DNA of 63,998 nt, the filler included, from Octopus bimaculoides (taxonomy: Eukaryota), in NCBI RefSeq assembly GCF_001194135.2. It is 5 parts of 5 records of this genome, joined end to end, with 100 filler letters (N's around TTAATTAATTAA, not from the genome) between each part and the next. Parts side by side here need not be neighbours in the genome. Positions count along the whole stretch, not along the records: positions 23,331 to 52,570 come from NC_068982.1; 4 more parts are not named here. The stretch is one strand, 5' to 3'. Shown here in pieces: positions 1-63,998 of this stretch (the stretch's first letter is position 1; every line of letters starts with the position of its first letter). Made by a program: the position numbers and the translations under genes. The notes below the pieces were generated by a model, which worked only from the letters and a program-made list of their open reading frames with translations, was not told where the DNA came from and did no database searches.

Positions 1-70
1 TAGACGGAAACTGAAAGAAGCCCGTCATGTATGTGCGTCTTTCTTCTCTCTTTGACTTTTCTCCCTCTCC

Positions 71-106
71 TGTGTCTGACGAAGAGCTTTGCTCGAAATG
101 TAAAAC
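71..106 (+). ncRNA. Minimal type I hammerhead ribozyme-like motif (Penelope-type), slightly decayed
   Basis: CTGACGA (76-82), A, stem II GAGC-ttt-GCTC (84-94), GAAA (95-98), TGTA (a GUA cleavage triplet); stem I GTGT/AAAC pairs at 3 of 4 positions. Confidence 0.55.
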
Positions 107-214
107 TACCTCTCTTTCCTTCCCTTGTCGTCTGTTAATACTTTGCATGTACTACGTCCTCCTGTCGGTTTTTTCTTGTATTTGTACTTGGTTTTTTTTT
201 TTTGGATTAACTAT

Positions 215-249
<35 letters not shown>

Positions 250-932
250 GAGAGAGAGAGAGAACGAGAGAGGAACAAAGAGAGAGGAGAGAGGGGAGAA
301 AAGATGAGTTGTACAGCAAACATGTAATTGGAATGGTTAGAAACATCTGGCCCAGAGTCGCAACTTCTAATTCAGCAGAGCTATTGCTGGTGTGCGGGAG
401 TTTTGTCACCTACATCAACAGATGGCAGCAAGCAGCTTTGATGTCGTGATGGAACGGTCCAAAAACTCCTACAGAGCAGATTCGCTGCCTGATGAGATAT
501 CGATTCCTGCATTCTGTTACAGAGTACAGCATCACTTTTATCACACTAGTGTTAACCTACACACACACACATATAAATGCATGTATATATACGCTTACAT
601 TCACTCGCGCAAACACAGGAAATTTTGTATGTGCAGGCATGTATATATGTATGTACGTATATGTGTGTATGCTGGTGTCTGAAGCACGTGAATATGCATT
701 ATGAGCTCTGGCTATAATTTACGTTGCCGTTTTACTGTTACGTAGTTTTATGACGTCACTGGTCGACAGCTTCACTCCTGGTGAACGACCTTTCCAGAAG
801 AAAGCACGAGACATTGTATCTGACACCTAAGTAGAGCCAACAATTTCAAAACAGGTATCTTCACAACCACTCACTTGATATTTCAAGGTTATAACGCCGA
901 CTTTTACTACGGAGATGTTCAGATGTGTCTTC

Positions 933-949
933 TATATATATATATATAT

Positions 950-1018
<69 letters not shown>

Positions 1019-1020
1019 AA
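933..1020. repeat. (TA)n/(CA)n microsatellite, representative of dozens in the window
   Basis: Directly visible; (TA)n, (CA)n, (TAGA)n, (TATG)n, (AAT)n, (GAT)n and (CAC)n tracts recur throughout and flank most N gaps. Confidence 0.98.
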
Positions 1021-1760
1021 TATAAATTAATTTTATAGCAGGCGATATATGTATGTGTGTGTGTGTGTTTATGTGTATGCGTGCGTGTGCCTGTGTGCGT
1101 TTGTGTGCGTGTGGGTGGATGGGCTAGGTTGATTCTTTTATTTATATTGATTGTATTAACAAATAAATAAAGTATTCATCTGTGATGAATAATGAATGTC
1201 ATAATACATAGTCGCTGTTACTATTGCTACTACGTGAAAGAATTAATACATTTATATAAAGAAATATATTTTTTAATATAGAAAATTAAGAAGTGCTTTT
1301 GTTGGTATTGCTGTTTGGAATAATAACTATGTGGTAGCTGCTATTTCTAGCACGCTAAACGTAGTAGGATTACCTCGAAGTTTGTTTAAATTACAGATAT
1401 ATTACAACTACGATAAATTAATAAAAGAAATATTTACTTAGCAAATGAGATTTTTTAATAAATTGAAGTTTTCAGGAAAATTTACTTTCTCAATTTCTAT
1501 TTATTATTGAATATTTCAAGTTCGCAAATTTAAATATTCGGTACAAGTTATTTTTAAACGAGATTTTATTTTAACGAGATTTTTACTGCGATCTTTTAAC
1601 CTTAAGAAGACATCTCCTCTACCTGGTTGACAATGCACAGCTACATCCGATATATTGCGAGCAAGAGAGCGAAGCCCTACCGCGTTCCAGCGACGGGACA
1701 AGCACACCAGCCTGGTTTCGGGCTATTTCTGCCTCTCTCCAGTACTGGACACTTCGTCGG

Positions 1761-1799
<39 letters not shown>

Positions 1800-1805
1800 T
1801 ACATA

Positions 1806-1950
1806 GCTGTGTGGCAAAAAATTTGCTTCCCAGCCATAAGTTCCCAGGTTCACTTCCACTGCCGGGTAAGTGTCTTTTCTTATAGCCGCGGGCCGACCAA
1901 AATCTTACCAGTGAATTTAGTAGATGGAAACTGAAATAAGTCAGTAGTAT
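1806..1950 (+). mobile_element. tRNA-derived SINE family B (CORE-like), 5' fragment
   Basis: gctgtgtgg...ttgcttccc..cca head and gatggaaactgaaa segment shared with copies at 21555-21930, 26447-26830, 37090-37415, 49375-49720 and 61470-61650. Confidence 0.75.
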
Positions 1951-2195
1951 ATATACATGTATGTATCTGTCAATATGTGTGTGTTTTGCGTATGGTTTTC
2001 TTCCTCCACCACTTCATAACCGGTGTTGGGTTGTTTACGCCCGCGTGAAAGAGACAGCTAGAATAAGTACCCAGGCTTCAAAAAAACTAAAACAAAGTAA
2101 GTACTTGGATCGATTCGTTCTCGTAAAATTTTTTAAGGCAATTCCCCCAGCATGGTCACAGTCTAATGAGTGAAACAAGTAAAAGATAAAAGAAG

Positions 2196-2226
<31 letters not shown>

Positions 2227-2255
2227 CTATATATATGTATGTATATATATGTCTT

Positions 2256-2332
<77 letters not shown>

Positions 2333-3027
2333 TCATATATGTATATATGCGTGTGTGTATATATATATATATATAAATATGTCTTCATATATGCATGAAG
2401 AGGGGAGAAGAAAGCGGGGGGAAATGCGTAGAGAAAGACTAAAATAAAGATAGAAAGAAATAAAGAAAGCATTATAAAGGCTACATACAATGAAATTCTA
2501 TCTCATTAACCATTTAGTGGTTACTATGATTCACTTACATCCTTATCCCACCTCTATCTGGGCCAAACTCTCTGATCTAGAAATTAGTTAATTGACATTA
2601 TGTAGCAAGTCTCTAAGTATTCTCTATCCGTAAATAACTTAATCGGACCGCAGTTTCAGCTACTTTATGCTTATTAACCTGTTTTCCTTTCCACTCAGAC
2701 TGTGATGGTGATAATTACCGTGATGACGACAATAGTAGTGATGATGGTGATGTTACTAATGATCATGATGCTGATGCTGATGATTATGATGATGATGATG
2801 AGGAGGAGGAGGAGGAGGAGGAGGTGGGGGCGGATGATGGTAATGTTGATGATGATGTCATATCTCGGTTACACTCGTACACTCTTTATTATTGTTGTTG
2901 TTGTTGTTCTTCTTCTTTTTTCTTATATGGAATTTCTTTATTTATCGCTATGCAAGGAAATTTTGACCAACCTGGAAGTTTGTTTGTACAGGATTGAAAG
3001 GAAAATAGGTTTGATTATATTTTGTTT

Positions 3028-3266
3028 CTTATTTCTTTATTGCCCACAAGGGGCTAAACATAGAGAGTGGACAAACACGGACAGACAAAGAGAGTAAGTT
3101 GATTACATCGACCCGAGTGCGTAACTGGTACTTAATTTATCGACCCCGAAAGGATGAAAAGCAAAGTCGACCTCGGCAGAATTTGAACTCAGAACGTAAC
3201 GGCAGACGAAATACCGCAAAGAATTTCGCCCGGCGTGCTAACGGCTCTGCCAGCTCACCGCCTTAC
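3028..3266 (-). mobile_element. Full-length tRNA-derived SINE family A with 18-bp target-site duplication
   Basis: Head aggcggtgagctggcag, B-box-like gttctgagttcaaattc, central gtcgactttgc..ttcatcctttcggggtcgataaa; TSD tttgattatattttgttt at 3010-3027 and 3267-3284. Confidence 0.9.
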
Positions 3267-3413
3267 TTTGATTATATTTTGTTTGTTGTTTGTCTATACA
3301 AAATGAGTATGCGGAGCACGCACCGAAACCACAGCAAAAATGATGGCAAAAAAGAAAATCAGCAAAAAGTATTTTTGCAGCAACACAAGCATAATAACCA
3401 CAACAGTAATAGC

Positions 3414-3444
<31 letters not shown>

Positions 3445-4184
3445 TTAACAAATATAGCACACGTTCGCAATTTGTCAGAGGAAAATGATTCTGCAATTTT
3501 CTGTAATTCTTAATGTCAGCAAAATGGGTGGAATCCATCCTTTCCAAAAGTTCGCTGCAATAGTTGAACGCTAGCCTTGGGTCATCTGAGAGAAACAACA
3601 GCTATTTGGAAACATTTCGTCACAGCGTCTTTTCATGTGTTTGAGAAGAAGACTTGAAGGTTTCGAATACGTTAGAGTAAAATCTCCTCTATTGGGCGGG
3701 GCAAGTATATTCAAGTATATTATTCGAGTTTGAAACCGATGACAAGATAAGGGGACAAGTTAGACTAGTGAGAGGCATCTCTGCCCGTAGGCTAGCTCTC
3801 CAATAAATGGAATTATGAAATATAGAAACCACCATGAAAGACACTGGACACGACGTTGACCTTTGGTTCGTTGTCCATTTTCTGACTCAATACGGTCACA
3901 AGGTCAATGCTGACCTATTCTAAAAACACGTTCTTGTCGGGTGGAATTATTAGGGGTGATATGTCCTGATGATCCTCGTCTCCGGAAAACAATAAGGTGT
4001 TTCTGAGACTGTGCTCTGTGGCGGGCAAATATGATTGTGCAGATCGTGAAGTCAAGCTGCTCCACATGTGACAGCAATAGTCGTTTAAAAGACTTCTAAA
4101 CGTAAGACTAGTGAAACTAAAGGCAAAATAAAATCAGATGGGCAAACAGCTACAAGAAGACTACGAGGCTGTTGGTCGCTGGAC

Positions 4185-4390
4185 TGTATGAGATGCAGCT
4201 CCGGTATGCTTAGCGGTATTTCGTCTGTCTACTCGTTCTGAGTTCAAACTCCACTGAGGTCAACTTTGTCTTTCATTCTTTCGGGGTCGATAAAATGAGT
4301 ACCGGTCGAGCACTGGGATCGATGTAATCAACTAGTTCCCTCCCCAAAAATTTCGGGCCTTCTTCTTATAGTAGAAAGGATTATGGTTAT
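4185..4390 (+). mobile_element. SINE family A
   Basis: gttctgagttcaaactccactgaggtcaactttgtctttcattctttcggggtcgataaaa core; tail ccttcttcttatagtagaaaggattat. Confidence 0.85.
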
Positions 4391-4891
4391 TATGAACTGT
4401 GTCGGTGGGTTGGGAGAATAGGTAGGGCATGGGACAACATACCTTGTGGTATTTGATCCAGCTCTGTGTTCGAATGCCGCCGAGGCTTTGCCTTTGACGG
4501 TTGGTAAAATATAAAACCAGTCAAATACTGGAGTCAGTGTAATCGACTAACCCCTCTCTATAAACTTCAGGACTTGTGCTTACGTGAGAAACAATAAGGA
4601 TTACTATTAACAACTGCCTTTGTTTGTAAACATAAACAAACACAAAACCGTCATTGAAATAGGAAGTTCCAAGCACAGACACACACACTTACGAATCACA
4701 CTTATATTTTTACATCTTCTCACTAACATATACACAAAATCATCTAATCAAATATCAGGTTACACGCAAATAGATATACATTCTGTGAGACTTCAATTTA
4801 AACAAAAGCTTATAGACATCCGCATAAATTCATTTATATACACAGATACAGTGATACTGTTTAACTATTTACATTTACAAATTCCTTCCCG

Positions 4892-4927
<36 letters not shown>

Positions 4928-5670
4928 TCACACACGAAATCACAAACAGCATAAACACATATGTACATTCACTCATGCACACTGCCATAAATACATCTAC
5001 ACGTATCCAGAGTGATTAACTTAAGTAGGAAATGATTACGTGCACGCTAATTAACCCATCTAAATTATCAGCCTTTCCTTTCTGTTTTCTATTTCTCTCC
5101 CCTTCGCTTTTTTTTTTCACTCCTGACCTCTCACTCATTTTCCCAGATTATCTGTACGCTTCACGCACTATATTTAACAGAGTTCTGGGCCTAAAATTGT
5201 CAGACAAATAGGAATGTTTCTTGATTACTCATAGTTGCAGTAGACAGCTGGGAAGATGCAGATGGGGTGGTGGAAACAAGTCTCTCTTATAGTTGGTAAA
5301 GTTCGTTGGGTAGTCTCGGTGATTTACCCTTCGTTCAGCTCTCAAACCGTACATTATTCCACTAAAATTATTGCATCTTTCAAGCGATCGTCATCACCAG
5401 CCATCAAAGTAGCGTGCCTGCCAAAAGTTCGACAAAGTCCTGCGGCACAAACAACGTGCATCTAGTTGGATATCAGACAACACGAACTCATGCGTATTAG
5501 TGGGTTTTAACATACGCCTTAGTTCTGGCAATTCAACCTTCATGCTTCCTATCGAAGGAACGGTGGCTATACATTCTCGCTATTTGTACTTCGTATGCAA
5601 TTCCCATATTTATTGCCTTCAAGAATACCTGCTGAGGTATTCTTCTCCAACCTATTGTTTTTCCCTCCTC

Positions 5671-5975
5671 TTGGCACTCCGTCGCTTACGACGACGAGGG
5701 TTCCAGTTGATCCAATCAACGGAACAGCCTGCTCGTGAAATTAACATGTAAGTGGCTGAGCACTCCACAGACACGTGTACCCTTAACGTAGTTCTTGGGG
5801 AAGAAAGAGTGAGAGAAAGTTGTGGTGAAAGAGTACAGCAGGGTTCTCCACCATCCCTTGCCGGAGCCTTGTGGAACTTTAGGTGTTTTCGTTCAATAAA
5901 CACTCACAACGCCCGGTCTGCCAATCGAAACCGCGATCCTACGACCGCGAGTCCACTGCCCTAACCACTGGGCCA
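5671..5975 (-). mobile_element. SINE family D, copy with internal deletion
   Basis: Near-identical to 57750-58046 but lacks the block between gtagttct(c/t)gggg and gaagaaagagtgagag; tRNA-like end ...ccctaaccactgggcca. Confidence 0.85.
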
Positions 5976-6789
5976 AAATGTATTTGTCGCCAAACAACTA
6001 ACAAAGTATTTATTGCCGGTTTGGCAATAGAGCCCCATTGTATAAATGTTAGGCTTAACAAAAGAACGAGTACTGGGGTCGATCCATTTGACTAGAAATA
6101 CTTCAAACCGGTACCCCCAGCATGGCTGCAATCTAAAGACTGAAAGTAAAAGATATAAGCATTTCAATTAGAGAATTCCTCTGAATACAATTTTTCTAAA
6201 ATGGTGATATTATGCTTCGAAAGTAGATTTTAAAACGATGGACATGTTCCCCTAATTTGCTAAATATTAAGTGAAAAGACAGTGTTGAGACTTCAATATA
6301 CAAGAGTCAAATTTAGATAAGCATCTCTCGGTTGCTGGGAGATCTTTAGATAGGTTACGAAGTACAACTTCAGATAAGGATCATGAAGGAGTTCTAAGAG
6401 ACAATATCTACATTGATTGATTGTAGTAATTAGGCTTAGAAACATGCAGACATGTGTTTTAGAAAATTAATTAACTAAATTAATATAACAGCCATTTACA
6501 TCTAATTGGTGTAGAATTTCTTCGAGTCTGCAGTAAAGATTAGAACCTAATTGATGCAAACGTATGCCAAACCAAAGACGTACCGTTATAGGGTTGCTTG
6601 TCTTGCTAGAAATAGCAGACAAATCTTCGTTAAATCATGCGCTGCAGTATGGATTAAGTAACTGACACATTAGATAATGCGTTTCTTCATAACTCTACAA
6701 AGTCTGGGATAGTCGCGGTTGGAGAGTCTTTGATCATATTTATTCTCCATGAGGTTTGATCTGGGTCTAAAACACAACAATATATTAAT

Positions 6790-7020
6790 GTAAGTGAAGG
6801 TGACGAGCTGGAAGAAACGTTAGCAAGCCGAGCAAAATGATTAGCGACATCTTGTCTGTCTTTACGTTCTGAGTTCAATTTCCCTCGTGGTCGACTTCGT
6901 CTATCATCCTTTCGGAATCGATAAAATAAGTACCAGTTGAATACTGGAGTCGATGTCACCGACTTAGTCCCCCTCTCCCGAAATTGTTGGCCTTGTGCTA
7001 AAATTTGAAACCAATATATT
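6790..7020 (+). mobile_element. SINE family A inserted in the first unit of a degenerate tandem duplication
   Basis: gacgagctggaagaaacgttagcaagccg...gttctgagttcaattt...gtcgacttcgtctatcatcctttcggaatcgataaaataagtacc. Confidence 0.85.
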
Positions 7021-7988
7021 AACATAAGTGCCCAGTGAGATTCACAAGTGCTTGAGCAGTTAGGATTCTATCTTGGAGTTTGATCATTAGACGGTTCCTA
7101 TTTCCTCATAGACACAAGGTTAGCCATGCGTGGCCATCTTCTTCGTACCCCTAAAAGGACTGGTATACCCACGGATGGTATGCCTTTGATCACAGGTCTT
7201 TTCCATAAGGTTTGATCTGGAGCGAAACCACAACAATATGTTAACATATGTGTCATGTGAGATTCCCAAATGTCTGACGAGCTAGAATTCTATTCTGGAG
7301 TCTAAACGTTAGACGGTTCGTATCCCGTCGCAGACAGTCGGTTAGTCGTGTCTAGCCATCTGTGAATTTATACAATGGTAACATACAGCAGATCTGTCTC
7401 CTGTACGAGCAAAAACTCGGGCACTGTATAATTGACAATTCTTTCATTAGCTTATGCTACGCAACTCAAAAAACAAGCCAAGAACTCTGGAGAAAACAGA
7501 AAAAGAAAGACATCAGGAGGACCATCTTCAATGGTGCTTGTAATAGGTCACGGGACATTAAAATTTTAGTTTTATCGACTAAAACTATTGCTATAGAAGA
7601 GAGGAGAAGGGCTTTATCATGTTGTAAATAAAACTGTTGAAACATTTAGCGATATCCAGCTCAAAAAGAAAAGAAATATCATAACAATAAATAAAATAAA
7701 AACTTCGAAAGATTATCAAAAAATTATTAGGTGGGGACGAGAAAAATATAAATACAAATGTTTCATTTAATATGTTAGGATGAAAATACTTATATTTTTT
7801 TTTGGTTACACTGTTATGTCTTTGAATCTAACAGCCACGGTTCTGTTGCTCCCAGATGAAGACTCCCGAGGGTCAACAAAAATGATGATTCTTCGTCGAG
7901 TGGTTTGATTACTATGAGGGTTTATATGTAACATAACACACGCGCACACACACCCACACACGAACACACAGGAACACAAACACACAGG

Positions 7989-8042
<54 letters not shown>

Positions 8043-8499
8043 TATACGTACACACACACTTATGTTAATGTAGACATGTATATGAAAACATGTGCGTATG
8101 TTTGTGTATGTGCGTATATATGTGTGTGTACATGTATATATAAATATGTGTANNNNNNNNNNNNNNNNNNNNNNNNNNNNNNNNNNNNNNNNNNNNNNNN
8201 NNNNNNNNNNNNNNNNNNNNNNNNNNNNNNNNNNNNNNNNNNNNNNNNNNNNNNNNNNNNNNNNNNNNNNNNNNNNNNNNNNNNNNNNNNNNNNNNNNNN
8301 NNNNNNNNNNNNNNNNNNNNNNNNNNNNNNNNNNNNNNNNNNNNNNNNNNNNNNNNNNNNNNNNNNNNNNNNNNNNNNNNNNNNNNNNNNNNNNNNNNNN
8401 NNNNNNNNNNNNNNNNNNNNNNNNNNNNNNNNNNNNNNNNNNNNNNNNNNNNNNATATATATATGTATGTATGTATGTGTGTTTGTGTGTATTTGTGTC

Positions 8500-8543
<44 letters not shown>

Positions 8544-9925
8544 AGAGAGGAAGAGAGAGATAGAGAAAGCGAGAGAAAGAAAGAGAGTGAGAGAGTTGCA
8601 GTGGAAGGAAAATTACCTATGTAAATCTTTGTGTGTGATCTGACTACAGGGAACTTCTTATCTCCCCTGCCGACCATCTGTCTCGCACGATAAAAGTTCT
8701 TCATTTTATTCTTTCTTTCTTATTGTTTCCCATATGACTCAGGTTTATAAACGACAGAATGAATAAGTTGAGATAACAATACATGCAACATATTATAGTA
8801 TCCCTCGAAAGCTTAGTCTACGAGCTTCAAATCCCGATATTCGTTGTATTGTTACAACCGCATACGACAGAATGTCTCTAAGAAGTTGCTCTCTCTCTCT
8901 CTCTCTCTCTGCTAGCAATATCGATGTAATTCTCCTCCATATTGCCAAACCACCTTAGAGTAATACAAGTTATTAAATCCTGAATTCACAGGAATATTGC
9001 GGTCGATGAGGTTTACACCTTCATCCACATACAGTCTTAATAAAAATCTATTCGAGAAATTCACTCGTAATTTCTTTGCTTCAAGAATCCTGAGACACGT
9101 AATAACAACCAAATGTCCCTCAAATTATGCCCCACAGCATTGCTCCCCCCCCCAAAAAAAAATGGGGGCGGGGCAATGACAACATACTAGGAACATTTTA
9201 CCTCTGTATTTAAGAGAAAAGCATTATCAGTACACGGCATGGTCGCGGACGGAGAGCCTTTTGATCATACTTTTAAAGATCTCTTAGGATACACCCTACC
9301 ATCGTAATGCAAAACAACATAGCTGGTCTGACGAGGGGGAGGTGCTAAGTACCTCCACCACCAACACTACCAACAGCATCACTAGCACCAATACCACCAC
9401 CAGCATCACCACCACCATCATCACCACCACCACCACCACCATCAAAACCAACAACAACACCCACGATGACCAACAATAACAACACATAAAACGTACATAA
9501 AATCACAAAGACAATGAAACAAAGCACATTAACAGGCGGTGCTCCATCATGGTCGTGCTCGTAATGGCTAAACCAAACGAAAGAACTAAAGAACTAACAT
9601 ATGGTAAACTAAACATATGTAGAAAGAAGCCAATGTGGTTGTCAGTGAGTGGTCGATAATTGTGCTAAAAATGGCAGCCAAGTTACGCCCTGGACCATAA
9701 TGATAAGAAAAAAAATTCGAAACAAAACAGAAAAAAAAATGAAGGTGGTGGTCACGGCCGGAACGACGCCCTTGACTGGCAAAGTCTGATTGATCATGGC
9801 TGACATGCTAACTAAACAAGCACAACAACAATAACTACACATGGAAGATGAAATGAATGAATTTCACAGTAATATTTTGCATATTATGCCTTACACTGAA
9901 TGACACATGGACATGCACACACATA

Positions 9926-10044
<119 letters not shown>

Positions 10045-10232
10045 CATGTACACAGGAAGTGATAAACGAACGTGTACGCCATTTACTTTTACGCACGCAT
10101 GTACGAGCGCGCGAAATCAAACACGAACTGGAAAAACACTTGCACGTTAACTAACAGGCATCGAACGGAACTGCACTAGCAGCGGCAGCAGCGGCAGCAG
10201 CAGCAGTAGAAGTACTGATGGTGGTGGTGGTG

Positions 10233-10286
<54 letters not shown>

Positions 10287-10796
10287 TTACGTGAAAGAAG
10301 CGAGTAGTGGGTTCCACCGATTAACACAAGACAGTTGTACGATACACATGTACAAACACACACACACACACGTATATATATNNNNNNNNNNNNNNNNNNN
10401 NNNNNNNNNNNNNNNNNNNNNNNNNNNNNNNNNNNNNNNNNNNNNNNNNNNNNNNNNNNNNNNNNNNNNNNNNNNNNNNNNNNNNNNNNNNNNNNNNNNN
10501 NNNNNNNNNNNNNNNNNNNNNNNNNNNNNNNNNNNNNNNNNNNNNNNNNNNNNNNNNNNNNNNNNNNNNNNNNNNNNNNNNNNNNNNNNNNNNNNNNNNN
10601 NNNNNNNNNNNNNNNNNNNNNNNNNNNNNNNNNNNNNNNNNNNNNNNNNNNNNNNNNNNNNNNNNNNNNNNNNNNNNNNNNNNNNNNNNNNNNNNNNNNN
10701 NNNNNNNNNNNNNNNNNTATATATATATATATATATGCACACATATATGCATATAGATATACAGTTGTATATAAATATATGAGTGTCTGTGTCTAT

Positions 10797-10836
<40 letters not shown>

Positions 10837-11000
10837 ATATATGCGTGTATGTAAACATATGAATATGCGTATTTGTATTTTCCGCCGCACATGTGTATTT
10901 ATGTGTGTATGAATGTGCATATGTGCCTGTGTCTGTGTATATGTGTGTGTGAGAGTATCTGTCTGTGTCTGTGTCTGTGTCTGTGTGTGTCTCTCTCTCT

Positions 11001-11038
<38 letters not shown>

Positions 11039-11466
11039 TTGTGTGTGTAAAAGAAGGCCAACTATCCTAGCAGAAACACGCGTCTGTTGAATCTATTAAA
11101 AAGACGACTTGGCTCGGCCGATGTGGCGCGATTCTGAATCAGCTTTGATCTTGCTGCCATCTGGAGGGCGTTCTTCTCCAAAAGATACATTCCCATCGGG
11201 GGGTCCCGAATAATTAGAACCCTGTTGCTTTATACTTATCTCACTCACATCAGTGTATGTGGAAAACCCAGGAGGACATTTTAACCCTGTACCAGTTGGC
11301 AAGACGTTCTCAGAATCTCATGTGCGTATATGCGTGTATACAAGACTAAAGGGAATTCATCAACATTACGCCTTCCTCAAATTATATACATGTGTGTGTG
11401 TGTGTGTATGTGCTGTAACACAACAATCTAAAGTTATAAATACATACATACACATATGTAAATTTA

Positions 11467-11514
<48 letters not shown>

Positions 11515-14500
11515 NNNNNNNNNNNNNNNNNNNNNNNNNNNNNNNNNNNNNNNNNNNNNNNNNNNNNNNNNNNNNNNNNNNNNNNNNNNNNNNNNNNNNN
11601 NNNNNNNNNNNNNNNNNNNNNNNNNNNNNNNNNNNNNNNNNNNNNNNNNNNNNNNNNNNNNNNNNNNNNNNNNNNNNNNNNNNNNNNNNNNNNNNNNNNN
11701 NNNNNNNNNNNNNNNNNNNNNNNNNNNNNNNNNNNNNNNNNNNNNNNNNNNNNNNNNNNNNNNNNNNNNNNNNNNNNNNNNNNNNNNNNNNNNNNNNNNN
11801 NNNNNNNNNNNNNNNNNNNNNNNNNNNNNNNNNNNNNNNNNNNNNNNNNNNNNNNNNNNNNNNNNNNNNNNNNNNNNNNNNNNNNNNNNNNNNNNNNNNN
11901 NNNNNNNNNNNNNNNNNNNNNNNNNNNNNNNNNNNNNNNNNNNNNNNNNNNNNNNNNNNNNNNNNNNNNNNNNNNNNNNNNNNNNNNNNNNNNNNNNNNN
12001 NNNNNNNNNNNNNNNNNNNNNNNNNNNNNNNNNNNNNNNNNNNNNNNNNNNNNNNNNNNNNNNNNNNNNNNNNNNNNNNNNNNNNNNNNNNNNNNNNNNN
12101 NNNNATGTAGATAAACACGATTAGGCTTGACACACATATGAAAGGTTGAAGAACCATTTCGCTCATGAAAGACTATGGAATAGCACTTGGAAAGTTCCCT
12201 TCCGAGGCACAAGTCCGGATTTTTGGAAGACCAGCAGTCACCCATGCATATCAGCCTCCCCTCTCCACGCCACCGATGTTATCCAAGGGAAAGACAAAGT
12301 CTAAATTTAATTAGAGGATGTGTAAACCTTATGAGAGGATGGTTTCATTCAAGGAAATACTGGTTCAATACATACTATTCGGAGGGAATGAATTTCCTTA
12401 AAATAATAGGTATATATAAAAACATATAGTTTATATTCATTTAAAAGAAGAAAAGAAAATGGAGTGAAACTGGCCGCCCTGCTCATTACCTCACTCCAGA
12501 TCTTCTCCATCTGTATATCTGGACGGAGCCAAACTCCAAGCAATTTAACTAGCCTATCCGTGCAGCTTCTCCCAGATTTTGGACGGCATAGACTTACCTC
12601 TCTAAATGTTGGACTGCAGGTTCGGTTACTTTTCCTGGCTGCTTTTAACTTCTGTCATCGCCCTGCATTTCCTTAGAGCAGTGCCGATCACCTCAATGTG
12701 CTTCGTGTTCAACACTATTTCGGTGGTCCTTGGCCATGAAGTTTTTGATTTGCAATACTCGATAGGAAGACGTGTGGTCGTGGCTAAAAGACATCTGATC
12801 AAAGATCTGCTTTGTCAAGAGTACGTTGGAGCTACACAACTAACATAGTGTATGATTTCTTGTTATAGAATTCAACAACTGTCTTATTCATTTATATAAA
12901 TTATGCAAAAAATATTTCAAATATAACTATAATAATTCATTTTTCTATGGAAATGATGAGGAAAGCGAGAATAATTTACAAATTTAGGCTTTCTTATAAA
13001 GAGGTTGCTATTTTATATATTAGATTACATTTTTGATTCATAAACACATCACAAACTTAGTTCAACATCTCCCTGCAACGTCTCATATACATTTTTTATT
13101 AATTACAAAACATTGCATTTTTATAGATTTGCTGACAGATGCCTTCGCAACACAATAGCGTGGTTGTCTTAAGAAAAAAAATAACAAAATTATGTCGTAC
13201 CAATCCTTGTAACTGCATGACTTTCCCAAACAATAATAAACAATAATTCCTCTTCCTGTCGTAAACCAAAATACATTCCTAAATATCAAAAAACCCCTTC
13301 TCTTCAATAAACTGAACTTCTCAAAATCTTTGAGAGTGTTATAAAGATTATGCAAAGACAGTGCGAAAAGCAACAATGACTACCACAATACAAAACGTCA
13401 TAATGTGAAGCTATTGTAAACGTCACAATGCATGCTTCTCACAAACACCAGTAAAACCATAATGGCTGTCGTAGTATTTACTCCGCACAATTCAAATCGA
13501 TCGACACTTTGCTTTTTATTCTTAATAAGATACAAATTATTTTAGTAAACTTCACCGAATCACAGCTCCAAAGCCCAAATCACCTCAATAAGTTCAAATC
13601 TCAAGTCAATGCTTTTAAAACACATTTCAGTTGCTTCGTATCGAATAACGACAAATATCTTCAATTGGGGCAGTTATAGTAATAACAACATTGCTTCATA
13701 TGATAAACAAGATTTCTACAAATAAACCTTAATTCTTCGGTCTAAAATGATTGAAACTTATGGCAGATTTTCCATCGGTTTCACCTGTGACCACCCAGTC
13801 GTTCGATCAACTAATGAATTCCACGTAATTTTTTATGTCGACTCAACGTGATATACTGCTTGGCAAGTGCTAAACCTTTCAATTCCGGGTACATTCCAGA
13901 ATGAGAATGAGTGGGCAGGAAAAATGGGCCCTGTAATTTCAAATCAGACACCGAAAGCTGGCACAAAAATCACTTGGTATTTTACAGAGAACTATAATAT
14001 TCATTCCGTTTTTGCATTTAGTTTTCAAAATTCTCTGCTCAACATTCTCTGTCATGGTCAATGCGACGACAACACGCTACACATCTTCCTTCAAAACATT
14101 GCTGTTAACAGCGAAAGTGAGCTAGAACGTTAAAACTTAGTGCACATGCACAACAGAGTTCAAGGTCAATCTCTACCAAGCGACTTTACCCTGCATGCTT
14201 TAGCTTCGTTACTATGGAAACAGTCCGGATACTTTTTGATCAGACCACGTATATACCAAAATGAATGTACATATTTCTTGTACAGTTCATGCACTTACAA
14301 CATCATTGCAGTTGGTTGTCTGGTTTTCGTTGCTTGTTTGTGTGTTTGTTTGTTTGGTTGTTTGTTTGTTTGGTTGGTTAGTTGTTTGGTTGTTGTACGT
14401 GAGACAAATCTGTGATTCATATTGAAGTGAAGACTGATAATGCCATCGATGCTGAGAAAACACTGTGAGAATTTCACCCCGCCCCTACAGTCTTCAGCTA

Positions 14501-14585
14501 GGCTCCTACTGGGAGAAAACATCGCTCAATGTGTATACGACAGTGCTTGTACTTTTATATAAGTGTGTATGTGTTTTGTGAGGGC

Positions 14586-14617
<32 letters not shown>

Positions 14618-14755
14618 TGCGTTAATGTGTGTGTCTATATTAGATATATTTGTGTTGTCATAAACGAGACAGAAATATGAAGAACAGATATAGTGTCTCT
14701 AAATACACAAATAATGCTTTTATGATTTACTATAAGTGTAGGAGTGAAAGTATGC

Positions 14756-14793
<38 letters not shown>

Positions 14794-16024
14794 ACACACA
14801 TATATAAATATACATATGCCTATATAAATATATATACATATGTATGTATATATNNNNNNNNNNNNNNNNNNNNNNNNNNNNNNNNNNNNNNNNNNNNNNN
14901 NNNNNNNNNNNNNNNNNNNNNNNNNNNNNNNNNNNNNNNNNNNNNNNNNNNNNNNNNNNNNNNNNNNNNNNNNNNNNNNNNNNNNNNNNNNNNNNNNNNN
15001 NNNNNNNNNNNNNNNNNNNNNNNNNNNNNNNNNNNNNNNNNNNNNNNNNNNNNNNNNNNNNNNNNNNNNNNNNNNNNNNNNNNNNNNNNNNNNNNNNNNN
15101 NNNNNNNNNNNNNNNNNNNNNNNNNNNNNNNNNNNNNNNNNNNNNNNNNNNNNNNNNNNNNNNNNNNNNNNNNNNNNNNNNNNNNNNNNNNNNNNNNNNN
15201 NNNNNNNNNNNNNNNNNNNNNNNNNNNNNNNNNNNNNNNNNNNNNNNNNNNNNNNNNNNNNNNNNNNNNNNNNNNNNNNNNNNNNNNNNNNNNNNNNNNN
15301 NNNNNNNNNNNNNNNNNNNNNNNNNNNNNNNNNNNNNNNNNNNNNNNNNNNNNNNNNNNNNNNNNNNNNNNNNNNNNNNNNNNNNNNNNNNNNNNNNNNN
15401 NNNNNNNNNNNNNNNNNNNNNNNNNNNNNNNNNNNNNNNNNNNNNNNNNNNNNNNNNNNNNNNNNNNNNNNNNNNNNNNNNNNNNNNNNNNNNNNNNNNN
15501 NNNNNNNNNNNNNNNNNNNNNNNNNNNNNNNNNNNNNNNNNNNNNNNNNNNNNNNNNNNNNNNNNNNNNNNNNNNNNNNNNNNNNNNNNNNNNNNNNNNN
15601 NNNNNNNNNNNNNNNNNNNNNNNNNNNNNNNNNNNNNNNNNNNNNNNNNNNNNNNNNNNNNNNNNNNNNNNNNNNNNNNNNNNNNNNNNNNNNNNNNNNN
15701 NNNNNNNNNNNNNNNNNNNNNTTTTTTTTTTTTTTTTTTGCTATATAACTAGTCGCTTCCGCAGACTACGTTAGTCTTGAGATTATCTCCCTTTCTTCTT
15801 TGAAGGATTTTTTCCTGTTGCACTTCTAGAATTTGATCTACCAACCCTTGTCATGCGGACAAGAAATGATATTTAGACTCAACCTAATTGCAGGTTATGA
15901 CTGACAGTTAATCCATTGATGCCCTGATGAAGAAAATGTATCAAAGTGCACCTCCGCTACGTAATCTGTGGGCGAAATCGCAGATTCTATACTTGAACAA
16001 TTTCCATGTCGATCTCTGATCCTC

Positions 16025-16055
<31 letters not shown>

Positions 16056-16125
16056 AAGATAGACAGACAGACACATAGATAGATAAACAGATAGATAGAT
16101 AAGTACATAGATAGACAGACAGAAT

Positions 16126-16171
<46 letters not shown>

Positions 16172-16595
16172 ATGCGGGTATAATTTTAAAGAATAAATGA
16201 GCGCAAAGGATGTAGGCTTCCGCATTATAAGTGATAAAACATCCTTTGGAAGAAAAAGAATGTAATTACTATGAAGTGCAAGCTGTATTCCCGAAGTTGT
16301 TCAGCAATTTATCTCCCTTGCTTAATAACTCTTTTTATCACGACGACAAAAATTCCTTTCACATACAACTGGAAATTTATCAATATTGCAATATCCATCG
16401 CCATTATAACAGATTTGCTTTTCGGCCTTTCAATGGGGAATGTCTCACAGATAGATAGATACAGACACAGACACACAGACACACACACAGACACACACAC
16501 GCACACACATACACACACAGAGATATACATGCACATATGCATGCACAAGCGCGCTCGCGCGTAGTCACACACGTACACACATATATTATTATTAT

Positions 16596-16626
<31 letters not shown>

Positions 16627-17325
16627 GTATANNNNNNNNNNNNNNNNNNNNNNNNNNNNNNNNNNNNNNNNNNNNNNNNNNNNNNNNNNNNNNNNNNNNN
16701 NNNNNNNNNNNNNNNNNNNNNNNNNNNNNNNNNNNNNNNNNNNNNNNNNNNNNNNNNNNNNNNNNNNNNNNNNNNNNNNNNNNNNNNNNNNNNNNNNNNN
16801 NNNNNNNNNNNNNNNNNNNNNNNNNNNNNNNNNNNNNNNNNNNNNNNNNNNNNNNNNNNNNNNNNNNNNNNNNNNNNNNNNNNNNNNNNNNNNNNNNNNN
16901 NNNNNNNNNNNNNNNNNNNNNNNNNNNNNNNNNNNNNNNNNNNNNNNNNNNNNNNNNNNNNNNNNNNNNNNNNNNNNNNNNNNNNNNNNNNNNNNNNNNN
17001 NNNNNNNNNNNNNNNNNNNNNNNNNNNNNNNNNNNNNNNNNNNNNNNNNNNNNNNNNNNNNNNNNNNNNNNNNNNNNNNNNNNNNNNNNNNNNNNNNNNN
17101 NNNNNNNNNNNNNNNNNNNNNNNNNNNNNNNNNNNNNNNNNNNNNNNNNNNNNNNNNNNNNNNNNNNNNNNNNNNNNNNNNNNNNNNNNNNNNNNNNNNN
17201 NNNNNNNNNNNNNNNNNNNNNNNNNNNNNNNNNNNNNNNNNNNNNNNNNNNNNNNNNNNNNNNNNNNNNNNNNNNNNNNNNNNNNNNNNNNNNNNNNNNN
17301 NNNNNNNNNNNNNNNNNNNNNNNNN

Positions 17326-17377
<52 letters not shown>

Positions 17378-17969
17378 ATGTATTATACTTATCTGCTTAT
17401 ACAAATATATATACTTACGCACATACAAAGGCAGATGCACATACACGCACAACCAAACACACATGTGTATGTATACGCATACACTGAGTGCATAATTTTT
17501 TACATACAATAAATCTTGTGTGATATATTACAGACAGCTATACATAGTAACACTTCGGTATATTTAAAGAGTCGCAGTCACATATCCAAACGTTTTGGAC
17601 TGATAGTTTCATAGATATAACACGTCACACACACAGAAATACACGTAGACATTTAGTGATACCCATATAGACATACAACTCGCAGTTCTTATAAACAATG
17701 TGCCCTGTGTAATAAAGATATCTATACATAGAAACACACAGACACATGTATATACGTGCACACTCACGTACACACATATGCACTCACGCACACTCATATG
17801 CATACGAGCACAAGCACATGCGCACGCAGGCTCTAGCACACAGATGTTCAGTCTTCACAATTCTGCATAGTCTTTCCAAGGTTATTCTCTATGAATCACA
17901 CAAAAAAAAAAAAAACACGCACGTACGCTCGAATGTTTGTGTATGTGTGAATGTGTGTGCATGTGTGTG

Positions 17970-18000
<31 letters not shown>

Positions 18001-18257
18001 NNNNNNNNNNNNNNNNNNNNNNNNNNNNNNNNNNNNNNNNNNNNNNNNNNNNNNNNNNNNNNNNNNNNNNNNNNNNNNNNNNNNNNNNNNNNNNNNNNNN
18101 NNNNNNNNNNNNNNNNNNNNNNNNNNNNNNNNNNNNNNNNNNNNNNNNNNNNNNNNNNNNNNNNNNNNNNNNNNNNNNNNNNNNNNNNNNNNNNNNNNNN
18201 NNNNNNNNNNNNNNNNNNNNNNNNNNNNNNNNNNNNNNNNNNNNNNNNNNNNNNNNN

Positions 18258-18294
<37 letters not shown>

Positions 18295-18561
18295 ACATAT
18301 ATATACACACACATATACATATATATACACACACACACATGTATATGCAAGTGCATACATATGTAAATATACTTTCATAAGTATATGCGTGTGTAGAACT
18401 ACATATATATACAAATATATAAATATGTATACATAGGAATACTTATATAGTTACACACACATACACACACATATATTTATATATATACATGCATATTTAA
18501 ACATATGCATATATGTATATATCCATGCATATATATATATGTATATATATGTATACATACA

Positions 18562-18592
<31 letters not shown>

Positions 18593-19257
18593 GTATATAT
18601 ATATATATAAAAGATGACATGCCCTAGACACAAGATATGTAAATGTATTTACACACACACACATATATATGTATGTATGTATGTATCCATGTATGTATGT
18701 ATGTATGTATGTATGTATGTATGTACGTATGCATGTATGTATATCAATTCCTTATACAATATATATGTCTAGTGAAGGCTACTGCAACAATGCACTGTTA
18801 ATTTCAAAAAGCTGTTTACATGAAAAACTCCTATCGCCAATTTCACCGTCTTTGATATACGATGCTGGTGTCTGATATAACTTTATAATTGTCTTCTCTG
18901 TACTTTAATAGACCCCGTATTAACCACACAGGCACACACACACACACAGGCACACAAAACACACACATACACGCAGTTACACGCACATTCCTTGCTCTCA
19001 TTGGCGTATAACTTTCGGATACACACACACATACACACACACATACGCCCGAATACAACTGCGCATACTTCCACGCACTTCGCTTTCTCATTCACAAACG
19101 GACAAGCGTAATTGTGCAAGAATATATGATGTGGTATCTATTATTATTACACATACACGAAGTGGTATCAAAAAGTCCCCGGTGATATGAAAAAGCTCGA
19201 GGCAATATCAAAAATTTAAAAAGAAAAAAACTTATTCACCTGAGTTTTATCATCATC

Positions 19258-19323
<66 letters not shown>

Positions 19324-20728
19324 TATNNNNNNNNNNNNNNNNNNNNNNNNNNNNNNNNNNNNNNNNNNNNNNNNNNNNNNNNNNNNNNNNNNNNNNNNNN
19401 NNNNNNNNNNNNNNNNNNNNNNNNNNNNNNNNNNNNNNNNNNNNNNNNNNNNNNNNNNNNNNNNNNNNNNNNNNNNNNNNNNNNNNNNNNNNNNNNNNNN
19501 NNNNNNNNNNNNNNNNNNNNNNNNNNNNNNNNNNNNNNNNNNNNNNNNNNNNNNNNNNNNNNNNNNNNNNNNNNNNNNNNNNNNNNNNNNNNNNNNNNNN
19601 NNNNNNNNNNNNNNNNNNNNNNNNNNNNNNNNNNNNNNNNNNNNNNNNNNNNNNNNNNNNNNNNNNNNNNNNNNNNNNNNNNNNNNNNNNNNNNNNNNNN
19701 NNNNNNNNNNNNNNNNNNNNNNNNNNNNNNNNNNNNNNNNNNNNNNNNNNNNNNNNNNNNNNNNNNNNNNNNNNNNNNNNNNNNNNNNNNNNNNNNNNNN
19801 NNNNNNNNNNNNNNNNNNNNNNNNNNNNNNNNNNNNNNNNNNNNNNNNNNNNNNNNNNNNNNNNNNNNNNNNNNNNNNNNNNNNNNNNNNNNNNNNNNNN
19901 NNNNNNNNNNNNNNNNNNNNNNNNNNNNNNNNNNNNNNNNNNNNNNNNTATATATATATATATATATATGCATGTATGTATGTGTGTGTGTGTGTGTATG
20001 TCCAAGTCTGCACCTATGTGAAGGCAAGTCTTGGTTTGCCAATCTGCATGTATGGCATAGGCACATACAAACATATCAAATACCACACAACATAATTTCC
20101 TGATTTATTAAAGCTATCTCCGTTTATACAGCATATGTCGCAATAACTAAATGGTAATTGAGAACAGCTCCATATGAGATAGGCAGGCAATCTGAAGAAT
20201 CAGGAATTCTCCCAAGTTGACACGATATTAAGGAATGTATGTATGTATGTATGTATGTATGCATGTATGTATGTATGTAATGTATATATGTATGTATGTA
20301 TTTCTGCTGGGTGTGTGTGTTTGTGTGTGTGCCTACATATGTGTTTGTGCGTCTGGAGATATGTGTCTTAATTTATTAAGCTTTGCACTTTATAATCTTA
20401 CTGGCTTCGTGGATGTTTATCAGTCTCATGCCAGCTGTAAGTGAGACCCATACTCGTAGTATGTAATAGTTTTCTTCTATCTATGCATTTCGCAAGTTGT
20501 CCCTTCGAAACCAATTTTGAATTATCACCATCAGCGCCGCTGCTGCCACCGCCGCTTCCACCATCACCACTAACCACCACCGATTCTACCACTACTATCA
20601 CCACCACTATCACCACCACTACCACCACTACCACCACCATCATCACTACAACCGTCCCCATCATCACCACTACCACCATCAAAGCTTATGTGTGGATTTG
20701 GTAGACGGAAACTGAAAAAAAGCCCGTC

Positions 20729-20830
<102 letters not shown>

Positions 20831-20973
20831 ATATATATATTCTTTTATTCTGTTACTTGTTTCAGTCATTTGACTGCGGCCATGCTGGAGCACCGCCTTT
20901 AGTCGAGCAAGTCGACTCCATGACTTATTCTTTGTAAGTCTGGTACTTATTCTATCGGATTTTCCAATGACCA

Positions 20974-21034
20974 GATAACTGAAGAGATGTTGGCGCGGGT
21001 TTCCGCCCCGGCATCCGAAACTCGGAGTTTTATC
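20974..21034 (+). ncRNA. Structurally complete type I hammerhead ribozyme
   Basis: Stem I GATAA (20974-78)/TTATC (21030-34); core CTGAAGA (20979-85); stem II GATGTTGG/CCGGCATC with inner GCGG-gttt-CCGC and one extra C; GAAA (21017-20); stem III ACT-cgg-AGT; GUU cleavage triplet at 21027-21029. Confidence 0.75.
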
Positions 21035-21480
21035 ACGGCTACCGAATAAGTGTCACAAATTTTTACAGATAAATTCCTCTATTTACATAATATCGAGGTC
21101 TCTTTCTTTCTTTTGTTGTCTTTTCTATCAATATATATGAAATCGTTGTTCTGGAATTCTGTTCCTTCTTCGAATTTCCCTGAGAAATGTAATCTTCATT
21201 TAAATCTTGTGTTGACTGCGTTATTGTTTGTAGGGCAGCTTCTTAGAAGATATTTCTTCTCCTTGTGTAAATCACAACAAACTGAGTGGTGTCTCGATGC
21301 CTGTTATATTAAGGGTCATTTGCTGCTGCTTGAGAGTGATTTCTCATCAAAAACAAGCACAAGTACTGCAAAAGTATTAGTTACCTTAGATTTATCTTTT
21401 GGGGAAAACGTCTATTCTTCAGTTAATATGTCATATATAATTACGTTTTATTTTTATTAGAATTGGAATTGCTCGGTTGG
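21035..21480 (-). mobile_element. Probable Penelope-like element remnant (GIY-YIG C-terminus)
   Basis: Frameshifted minus-strand translation ...P*YN.../VCCDLHKEKKYLL...VNTR resembles the PLE motif PYN..CxLCxxEKxxI..LNxR; abuts the hammerhead. Confidence 0.4.
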
Positions 21481-21554
21481 TTTATAATTGTGTTCGCTTA
21501 CATTTCGAAGAATTTGAAGGTATTGCTATCTAATTCTTTAATCGCAATACACTT

Positions 21555-21930
21555 TTACTCTTTACTCTTTTACTTGTTTCAGTCATTTGACTGCGGCCAT
21601 GCTGGAGCACCGCCTTTAGTCAAGAAAATCGACCCCAGGACTTATTCTTTGTAAGCCTAGTACTTATTCTATCGGTTTCTTTTTGCCGAACCGCTAAGTT
21701 ACGGGAACGTAAACACACCAGCATCGGTTTTCAAGCGATGGGGGGGGACAAACACAGACACACAAACACACATTCATATATACATATACATATATACGAC
21801 GGGCTTCTTTCAGTTTCCGTCATCCAAATCCACTCACAAGGCTTTGGTCGACCCGAGGCTATAGTAGAAGACACTTGCCCAAGGTGCCACGCAGTCGGAT
21901 TGAACCCGGAACCATATGGCTGGTAAGCAA
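21555..21930 (-). mobile_element. SINE family B (CORE-like), near full length, internal CA/TA microsatellite
   Basis: cacttgcccaaggtgccacgcagt (reverse complement is CORE-like gtggcaccttgggcaagtg); 3' end ...tgactgaaacaagtaaaagagtaaagagt. Confidence 0.88.
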
Positions 21931-23330
21931 TATTTATTTTCCTATCAAAATGAGGTGTTCGCTTTTTTTTTTTGTTTTTTTGTTTTTAGTTGATACTGTT
22001 TTGGTTGTCGTTATGATACAGGGAAAAAGTCGTTGAAGAAGTTGAAAATAAAGCAAAAAAGAGAAGAAAAGAAGCAGCAGAAAACAATAAGGAAGAAAGA
22101 CAAAATAAATGAAAAGAAGGAAAGAAAGACAAGAAAGATATGAAGAAAATAAAGGTGAAAAAAGAAAGAGAGGTGTGGCTGAAGGAAAAGGCACGGTTTG
22201 AACCACATCTCGATGTTATATACTGAGAGTATGTGTTAAAACAAAGATTATCATACGCTTAAGAACTGTTCCGGAAATTGCTTAATTTTGAAACCGGAAG
22301 CCAATGCTTGTTGAAAGCCAGTTACATTTTAGCGCCGTCGTGGAGAATATCTGTAGTATTTATTATAGTAACGTTGCCAGCGGTTGTGGTGGGAGGTCTT
22401 GAAATATGTTGTTCTTAGTGGTGGTGATGGTGGGAGTACGTGATACAATTAATATATGGTTATGGGAAAAGTTCTCTGGTGGGTGGGAAATGTATAAAAG
22501 ATGTTTTAATGAGTCGTAGAGATTCCATTTTAATTCGTTCCTTGTTTCTGGGGTTTAAGGTTATTAGTGAAGAGGGAGGAAGATAGTGTAGGAAATATAG
22601 TGGGGACAGAGAATGACACGAGACGAGGAGAGGAGGTGTCGATGGTAGTGGGGAGCTGAGGCTGGGGTTCCGAGCTGTAGTTATGCGATATGGAAGTGTG
22701 GAAGTGTTAGAAAGATAAATAACAAATTTAATTTACCAGTGAGTGTTCATAAACACACACACGTACGCACACGCGCACACACATGCATACACGCACGCAT
22801 ATGCACACACGCACGCAGAAGTGGTTATATTTGCATGTAATGCATGTATGAATGTAATTACATAATTGAACTCTGCTAAATTGTTATTGAGCTCTTTTAT
22901 TTCACTTATGTTATACATAAGGCGCAGGACAGGCTGTATGGTAAGTAACTTGCTTACCAACCACATGGTTCCAGGTTCAGTCGTGGCACTTTAGGGCACT
23001 TAGGGGAAAAAATTATATTCATGAAGAATGAAATGGATATTATTTGTGAAAAATTTGACTGTATGGCCGCAGTCAAATGACTAAAACAAGTAAAAGAGTA
23101 AAAGAGTAAAAAAAAAGGGTGCATTACTTGCGGTAAAAACGATAGAAAACGCACCGATTGGCGACTTCGTGTGCATGTCACAAAGAGTGCAGAGTCGAAG
23201 CAATGCTCGATTTCTTTCGCCACCTCTCTCNNNNNNNNNNNNNNNNNNNNNNNNNNNNNNNNNNNNNNNNNNNNTTAATTAATTAANNNNNNNNNNNNNN
23301 NNNNNNNNNNNNNNNNNNNNNNNNNNNNNN

Positions 23331-23530
23331 TACTTCTTTATATTCTTCCCGGTTCCAAGTAGTTCTTTTACATTTTTGATTTTGTGGTCGTTGTAGTGGT
23401 GAACTTTGGGGGCTTAATTTGGGACAAATCCCGTTTAAGTGACCTTCCAGATTCGTATTCGGGGAAGATATTCTGCTAGTTGAAAATGTTTGGCTGACAG
23501 GCGCGCTTCCAGAATAACCATTGGACAAGC
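23331..23530 (-). mobile_element. Non-LTR retrotransposon 5' ORF fragment (R4/Dong-like)
   Basis: Translation PNTNLEGHLN...KCKRTTWNREEYKEV; homologous to 57290-57520 (NTNLDGHLN...KCKRIKWTREEYTEIIHAYF); clade assignment from memory of the WTREE motif. Confidence 0.45.
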
Positions 23531-24264
23531 GATTCAGTGTACTGTTTGAAATTTTCTTTTCTTTTTAAGTAAAGTTAAATTATTATTAAATTTTCATTTT
23601 TTTTTTTTTTTAACCACTAATCTTCATACAGGGGCTGCATTTATCATCATTAGCAGCAGCAGCGGCAGTGGTAATAGTAGTAGTAGTGGCAGCAGCAGTA
23701 GTAGTAATAGTAGTAGCAGCAACAGCAGCAGTGGTAGTAATAGTAGTAGTAGTAAGTGCGGCTCATGTAATATTTTTTCTTTTGAAGTGGGATGGGATCC
23801 AATTGGTCAAAAAGAGTTTGAATGTCTACTACTACTACTAGCAGCGAACGACAGCAACAGTGACCTTGACCTTAAGAAAAATTTAGGAAGGGCCGACTTA
23901 CTCTGTTCTGTATTATTTGTGAATAGAGAAGTTGTGTTCGACCAGAGAGAATTATTATTCCACGTGCATTTCTGTTATTGCATGTTTCAGCTCGTCAGGG
24001 AGAAAATAAAGATAATATTGTAGAAATTAAAGTTGACTTTTCTCGAGATGTTCTTTTGTATGTCCAGTTAGAGAAAACAGTTGTGTTTTTGCAATAAAAA
24101 AAGATGCTTACATTTCTGAATACTCGGGGAGAAAGGAAAGAAATGACAAGAGTCAAATTTTCACAGAAAGTTTTAAGATTCACCGAAGATGGTCTTTTGT
24201 ATGTCCACACAGAGAAAACTAATGTTTTCAGAATAAAAAAAAAAAGGATGTTTATATTTTCGAC

Positions 24265-24500
24265 ATTATTATTCAGGTCACTGCCTGGAATCGAACTTGG
24301 AATCTTGGGTTTAGTAGACTGCGCTCTTAACCGCTATGCCATATGCCTGAATAATAATAATAATAATATCGAAAAATACCTTAAGAATGAGAACTCTGGT
24401 TCGAAATTTCCCCAAGACACCTGACGAAGGCTGGAGGGTATATCAGCCGAAACAAACAAGATGAGGACAAATATCCGTCAAATATAAATAATGTTGAGAG
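24265..24500. mobile_element. Composite element: inverted tRNA-like SINE head, (AAT)n, hammerhead-like tail
   Basis: Minus-strand head ggcatatggcatagcggttaagagcgcag...gttcgattccaggc bounded by inverted attattattcagg/cctgaataataat; plus-strand gacac-CTGACGA-a-GGCTG..CAGCC-GAAAC at 24416-24453. Confidence 0.65.
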
Positions 24501-24824
24501 AAGTTTTGTTTTTTATTTTTCTATTTACACTGTCACATGACTAATGACTGGAGGGAGAGAAGTGCCTTGTGAGTTTAGTGCAATATCTCTAGGGACCAGA
24601 GGTTTGATTAGAATGTTTGCAACAGAGTGGACTGTGATAGAGGCACCCAAGGGCCAGCCAGTGGGGTAACATCTGTTAATCCTGAAGTTCAGGCCTCCAA
24701 CATCAATTGGGCCACATAGGGAAAAAAAATGTCTGTTGAATTTAGAAACCATTGCAAGTAAGGGATTTCGGTTGTGATAACATTAACCCAGTCACACGGC
24801 CAGTGGTATTTATTTGGTGCGGGT

Positions 24825-25165
24825 GGAGCCATGTGCTTTCACCACATGGCTTAGTGGTTATGGTGTTTGGTTTACGATTGTAAGGTCGTGAGTTTGATTC
24901 CCAGTGGTACATTGTCTCCTTAAGCAAGACACTTCATTTCACGTTGCTCCACTCCACCCAGCTGGCAAAAATGAGTTGTACCAGTAATTCAAAGGGTCAG
25001 CCTTGTCACATTCTGTGTTACACTAAATCTCTTTTGTAACTACATTAAGGGTACATGTCTGTGGAGTACTCAGCCACTTGCACATTAATCTCATGAGCAG
25101 GCCGTTCCATGATCTGATCTACTAGAACGCTCGTAGTTAAAACCGACGGAATGCCAGTCGCTATG
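24825..25165 (+). mobile_element. SINE family D
   Basis: tRNA-like head atggcttagtggttatggtg...gtttgattccc; body aagggtacatgtctgtggagtactcagccacttgcacattaat; second decayed copy at about 25230-25480. Confidence 0.8.
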
Positions 25166-26446
25166 GGTGAATGTAGTAACTTGCCACATGACAATGATGA
25201 CCACCACCACCACCATGGACAAAATAGACAATTCCTGGCAGTGAGTTGTGTCCGTGAGCAAGACACTTTATTTCACATTGCTTCAGTCAAACATGAGTTG
25301 TGCCTATAACTCAAAGGGCTTGCTTTGTCATATTCTGTGTAACACTGAATTTCCCTGAGAATTAGGCTCTGGGTACACATGTCTGTGGAGTGCTCAACCA
25401 CTTGCACATTAATTTCATGAGCAGGCTGTTCCATTGATTAAATCAACTGAAACACTTGTCATAACTGATGGAGGACCAGAGAGTCATGTGGTTGAGAACT
25501 TAGCCTCCCAATCACGTGGTTTCATGTTCTGTCCCACTGCATGTTACCTTGGACTGACCAATGCCTTGGGAGTGGATCTGGTGGATGGAAACTGTGGAAG
25601 CCTGTGACTGAGTAGTTCATCAAAAAGTGAACAATAAAATAATACCAAACTTAAATCAATTTGGTTGACATCGTGGGTGTAGTGTAATGACTGAAACAAT
25701 AATTATATGTATATGTATAACTACTACAGAAACATGACTAACGAGTACATTATTTAGAAGATGAGAGACTGAAAGATATTAATGGATTTAAAACTGTTAC
25801 TGTGAAAAATCATTAATAAAAGACTTTAAACTCAAATACTGTTGTGTTTTCAATATAACATTTGAAAGCAATAGTGTTTCTTGTGTATGTATAAACACAC
25901 ACAATTGGATGGAATAATGAATAATGATTGGGACAAATCAGAACATTGAATAAAAAAGAAGATAGTGGGAGACAAAGAAGAGAGAATGGAATAATGATTC
26001 AAGGAAATACTGATGAGGATGGAGCGCGTTCCTTCGGCATTGGTCTGCAAAGTGTGAGGAGAAGACCTCATTCACCATTTTTTTTTTTTTTCAGCCTAGC
26101 CCCTTTTATGTCACGAGGGAAGGTTGTATGGGTGAATTGCTTCGTGTACCAATATCAAAAGAATGCCAAAGCTAAAATTTCAACCAAATAGCGGCATATA
26201 CAAATTTGTGTCTGTGGTGAAAATAGAGCTGATATGATAATGCTGGTCAACCATTTTCTGGCCCAAGATTTATCAATGGTTTTTAGCTAATTTTGTGGGG
26301 ATGAATCTAAAATCTGGCATCAGATTTTGTCTATCACCTCAGATTTTTGAGATATAAAATGTTTTAGTTTTGCTAGAAACAGTTATCTAATTCTCATAAA
26401 GGAAGAATTAAACATACGTAAATGCAATTTTTAATAGACAGTATAC

Positions 26447-26830
26447 TCTCTTTTACCTGTTTCAGTCATTTGACTGCGGCCATGCTGGAGCACTACCTTT
26501 AGTCAAGCAAATTGACCCCAGGACTTATTCTTTGTAAGCCTAGTACTTATTCTATCGGTCTCTTTTGTCAAACCGCTAAGTTACGGTGACGTAAACACAC
26601 CAGCATCAGTTGTCAAGCGATGTTGGGGGGACAAACACAGAAACACACACACACATATATATATACATATATACAACGGGCTTCTTTCAGTTTCCGTCTA
26701 CCAAATCCACTCACAAGGCTTTGGTCGGCCCGAGGCTATAGTAGAAGGTATTTGCCCAAGGTGCCACGCAGTGGGACTGAACCCGGAACCATGTGGTTGG
26801 TATGCAAGCTACTTACCACTCAGCCACTCC
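26447..26830 (-). mobile_element. SINE family B (CORE-like), near full length
   Basis: Colinear with 21555-21930. Confidence 0.9.
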
Positions 26831-26974
26831 TGTCATTTTTTAATCTAATAAACCAAAACACAAAGCTATGGGGGTAAATGCACATTAGCATGTAAGAATT
26901 AAGTTTGGTGATAACAAAATATGAATACGAAATCTCTGTTCATTGTGGTCATTCATTCTGATTGTCTTATTTGA

Positions 26975-27480
26975 TGATTTCTTGTGCATGGCTTCTGGAA
27001 TGTCTCCCATCAAGCTCCAGCAGTAATCTGACATGTTTGAGCCCCATCAGCCTTCTTCCATTACTTTTACATCTTGATGAATGCGTTTACCTTGTTCTTC
27101 ACTAACATCACCCACATTCTCTGGAAACTCACACAAGTGACCATGTAACTGGACCAATTTAATGCTCATTCTACAAACCCAAGAACTGCTCCTCCACAAT
27201 CTCCTGATAGTTGTCAGCTTCCCTGTTTCCAAGGAAATTCTGCACCACATCAGAGAAGGCATTCCAAGCTCTAGCCTCTGTCGCACTCATTCTCGTAACA
27301 AAATGTGGATCCCTGAGGAGTGTTCTTATCTGAGGTCCATCAAATATTCCTGCCTTTTTCTCATCACTGAGACTTTGAAAGGCTGTACATATATATCTGA
27401 AGCAGTCTCTACTGTGATCGAGAGCTTTGATGAATCGCTTCAACACAGGTTTTATTCTAGTCTCCAAGTGATATTTTAAA
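26975..27480 (-). pseudogene. Frameshifted DNA-transposase C-terminal remnant, probably Chapaev3 (CMC) family
   Basis: LKRFIKAL...KAGIFDGPQIRTL...VVQNFLGN..ADNYQEIV / CRMSIKL..LHGHL..FPENVGDVSEEQGKRIHQDVKVMEE / MSDYCWSL, with stops and frameshifts. Confidence 0.75.
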
Positions 27481-27489
27481 GTAAGCAAC

Positions 27490-27805
27490 CAGCGTCACCT
27501 TACTGGCACGTGAAAAAACATTTGAGTGAGGTCGTTGCTAGTACCACTGGACTGGCTCCTGTGCAGGTGACATGTAAAATACACCATTTTCAGTGTGGCC
27601 GTTGCCAGTACCGCCTGACTGGCCCTCATGCCGGTGGCACGTAAAAAGCACCCACTACACTCTCAGAGTGGTTGGCGTTAGGAAGGGCATCCAGCTGTAG
27701 AAACTGCCAGATCAGATTGAAGCCTGGTGTAGCCTTCTGGTTCGCCAGTCCTCAGTCAAATTGTCCAACTCATGCTAGCATGGAAAGCGGACGTTAAACG
27801 AACAA
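27490..27805 (+). mobile_element. SINE family C (RTE-like tail)
   Basis: ggttggcgttaggaagggcatccagctgtagaaac...atgctagcatggaaagcggacgttaaacg; other copies at 44395-44720, 46135-46460, 47820-48040 and 48490-48900. Confidence 0.85.
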
Positions 27806-29046
27806 TCAAGATACACCTTGGCAAAGTTATCAATATTTGTGCCTTTGAGCCTGTGGAATGAATTCTCTACAGATTTAACAGAAATATCGGGGGTCATAAC
27901 AGCAGGTCCTTCTTTTTGATGTTGTATCCATAACAAGATCACAGTGGTTCAGTTCCTACCTGAAAAGAAGAGATAGGATTTTAAAGCAACATATTCAAAA
28001 TTAGTATGACAATCCAAAATTCCTGCAAATAGTGGTGTAAAGTTAACTTTTGGTATACTTCTGGTAAGTAAAAGCATATACCAATGGCACAAAAATGTGA
28101 TGTGATAAAGCAAATGTGAGGTCAGTTTTGGAATCATCCTGCCAAAATTAAGTCTAATACAACTCAAAGATTTTATGCCAGGAAATGAAAGTTGTATTTT
28201 GTTGACGAGTGTAATGAGATAAATTCAAAGTGGGCAGATGAAAGTTAAAGGAAAAAAAAAGAAGAGGTAATCATTGATTATAGCGTCGTCAATTAGAATG
28301 AAACCAACAGTAACGAGATATATGCAGAAATAAATAATCTGGCTATCCTGGATGATCGAAACGAATAAACAAATGTTTAACAACATGTGAGACAGAAAAA
28401 CCTTATTTCTCATGGCTATTGATGTGACTCTAATAAACTCAAACAGGCAGCGATGGTGTCTTTATGTAGTTTAATGTTTTATCGTGTTTTTCCCCCTTTT
28501 GTTATTATCAAAGTTTGCACTGATGTATTCTGTACGTTTCTGCTTGAAACGTTTATCAAGATCGGTGAAATTGATGGGTTGTTTTTGCTCAGGTAAATGT
28601 TGTCATTTCTCGGCAACATATTTTAATTAATTTATTAAGCGTGCATTACTGTTCTTATGGGTTAATTTTAATTAGCTCCAATTATATACGAAACAGATGC
28701 AACAATGGATCTTGTTAAATTTCAAGTATTTTCTCTAGATAATTTTTTTAATGCAGTTTTGCAATCTGGAGACGAAATGTGCATTCTAGAAATTAACAAT
28801 AAAGAAGTTATACAATGTCGAAATTTTGAAAAAAAATCTGGTAAAAATTTGAGATACTTAAATGGTTGGAAGAAATTTAACAAGATCCATAATAATGAGT
28901 GAAGGTTAAAGAAAGAGAGAGAGAGAAGGAATAAGACAGGCGAGACATGGAGAAAGAAAGCGATCAATGAATAACTACAGCGAGTGAAAGAGAGGAAGAG
29001 AGGAAGTTGTCACCTCGACTCTCGCAACAAATATTGAAATAGAATT

Positions 29047-29479
29047 ATGTCGGGTCACTCGAACGATTGTGTACAGCCTGTTATTTTCTTATCGCATGGA
29101 GGTGGGCCTTCATTCTTCATGGATATCAAGGAATATCCAGGTATGCGTGGAATGGATCGGGACTCGGAGGCAGCAAAATTCCTGCAAAATCTGACACGAA
29201 CTCACCTGAATAAACGGCCAAAGGCGATCCTAGTTGTCAGCGCCCACTGGGAAGAAAATGTCCCAAGCGCCATGGACGACCAAGATCATTCCTTGTTCTT
29301 TGATTATTACGGATTTCCTAAGAGCATGTATGAACTGAAATGGCCTGCAAAAGGAGCTGCCCGTGTCTCCGAATTATTCAAGACACGCGGTATATCATGC
29401 CGGCAGGCGCATGGTCGTGGGTTAGACCATGGCGTTTTTGTGCCCTTCATCTTAGTCTGGCCAGAAGCCGATATCCCAA
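29047..29479 (+). CDS. DODA: LigB/4,5-DOPA extradiol dioxygenase-like protein, exon 1 of 2 (281 aa in total)
   Basis: Family motifs FLSHGGGP (H17), VVSAHWE (H67), DYYGFP, RGLDHGVFVP, PEADIP; phase-1 donor CCAA|GTAAGT. Confidence 0.93.
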
Positions 29480-29624
29480 GTAAGTTAACCCTCAAATTTT
29501 ATTTAATTATTGTTGCTTTCGTCCTACTACAAACTGCCATCATAGACATTAACCCCAAGCTTACAGGTGGTCCTTGTTGGTTTATCGTTGAAATAGACGG
29601 AACGTTTAGAAATAGCAGCCAAAC

Positions 29625-29808
29625 TTATTTCTGGATTTCCTAAGAGCATACCTGCAGGAGGAGCACCAGGTGCGGCTGTCCGTATCTCCAAATTATTCAA
29701 AACCCACGGTACACCATGCGGGCAGGTACGTGGTCGATGGTTAGCTCATGGGGGATGTTGGTAACCTTCAATTGGAGTCTGGTCGGAGGTCGACATTCCG
29801 AGTAAATT
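29625..29808 (+). pseudogene. Decayed tandem copy of the 3' part of DODA exon 1, including its donor site
   Basis: Aligns to 29305-29485: GFPKS..PAGGAPGAAVRISKLFKTHG..CGQVRGRWLAHG../VWSEVDIP then a|gtaaat; carries a 15-nt deletion and a frameshift. Confidence 0.85.
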
Positions 29809-30039
29809 GATCGGAAGTGACGACAGGTACCATCTCTTGGGCTACGTGTAAACAAATCTTTATTACATAACCAACGAAGAGAGCCGTCATGGGCAAACTG
29901 CGGCCCACGGGACGGTACTGAATATTTTTAGTAGTGAGGCCCGACTGATGATAAGCCATATCTTAGCGGGCCGCTTCTCGAAAATTATGGCTCATGCCTA
30001 TACAAATATTTTATATAAGATGAAAACAATCATATGTAT

Positions 30040-31439
30040 GGGGGTGTTAATGCAGTTTTGCACCTCTCATTGAAAAATGCATTAAAATAATTTTTTTTTC
30101 GGATTCCTACGTTTAAGATGTCGGAGATTACGAATAGGTAAAAAAAAAAAAAAAATTTTTAACCCCCTAAAATTTTGGACTTTATCGAAATTTTTTTCTC
30201 GTTATGTTTTTAGATGACGGATATTCCGAAAATGCAAGAGACCACGTTTTCAAAATTTTAATTCAATAAGAATATAGATATGTGTATATAAAGAGATGCG
30301 TATAAAGATATAGGCACAGGCGTGGCTGTGTGGTCAGAAGTCTTNNNNNNNNNNNNNNNNNNNNNNNNNNNNNNNNNNNNNNNNNNNNNNNNNNNNNNNN
30401 NNNNNNNNNNNNNNNNNNNNNNNNNNNNNNNNNNNNNNNNNNNNNNNNNNNNNNNNNNNNNNNNNNNNNNNNNNNNNNNNNNNNNNNNNNNNNNNNNNNN
30501 NNNNNNNNNNNNNNNNNNNNNNNNNNNNNNNNNNNNNNNNNNNNNNNNNNNNNNNNNNNNNNNNNNNNNNNNNNNNNNNNNNNNNNNNNNNNNNNNNNNN
30601 NNNNNNNNNNNNNNNNNNNNNNNNNNNNNNNNNNNNNNNNNNNNNNNNNNNNNNNNNNNNNNNNNNNNNNNNNNNNNNNNNNNNNNNNNNNNNNNNNNNN
30701 NNNNNNNNNNNNNNNNNNNNNNNNNNNNNNNNNNNNNNNNNNNNNNNNNNNNNNNNNNNNNNNNNNNNNNNNNNNNNNNNNNNNNNNNNNNNNNNNNNNN
30801 NNNNNNNNNNNNNNNNNNNNNNNNNNNNNNNNNNNNNNNNNNNNNNNNNNNNNNNNNNNNNNNNNNNNNNNNNNNNNNNNNNNNNNNNNNNNNNNNNNNN
30901 NNNNNNNNNNNNNNNNNNNNNNNNNNNNNNNNNNNNNNNNNNNNNNNNNNNNNNNNNNNNNNNNNNNNNNNNNNNNNNNNNNNNNNNNNNNNNNNNNNNN
31001 NNNNNNNNNNNNNNNNNNNNNNNNNNNNNNNNNNNNNNNNNNNNNNNNNNNNNNNNNNNNNNNNNNNNNNNNNNNNNNNNNNNNNNNNNNNNNNNNNNNN
31101 NNNNNNNNNNNNNNNNNNNNNNNNNNNNNNNNNNNNNNNNNNTGTATCTAATTTACATTAAACTCTTATTGACACAAGTAAAACGCAAATTCTCTTCACT
31201 TAAATGTTTTTGTCTGGATTTAATTTCGATCTGCCAATGTTTGTCAATTTGCTACGATCTCTTTAAAGTAAACAAAATTAAAAATTTAAATGGGGGTGCG
31301 AGGGGGAGGTGGCGAAAATAAAAAAAACATTTTTTTTTTGCATATTCGTAATCTCCGACATCCAAAACGTAAGAATCCGAAAGAAAATTTTCCAAAAACT
31401 GCATTTTTCAAGGAGAGGTGCGAAACTGCATTAGGCCCC
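30040..31439. mobile_element. Non-autonomous DNA transposon with about 110-bp imperfect TIRs, in the DODA intron
   Basis: Left ggggg..taatgcagttttgcacctctcattgaaaaatgca...gatgtcggagattacgaata matches the reverse complement of about 31350-31439; a family B SINE head enters the central gap at about 30315. Confidence 0.75.
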
Positions 31440-31816
31440 ATTTATGTTAGGTATGGTAAGGTTGGAACGGTGTACCTCTCGGCTGTTATTTCTGAAGTAT
31501 TTAAGAAATAACACAGGTACCCTAGTAGGTACCTGTGGACACAGTATACTGAGGGAATTCTGTGAAAGTTAAATTATTTCACCAGTAGCTTGCTTACCAA
31601 CCACATGGTTCCGGGCTCAGTCCCACTGTGTGGAACCTTGAATGAGCTTTGTTTCCTAATAACTTTCTGAACAAAGGGTATTATTTAATGAAATTGTCTA
31701 TAAATACCTTTCAGATGGTGTAGATTACAATTATGTCAGAATTGAATATGAAAAAAATTGCTAGGCTCGCACACATGCATACCGACACACATCACAAAAT
31801 GAAACTTAAAATTAGC

Positions 31817-32171
31817 AGTTGTATGCTGTCAACTTAATGTGACAGTCCCCTGAAGGGAATAATACTACTGTTGGTTAGACCTAGGAAGCTGCACCGCTTC
31901 CCGTCGGCCTTGACACATTTCCTGTGTCCTTATGTTCACAAGGGGGAGACAAGCACTTCCACCCAGCTAAGCCTGCATCCAGAGACATGTTTCTGAGTCT
32001 TTGCTCTGGATGCAGGCTTAGCTGGGTGGAGGTGCTAGTCTCCCCCTTGTAAACATAAGGACACAGGAAATATGTCAAGGCCGACAGGAAGCGGTGTAGC
32101 TTCCTAGGTCTAACCAACAGTAGTATTATTCCCTTCAGGGGACTGTCACATTAAGTTGACAGCATACAACT
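31817..32171. repeat. Near-perfect fold-back: 168-bp arms, 19-nt loop
   Basis: 31817-31984 is the reverse complement of 32004-32171, with 6 mismatches counted by eye. Confidence 0.97.
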
Positions 32172-32284
32172 ACTTCATCGTATCACTACTGCATAAATTT
32201 CTCTCAGAGATTTAGAAATGTATTATTTCTAAAGATTAAAATTAGCTTTCCTAATTTTTAATATTTTATTGTAATTCATTTCAG

Positions 32285-32697
32285 CATTTCAAGTGTCTCT
32301 GAAGAATACTTTGGACATGAAAGAACACCAAGAAATTGGTGAGGCATTATCAGAACTACGCAAAGACGGAATACTTATTGTTGGATCTGGTTTTATGACT
32401 CACTCTAGCGAAAAAGCGAAAACTGTTGATGGTGTATTTGAATGGGCAACCGAATTTAAAGTTTGGGAGCGCAATGTATTTTGTAACCCCAAATTATCAC
32501 CATCAGAAAGGAAAAAACAAATGCTTGAGTGTGAATCTCTTGGATTTTTTCACAAAGCCCATCCCCGTATCGAACATTTCCTGCCATTGGTTGTGGCGTC
32601 TGCAGCAGCTGGTTACGTCTGTGGAGAGGCAATATTTTCTCAGTTTGTATCCCCAAGTTTATTGTTGGAACATGTCCTGTTTAAATCTGACCCTTAA
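32285..32697 (+). CDS. DODA: LigB/4,5-DOPA extradiol dioxygenase-like protein, exon 2 of 2
   Basis: Acceptor ttcag|CA restores the frame (DIP-T-FQVSL); motifs LIVGSGFMTH (H184) and AHPRIEHFLPL (H242); stop TAA; 433+413=846 nt. Confidence 0.92.
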
Positions 32698-32714
32698 CAT
32701 GTAACTAAAACTGG

Positions 32715-32900
32715 TTGAGGAAGGTTTTGCACGCCGACCTTACAAAACCCCTCACTGCCCAAACAGACCCATCGGTTGGAGGGGTGTCACCTGAACGGTG
32801 CAAAAAGTCTCGTCTGCCAAGAATAGAGCATCACCAACAAATGGTGGATGCAGTAATGTACTATTACTTCACCTCCCTCCCCACCACTCATACTACTACT
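32715..32900. repeat. Dispersed repeat immediately after the DODA stop codon
   Basis: ccaaacagacccat.ggttgga...gtgcaaa...catcaccaacaaatggtggat.cagt recurs at about 40685-40870. Confidence 0.7.
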
Positions 32901-34689
32901 ACTACTGCTGCTGCTGCTTAACGAAAGATCATGTAACACACACACACACTTGAAGGGTTTAATTAAGCAAGCCAAACCCTAGTACTTATTCTATTGGTCT
33001 CTTTTGCCAATAAGTTACAGGGACATAAACAAACCAACACTGGTTGTCAAGCAATGGTGGGGTACAAACACACAATGTTTCTGTCTGCCAAATTTACTCC
33101 CAAGGCCATTGGTTGGTTTGAGGTTACTCAGTGGAAGACTTCTGATCAAAGTGCTGTACAGCGAGATTGAATGCAAAACTCCAGGGTTGCAAAGTCAGGN
33201 NNNNNNNNNNNNNNNNNNNNNNNNNNNNNNNNNNNNNNNNNNNNNNNNNNNNNNNNNNNNNNNNNNNNNNNNNNNNNNNNNNNNNNNNNNNNNNNNNNNN
33301 NNNNNNNNNNNNNNNNNNNNNNNNNNNNNNNNNNNNNNNNNNNNNNNNNNNNNNNNNNNNNNNNNNNNNNNNNNNNNNNNNNNNNNNNNNNNNNNNNNNN
33401 NNNNNNNNNNNNNNNNNNNNNNNNNNNNNNNNNNNNNNNNNNNNNNNNNNNNNNNNNNNNNNNNNNNNNNNNNNNNNNNNNNNNNNNNNNNNNNNNNNNN
33501 NNNNNNNNNNNNNNNNNNNNNNNNNNNNNNNNNNNNNNNNNNNNNNNNNNNNNNNNNNNNNNNNNNNNNNNNNNNNNNNNNNNNNNNNNNNNNNNNNNNN
33601 NNNNNNNNNNNNNNNNNNNNNNNNNNNNNNNNNNNNNNNNNNNNNNNNNNNNNNNNNNNNNNNNNNNNNNNNNNNNNNNNNNNNNNNNNNNNNNNNNNNN
33701 NNNNNNNNNNNNNNNNNNNNNNNNNNNNNNNNNNNNNNNNNNNNNNNNNNNNNNNNNNNNNNNNNNNNNNNNNNNNNNNNNNNNNNNNNNNNNNNNNNNN
33801 NNNNNNNNNNNNNNNNNNNNNNNNNNNNNNNNNNNNNNNNNNNNNNNNNNNNNNNNNNNNNNNNNNNNNNNNNNNNNNNNNNNNNNNNNNNNNNNNNNNN
33901 NNNNNNNNNNNNNNNNNNNNNNNNNNNNNNNNNNNNNNNNNNNNNNNNNNNNNNNNNNNNNNNNNNNNNNNNNNNNNNNNNNNNNNNNNNNNNNNNNNNN
34001 NNNNNNNNNNNCCCCCCCACGAGAGGATGAAAGGCAAAGTTGACCTTGGCAGAATTTGAACTCAGAATGTAAAGACAGACAAAATACCACTAAAATCAAA
34101 GACTCATGTTCCAAGGAAAATAATTTTTATTCTATTCATTAAAAAATACATTCATATATATATATATACATATGTGTGAGTGTGTATGTATACATACATA
34201 CACATACAATATTTCAAGATATATTTATTGTATCTATAACATATAAAAATACTACATCATAAAAAAAAAGAACAATATACTTTTAATATTTACATATTTG
34301 CTTTGCCTTTTTTCTTTTTTTTTCCATATTTTTGTTTTTTTTCAAGCTAATAGAGTTGGGTTTAACTTTACTCAAAGTATAAGCTTCTATCTGAGATCTT
34401 GTTTATAAAGAATCTGTATTGTAGCCCTTGTAGTTGAAAAGAGAATCTCGAGAAATAACACCATCACTAAGACCCACTGTCCTAAAATCTTATTTCTTAG
34501 AAAAAATGATATGATTTTTTTTCATAAATATATTTTTCAAAATACAATAAAATAGTGTCTGGATTACAGATTAAACATCATTCCTAAAATAGAGTTAGAA
34601 TCCATTTGTTTTGTTTTGTTTCAATTCTGTTCCTAGTTTTGTATTTTCATTCTTTTCTGTCACATGGTACGTTTAGTGTTTTTTTTTAA

Positions 34690-34892
34690 CCCTTTAGCAT
34701 TTAAACTGGCCTAAATATTGTTTTATGTTCAAACCAGCCAGATCTGGTCTCTTACACTACCCTACAATGTCATTCTAAAAATAAACAATCACATCATCAA
34801 AATCTCAAAGCCTCAAGATAATGCATGATTAATCCAAAAACAAGTGGAATAAATAAACACACATTTGGCAGAGTAATCTGAATGCTAAAGGG
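34690..34892. mobile_element. piggyBac-type MITE
   Basis: TTAA|CCCTTTAGCATT ... AATGCTAAAGGG|TTAA, i.e. TTAA target-site duplication and 12-bp TIRs. Confidence 0.88.
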
Positions 34893-35254
34893 TTAATCCT
34901 TTTCTCGTGAAATACACCAGTTTTTTTTTTTTTTAGCTAATTTTAAAAACAGTCAAGAATTTGGCAGGATTTAGCAAAATTTCTGTCATTTATTAATATT
35001 ATATATATTTTATGCTTAGAATTGTGAAAACATGGAATAAACCATATGTGTTGGTTGTTAGCTGCCAGGATACTGAATCATTTGAAATATTCCAACACTT
35101 TCTGGAACTAACACTACTCCTGATCTACCTAAGCACCTTTTCCTTCTCATGGCCCATTTTCTGTTCATTTTGTTCTTCATATCATGTGTCTACCTCTCGC
35201 TTTCATTACTTACACCTACTTCCTGTCTTCTCTTTTACCTTTTCCCAATAATTT

Positions 35255-35590
35255 GCAATGCATCTGAGCATTACTTACAAAATTGGAAAACAACAGAGTG
35301 TCCATGACTTTTGGAAACATTTTTTCTTCATGCCCAGAATTGCTGAAGCATGGAATAAACTACTGGCATCGGTTGTTAGTTGTTGGGACATTACATTCTG
35401 CAAAACTTCCAGGCTTCCCGAAATTCAACAACAGTACACCTGATGCCCCACCTGTATTTTTAAACTACTTGTTTACTATTCACTTCCTGTGAATTATTTT
35501 ATGCACTGTACATGCACTTTTGGTTACCATTGGTTACCATTCCTGATGACTTGTAGTGCAGCACCCAAGCAGCACTGTATACGATAAGTT
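35255..35590 (+). mobile_element. CR1-type LINE 3' remnant
   Basis: KHFFFMPRIAEAWNKLLASVVSCWDI..FK-like RT C-terminal motif; homologous to 42945-43270. Confidence 0.75.
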
Positions 35591-35963
35591 CATTATTCAT
35601 TGTATACAATAGACTCATTATCATTTAAGGTCCATGTTCCATAGTGGCACAGGACGGACAGTTTGACAAGATCCAATGAGTCCAAGGACTGCAATGTACT
35701 CCACTTTCTACTTTGGAATGATCCCAACAGCTGGAGGTCTTCCCAACACCAAACAATTTACACCTTGTATTGAGTGCTTTTTTTCATGTCACCAGCACTA
35801 GCTAACAAGACTATGAACCCTGAAAGAGGCAGCTTCATGCTAGGAGATCAGTGTGGTTAAAATATGAGGGAAGGGGCCAAAGCAAAACAGGTCTCTTGCT
35901 GTAGAGGAAGTACACAATAAACTCATTATTACAATTTGTGTAAAATTATGATGGAAGGTTTAA

Positions 35964-36185
35964 CCCTTTAGCATTTCAACTGACCATTTCCAGCCCATAT
36001 ATTCCACCTGTTTTATGTTGAAACTGGCCAGATCTGGCCCTTCACACCTATCCCGCAATGTTATTCTAAAAATAAACAATCACGTCTTATTGTAATTTTG
36101 AAGCTTCAAGATAATTCAGGATTAATTGAAAACAATGGAAATGTATACGTATTGCATTTAACAGAATAATCTGAACGCTTAAGGG
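35964..36185. mobile_element. piggyBac-type MITE nested in a second MITE family
   Basis: Same family as 34690-34892 with TTAA TSD; flanks (gatggaagg / ...ggtatcaaaagggtt) resemble the uninterrupted element at 39962-40170. Confidence 0.8.
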
Positions 36186-37089
36186 TTAACATAAATATGA
36201 ACCCTATGAAACAGGTTGTTTCTATGAGGGAACCATAAGCAGTCTCAAGTATGTTGGTATCAAAAGGGTTTGGCTAATTCATAGGAAAATATGTCTTTTA
36301 TGAATTGAAATTTCTCAGTGATGGTAAAATGTAAAGATATCTAAAAATTACTTCTCACATGATGTATTCTGAGGTGGGATGGTGAAACTTTATATTGATG
36401 GCATTTCATTATCTAGACATCATCCTCTGCCTGGTGAGCAGCAACAATCAGAATGATGACCGGCATATTTAGTCTTAAAACATTCAGGCAGATTCAAATG
36501 TAAATATGCTAATTTTGTGGTGTTTCATCAGTGGTGAATCGCTCCTCCTATTAATTGCTGGTAGGGACACTGTATTTTGTTATGCAACCATAATATTCTA
36601 CCAAATATATTAAATGTTTATAAGTCAATCCTGTATCCTACTTGTGTTAGCAGTGCAAATCAGTCACTTTTAAGTTATCTCTACAGACTTTCTATAGTAA
36701 CTAGAGCCAGCGCTGAAAGCTATGACTTTTCATATACGAATATGTCTATGTAAACAATGTGATCAAAAATGGAAAAATGGGTAATGGGTGTACATGGATA
36801 TTTCAGGAGTTCTTGCTCCTTCTTCAGTATCACATCCAACCCATTAACCACCCACAAACATGTTGCTTAAATAACCACTAATATTTAGCTGTGTAACACA
36901 ATTGGATTTATTGATTTTACATATTAAACCCATTCCTGGCAACTGGTATGTACTTATTAATTGTGGGTGGGTTGGAGCACCGTATTTTGCTATACAACCA
37001 TAATATTCTACCAAGTATATTAAAGGTTTACTAGTCAATACTTTAAAAGGCTTCGCCTATATGACAAACGTTTGTTTGCAACATACACA

Positions 37090-37415
37090 TAGGTGGTAAG
37101 TAGCTTGCTTACCAACCACATGGTTCTGGGTTCAGTCCCACATTGTGTAGTAACTTGTGAGTAAATTTGGAAGACGGAAACTGAAAGAAGCCCATCATGT
37201 GCGTGTGTGTGTGTATTTGTATATGTGTTTGTCCCCCACCACCATCACTTGAAAAACCGATGTTGGTGTGTTTACGTCCCCATAACTTAGTGGTTTGGCA
37301 AAAGAGACCGATAGAATAAGTACTAGGCTTACAAAGAATAAGTCCTGGGGTTGGTTTGTTCAACTAAAGGCGGTGCTCCAGCATGGCCACAGTCAAATGA
37401 CTGAAACAAGTAAAA
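37090..37415 (+). mobile_element. SINE family B with central deletion
   Basis: gtggtaagtagcttgcttaccaaccacatggttc...gactgaaacaagtaaaa. Confidence 0.85.
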
Positions 37416-39454
37416 AAAAATACTTGATTCATTAATGCAAGGGACTCCGGTTTGACAGTCATTGTTTCGACATTGTTGGGTCTCGTCAGCTTGAGACCCA
37501 CCCCCACCCCACCAGACTAATAATGAAGCTAACAAGAGACAAATTCCTTGTGCTAATGAAGACTGTTCTCCAATGATGAAATAAAACAGCAATTAAAATA
37601 TTCACATTGAAACTTGTTGGAAGATATCAAGAACAAATATCCAAGTCATCATCATTATTAAAACGTTCCACCAATTATTCTGTGGGTAAGCATCACAAAA
37701 TATACTATTCTATGTTTATATAATACCCTTAGCTTTTACTGAATTTCACATGCGCTTATGAGGGGGAACCATGACCTGCTAGAAATAGCAGTCAAATTTT
37801 ATATGCAGACCGTTATAGAAGAGAACACTTTGGATAATAATAATGATGATTTCAAATTTTGCCACAAGGGCAGCAATTTTGGTGGGAAGGGGATGAGCTG
37901 AATACATTGACCCCCTCCCCAGTATTCAACTGGTACTTGATTTATCAACCCTGAAAGGATAAAAGGCAAAGTCAACGTCGGCGGAATTTGAACTCAGAAN
38001 NNNNNNNNNNNNNNNNNNNNNNNNNNNNNNNNNNNNNNNNNNNNNNNNNNNNNNNNNNNNNNNNNNNNNNNNNNNNNNNNNNNNNNNNNNNNNNNNNNNN
38101 NNNNNNNNNNNNNNNNNNNNNNNNNNNNNNNNNNNNNNNNNNNNNNNNNNNNNNNNNNNTAATAATAATAATAATAATAATAATAATAAGAGTAATAATA
38201 ATAATCCTTTTAACTAAAAAGGCACAAGCCCTGAAATTATGGGGGGGGGAAGTCAATTAAATCGACCCCAGTACTCAACTGGTACTTGATTTATCAACCC
38301 TGAAAGGATAAAAGGCAAAGTCAACGTCGGCGGAATTTGAACTCAGAACATAGCGGCAGATGAAATACTGCTAAGCATTTCGCCCAGCATGCTAACAATT
38401 CTGCCAGCTCACTGCCTAAATAATAATAATAATAATAATAATGCAAAATACTTTGTATCTAGAGACAAAAAATGTGTTGGTCAATGCTGAAATCATGACT
38501 TGATTATAAATTTGTTCATCATCATTATCATTTAACGTCTGTTTGGGTTGGATGGTTTGACCAGAACTAGCAAGCTAGAGAGCTGCACCAGGCTCCAGTC
38601 TGATTCGGAGCCTGGTGTTAATCACCAGCAACAGAACTAACATTTTCTCCACTTGACAAAATATGGTTAATTATTTACATACGTATGAAATAAATCCCTA
38701 GACAGCTGGATGATGTCTTTCATAGACCACGAATGTCTACTGTAATGTGAATGTAAGTTGGTCAAGTGATAATACTTCATCTTTGTCACTGGCCTAATCA
38801 TGGTAAAAACAGTTTCAAAATCACTTGAGAGTCACCTCTATTTTAGCTGATAATCTGGGAAATTATGACAAAATAGAAACATCTACTGACACCTTCTGCG
38901 CTCTAATCGCTGGAAAAATAGATTCTTTGGAAGGTGGAATGATGTTAGACTGTGGTCATGCTGATGGTCAGCATTCATAAGAGATGTGGTGAACTCATTG
39001 GTCAGAGTTGGCTCAACCTACCCCAGGAGAATTCCACCACCAGTATAAGAGATGGGGACTGTCATCAGACTATGGCTGTGCTGGGGGTTCTGCTGACAGA
39101 CTTGTGACTTTTGGAAGAGGGGAAGCCTGCTATCAGACTATGGTCGTGCTGGTGGAACAGCCATCAGACTGTGGCCATGTGGGGTGACTGGTCCTAAGAG
39201 GGGGACTGGTGTTAAACAGAGGTGGATTGTCTTAAAGGGTTTTCGTTGATTATATCAGCATCAGTATTTTGTCAAGTATTTATTTTATTAACCTCAGACA
39301 GATGGAAAGCAAAGTTGACCCCGGGGTGGATTAAACTCAGAACATAACAGGAAACATAACCAAAATAATAGAATTACTACAAGAGATAGTTCTCATACAT
39401 AAACACAGAATGTGGTGGATTGCTGGTATTTAACAAATATTCTTTTCTACTCAA

Positions 39455-39878
39455 GGCACAAGGCCTGAAATTTTGGGGGTAGGGGGCCAGTAGATTAGAT
39501 CAAAGGCAGTACACAAGTGGCACTAATTTATCGACCCTGGAAGTATTAAAGGCAAAGTCGACCTTGGCAGAATTTGAACTCAGAATGTAAAAACAGATGA
39601 AATACCGCTAAGCATTTCGCCTGGTGTGCTAACATTTCTGCTAGCTTGCTGCCTTATTTCTTTATTGCCCACAGGAGGCTAAACATAGAGGGGACAAACA
39701 AAGGGTTTAAGTCGATTACATTGACCCCAATGCATAACTGGTACTTATTTATTGACCCCAAAAGGATGACAGACAAAGTCAACCTCGGTGGAATTTGAAC
39801 TCAGAACGTAACGGCAGACGAAATACCGATAAGCATTTAACCTGGCATGCTAATGATTCTGCCAGCTAGCCACCCTAA
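39455..39878 (-). mobile_element. Two head-to-tail SINE family A copies with different 3' tails
   Basis: First begins ttctactcaaggcacaaggcctgaaatttt; second begins tttctttattgcccacagg; both share the core and head. Confidence 0.85.
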
Positions 39879-39961
39879 TTTAACAAATATTGAGAAAGTG
39901 ATGGAGTGGGGTTGAGAGAGAGAGAGAGAGAGAGAGAAGATGTGTGTAGTAGGATGAATGT

Positions 39962-40170
39962 ATTAATCCTTTTGCTATACTTCTGTTGAAATACAGATTA
40001 TTCTCAATTGAAAAAAATATTGCAAAATAACTTTGTCATTGTGAAGCCGGAGTTTGGATCATAAATTAACGTGAAATTTTAGAGGAGGTTTTAATTAAGA
40101 TCACTTTAAAACAGGGAGGTTGTACAATAAAACCAAGGGTGGTCTTGAAGGGTTTTAAGGCATTAACAAA
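39962..40170. mobile_element. Second piggyBac-type MITE family, decayed
   Basis: ttaatcctttg...ctgttgaaataca...gtgaaattttagaggaggtttttaattaagatcactttaaaacagg...aagggttttaa; fragments at about 34893-35000 and 55660-55740. Confidence 0.55.
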
Positions 40171-41575
40171 TATGTTAGAAATCTATTTCAATATTTTAAA
40201 ATTCGATTTTATAAGATTACATTTTAAGCTTGTTGAGTTTTATGGTGTTAAAAGAGACAAAGTTAGCAAAGAAGGATGCTCCCAAGGACTTCGTTTGTGG
40301 TTGGGAAGCAAACTTCTTAATCACGCAGCTACACCTCAGCTGTGTATGTCAGTGTGTATATATTTGTCCCACCCATGCCAGCATGGAAGGCAGACGTTAA
40401 ACACTAATGATGATGATGATGATATCTATGTCTAAGTATACACGTATTGAAGAGTAGTTATTTTTGTCAGTATTCTGTGAAGTTACATGGTCTGATGGTT
40501 AGGGTAATGCACTCATGATCGCCAGGTCAATGTTCGATTCCCAGACTGGATGGCATATTGTGTTCTTGAGCAAAACACTTCAGACCACGTTGGTCTAGTG
40601 CCACGGGGGAACCAGCATGTCAAAAAATGTCCCAACGCTTTGCATGTTGTAAAAGACAACTAAAAATGTTTGAGGTAGAATTTAAACTCTGACCTCACAA
40701 AATCCTCTCTAGTAGCAACTATCCAAACAGACCCATGGGTTGGAAAGTCATCGTCTTAGCAGTGCAAAGGTGTCAACTGCCAGGAGAAGGGAATCACCAA
40801 CAAATGGTGGATACAGTGCCACACTGTTACAGCACATGTCCCCATACTACAACTACTGCAACTAGTGTTTTGTGAACTTTCAAAAGCAGTAAATAACTAA
40901 GATTAAAAATCTGAAGCAGTATTTTGTTATCTCCCTTTATGTTCTGAGTTCAAATCCACTTAGAACTATTTTGCTTTTCAGCCCTGACCTAAACAATTCC
41001 TAGACATATATTAACTAGGAAGGAAATAACTATACATCTCCTCCTTATGTTAACTGTGTCAATGTTAAAGATTATAACCTTCTCTATACAAAGAAAACTG
41101 ACGTATAATCGATGTTCAATGCTAGTGAAACAGCTGCAGGGTACAATTGGAACATAATAGGAAAAGCCTGCAGCATGTTGTCCATTAAGTTTGCGATAAA
41201 CCTTTGCACCAACTTTCTATCAATATTTCCAAAGCTGGATCTACACAAGCCTTCACAACTGAAAACAGGTTATCAATATCGGTAGCTAAAGGCTGTTGGG
41301 CCCTCATATGCTGAATTGAATGAGAGTATCCAATGTATATATATTTATATGTGTGTGTGTGTGCGCTTGCACATATACATATATATATGAGAGGTTTTGG
41401 CATCCAGAAGAACCAATACATATAGACATATGTATATATGTGTGTGTGTATATATATATATATATTACAACAAAATTTTATATAGAGTTACCCAAGGTTT
41501 CGCACCCACAAAGCTAAAGCCTTGTGGACAGCTCATCAGAAAATTTTGTTGTAACGACTACTGCTCTATTTTCAT

Positions 41576-41606
<31 letters not shown>

Positions 41607-41977
41607 TGAAAAAAGTCAAGGTAGAAAATGCTAAAATAATTTTATAAAAAACGTTTCAGTCCTGGTTTCAGTCATTGAGACTTTTTCAACTGTAAGTATG
41701 GAAAACAATTCAATTTTGGAAAAATTAAATGAAATGTCTTTTAAAAAAATATTTGCATAGTATTCAAATACANNNNNNNNNNNNNNNNNNNNNNNNNNNN
41801 NNNNNNNNNNNNNNNNNNNNNNNNNNNNCAAATATTCTTTTAAAATACATTTCTTTTAATTTTTCCCAAATTCAATTGTTTTCCATACTTACAGTTGAAA
41901 AAGTCTCAATGACCGAAACCGGTACTGAAATGCTTTTTATAAAATCATTTTAGCATTTTCTACCTTGACTTTTTTAT
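41607..41977. repeat. Long inverted repeat in a (TA)n site; each arm carries a dead hammerhead-like motif
   Basis: 41609-41772 is approximately the reverse complement of 41829-41975 across a small N gap; cag-TTGAAAA-a-GTC-tcaat-GAC-c-GAAA-CCGGTA-ctg at 41892-41927. Confidence 0.85.
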
Positions 41978-42013
41978 TCCACATATATATATCAACTCAT
42001 GTGTTCCTTTTCA

Positions 42014-42056
<43 letters not shown>

Positions 42057-42425
42057 ACACACACACACACACACATTTGTACATGTGTATGTATATATAT
42101 ATATACATATGTACATGTCTGTGTGTATGTATATATATATATGTGTGTGTGTGTATGTGTGTGTGTATGTGTATATATACATATATATATGTACTGTTGA
42201 TAAAGAAATAGGTTATCAAAATAATCCAAATTCTCTTCCGCATGAAGAACACAATTTTGTTGGAGGAGTTTTTTTTTTGTTTTAGTTTTGTTTAAGAAAC
42301 TTAATTTTTGGCTTCAGTTGTACCATCTTGAAAATACCACTATGGTATAACTATCAAATTATGGTCAAACATTATCAAAATGAGAAACATAGGCAACACC
42401 TGAAAGAACATCTAAACCATTTCCT

Positions 42426-42836
42426 TCATGAATTAACAGATATTTCAAATGGGATATAGAAAGAGTTGTCTGTAGAATTAATTATAGCAGTTGATGGTTT
42501 TTCAATAGTGTTTGTGAAATTAGAGGCATTATTCGATGTTGTAGGCACTGGATTGTAAACAGATTCAGAACATGGACTCACTAATTGGGAATCCCCTAAT
42601 TCAGGCATTAATTGTTCTTTAACAGATTCTGTGTGTTTTAGAGTGTAATATTTCTTGTATGGTTTAGTTCTAACTTTCAGAAATTCTTCCTTTGATAAAA
42701 CGTGAATACCTGCAGCAGTAAGCAACTTGCCATGTCTTGTTTTCAAATGTCTTTTATATGTGTTACGTGTTTTGAATTTTTGTGGGCAGTCTTTGCATTC
42801 AAACGGAGTTTCTCCTGTGTGTCGTCGCAAATGCTC
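42426..42836 (-). CDS. C2H2 zinc-finger protein, last exon (end of finger 3, finger 4, C-terminal tail)
   Basis: Acceptor ctttag|GAG; EHLRRHTGETPFECKDCPQKFKTRNTYKRHLKTRH; phase 0 matches the upstream exon. Confidence 0.92.
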   Translation of the reverse strand, partial: EHLRRHTGETPFECKDCPQKFKTRNTYKRHLKTRHGKLLTAAGIHVLSKEEFLKVRTKPYKKYYTLKHTESVKEQLMPELGDSQLVSPCSESVYNPVPTTSNNASNFTNTIEKPSTAIINSTDNSFYIPFEISVNS

Positions 42837-42944
42837 CTAAAGAGAAGAGAAGGAGCAAGCATTAACATTTTCATAATGTCATAATATACAATTACTTACT
42901 TTACATCACAAAGTTATTAAAATAATATAACAATGAAATTATGG

Positions 42945-43270
42945 TGTATAGTGCTCAGGTGCACTACAACTCATCAGAAGGTGCATATACAGGGCATAGA
43001 ATCATGTACAAGAGTCAGGACAGTGAACGGGTCATGATAGACATTTGTGCATGCGTATGGAGGGGAGGATAGGGAGGATGTCAGGTGTAGTGTTGGTGAA
43101 TTTCAGGAAGCATGGAGGTTTTAAAGGATGCAATGTCTCGGCAGCTAACAACTGATGCAGGTTGTCTGTTCCATGCTTCAGCAACTCTGAGTGTGAAAAA
43201 ATGTTTCTGAAAGTCATGGGAGCTGTGCTGCTTTCTGACTTTGTAGACATGCCCACGTGTGTTAGACACA
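42945..43270 (-). mobile_element. CR1-type LINE 3' end in the last intron of the zinc-finger gene
   Basis: SNTRGHVYKVRKQ...KHFFTLRVAEAWNRQPASVVSCRDIASFK, the classic TRGH..FF..RV..WN.LP..VV..FK motif. Confidence 0.85.
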
Positions 43271-43318
43271 AAAAAGAGTTGTTATAATCTCTATATAATA
43301 ACAGCCAATATAAAATTA

Positions 43319-43570
43319 GTTTGTGAAATATAATGTCTTGAAAGGCACAACAATGCAGGGTGGACTATAATAACTGCTTTAATTTAATTATTCATAGTCA
43401 CTGTTATAATCGGTTTATAGCAGTGACTCAATCAATTCCTAGCGATACCTGAAGAAGGAATTTTTATATTCGAAAATATTATTATATTAGACTATAAATA
43501 ATTAAATTATAACAGTTATTATAGTCCACCCTGCATTGTTGTGCCATTCAAGACATTATATTTCATAAAC
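43319..43570. repeat. Inverted-repeat element (58-bp arms) with a central hammerhead-like core
   Basis: 43319-43376 pairs with 43513-43570; CTGAAGA-ag-GAAT..ATTC-GAAA at 43449-43475. Confidence 0.85.
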
Positions 43571-43781
43571 AATACACAATGCTTCAAGCAAACAACAATA
43601 CTCTCCTAAAAACAGTTGTTTGGTTGGTTGATTTCTCCAGTCAAGAGAGATTTTTGCTTTATAAACAAAAGAATAATGATAGAACTGGGAATTAAAACTA
43701 AACAGCATTTAGTCTGAAACTGCCAGATGTTGGTGGAAGAAGAAGGGGAAACAAAAGGAGGATAAAATGTCACAACCGTAC

Positions 43782-43927
43782 CTTAAAATGGCTGGGATGC
43801 CGAAATTTTCTGCCACAGTCTTTGCAAGTGAAACGGCTTTGATTGTTATGGATTAACATGTGATAGTTGAGACTGTGTTGTCTTGTAAATGTGGTACTGC
43901 ACAGAAGGCACACAAATGGTTTAATTC
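43782..43927 (-). CDS. C2H2 zinc-finger protein exon (finger 2 and most of finger 3); not in the ORF track
   Basis: gtttag|GA ATT AAA CCA...TTT AAG|gtacgg; (G)IKPFVCLLCSTTFTRQHSLNYHMLIHNNQSRFTCKDCGRKFRHPSHFK; phases 1 and 0 fit both neighbours. Confidence 0.93.
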
Positions 43928-44394
43928 CTAAACAGAATTAAGGAAATTAAATTAGTAAGAACTCTCTTTGTTAAAAACTATGAAGTGGCTTCTTAAGTGT
44001 TAATGAAATATTTAAATTAACGAACACATTATATATATACACACACAAGGTATTTGAAAGATTCCACAGAATAAAACTACCATGTGATATTGGTAATGTC
44101 TCCAGTCGCTGTTACTAATGAGTGGAGACATTACTGTCAGAGGAAGTCTGTTTCCTTGATTTCAAAAAAAATCATAAAATTTTAATATCAGTGTTTCTTG
44201 AAAGGAAAAAAAAAAACAACAGTGGAAGAGATTGAAGATCAGTTTAGATGGCATTTATGGATTGTATATCTCACACACACACACACACACACATCACATA
44301 TGAGTTTGACTTGGCTTCATATGACTTTCATGAGTGCACAAGAGAGACCCAGGTCATCAGATATCAGAAGAGACATTTGGAGCTGAGTTAAACT

Positions 44395-44720
44395 CATCAT
44401 CATCATCCTCGTCGTTTAACGTCCGCTTTCCATACTAGCATGGGTTAGACAGTTTGACTGAGGACTGGCAAGCCAGATGGCTACACCAGGCTCCAATCTG
44501 ATCTGGCAGAGTTTCTACAGCTGGATGCCCTTCCTAACACCAACCACTCAGAGAGTGTAGTGGGTGCTTTTACGTGCCACCGGCACGAAGACCAGTCAGG
44601 CGGTACTGGCAATGGCCACACTTGAAACGGTGTCTTTTACGTGCCACCTGCACAGGAGCCAGTCCAGCGGCACTGGCAACGATCTCGCTCGAATGTCTTT
44701 ACACGTGCCACTGGCACAAC
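44395..44720 (-). mobile_element. SINE family C
   Basis: catcatcatc..gtttaacgtccgctttccatactagcatggg...gctggatgcccttcctaacaccaacc. Confidence 0.85.
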
Positions 44721-45284
44721 CTCTACCAAATGTGTTGAGTGACACTTTCTTTCATTTGTCCACTCACACACCATTGTGATATTTGTTGGTGAACTGATGA
44801 TGGAATTGGATATTTGATATGCTTGTTTGCAAATTTTTTTATGTTGGTGGGGGTGGTGGTGCCCCCTCTCTCTCTCTCTCTTTTTATTCTGAGTTGTCCT
44901 TCATTATTGTATAGTTGAAAGTGTTTGTGGATTTACAGTTTATGGTGATTACTTATATTGATCATCGTCACCATTTAACGTCCATTGTCCATGCTGGCAT
45001 GGGTTGGACTGTTTGACCACAGTTGGCCAGCTGGAAGGCTGCACCAGACTCCAGTCTCATGTAGCATGGTTTTCTATGGCTGGATGCCCTTCATAAGGCC
45101 AACCACTCCAAGAGTGTAACAGGAGCTTTTATGTGCCACCGGCATGGGTAACAGAGAAGAACGACTATATCAAAACAAATTTATGGAAAGCTAAAGACTT
45201 GTTGCCAAATATTAAAACCTATACCACTAATGGCTGTTCTGATGATAAGAATGAAAGGATCAAAGACAAGTTTTAGATACTTAC

Positions 45285-45420
45285 CAGCATGGCTACGATA
45301 GTGGTACATTAGAGTTGCACTGGCTGTAAAAGTCTTGTCAAGACAAATTTGACAAGCAAGAGCAATTTTATCATCTTTCTTGCGGCCTTTCAATTCCCTG
45401 ATGCAACGTAATGCGGTTTT
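45285..45420 (-). CDS. C2H2 zinc-finger protein exon (finger 1)
   Basis: ttgaag|AAA ACC GCA...CAT GCT G|gtaagt; KTALRCIRELKGRKKDDKIALACQICLDKTFTASATLMYHYRSHA. Confidence 0.9.
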
Positions 45421-45683
45421 CTTCAATATATAAGAAAAAGACAAAAAAAAAACAAAATAATAATAATAATTTTTTTCTACTATAGGCACAAAGCCTGAAA
45501 TTTGGGGGAAGGGGACTAGTTGATTACATCAACCCCAGCGTTTCACTGGTACTTAATTTATCGACCCCGAAAGGATGAAAGGCAAAGGTGACCGTGGCAG
45601 AATTTGAACTCAGAACGCAGCGATGGGTGAAATACCACCAAGTATTTCATCCAGTATGCTTATGATTCTGCCAGTTTGCCACC

Positions 45684-45720
<37 letters not shown>

Positions 45721-46134
45721 TGATAATAATCCTTTCTACAATAGATACAAGGCCTGAAATTTTGAGGGGAAGGAGCTCGTTGATGACTGATCCCAAAAGG
45801 ATGAAAGACAAAGTTAATCTCAGCAGAAATTGAAATCAGAAGTGATGTGGGCATTTGCCTTTTCTGCCCAGCCTTTCTGAGGCTGCAGTCATTCAACCAA
45901 TTTCTGGACAGGACTAGCCACCCTGTTTCTCGCCTCATCCTAGGTCCAGTCTACATGTATTTGTTGCAAGTGAACCAGACCGTGAGTGGTTTATCTGGTC
46001 CATCAATCCAACATCCTATAACATTATTGAACAACACTGACCAGCCTCTTCATGTGTCCAGTTGCAAGCCCATCAAGTTGTCTGCATTGATCTTGACTCC
46101 TGCCACCATCTCATATTGCTTTAGAATAGTGTCA

Positions 46135-46460
46135 GTGCCGATGGCACGTAAAAAGCATCATCCAAACATGGCTGATGCCAGTACCACCTGACTGGCCCCA
46201 GGGCCAGTGGCACATAAAAAGCACTATCCGAATGTGATCGATGCCAGTACCGCCGGACTGGCTCTCATACCGGTGGCACATAAAAAGCATCCACTACACT
46301 CTCGGAGTGGTTGGCATTAGGAAGGGCATCCAGCTGTAGAAACCTTGCCAGATCAGATTGGAGCCTGGTGCAGCTGCTGGCTCTCCAGACCTAAGTCAAA
46401 CCATCCAACCCATGCCAGCATGGAAAACGGACGTTAAACGACGACGATGATGATGATGCC
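46135..46460 (+). mobile_element. SINE family C with internal tandem sub-repeats and (GAT)n tail
   Basis: Three ggcac(g/a)taaaaagca units, then ggaagggcatccagctgtagaaac...ggacgttaaacgacgacgatgatg. Confidence 0.85.
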
Positions 46461-47028
46461 CACTTCTGTGATGTCCAACACAATGAAAATTATGTTGTTG
46501 GCACATGCCAACATGTCTCTCCTGGTCCCAGTTTAAAATGGAAGCCCCTCACACTTCCAGCCATAACAGGGCACTATATCAGATTAAAATACATGAAAAT
46601 ACACATAAAGTTATCTAAATATTAATTTTTATCATTGACATAAAGTTCAACAGAGGGAGAGAGGTAGCTATATTGGTTTACCTGTCTCCAATATTTAACT
46701 GTTACTTATTTTATCAACACCTCTCACCCCAGGGGGTGGATGCAAGACAAACTCAGCATTAGTGGGATTTGAACTCACAACATACAGGAATGTAACTATC
46801 AGCTGTACATTTTGCCAAGAGCCCTACTGAGTTCACTACCTACTGGTTTTATCTCAATATCACTCCTGAAATATACCGAAAGAGACTAGATAATGCCATT
46901 TCTCATCTCTACTTTTATTATTATTACTTCAAGAAACACCATCATCATCATCATTTAATGTCCATTTTCCGTGCTGGCATGGGTTGGACAGTTTGACAGA
47001 AAATGGCAAACTGGGGAGCATGGTTTCT

Positions 47029-47246
47029 TATTTCTTTATTGCCCACAAGGGGCTAAACATAGAGGGGACAAACAAGGACAGACAAAGGGATTAAGTCGAT
47101 GACATCAACCCCAGTGTTTCACTGGTACTTAATTTACCGACCCCGAAAGAATGAAAGGCAAAGTCGACCTCGGCAGAATTTGAACTCAGAACGTAACAAC
47201 AGACAAAATACCGCTAAGCATTTCGCCCGGCGTGCTAACATTTGTG
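47029..47246 (-). mobile_element. SINE family A nested in a family C SINE, with 11-bp TSD
   Basis: TSD gcatggtttct at 47018-47028 and 47247-47257; the host element resumes after the insert. Confidence 0.88.
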
Positions 47247-47316
47247 GCATGGTTTCTATGGCTCACTGCCCTTCGTAACGTCAAAATTTTACAAATCAAA
47301 TTCTACAAACACTTAC

Positions 47317-47525
47317 CCTTTCTAATTCAGCAGCTGTATTCTTCTCAAAATCTTTCTTCTTCTTCTTGGGACAAGGGGCGTTATATTCCACTGCTTCTCC
47401 TTCGCTAAGGGATTCATTCTCTTCTGGCACCTGGAGTTTCCCTTTTTTGGCTAAAGCTGATTTCGGCATAGGGGGATATGGTTCTGAATACAAACAAACG
47501 TCAGCATTATCATCGTTACAATACT
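47317..47525 (-). CDS. C2H2 zinc-finger protein exon; acceptor uncertain (47525 or 47538)
   Basis: Donor GAA AGG|gtaagt (phase 0) joins KTALR; YCNDDNADVCLYSEPYPP...KKKKKDFEKNTAAELER; only ccag|AG at 47525 matches the phase-1 upstream donor. Confidence 0.75.
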
Positions 47526-49069
47526 CTGGCATAGAGATCTAAATACACACTCACACATATACCCAGGTACATAGCACATATACTGTACACAGTTAAATAT
47601 ACTTACATCAATTATAGGATACACCTAAACGAAGCATGTTCCACTCTTGACATACGTCCACATACACAAATTCACACAAGCCCCCCACACACACACATCT
47701 GTATGTGTGTATAGTATACATGCATAAATATAGGGACATCCATGTACCTACTCTACAGGAAGATACTTATACCTTAAATCTCTCTAATCCCAGCTCAGGG
47801 GTTTTTGACATGCAAGGTACCAGGGAAGCCCTGTTGATGCTAGTGCCACATAAAAAGCACTGATGAAGGGGCCAAGTAAAAAGCACCCAGTACACTCTGC
47901 AAAGTGATTGACAATAGGGAGGGCATCCAGCTGTAGAAACCATGCCAAAACAGACAACAGAACCTGGCATCGCTCCTGACCTTCCCAGCTCCCGTGAAAC
48001 CATCCAACCCATGCCAGCCTGGAAAACAGATGTTAAATCATAGTGTTCTTGATAATGACATCATCACTGATTTTAAAGTACCAACACAAGGTAAACCTTT
48101 CCCTCTTTCCTGCGTCCTTACAGTGACTGACTTTTTAAAATCTCTGCTAAACATTCTACCAATCTTTCCTTCATGGAAAGTACAAATACCTGGCACTCGT
48201 TCTCTATCCATGCATTCCATATGTGCATCACCCTACAGAAATTCTAGGCTGATGTCAACTGCATCAACTTCTGGTATATAAGTAGGCCCCAAAAAAGTTA
48301 TGGACAAACATGTGCTTTGGGGTTGACTCTCACTGTGAGGACATGGTCAATTAGTGTCCTATTTATAGCCATGGGTTAACCAATTTCTTGTGAATGGTAG
48401 ACAAGTACCAACACTTCCATGTGACATGCTTGGACCCATCAAGCAGAGTATGCTTGAGAAGAAGATCCATCAAGCCAAGCAAAATTGCAGTTGTGGCAGA
48501 TACTGGTGTCATGCAAATGGCACTCGTGCTGGTGGCATGTAAAAGCACCCATTACACTCTCAGAATGGTTGGTGTTGGGAACGGCATCTAGCCGTAGAAA
48601 GCCATGCCAAGTGAGACTGGAGTCTGGTGCAGCCTTCCTGCTTACCAGTCCCAGCCAAACAGTCCAATCCATGCCAGCATGGACAATGGACATATGATGA
48701 TGATGATGAATATTACTATCATCATTTGACATCCGTTTTCCACGCTGGCCTGGTTTGGATGGGTTGACAGGAGCTGGCAAGCCATAGCGATATACCAGGT
48801 TCCTTGGTTTGTTTTGATGAGGTTTCTGCAGCTGAATGCCATTCCTAACTTCAACCACTTTACAGAGTATTATGGGTGCTTTTTATGTGGCACCAAATTA
48901 TATTTATAATGTATTACAGAAATAAATGCTTAAAATCTATATTTTCTCATTTTTCTCCACATTTTCACAGAAATTTAAAAAGCCAAATATTTATTTGATT
49001 TTCTTTTTTAGTACAAATATCACAAAATTAAATCTCTGAGCGAGAAGCAAGCAGTAGCAGCACGGAACC

Positions 49070-49254
49070 GTGAAGTATATTTGCCACCTAGTAAGGCTAG
49101 AGATGAGAATGATAATGATTTCCCTTCGCAAATATTAAACAGACACAGACAGTGTGTCATTAGCCAGTTGAAGGAGATGTCTTCCTGAGGTTATAAACAA
49201 CAGTAGCATTGTTCTCTATGGGACTGCCACATTTAGCTGGCAAATATACTTCAC
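49070..49254. mobile_element. Small MITE-like element with 17-bp perfect TIRs
   Basis: gtgaagtatatttgcca (49070-86) / tggcaaatatacttcac (49238-54); no clear TSD. Confidence 0.6.
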
Positions 49255-49374
49255 AATATCACGAAATTACTTTTCTGAAATTAACTGCAAATTTAAATTC
49301 AGTTGATAACAATAAAAAAAACTGAAATCTTCCCAATTCAACATATTTTGTCAAATTTCTATAAAATTACAGAT

Positions 49375-49720
49375 TCAAGCATGGCTGTGTGGTTAAGAAT
49401 CTCACTTTGCAACCATATGGCTTTGGGTTCCATCCCACTGCATGGCACTTTGGGCAAGTGTCTTCTATTATGGCCCCAGGCCAACCAATGCTTTATAAAG
49501 AACACTATGGAAACCCATCATATGTATGCGTGTGTCTTTGTCCCCACACACCCCTTGGTGATTGGTGTTGGTTTGTTTATATCCCCCATAACTTAGCAGT
49601 TCAGCAAGAGGCCAATTGAAAATAAATGCCGGACTTTAAAAATATTTACTGGTGTTGTTTGTTTAAGTTAGTGCCCCAGCATGACCACAGTTCAACGACT
49701 GAAACAGATAGTCGATAAAA
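49375..49720 (+). mobile_element. SINE family B
   Basis: catggctgtgtggttaagaa...tggcactttgggcaagtgtcttctatta...gactgaaacagata. Confidence 0.82.
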
Positions 49721-49755
49721 GATACAAAGAAAAAGATAACAAAAAAAACACATAC

Positions 49756-50529
49756 TATGTCCACAATGACCCAAAGAGTCATCGTCTTCGGTCAGCAATG
49801 AACTGTCCACAATCTCTTCAGAGGCCACGGTAGGTATATCTTCACTGCAAAAATCTAATTCCAATATTGGCAATAATGGTCTGCTATCAAATGTAGAACT
49901 GTCATCGACATCTGCTGAGTGATTGCTAGAATTGTCCTCTTCCTGATCTGAATATACAGAACATGTTTCAACAAGACATTTCTTACCGGATACCGTCGTG
50001 TAACAATGATCATGATGTGGGTGAGTATTCCTTAACAAATCTAAAATAAATTCTTCATTATTTCCGTCAATCTTCTTGACAATGTCTTTCTTAGAAGCAC
50101 AGTTTCCTTCCTCCTTTTTAGCCGTTTCGTCTGCAACTTGTGTGCTTACAAATTTTAAATCATCTTCATTCACCAAAAGAACAGATTTGGAAGAAACCTT
50201 TTTGGTTTTACATTTAGGGGATTTTTTAAGTTTGGTTTCTTTGTTAAGGTTATGCTGTGCCATAACTTTTTTTGGAGAACTAACATTTTTTACAGTCTCG
50301 TTTGATTGTTTTATCTCTCTCTCAGACAAATTATTTTTTCTTGTCGACCTCACTGGTCCATTCATATCAACAGTATTTCTCTTCGGTGTTGGCATCTTAT
50401 TTTCTCGACTAACTTCTTTGGTTGCTTTTAGATTAGTGAAAGTTTTAATAGTCTTGTTGCAGTTGATGTTGCTCCCGTTTAAAGGATTACAATTCACATA
50501 GTTCGATCTCTTCTTTTTAGCTTTTTCTT
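49756..50529 (-). CDS. C2H2 zinc-finger protein, large low-complexity exon (basic, then acidic) with DHCY motif
   Basis: tcaacag|AA GAA AAA GCT...CAT A|gtatgt; 774-nt open frame; HPHHDHCYTT at about 49994-50023. Confidence 0.85.
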
Positions 50530-51329
50530 CTGTTGATTAAAAAGAAAAAAAAATACTGCATTAATTCTCATATACTTACAATAACCGGAACACATAAAAA
50601 TACTTTAGTAGAATGGTGGTGGTGGTGGTGATGATAATGGTAGTGATGATGATGACGATGATGGTGATGGTAGTGATGTTATGACAGTGATGATGATGGT
50701 GGTGGTGATGTTATGGTAGTGATGATGATGATGGTGGTGGTGATGTTATGTCATTGATGGTGGTGGTGGTGGTGTTATAGCAGTGATGATGATGATGATA
50801 ATGGTTACGGTGTTGAGGATGATGATGATCATCATCATAATTGTGGATGTCGTTAAACATTGTTGGTCTCAATGCCCTTTGCATCATTTTAGCTTTCAGA
50901 CAACACCACCCCCAGTGGCTAGGCAAGTGGACCAACATGAAATGAAATGTTCTGCTCAAGAACACAACATGTGGATTGGTTCAGGAATTGAACACATGAT
51001 CTAGCGATCATAAGTGCAACACCCTAATCACAAGGCCACACGAATTCACTGTAGAAGAAAATATAATTTGACAATATATTTCATCAAAAATTAAACTGTA
51101 ACTTTACCAGATAATTTCCTTTTCCGGACATGAACTGGTTCAGCAGTAAATATAAATCGGTATTTCCTTTCTGGATCTAGAAGTTTAAGAAATAAAACAA
51201 ATGGCAAATATTTAAAAGCTGTTTCATCAAGCTTGAATTGCAGTATATTTAATTTCCTCTTCCTCAATTTTAATGTCCAAAAAGAAATTGGTGAACAAAA
51301 CAGAAGACACTGAGTCTCGAACCACAGAG

Positions 51330-51905
51330 CCGGAGACAGCAACAAGCAGTGAAAAAGATAGAATTAGAAGGGTGAAAACTGATGATTGGGTGGAGAAAGT
51401 ACATGCGCAAAAAGTAAGGAGAATAGAATGACCATTGGGATGGAATCTAAGAATGTTGATGTATTACAAAAAAGATATAGAATTGGAAAAGAAGCTAACA
51501 AAAATGAAAGGGTTGATTAGAGTTAAATTGAATCCGGATTTGTGTGAACCAGATGAGAAAGCGGCGTTGTTGGAGAGTGAAAAGATAGAAAGACTGTGTG
51601 GATTATTTCCTGAATTAATTAATATGACGCAAATATATGTTCGTTATGAGAATCTTCCCAGTGTTGTTGGGAGAGAGGATCTGATCGAATATATAACAGA
51701 CGAATGGTAATAACAATGAGAGACTGTATACAAGAACAGTAAAATGGAACTGCGAGCTTGTGGGGGGGGGACTCGTAAGCCATTTCATCTTTTCATTTAA
51801 TCTGTCATTTCACAAACATCATTCGTTATATGTACCCCACGTTTTGTGTTGTCTGTCCTGGTATTGTCCCTTCTTTGTAAAGGCTACATGCCTATAATAA
51901 AGAAA
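51330..51905 (+). mobile_element. Probable LINE-like 3' fragment in a zinc-finger intron
   Basis: Interrupted ORF, then tgtctgtcctggtattgtccc...aataaagaaatt, resembling the tail of SINE A and 56640-56930; protein not recognised. Confidence 0.35.
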
Positions 51906-52459
51906 TTTTAATGTCCATGGGTCAGGCAAAATTGATTGAGGTAGATGTTTTATGGCCAGACGCCCTTCATGTAGTCAACTCTCACTTGTTTCCAAGCAAG
52001 GCAATATTTCTCTTAGTCCTTTATGTACAAACAGCACAATGGCTGGACATGTTTTCACTGAAGATTGCAAATAAATGACAGAATGTACAACAGTGATATT
52101 CGTTAACAACTATGGTGCAATGTCAAAATAAGGAAACATAAATACACACACACACTAGGCATCATGCAGTTTCCATTCACCAGTGCCATTCACAAAGATT
52201 TGGTTGACCTGAAATAATAACAAAAGACATCTGCCTAAGGTGCCACAAAATCACAAAGGAGATTGAACCTAAAATCATGTGGTTGGTAATTGAACTTCTT
52301 AACCACACAGCCATGTGTACACCATATGCTCAATACTCTAAAATAGAGCTAAATTAAAGCTATTTAATTCTTGAAAACAAAACTGATGATGATGATGATA
52401 AAAACTGAATTACTGATATGAAACAGTCAAAACATAAATAAAATTCAAATTTATCATAC

Positions 52460-52570
52460 CATTTGCTTCATACACTAGCTGATCGATATGATTGATTAAA
52501 TGTTGTTTCATGTGCATTTTTGCTTTCGTTTCATTTCCAAAACTTGTGAATTTTTCTTGGCACTTTTCTG
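52460..52570 (-). CDS. C2H2 zinc-finger protein exon, truncated by gap (atypical N-terminal finger); not in the ORF track
   Basis: EKCQEKFTSFGNETKAKMHMKQHLINHIDQLVYEAN G|gtatga; the phase-1 donor joins exon 49756-50529 in frame. Confidence 0.8.
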
Positions 52571-52670
52571 NNNNNNNNNNNNNNNNNNNNNNNNNNNNNN
52601 NNNNNNNNNNNNNNTTAATTAATTAANNNNNNNNNNNNNNNNNNNNNNNNNNNNNNNNNNNNNNNNNNNN

Positions 52671-53070
52671 TGGCAGGTGCGGAAGTGATACCATGTTGTT
52701 TGTGGCAAGAAACTCACATGCAAGGAGAGCTCGGTGACAGGTTGCATTGTTGTGATGAAGAATCCAATTCTTCATGCTCCACAGATCCTGTTGTTTTCAC
52801 CGAATATCCTTCCTCAAATGCTTAAAATGTTACAATAGAACACTTGATTGATGGTCTGGCCATTTGCAAAGAATTCTCAATGTACAATACCACAGATGTT
52901 GAAAAATTCGATGAGCATGCTCTTGATTGATCTGCAGTTCTGTCATGGCTTTTGAAGTGCTGTACCACTGGAAATATGGAATGCACGCCATATTCTCTGG
53001 CATACAAGTTGACATAGTATATAGTGTAAGCAATCAAACATCATCACTATCTTTTAAAATCCTGCTCTAT
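52671..53070 (-). pseudogene. Mariner transposase remnant
   Basis: Across frameshifts: IKSMLIEFFNICGIVH.EF..GQTINQVFYC / WILHHNNATCHRALL..EFLATNNMVSLPH, the DD34D-type region. Confidence 0.85.
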
Positions 53071-53580
53071 TTCACATGAAATGTTTGGTTCTCCAAAGTT
53101 GTCTTGGAATATATATTGACTTACTTTTTTGGTTTTAAATTTTGGTCTGAAATATTCAACTTGTATGCTACAAAATATGGTATAAATAGTATATATCTTT
53201 TATCTTTCACTTCTTTCACTCGTTAGACCGGCCATGCTGGTTGACGGCCTTGAAGAACTTTTAGTTGAATGAATGAACCCCAGTAATTTTATTTTTAAGC
53301 TTGGTACTTATTGTATCAGTCTTTTCTTGCTGAACTGCTAAGTTACAGGGACATAAACACACCAACACTGGTCGTCAAACACAGATATATGCACACATTT
53401 ATACAACAGGCTTCTTTCAGCTTCTGTCTTCCAAATCCACTTACAAGGCTTTGGTCAACCTGAGGCTATAGTAGAAGACACTTGCCCAATCTTGAACCAT
53501 GTGGTTGGGAAGCAAACTTCTTCCCACACAGCCATACCTGCACCTATAGAAATTTATAACTACTTTGGTCTTTTCTCCAG

Positions 53581-53669
53581 GTACCATCCCAAATATCGTA
53601 AATGTTTTGATAACACTGACTGCAAAGGCTTGATGGATGCTCAGGATAAATTAATGAAAAAATACTGTG
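53581..53669 (+). other. Candidate orphan coding exon
   Basis: Strong acceptor tactttggtcttttctccag|G and donor TGTG|gtaaat around an open frame YHPKYRKCFDNTDCKGLMDAQDKLMKKYC. Confidence 0.35.
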
Positions 53670-55169
53670 GTAAATATTAGTATTCTTTAATTATTTTTTA
53701 TTGGTTTCAATTGTTGGGCTGAGGTTTTGATTTAAGTTGTGTTTCTATGTTTGTCCGTGGACAAGATATCTCAAGAACCACTGAATGAATTGAGATGAAA
53801 CTTTCAGAATGTTTGGCCTCTTGACTGGCACGAACTGATTAGATTTTGGGATTGATTCTGGATTATTAGTTATATTTACTTTACTTTACTTGACTACGAT
53901 CTCACGTTCACTTTCAAGTCTTTCTCAATTATCTCCCTTTTGGTTGTTTCCAAAGTTTTATTTTCATTTGCCTATTATTAATTTTACTTGTGTCTCTATC
54001 TTAGTAGAAACTAATGGATAAAGAAATCAGACTACATAAGCAAATGGCAGCAAAACCGTTAAAAAATTAAAGAACACTAATATATTTTTACAATATATAT
54101 ATATTATATTATACATACATATTAACACTTTACAGTATACTTACATATATACTTATATCTATGCATCAATCTAAAACAACAGGAATACTAAATGAAGGCT
54201 GGAATTTAAGAGAAGAGAAAATCAAAATGTCTCATGCTATTCATTTAAAAATTCCTTAGTGGAACTTATTATTACTATCCCACCTTTGAAATTATTTTGA
54301 ACAGTGAATTTGGTAACCTTGGCTTGTATTAGACAGGTTAAACTATCTAAAAAACAACAACAATGACAACAACAACAACAACAACCACTACCAAACCCTG
54401 GAAAAAAATCCCCTTGCTACCCACGCCAATAGACAATAAAAACGACACCAACAATTGACAACAAAACAACTCCTGGAAAAACACCAAGAAGTGAAAATAC
54501 AGGAAAAAACATAAGAAGATGCAAAAACTGATTCCCCCTCACCTATATTGCATACACCTTACCCAAATAACCAACAACCANNNNNNNNNNTATTGCATAC
54601 ACCTTACCCAAATAACCAACAACCAACACCAACGGAAACAACAACACAACCACTTACAGAAACACACACAGACGCTTACAACATGCCTTTATCCCCTTCC
54701 GATTCCTCAGAACTACCGTTGGAAGACAAAAGTAGCGGGGAATGACAAACAGCCAGAAAAGGAAGGAGGAAGAGGAGCAAAAAAAGACCGAAAGCAAACA
54801 CCAACAAAACAGGGAGATACACAACTCCAAAAGACATTTCCAAATCTAATACAATCAACACCGACACCACGAAAACCATGCTCACAGCCATAAACACTTA
54901 CAACACTAAGTTCATGAAATATATCAAATCGTAAACAAATAGTACAGAAAATGACGTTAAATCGAGCAACCACCCATACACAACACCACCAGAACACATC
55001 AAAATTTACCACATCACACCAACATTGCAGCACACACTAAAATCCCTCTACCCCAATGCGGTAGGGGGATGTCATAAATGCCTATAGAAAAAAATTACAA
55101 CAGCCTCCTTGATGAAAAATCAAGGTAATTAACTCTCTGTTCCTTTCGTTTGTGTTTTAAAGCACACAA

Positions 55170-55612
55170 CCCAATAGGATCTTGATCAAATCTGGTTGTG
55201 TGAATGCGCAAGGCTTGGGGTCCCCTTGGAAACAAGGGTACCTCTTAAATAACATAAAGTCACACGATTTGGGAATCATAGCCATAAGTGAGACCAGACT
55301 TCATGAACCACGGACCCTAAAGTCTATGTTTGGCGGACAGTTTCACATTTTTTTCTCCCTCTCTGCTGAGGATGGGCGGTAGTGGTACTACGGTACTTTA
55401 TCTCAAGATTCTGGATCTCGAAGTAAATACGATATTCGTAGAGCCGGAGGGTAGACCACTTATCCTGGATGTCATCGGCAGCGATGGGTGCACTTTTTGA
55501 CTCCTAGCAGTCTATGCACCGCCTCTAACAGGTTGGCCAGATTTCTTTCGATGTCTAAAAGTATTCCTAGGAACCTCTCGTCCTTTACTTTTAGTGGGGG
55601 ATTGGAAGCTAC
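55170..55612 (+). pseudogene. L1/Tx1-clade LINE ORF2 N-terminus (APE endonuclease), frameshifted
   Basis: IKSGCVNAQGL...LGIIAISETRL / VEPEGRPLILDV / LLAVYAP / LLLVGDW motifs; A/C-rich upstream sequence (about 54350-55100) may be ORF1. Confidence 0.85.
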
Positions 55613-56428
55613 CTCACAGTCATAATAACACTGCTATAAGAGCTGGATAGTAGTTGCGGGTTTAACCCATTTTTTTCTATATTGCTGTAAACATATGCTG
55701 CCTTTGTTTCAACTAATTTTTGAAACTCAAAACAACGCCGTTTTGGGAATCAAAATTATGAGCTCATGATCGTGTGTGCCACACCTTAAACACTATTCTA
55801 CACACACACATACATGGTTCAAGAACGAATATAGCACATCTTTATCACTAGTAACAATGGGGTCGAAACCTATGTTAATCTCATTAACCCATGAATAAAG
55901 AACATTTATCCACCAATGCAGTGTCGAGCACTTATCGTAACTTTTCGATATTATCTATCTATCTATATATATATATATATATATATATATANNNNNNNNN
56001 NNNNNNNNNNNNNNNNNNNNNNNNNNNNNNNNNNNNNNNNNNNNNNNNNNNNNNNNNNNNNNNNNNNNNNNNNNNNNNNNNNNNNNNNNNNGTGTGTGTG
56101 TTTGTGTGTGTGTTTGTGTGTATGTATGTATGTATGTATGTATATTGTGTCCATCTGACTCAGGTTTTCGTTGATTTATCACTAGTCATCCGTTCGTGTC
56201 TAGTATTGCTATTTTTAGTTTCCACAAAACATTTCGTCAACACAAAATTAAAAAAAAAAAAGTAACTCCGAAAGCAACATAAACTTTTTTTTATTTTACT
56301 TTAATTTTTTTTTCTCTTAAAATCCTTTTGGTCATCATCATTAACCACACTGACGTATATCTCCACTCTACCTAACACTAGAATGAATATACATTTTTAG
56401 TCACACTTACTGGCGGCTTATCAACACA

Positions 56429-56513
56429 TACGAAGGGATGCTGAAAAGTTCCTGGCTTTGAGTAAAAGAAAATACAGGAGAATCAGTTAATTATGATTTT
56501 ATACAACATATTC
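56429..56513 (+). mobile_element. Mariner-like terminal sequence, truncated by gap
   Basis: TA|cgaagggatgctgaaaagttcctggc resembles mariner TIR starts. Confidence 0.45.
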
Positions 56514-56639
56514 NNNNNNNNNNNNNNNNNNNNNNNNNNNNNNNNNNNNNNNNNNNNTTAATTAATTAANNNNNNNNNNNNNNNNNNNNNNNNNNNNNNN
56601 NNNNNNNNNNNNNAATCGAAACTAAACGTTTAATAATTA

Positions 56640-56930
56640 ATTCGTTTTATTGGCCACAAGGGCTAATATCAATTAAAAACATATAAGGACAAAGACAGGA
56701 CGAAGGTTACAAAAGGTTTTGTCCGAAAAGGTAGGAAAGTTCGTCTAAACAGAGGAAGAAAACGGAGAAAGATATAATGAATAAATAGATAAATAAATAA
56801 GTAGAAACCCCCGAAGGGGGAGGCGCTTCGAAAAAGGAAAGGTTACACGTGGAAAAACCCATAAAACCACGGGAGCCTGGTCAGAAAAAAATAAGAAAGG
56901 GGTATAGAGCCCTCACTCCTTTTACATTAC
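56640..56930 (-). mobile_element. Probable L1/Tx1-like LINE 3' UTR
   Basis: Reverse complement ends gatattagcccttgtggccaataaaacgaa, close to the SINE A tail tagccccttgtgggcaataaagaaa; LINE assignment is inference. Confidence 0.45.
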
Positions 56931-56988
56931 CTTTTTTTTCCTTTTTTAGGGGCAAAGACGGCAGATTTTAATAAATAACGGTTATATT

Positions 56989-57002
56989 GTTGCCATGGCT
57001 GC
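56989..57002. promoter_or_regulatory. RFX X-box-like palindrome
   Basis: GTTGCCATGGCTGC matches 12 of 14 positions of GTTGCCATGGCAAC; YY1-like AATGGCG at about 57101. Confidence 0.35.
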
Positions 57003-57289
57003 AAAGGTTAGCCACAAACGATACATATCAAGGCACTATTGGCGGTAACTAACAATGAACAATGCTGTAATAGCATGGTTAAAGTAACTGTAACAGTTTT
57101 AATGGCGGAGTCGACAATAGTAACAGTGACTACAACCGTCTCCAAATCTGCCACAACACAGGGTTCGATACCAATAATCTAAATGCAACACAAATATATA
57201 TCTAACGGAACAAAACGGAAAACTACAACAGTACACCAAATCGCTTGTCCTATTGTTAATCTGGAAGCGCGTCCCCCAGGAGAGAGCCA

Positions 57290-57520
57290 GCCTGGGATCG
57301 AAAAGGCATTCACTGGCACTAACTCTTCTCTGAATACGAACCTGGATGGTCACTTGAACGAGAACTACCCCTAACTCGAGCCCTCCAAGTCCACCACCAC
57401 ATCCACCACAGAAAGAAAAATGTAAGAGGATCAAATGGACACGAGAGGAGTATACGGAAATAATACACGCTTATTTCTATACATTAGGCAAGCCATCTGA
57501 AGGGAAACACACCGCACACT
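57290..57520 (+). mobile_element. Non-LTR retrotransposon 5' ORF fragment (R4/Dong-like)
   Basis: PQKEKCKRIKWTREEYTEIIHAYFYTLGKP; homologous to 23331-23530. Confidence 0.5.
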
Positions 57521-57749
57521 CTTATCATTATCATTATTATTATTATACTATAATAGGTGCCACAGATGAAAGCCTGTGAGAGACGAATTAAAGCCAACAG
57601 GCCAAAGCCTATCAGAGACAAAACAGCCCAACAATAGAGATCTCGACTTTTTCATTGTTAAATGGACAAGCCATTGCTGAATGTGATTGAAGAAATAAAC
57701 GTTTGTAAGACAATAAAACATACGGAAGTTTGAACTCTAGGTTATATTG

Positions 57750-58046
57750 TTGTTGGCACTCCGTCGCTTACGACGTCGAGGGTTCCAGTTGATCCGATCA
57801 ACGGAACAGCCTGCTCGTGAAATTAACGTGCAAGAGGCTGAGCACTCCACGGACACGTGTACCCTTAACGTAGTTCTCGGGAATATTCAGCGTGACACAG
57901 TGTGACAAGGCTGGCCCTTTGAATTACAGGCACAACAGAAACAGGAAGAAAGAGTGAGAGAAAGTTGTGGTGAAAGAGTACAGCAGGGTTCGCCACCATC
58001 CCCTGTCGGAGCCTCGTGGAGCTTTTAGGTGTTTTCGCTCAATAAA
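57750..58046 (-). mobile_element. SINE family D
   Basis: ttggcactccgtcgcttacgacgtcgagggttccagttgatcc...; longer version of 5671-5975. Confidence 0.88.
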
Positions 58047-60201
58047 NNNNNNNNNNNNNNNNNNNNNNNNNNNNNNNNNNNNNNNNNNNNNNNNNNNNNN
58101 NNNNNNNNNNNNNNNNNNNNNNNNNNNNNNNNNNNNNNNNNNNNNNNNNNNNNNNNNNNNNNNNNNNNNNNNNNNNNNNNNNNNNNNNNNNNNNNNNNNN
58201 NNNNNNNNNNNNNNNNNNNNNNNNNNNNNNNNNNNNNNNNNNNNNNNNNNNNNNNNNNNNNNNNNNNNNNNNNNNNNNNNNNNNNNNNNNNNNNNNNNNN
58301 NNNNNNNNNNNNNNNNNNNNNNNNNNNNNNNNNNNNNNNNNNNNNNNNNNNNNNNNNNNNNNNNNNNNNNNNNNNNNNNNNNNNNNNNNNNNNNNNNNNN
58401 NNNNNNNNNNNNNNNNNNNNNNNNNNNNNNNNNNNNNNNNNNNNNNNNNNNNNNNNNNNNNNNNNNNNNNNNNNNNNNNNNNNNNNNNNNNNNNNNNNNN
58501 NNNNNNNNNNNNNNNGTGTCCACAGTGATGAATTCGAGGGTTTCGTTTATTTACGAGTTGATTTTTCAATTTCCCCGGAATATAAATCACCTATAATGGT
58601 GATACTTAAAAAAAGAAATTTACTCGAACTTACAAATTTTCCAATAAGCATGTTTAGTAAAACACTTACAAAGCTTAATTCAGCTCAATTGAAAAACATA
58701 GGTAAGCAATGCATTGTATGTTGTTATATGTTCATATCTATGTGTATGCGTAGGTATACGTATATATGAATACATTAAGCGCATCTAGTAAACAGTATGA
58801 ACTGTGACTAAAGCGNNNNNNNNNNCTAGTAAACAGTATGAACTGTGACTAAAGCGGATACATATACAGTTTGTAAACATGCCAAGTAAATAAACACGTA
58901 GAATCATAATAACGCCTTCAACGAGTTGTTTATTGTCCCAACGCGAACCAAAAGAATACATAACATAAGCTATACTATAATTTGCGAAAAAAATTATCTG
59001 CGCGCTGAGTATGCATCGTCCCTCCGATACCGTTTTTTTTTTTTTTATTATCTTTGTTTTTTCTTCATTTTTACGATCATAATAGTTTACGAAATAACTT
59101 AAATTCAGCCATTTTGATTTTATCTAAATCTAATTTATTGTAACATTTAACGTTAGGTCAACAATTCTTAACCTGGAGGAAATTCTCCTTTGACGAAAAT
59201 TTTCAGGATTCCTGAAGGAAATTTAAAGATTCCAGCGATGAAACTCTAAATTTCTAAGTTCAAAAATACTTCTATTATTATTCGCAGTTTGACGGCGAAC
59301 TGGCAGAGTCGTTGCGTTGGGTAAAATGCTTTGTGACATTTCGTCTGTCTTCGCGTTCTGAGTTTAAATTCCACCGAGGTTGACTTTGTTTTTCATCCAT
59401 TCGAGGTCGATAGGATAAGTTATCAGCTGAACGCTGGGGTCAATGTAATCGACTAACCTCTCCCCTTAAAATTTGCAGTCTTGTGCCAAAATTAAAAAGA
59501 AAGGTTATTCCCACTGTTTAAGGCAGTGAGCAAGCAGAATCGTTAGCAAACTAGACAAATGCTTTCTGGCGTTTTTCCTGGTTTTACGCTCTGAGTTCAA
59601 ATGCCGCCGAGGTCGGCTTTGCCTTTCACTCTGTAATACTTCGATCGTGCGAACCAAAGGAGATGGCGACGTAGACGGTAAAGGCTCCTTTTTACCATGT
59701 CGCACGGTCGAACACAAAACAAGGTATATAAGATTAGAAGGCTCGTCGTAAGAGATACGAGCCATAGTGCCAGTAAAAGAACTTAGGACAAACTCAACCG
59801 TTAGATATATAATGAGGATAAATTTATTAACAAAGTGAAACTGTTTGTGTCTGTGTGCGCGTGCATGCGACATATAAAATTAACACAGCAGATAAATCAG
59901 GCCTTTGTGTACAAGAGAAGGTATACAACAATATGAAGTGACGGACAGTCGTATAAGCAATAATGTGTGTACAATATGTGAGAGTACAAGTGTGCGTGTG
60001 AATGTGGTGAAACACAGAACATAGAAAGAGTGTTTGTAACAGACTGTAAAAAGTCTCAAAACACTGAGATAGAGAAAAACCAGTTCGTATTAAAATTACA
60101 CAAGGAGACAGAATGTTCATACGCAGGAAGTTGTGGCCAAGTAGCAGAGCTGTAGTATCACACTATGTGTGTTGAGCGTCGAATGATGTGACCTGTGTTA
60201 C

Positions 60202-60428
60202 CTGGTATAGTATATTCTGGCTGGTTAGTTCTGACTGTTGCTCGTGAGTGGAAACCACTCATACAGTGAAGATAAAACCGCGCTTGTTGATGTTGGTGTT
60301 GTTGGCGACGACAATGGTAGACAGTACATTGGTGGTGTAGACGTCGGCGCTGGAACTGGCTGTAGCTGTGTTCTGTATGTGTGTGGTCAACGACCAGACC
60401 TGTGAGAGATCTGAAATCGAAGACGACT
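60202..60428 (-). other. Putative first exon of a minus-strand gene
   Basis: Starts at Inr-like GCAGTC 27 nt below TATAAATA; ends at donor CCAG|gtaaca; contains ATG-MSGFHSRATVRTNQPEYTIP (60262) and an overlapping out-of-frame uORF (60329-60225). Confidence 0.55.
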
Positions 60429-60590
60429 GCCGTCGTTGGATCGGGATTATTTATAGGCGAAAAAGGGCTCACCGGAAACCCAGTAAAACTCTCTATCACG
60501 TGACTTTATCCCAAAGCCACGATTGGATGTAATGCCCCCTTAGCAAGCAGAACATGGGGACAATTGCCGTGCAAATAAGAACCAATCAGG
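60428..60590 (-). promoter_or_regulatory. Pol II core and proximal promoter
   Basis: TATAAATA (60455-60448), GTCACGTGA E-box (60496-60504), CCAAT boxes (60522-26 and 60582-86), CpG-rich unique sequence. Confidence 0.65.
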
Positions 60591-60689
60591 ATAGTGAACA
60601 GAAGGGTCCAAGGTAGCCGAAGGCTAGATGTTAGCAGCTTCGTTATCATTTATGAGTGAATGCCCGAGAGAGAGGTTTCACTACAACTC

Positions 60690-61411
60690 TTTGGGAATCG
60701 ATAAAATAAATACCAGCTGAGCACTGAAGTCCATGTTATTGACATACTACACCCCTCGAAATTCCTGGCCTTGTACTAATATTCGAAACCATTATTATTC
60801 ACACTGGTTCTGAGTTCAATTTCCGCCCAGTTAACTTTACCTTTCATCTTTTCGGGCTCAATAAACCAGCATCCCCTCCCACAACATTTAAGGCCTAGTG
60901 TCTATAGTAGAAAGGATTATTATTCATAATGATTAAGTCAGTGAGCTAGTAGAATCGTTTGCACGCCGGACAAAATGCTTAGCGGCATTTTTTCCTGTTT
61001 AACGTTCTGGATTCAAATTCCACTGAGGTCGACTTTGTCTTTCATCCTTTCGGGGTCGATAAAATGAGTAGCAGTTGAGCACTGGAGTCGATGTAATCGA
61101 CTAGCATCTTCCTTTAAAACTGCTGGCTTTGTGCCAAAATTAGAAAGAATAATAATTCACATTGGTTAAGTCAGTCAGCTGGCAGAATATTTAGCACGCC
61201 GAACAAAATGTTAAACGGCATTTCTTCCGGTTTTACGTTCTGAGTCCAAATGCGTCGAGGTCAACTTTGCCTTTCATCGTTTTGGGAGTCGATAAAATAA
61301 GTACCAGTTGAGCACTAGGGTCTATATAGTCGACTAATCTCCCATCCAACCCATCTCACAAAAGAATTCAAACCTTGTGCCTACAATAGAAAGATCTTAC
61401 TCACACTGGTT
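60690..61411 (+). mobile_element. Head-to-tail array of about four SINE family A copies
   Basis: Repeated gttctg(a/g)(g/a)t(t/c)caa..gact.tgccttt core, separated by a recurring attcaca(c/t)tggtt-like linker. Confidence 0.8.
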
Positions 61412-61929
61412 TTGCTACATTAATTTTCGTTAGTGTTTGCTAAATTTGTAAAACAAATTTAAATAAATAGGCACAGGCGCTGCTGTATAGTAAGAAGCTT
61501 GCTTCGCAATCACATGGTTCCGGGTTAGGTTCCACAGCGTGGACCCTTGGGCAAGTGTCTTCTACTATATCCTCGGGCCGATCAAAGCCTTGAGTGTGAA
61601 TTTTGCTGAACAGAAGCTGAAAGAAGCCCGTCGTATATATGTATGTATATATNNNNNNNNNNNNNNNNNNNNNNNNNNNNNNNNNNNNNNNNNNNNTTAA
61701 TTAATTAANNNNNNNNNNNNNNNNNNNNNNNNNNNNNNNNNNNNNNNNNNNNTATATGTACATATATGTACATATATGTATATTCATATATATGTGTATA
61801 CATACACTTATATACATATATTTACTTATTTATTTATTTATTTATCCGTTTCAGCCAAGTGGCTGCGGTCATGCTGGAGCACCACCATGACTTTCCCTCT
61901 TTATGTATATATGGAGAGAGAGAGGTGGT

Positions 61930-61989
<60 letters not shown>

Positions 61990-62106
61990 CAGACAGAAAT
62001 TTAATTTATATGTATGTGTGTGTGTGTGTAAACAAACATATATGTTTATATATTTACATCTATTTATATCTTTATATATATATACATATATATAATATAT
62101 ATATAC

Positions 62107-62137
<31 letters not shown>

Positions 62138-62155
62138 AATTCCTATATATATTAT

Positions 62156-62189
<34 letters not shown>

Positions 62190-63727
62190 GCATGTATGTA
62201 TATATGCATACATATATGTATATACCTGTTTATCTCACAACATATACACACACACGCATACATTCACATATCTTCATGCATGTATTATACATATATCTAT
62301 ATGCAAATATATACATGTGCCTCTGTGTGTGTATTAATATATATATATATATATATATATATTCGCATATCGCCTATATATCCACATATATACATTTACA
62401 CATAATTGTACCTTCATTCATCTCTTTTATCTATATTACGCATTGTAATAGAACCACAATCGCATTGTAATAGAACCACAATCATTCTACCTATACGTGT
62501 ATACACTTATGCATGCTTATTTATGTTCTTCCATGTCGGCATGTATGTGTGTATCTTACTGTTTCGCACACATTCTGCATGAAATATAAATGCCATGTAC
62601 AGACATGGTTAAAGCCATAAAAAATTGAATCTTTATTGCCCTGGTCGGCCTAGCATTTCCTTGTACGTAGTATCCGTCTTTCCCTATAAATAATCACCCA
62701 CATTCAGACACGAAGATACACACACACACACACTCACACAGACAAACAATCACACACACACACACATGTATGTATATGTATATATTTATATGTATATTTA
62801 CATGCATATATTTATATGTATATATTTATATGTATATNNNNNNNNNNNNNNNNNNNNNNNNNNNNNNNNNNNNNNNNNNNNNNNNNNNNNNNNNNNNNNN
62901 NNNNNNNNNNNNNNNNNNNNNNNNNNNNNNNNNNNNNNNNNNNNNNNNNNNNNNNNNNNNNNNNNNNNNNNNNNNNNNNNNNNNNNNNNNNNNNNNNNNN
63001 NNNNNNNNNNNNNNNNNNNNNNNNNNNNNNNNNNNNNNNNNNNNNNNNNNNNNNNNNNNNNNNNNNNNNNNNNNNNNNNNNNNNNNNNNNNNNNNNNNNN
63101 NNNNNNNNNNNNNNNNNNNNNNNNNNNNNNNNNNNNNNNNNNNNNNNNNNNNNNNNNNNNNNNNNNNNNNNNNNNNNNNNNNNNNNNNNNNNNNNNNNNN
63201 NNNNNNNNNNNNNNNNNNNNNNNNNNNNNNNNNNNNNNNNNNNNNNNNNNNNNNNNNNNNNNNNNNNNNNNNNNNNNNNNNNNNNNNNNNNNNNNNNNNN
63301 NNNNNNNNNNNNNNNNNNNNNNNNNNNNNNNNNNNNNNNNNNNNNNNNNNNNNNNNNNNNNNNNNNNNNNNNNNNNNNNNNNNNNNNNNNNNNNNNNNNN
63401 NNNNNNNNNNNNNNNNNNNNNNNNNNNNNNNNNNNNNNNNNNNNNNNNNNNNNNNNNNNNNNNNNNNNNNNNNNNNNNNNNNNNNNNNNNNNNNNNNNNN
63501 NNNNNNNNNNNNNNNNNNNNNNNNNNNNNNNNNNNNNNNNNNNNNNNNNNNNNNNNNNNNNNNNNNNNNNNNNNNNNNNNNNNNNNNNNNNNNNNNNNNN
63601 NNNNNNNNNNNNNNNNNNNNNNNNNNNNNNNNNNNNNNNNNNNNNNNNNNNNNNNNNNNNNNNNNNNNNNNNNNNNNNNNNNNNNNNNNNNNNNNNNNNN
63701 NNNNNNNNNNNNNNNNNNNNNNNNNNN

Positions 63728-63801
<74 letters not shown>

Positions 63802-63892
63802 TAACTTGTTTGGTCATTCAGATAAGATTTTCAATCGTCCTCAGTCTCCGTTTGCGAAATCTTTGCATATGTGTTACATAATTTGAAGCATA

Positions 63893-63926
<34 letters not shown>

Positions 63927-63998
63927 CACATGCAATGCACATCTGTATATATATATATGTTTGTGTGCATGTTTGTGTGTGTATATATATATACATAC

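What the first reader, a model, noticed from the sequence alone, without database searches (positions are those of the whole stretch)
29047..32697. Intact 4,5-DOPA-dioxygenase (LigB/DODA)-type gene in an apparent cephalopod genome
Seen: a clean two-exon 281-aa ORF with the three predicted metal-binding His (H17, H67, H242) and the active-site-region H184. Established: this class III extradiol family includes E. coli YgiD and the plant DODAs that cleave L-DOPA to betalamic acid; it is best known from bacteria, fungi and plants. After H184 the protein reads SSEKAKT, which matches neither the H-N-L-R/G of non-betalain plant enzymes nor the H-P-(S/A)-(N/D)-x-T-P of betalain-forming ones. Inference: in an animal rich in DOPA/catechol chemistry (ink melanin, catechol pigments), this could be an uncharacterised ring-cleavage branch for pigment or detoxification, and an ancient horizontal transfer or patchily retained gene.
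Basis: partly seen in the sequence, partly recalled or inferred. Interest (0 to 1): 0.72.

Follow-up and report, generated by a model that had tools for sequence, protein, structure and literature searches.

The report
Octopus DODA-type catechol ring-cleaving dioxygenase gene
The window holds a real, intact, selectively constrained two-exon octopus gene for a DOPA-dioxygenase-like iron enzyme; it is already annotated, is shared by snails, bivalves and cephalopods, and has an untested substrate.

Summary
Exon 1 (29047-29479) and exon 2 (32285-32697) join through a GT-AG phase-1 intron into a 281-aa LigB-family protein. It is identical to Octopus bimaculoides LOC106874817.

The assembly gap lies wholly inside the intron and hides no coding sequence. 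Homologues align without a gap across the exon junction, and the gap-free O. vulgaris orthologue has the same two exons.

All five histidines shown to matter in beet DODA are present and invariant: three Fe ligands plus two catalytic residues. The AlphaFold model (pLDDT 93) superposes on plant DODA crystal structures. dN/dS against O. vulgaris is 0.16, so the gene is under purifying selection.

The gene is not a cephalopod oddity or a recent transfer. Orthologues occur in gastropods, bivalves and cuttlefish. The intron position and phase are shared by Octopus, Pinctada and Littorina.

In a neighbour-joining tree the mollusc clade sits among microbial-eukaryote sequences, apart from the named bacteria. 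That tree has no support values.

Substrate and product remain unknown. The loop after H184 varies widely among molluscs, and the beet L-DOPA-positioning residues are not conserved.

Verdict: an ordinary but uncharacterised member of a known enzyme family, of moderate interest.

The parts
29047..29479 (+). Exon 1 (433 nt; Met1 to the first base of codon 145). It encodes Fe ligands H17 and H67 and catalytic H128.
   Evidence: ATG at 29047, GTAAGT donor at 29480; in-frame TGA 12 nt upstream; tblastn 100% to P0001.
29480..32284 (+). Phase-1 intron (2805 nt as assembled), GT...AG.
   Evidence: The position and phase are the same in O. vulgaris, Pinctada and Littorina.
30345..31142 (.). Assembly gap (798 N), entirely intronic.
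   Evidence: The O. vulgaris intron is gap-free and has no extra exon. Both flanks are collinear with O. vulgaris.
32285..32697 (+). Exon 2 (413 nt including the TAA stop). It encodes catalytic H184, invariant H237 and Fe ligand H242.
29625..29808 (+). Pseudo-exon: a degenerate tandem copy of the 3' part of exon 1 (29304-29486) including a decayed donor (GTAAAT). It carries an in-frame stop and frame-breaking indels.
   Evidence: nucleotide alignment; tblastn 29633-29803, 50-56% identity, with a stop. The surrounding region aligns to O. vulgaris, so the copy is probably older than the species split. The copy itself was not located in O. vulgaris.
30048..30149 (.). Left arms of the inverted repeats that flank the assembly gap. 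The partner arms are at 31330-31433.
   Evidence: I2: 61 nt, 89% complementary; I3: 34 nt, 94%. This is a likely reason for the assembly break.
31330..31433 (.). Right arms of the inverted repeats that flank the assembly gap.
   Evidence: 31332-31433 matches O. vulgaris 11800-11699 in reverse.
31814..32174 (.). Near-perfect palindrome (171-nt arms, 96% complementary, 19-nt spacer). It lies within an intronic insertion of about 427 nt that O. vulgaris lacks.
   Evidence: The insertion is flanked by the direct repeat TTAAAATTAGC. It ends about 50 nt upstream of the exon 2 acceptor.

Best explanation
This is a functional nuclear gene of Octopus bimaculoides. It encodes a soluble, single-subunit, Fe(II)-dependent class III (LigB-superfamily, DODA/YgiD-type) extradiol dioxygenase.

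Shown here:
- The two-exon structure.
- The 3-His metal site (H17, H67, H242) and the two catalytic histidines (H128, H184).
- A DODA fold in a confident predicted model.
- Purifying selection.
- Vertical inheritance at least since the common ancestor of cephalopods, gastropods and bivalves, through a shared intron.

Inferred from the beet enzyme mechanism (PMC11926856): a catechol chelates the Fe(II) through its two hydroxyls. H128 deprotonates and positions it, O2 binds the iron, and H184 acts as acid/base. The ring then opens next to the diol to give a seco-product.

If the substrate is L-DOPA, that product would cyclise spontaneously to betalamic acid and/or muscaflavin. I think L-DOPA or a related DOPA or dopamine-type catechol is the most likely substrate class (about 0.35-0.4 for L-DOPA itself). 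The pocket residues differ from the plant enzyme, so the physiological substrate and role (catechol clearance, antioxidant or pigment) are unknown.
For: - Gene model and residues.
- Pfam LigB 3e-25.
- Best solved relatives are plant 4,5-DOPA dioxygenases 8in2, 29ky and 9j2l, and E. coli YgiD 2pw6.
- H17, H67, H128, H184, H237 and H242 are invariant in 63 homologues. They map to BvDOD H15/H53/H229 (Fe ligands) and H119/H175 (activity lost on mutation), per PMC11926856.
- AF2 model pLDDT 93.4, pTM 0.92.
- Foldseek TM 0.83-0.89 to 9j2l and 8in2, and 0.74-0.84 to 2pw6.
- Identical to RefSeq LOC106874817 on a 192-Mb chromosome.
- O. vulgaris orthologue is syntenic with the same structure.
- dN/dS 0.16 (dN 0.039, dS 0.25). 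CDS identity is 92.4% against 82-88% in the intron and flanks.
- Shared phase-1 intron in Pinctada and Littorina.
- Mollusca NJ bootstrap 95.5%, Cephalopoda 100%.
- The cuttlefish homologue is found intronless on contigs of about 1.3 kb from more than 50 sequencing-run assemblies, so it is transcribed and spliced.
- No signal peptide or membrane segment.
Against: - No transcript of this exact gene was found. The collection holds P0001 only on the genome contig.
- O. bimaculoides lacks 12 nt (4 aa, APAV after G103) that O. vulgaris and all other homologues keep. This shortens the start of a helix, where the model's pLDDT is about 85.
- The score against the NCBIfam YgiD equivalog is 103 bits against a cut-off of 233.
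- Beet residues T17, D254 and Y260, which position L-DOPA, align to G19/G20, V266 and L272. The C-terminal part of that alignment is weak.
- The loop after H184 varies widely among molluscs.
- No enzyme assay exists for any mollusc member. No paper in the searched library discusses one.
Confidence: 0.85

Rival explanations
1. The gene entered the stem lineage of Mollusca (or of a wider lophotrochozoan group) by an ancient horizontal transfer from a bacterium or a microbial eukaryote. It then acquired its intron.
For: - In two searches, no named animal outside Mollusca appears among the best 120 hits.
- After molluscs and one unnamed clade, the hits are bacteria and protists at 38-48% identity.
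- The literature treats the other animal LigB/DODA genes as transfers: tardigrade DODA1 (PMC13389832) and Lepidoptera LigB (PMC5704228).
Against: - In the NJ tree of 50%-identity representatives, the mollusc clade nests among sequences that include every named microbial eukaryote (Chromulina, EukProt, MMETSP, Phytophthora). It lies apart from the named bacteria. That fits old eukaryotic ancestry with loss equally well.
- Its sister clade of six unnamed, intronless, transcript-sized contigs (98% bootstrap with Mollusca) could be other animals.
- CDS GC (44%) is only modestly above intron GC (39%), so composition gives no clear sign of foreign origin.
- The trees are neighbour-joining only.
Confidence: 0.3
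2. The ORF is a decaying or neutral relic (pseudogene in the making) in octopus. A second paralogue carries the function.
For: - There is a species-specific 4-aa deletion in a conserved segment.
- Octopus has a second paralogue, P0011, which groups with the cuttlefish gene at 97% bootstrap.
- No assembled transcript of P0001 was found.
- A pseudo-exon and insertions lie in the intron.
Against: - dN/dS is 0.16 over dS 0.25.
- Both species keep an intact ORF and intact splice sites.
- All invariant family residues are kept.
- The structure model is confident.
Confidence: 0.07
3. The sequence is bacterial or other contamination, or a misassembly joined across the N gap.
For: An assembly gap sits inside the gene span, and the family is mostly bacterial.
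Against: - The gene has a spliceosomal GT-AG intron.
- The locus lies inside a 192-Mb chromosome between octopus repeats, with a C2H2 zinc-finger gene nearby.
- It is collinear over more than 15 kb with an independent O. vulgaris assembly.
- Local GC is 36-42%, like the surroundings.
- No sigma-70 promoter-like or intrinsic terminator-like sites lie downstream of the stop.
Confidence: 0.01

Closest known systems
Plant 4,5-DOPA extradiol dioxygenases (Beta vulgaris BvDOD 8IN2, Mirabilis jalapa 9J2L, 29KY)
   Same: - Same fold (TM 0.83-0.89) and similar length.
- 28-34% identity in the structural alignments.
- Same 3-His Fe site and the same two catalytic histidines.
   Different: - The motif after the catalytic His is H-S-S-E-K-A-K-T rather than H-P-(S/L)-(N/D)-x-T-P.
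- Beet L-DOPA-positioning residues T17, D254 and Y260 are G, V and L here.
- Activity is untested.
E. coli YgiD (2PW6; NCBIfam NF007914, 4,5-DOPA-extradiol-dioxygenase)
   Same: Same DODA-type subfamily with three His ligands. Foldseek TM 0.74-0.84.
   Different: Only about 25% identity. The score of 103 bits is below the equivalog cut-off of 233. Bacterial members carry Y/F-H-N-L-R after the catalytic His.
Mollusc '4,5-DOPA dioxygenase extradiol-like' proteins (Haliotis, Pomacea, Gigantopelta, Mizuhopecten, Crassostrea, Pinctada and others) and the cuttlefish homologue
   Same: These are orthologues or close paralogues at 44-63% identity and form one clade. The phase-1 intron after the ...DIP codon is shared.
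   Different: The octopus copy P0001/P0002 sits on a long branch, sister to cuttlefish plus the octopus paralogue P0011. O. bimaculoides has a private 4-aa deletion. Littorina has two extra introns.
Tardigrade DODA1 (Hypsibius henanensis; Li et al. 2024, as cited in PMC13263728 and PMC13389832)
   Same: It is an animal DODA-family gene. It is reported to make betalains and to be radiation-induced, and it is the only animal enzyme of this family said to be functionally described.
   Different: It is described as a horizontal transfer. No named tardigrade protein appears among the best 120 hits of either mollusc-clade query. I did not compare the sequences directly.
LigAB protocatechuate 4,5-dioxygenase (1BOU/1B4U) and other class III extradiol enzymes (aminophenol dioxygenase, DesB, DHPAO)
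   Same: Same superfamily and core fold (TM 0.6-0.67). The H128/H184 equivalents are H127/H195 in LigB.
   Different: Those enzymes use a 2-His-1-Glu metal site and often a second subunit, at 12-17% identity. The octopus protein has His at the third ligand position.

Membership tests
LigB superfamily (class III extradiol dioxygenases, Pfam PF02900) | Significant match to the LigB domain over most of its length | tested here: met
   89.3 bits against a cut-off of 26.3; residues 13-255 match profile positions 3-246 of 269.
LigB superfamily (class III extradiol dioxygenases, Pfam PF02900) | Characteristic fold | tested here: met
   model pLDDT 93.4. All 37 Foldseek hits with E<=1e-3 are LigB-superfamily or MEMO-fold proteins.
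DODA/YgiD-type subfamily | Three-histidine metal site (BvDOD H15, H53, H229) | tested here: met
   H17, H67 and H242 are invariant in 63 homologues. The H67 and H242 equivalents are seen directly in the alignments to 8in2. H17 is placed by eye on the FFISHGTP motif, because HMMER misaligned that N-terminal stretch. Roles are from PMC11926856.
DODA/YgiD-type subfamily | Two catalytic second-sphere histidines (BvDOD H119, H175) | tested here: met
   H128 (GLDHG) and H184 (GSGxxTH) are invariant.
DODA/YgiD-type subfamily | NCBIfam NF007914 equivalog score (same function as E. coli YgiD) | tested here: not met
   102.6 bits against a cut-off of 233. It is a homologue, but not an equivalog of the bacterial enzyme.
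DODA/YgiD-type subfamily | Fe(II)-dependent extradiol cleavage of L-DOPA to seco-DOPA, then betalamic acid or muscaflavin | not testable with these tools
   This needs recombinant enzyme and LC-MS.
Betalain-forming plant DODA (high-activity type) | H-P-(S/A)-(N/D)-x-T-P motif after the catalytic His.
   the octopus protein has H-S-S-E-K-A-K-T. The loop differs in every mollusc lineage examined.
Betalain-forming plant DODA (high-activity type) | L-DOPA-positioning residues T17, D254 and Y260 of BvDOD | tested here: inconclusive
   they align to G19/G20, V266 and L272. The C-terminal alignment has low posterior confidence, and no structural superposition at residue level was available.
Mollusc DODA-like orthologue group | Clade membership and shared intron position and phase | tested here: met
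   Mollusca 95.5% and Cephalopoda 100% NJ bootstrap; a phase-1 intron after ...(D/K)(I/V)P in Octopus, Pinctada and Littorina.

The most novel reading that the evidence does not exclude
Molluscs, octopus included, carry an old, intron-bearing, selectively maintained DOPA or catechol ring-cleaving enzyme that is active in vivo. It would yield betalamic-acid or muscaflavin-type (or other seco-catechol) products used as pigment, antioxidant or catechol sink. That would make Mollusca a second animal lineage with this chemistry, acquired or retained independently of the tardigrade DODA1 transfer.
Probability: 0.25. Interest if true: 0.65.

Novelty: new member of a known kind. Interest (0 to 1): 0.38.

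Why it matters
According to a 2026 paper (PMC13263728), the tardigrade DODA1 is the only animal DOPA-dioxygenase functionally described. That enzyme is reported to make betalains and to be induced by radiation.

A whole-phylum clade of intact, constrained homologues in molluscs has not been discussed in the searched literature. It is an easy target: one small soluble enzyme with a colour assay.

An active enzyme would add a DOPA-consuming branch beside melanin synthesis in animals rich in catechol chemistry. It would also bear on whether DODA-type enzymes in eukaryotes are ancestral or repeatedly transferred.

If the enzyme acts on another catechol, the finding is simply a housekeeping aromatic-ring dioxygenase, and the gene is ordinary.

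Tried and rejected
- Hidden exon or frame break in the N gap: rejected.
- Contamination or misassembly: rejected.
- Pseudogene: unlikely.
- Cephalopod-specific or recent transfer: rejected.
- Using the post-His motif to predict the product: abandoned, because the loop varies widely among molluscs.
- Gene-structure look-ups for Haliotis P0005 and Pomacea P0017 found no record. The O. vulgaris paralogue P0011 spans 138 kb, so no DNA was returned. Its odd C-terminus may be a mis-annotation.
- The organism behind the sister clade (P0021, P0025, P0027, P0030, P0031, P0035) could not be named. Only run or sample ids were returned: SRR23076784 and JGI 3300031114.
- Naming the next-nearest representatives gave only a few protist labels.
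- The bacterial promoter and terminator scan downstream of the stop found nothing, and no AATAAA/ATTAAA lies before the next gap.
- Literature searches for mollusc or cephalopod DOPA dioxygenase found nothing relevant.
- I did not fetch tardigrade or lepidopteran sequences, so their relation to the mollusc clade rests only on their absence from the top hits.
Full report
**1. The observation**

- The ORF opens at ATG 29047, with an in-frame TGA 12 nt upstream. It runs to a GTAAGT donor after 29479.
- It resumes after a polypyrimidine-TTTCAG acceptor at 32285 and ends with TAA at 32695-32697.
- The exons are 433 and 413 nt, so the intron is phase 1. The spliced product is 281 aa.
- Histidines sit at 17, 67, 128, 184, 237 and 242, and the motif after H184 is SSEKAKT.

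**2. The assembly gap**

The N run 30345-31142 lies deep in the intron. Three independent lines show that it hides no coding sequence and that the two sides belong together.
- Alignments to plant DODA structures and to 62 homologues run without any gap through the junction (PEADIP|TFQVSL).
- The O. vulgaris orthologue lies in an assembly with no N in the gene. It has the same donor (GTAAGTTA) and a similar acceptor ending in TTTCAG, a 2697-nt intron and only two exons.
- Both gap flanks are collinear, in order and orientation, with the O. vulgaris intron.

The gap is bracketed by inverted-repeat arms at 30048-30149 and 31330-31433. This probably explains the assembly break.

**3. Where the window comes from**

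The protein is 100% identical to Octopus bimaculoides LOC106874817, which NCBI labels 'uncharacterized protein' and UniRef 'Extradiol ring-cleavage dioxygenase...'. The gene span is base-for-base identical to GCA_001194135.2 chromosome CM046602.1 at about 186.86 Mb.

Several features mark it as octopus nuclear DNA rather than contamination.
- The surroundings are typical octopus DNA at 36-42% GC, with many interspersed repeats.
- A C2H2 zinc-finger gene lies on the other strand from about 42.4 kb.
- The locus is collinear with O. vulgaris over more than 15 kb.

**4. What the protein is**

Sequence and structure searches agree.
- Pfam LigB matches at 3e-25.
- The best solved relatives are the plant 4,5-DOPA dioxygenases 8IN2, 29KY and 9J2L (E 1e-33 to 1e-42; 1e-63 to 1e-74 with a profile). 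E. coli YgiD 2PW6 follows.
- The AlphaFold2 model built on 63 homologues is confident (pLDDT 93.4, pTM 0.92).
- It superposes on 9J2L and 8IN2 with TM 0.83-0.89 and on YgiD with TM 0.74-0.84. The 2-His-1-Glu enzymes (aminophenol dioxygenase, DesB, LigB) come far behind.

The beet enzyme paper (PMC11926856) shows that Fe is held by H15, H53 and H229, and that the H119A and H175A mutants lose activity. The octopus equivalents H17, H67, H242, H128 and H184 are invariant across all 63 aligned homologues.

The protein has no signal peptide or membrane segment. It is therefore best read as a cytosolic, single-subunit, 3-His Fe(II) extradiol catechol dioxygenase.

**5. Is it alive?**

Against O. vulgaris (90% amino-acid identity), dN is 0.039, dS is 0.25 and dN/dS is 0.16. 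CDS nucleotide identity is 92.4%, against 82-88% for the intron and flanks. That is purifying selection.

Two caveats apply.
- O. bimaculoides has lost 12 nt (APAV after G103) between GCT repeats. This segment is present in O. vulgaris and every other homologue.
- I could find no assembled transcript of this exact protein.

The cuttlefish homologue (the P0003 cluster includes Acanthosepion pharaonis) is found intronless on contigs of about 1.3 kb from more than 50 sequencing-run assemblies. The cephalopod family is therefore transcribed and spliced.

**6. Distribution and age**

Named orthologues at 44-53% identity occur in these groups.
- Gastropods: Haliotis, Pomacea, Littorina, Batillaria, Gigantopelta.
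- Bivalves: Solemya, Pinctada, Argopecten, Mizuhopecten, Ylistrum, Dreissena, Tegillarca, Mya, Mytilus, Saccostrea, Crassostrea.

NJ bootstrap support is as follows.

| Group | Support |
|---|---|
| Mollusca | 95.5% |
| Cephalopoda | 100% |
| Cuttlefish + second octopus paralogue P0011 | 97% |

This gene (P0001/P0002) therefore looks like one of two copies that were already present in the common ancestor of octopus and cuttlefish.

The octopus intron is at the same codon and phase in Pinctada (two exons...PDADIP|V) and in Littorina (four exons...PKPKVP|V). The gene, with this intron, thus predates the split of cephalopods, gastropods and bivalves. That removes the cephalopod-specific and recent-transfer readings.

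**7. Beyond molluscs**

- The sister group (98% bootstrap) is a clade of six unnamed, intronless, transcript-sized contigs from sequencing-run assemblies and JGI samples. I could not identify the organisms.
- No named non-mollusc animal appears in the best 120 hits of two searches.
- A profile search of 1.84 billion representatives finds 7249 family clusters (E<=1e-3). After the mollusc and sister-clade representatives, the best scorers are mostly unnamed environmental sequences. The three that carry a name are microbial eukaryotes: P0181 (a EukProt transcript), P0252 (a EukProt entry) and P0253 (Chromulina nebulosa).
- In an NJ tree the mollusc clade sits in the assemblage that holds all named microbial eukaryotes, apart from the named bacteria. 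That tree has no support values and is indicative only.

Ancient retention with wide loss in animals is thus at least as good as an ancient transfer. I cannot decide between them.

The literature treats the other animal cases as transfers: tardigrade DODA1 and Lepidoptera LigB. It states that the tardigrade enzyme is the only one functionally described from an animal. I found no paper on a mollusc member.

**8. Substrate**

- Bacteria and protists carry H-N-L after the catalytic His.
- The three plant structures carry H-P-(S/L)-(N/D)-x-T-P.
- Octopus carries H-S-S-E-K-A-K-T.

However, this loop differs in nearly every mollusc lineage (HNGG, HKGG, HRMG, HGKN, HTFE...), so it predicts nothing.

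The beet residues that position the amino-acid part of L-DOPA (T17, D254, Y260) align to G, V and L. The alignment is weak at the C-terminus. The beet paper itself notes that pocket residues are not conserved across the family.

Catechol ring cleavage is well supported. L-DOPA as the substrate, and any link to ink or pigment, is conjecture.

**9. Verdict**

This is a real, intact, constrained, already-annotated but biochemically uncharacterised DODA-type dioxygenase gene, inherited vertically within Mollusca. It is a new member of a known kind and of moderate interest, because animal members of this family are almost unstudied.

Noticed in passing
window 29625-29808 (+), inside the intron: This is a degenerate tandem copy of the last ~180 nt of exon 1, including its donor site, and it carries a stop and indels. 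It keeps the 'GAPxxA' residues that the functional O. bimaculoides exon has lost. The surrounding region aligns to O. vulgaris, so the copy is probably older than the species split.
   Followed up: partly
window 29353-29358 region (codons 103/104 of exon 1): O. bimaculoides has an in-frame 12-nt deletion (APAV) between GCT direct repeats. O. vulgaris and all other homologues keep these residues. It could be a real species difference, a polymorphism or an assembly error.
   Followed up: partly
window 31814-32174: A near-perfect palindrome (171-nt arms, 96% complementary, 19-nt spacer) lies within a ~427-nt insertion that the O. vulgaris intron lacks. The insertion is flanked by the direct repeat TTAAAATTAGC and is single-copy within the piece. 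It ends about 50 nt upstream of the exon 2 acceptor.
   Followed up: partly
window 30048-30149 and 31330-31433: Inverted-repeat arms bracket the assembly gap. This suggests a foldback element or hairpin-prone sequence that broke the assembly.
   Followed up: partly
window 42426-42830 and 49646-50497 (- strand): These are exon-sized ORFs of a neighbouring gene annotated as a 586-aa product with weak C2H2 zinc-finger hits. The first ORF contains zinc-finger-like HxxxH/CxxC spacing.
   Followed up: no
window 26448-26831, 27504-27801, 44395-44719, 46132-46458, 47023-47249, 48518-48724: These interspersed repeats each match several places in the 23.5-kb O. vulgaris locus at 70-90% identity. They look like SINE-like or other high-copy octopus elements.
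   Followed up: no
O. vulgaris paralogue P0011 (not in the window): Octopus has a second DODA-like gene that groups with the cuttlefish gene. Its annotated model spans 138 kb and ends in an unrelated C-terminus lacking the H237/H242 region. It is either mis-annotated or truncated. No O. bimaculoides counterpart appeared in the hits.
   Followed up: partly
L005 (SRR23076784 contig) and L010 (JGI 3300031114 contig): A well-supported sister clade of the mollusc proteins (GSGQSTHN motif, 61-67% identical among themselves) is known only from unnamed transcript-sized contigs. The source organisms are unidentified.
   Followed up: partly
window 28905-28925, 32878-32915, 32936-32950: These are short microsatellites: (AG)n upstream of the gene, and (TAC)n(TGC)n and (CA)n just downstream of the stop.
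   Followed up: no
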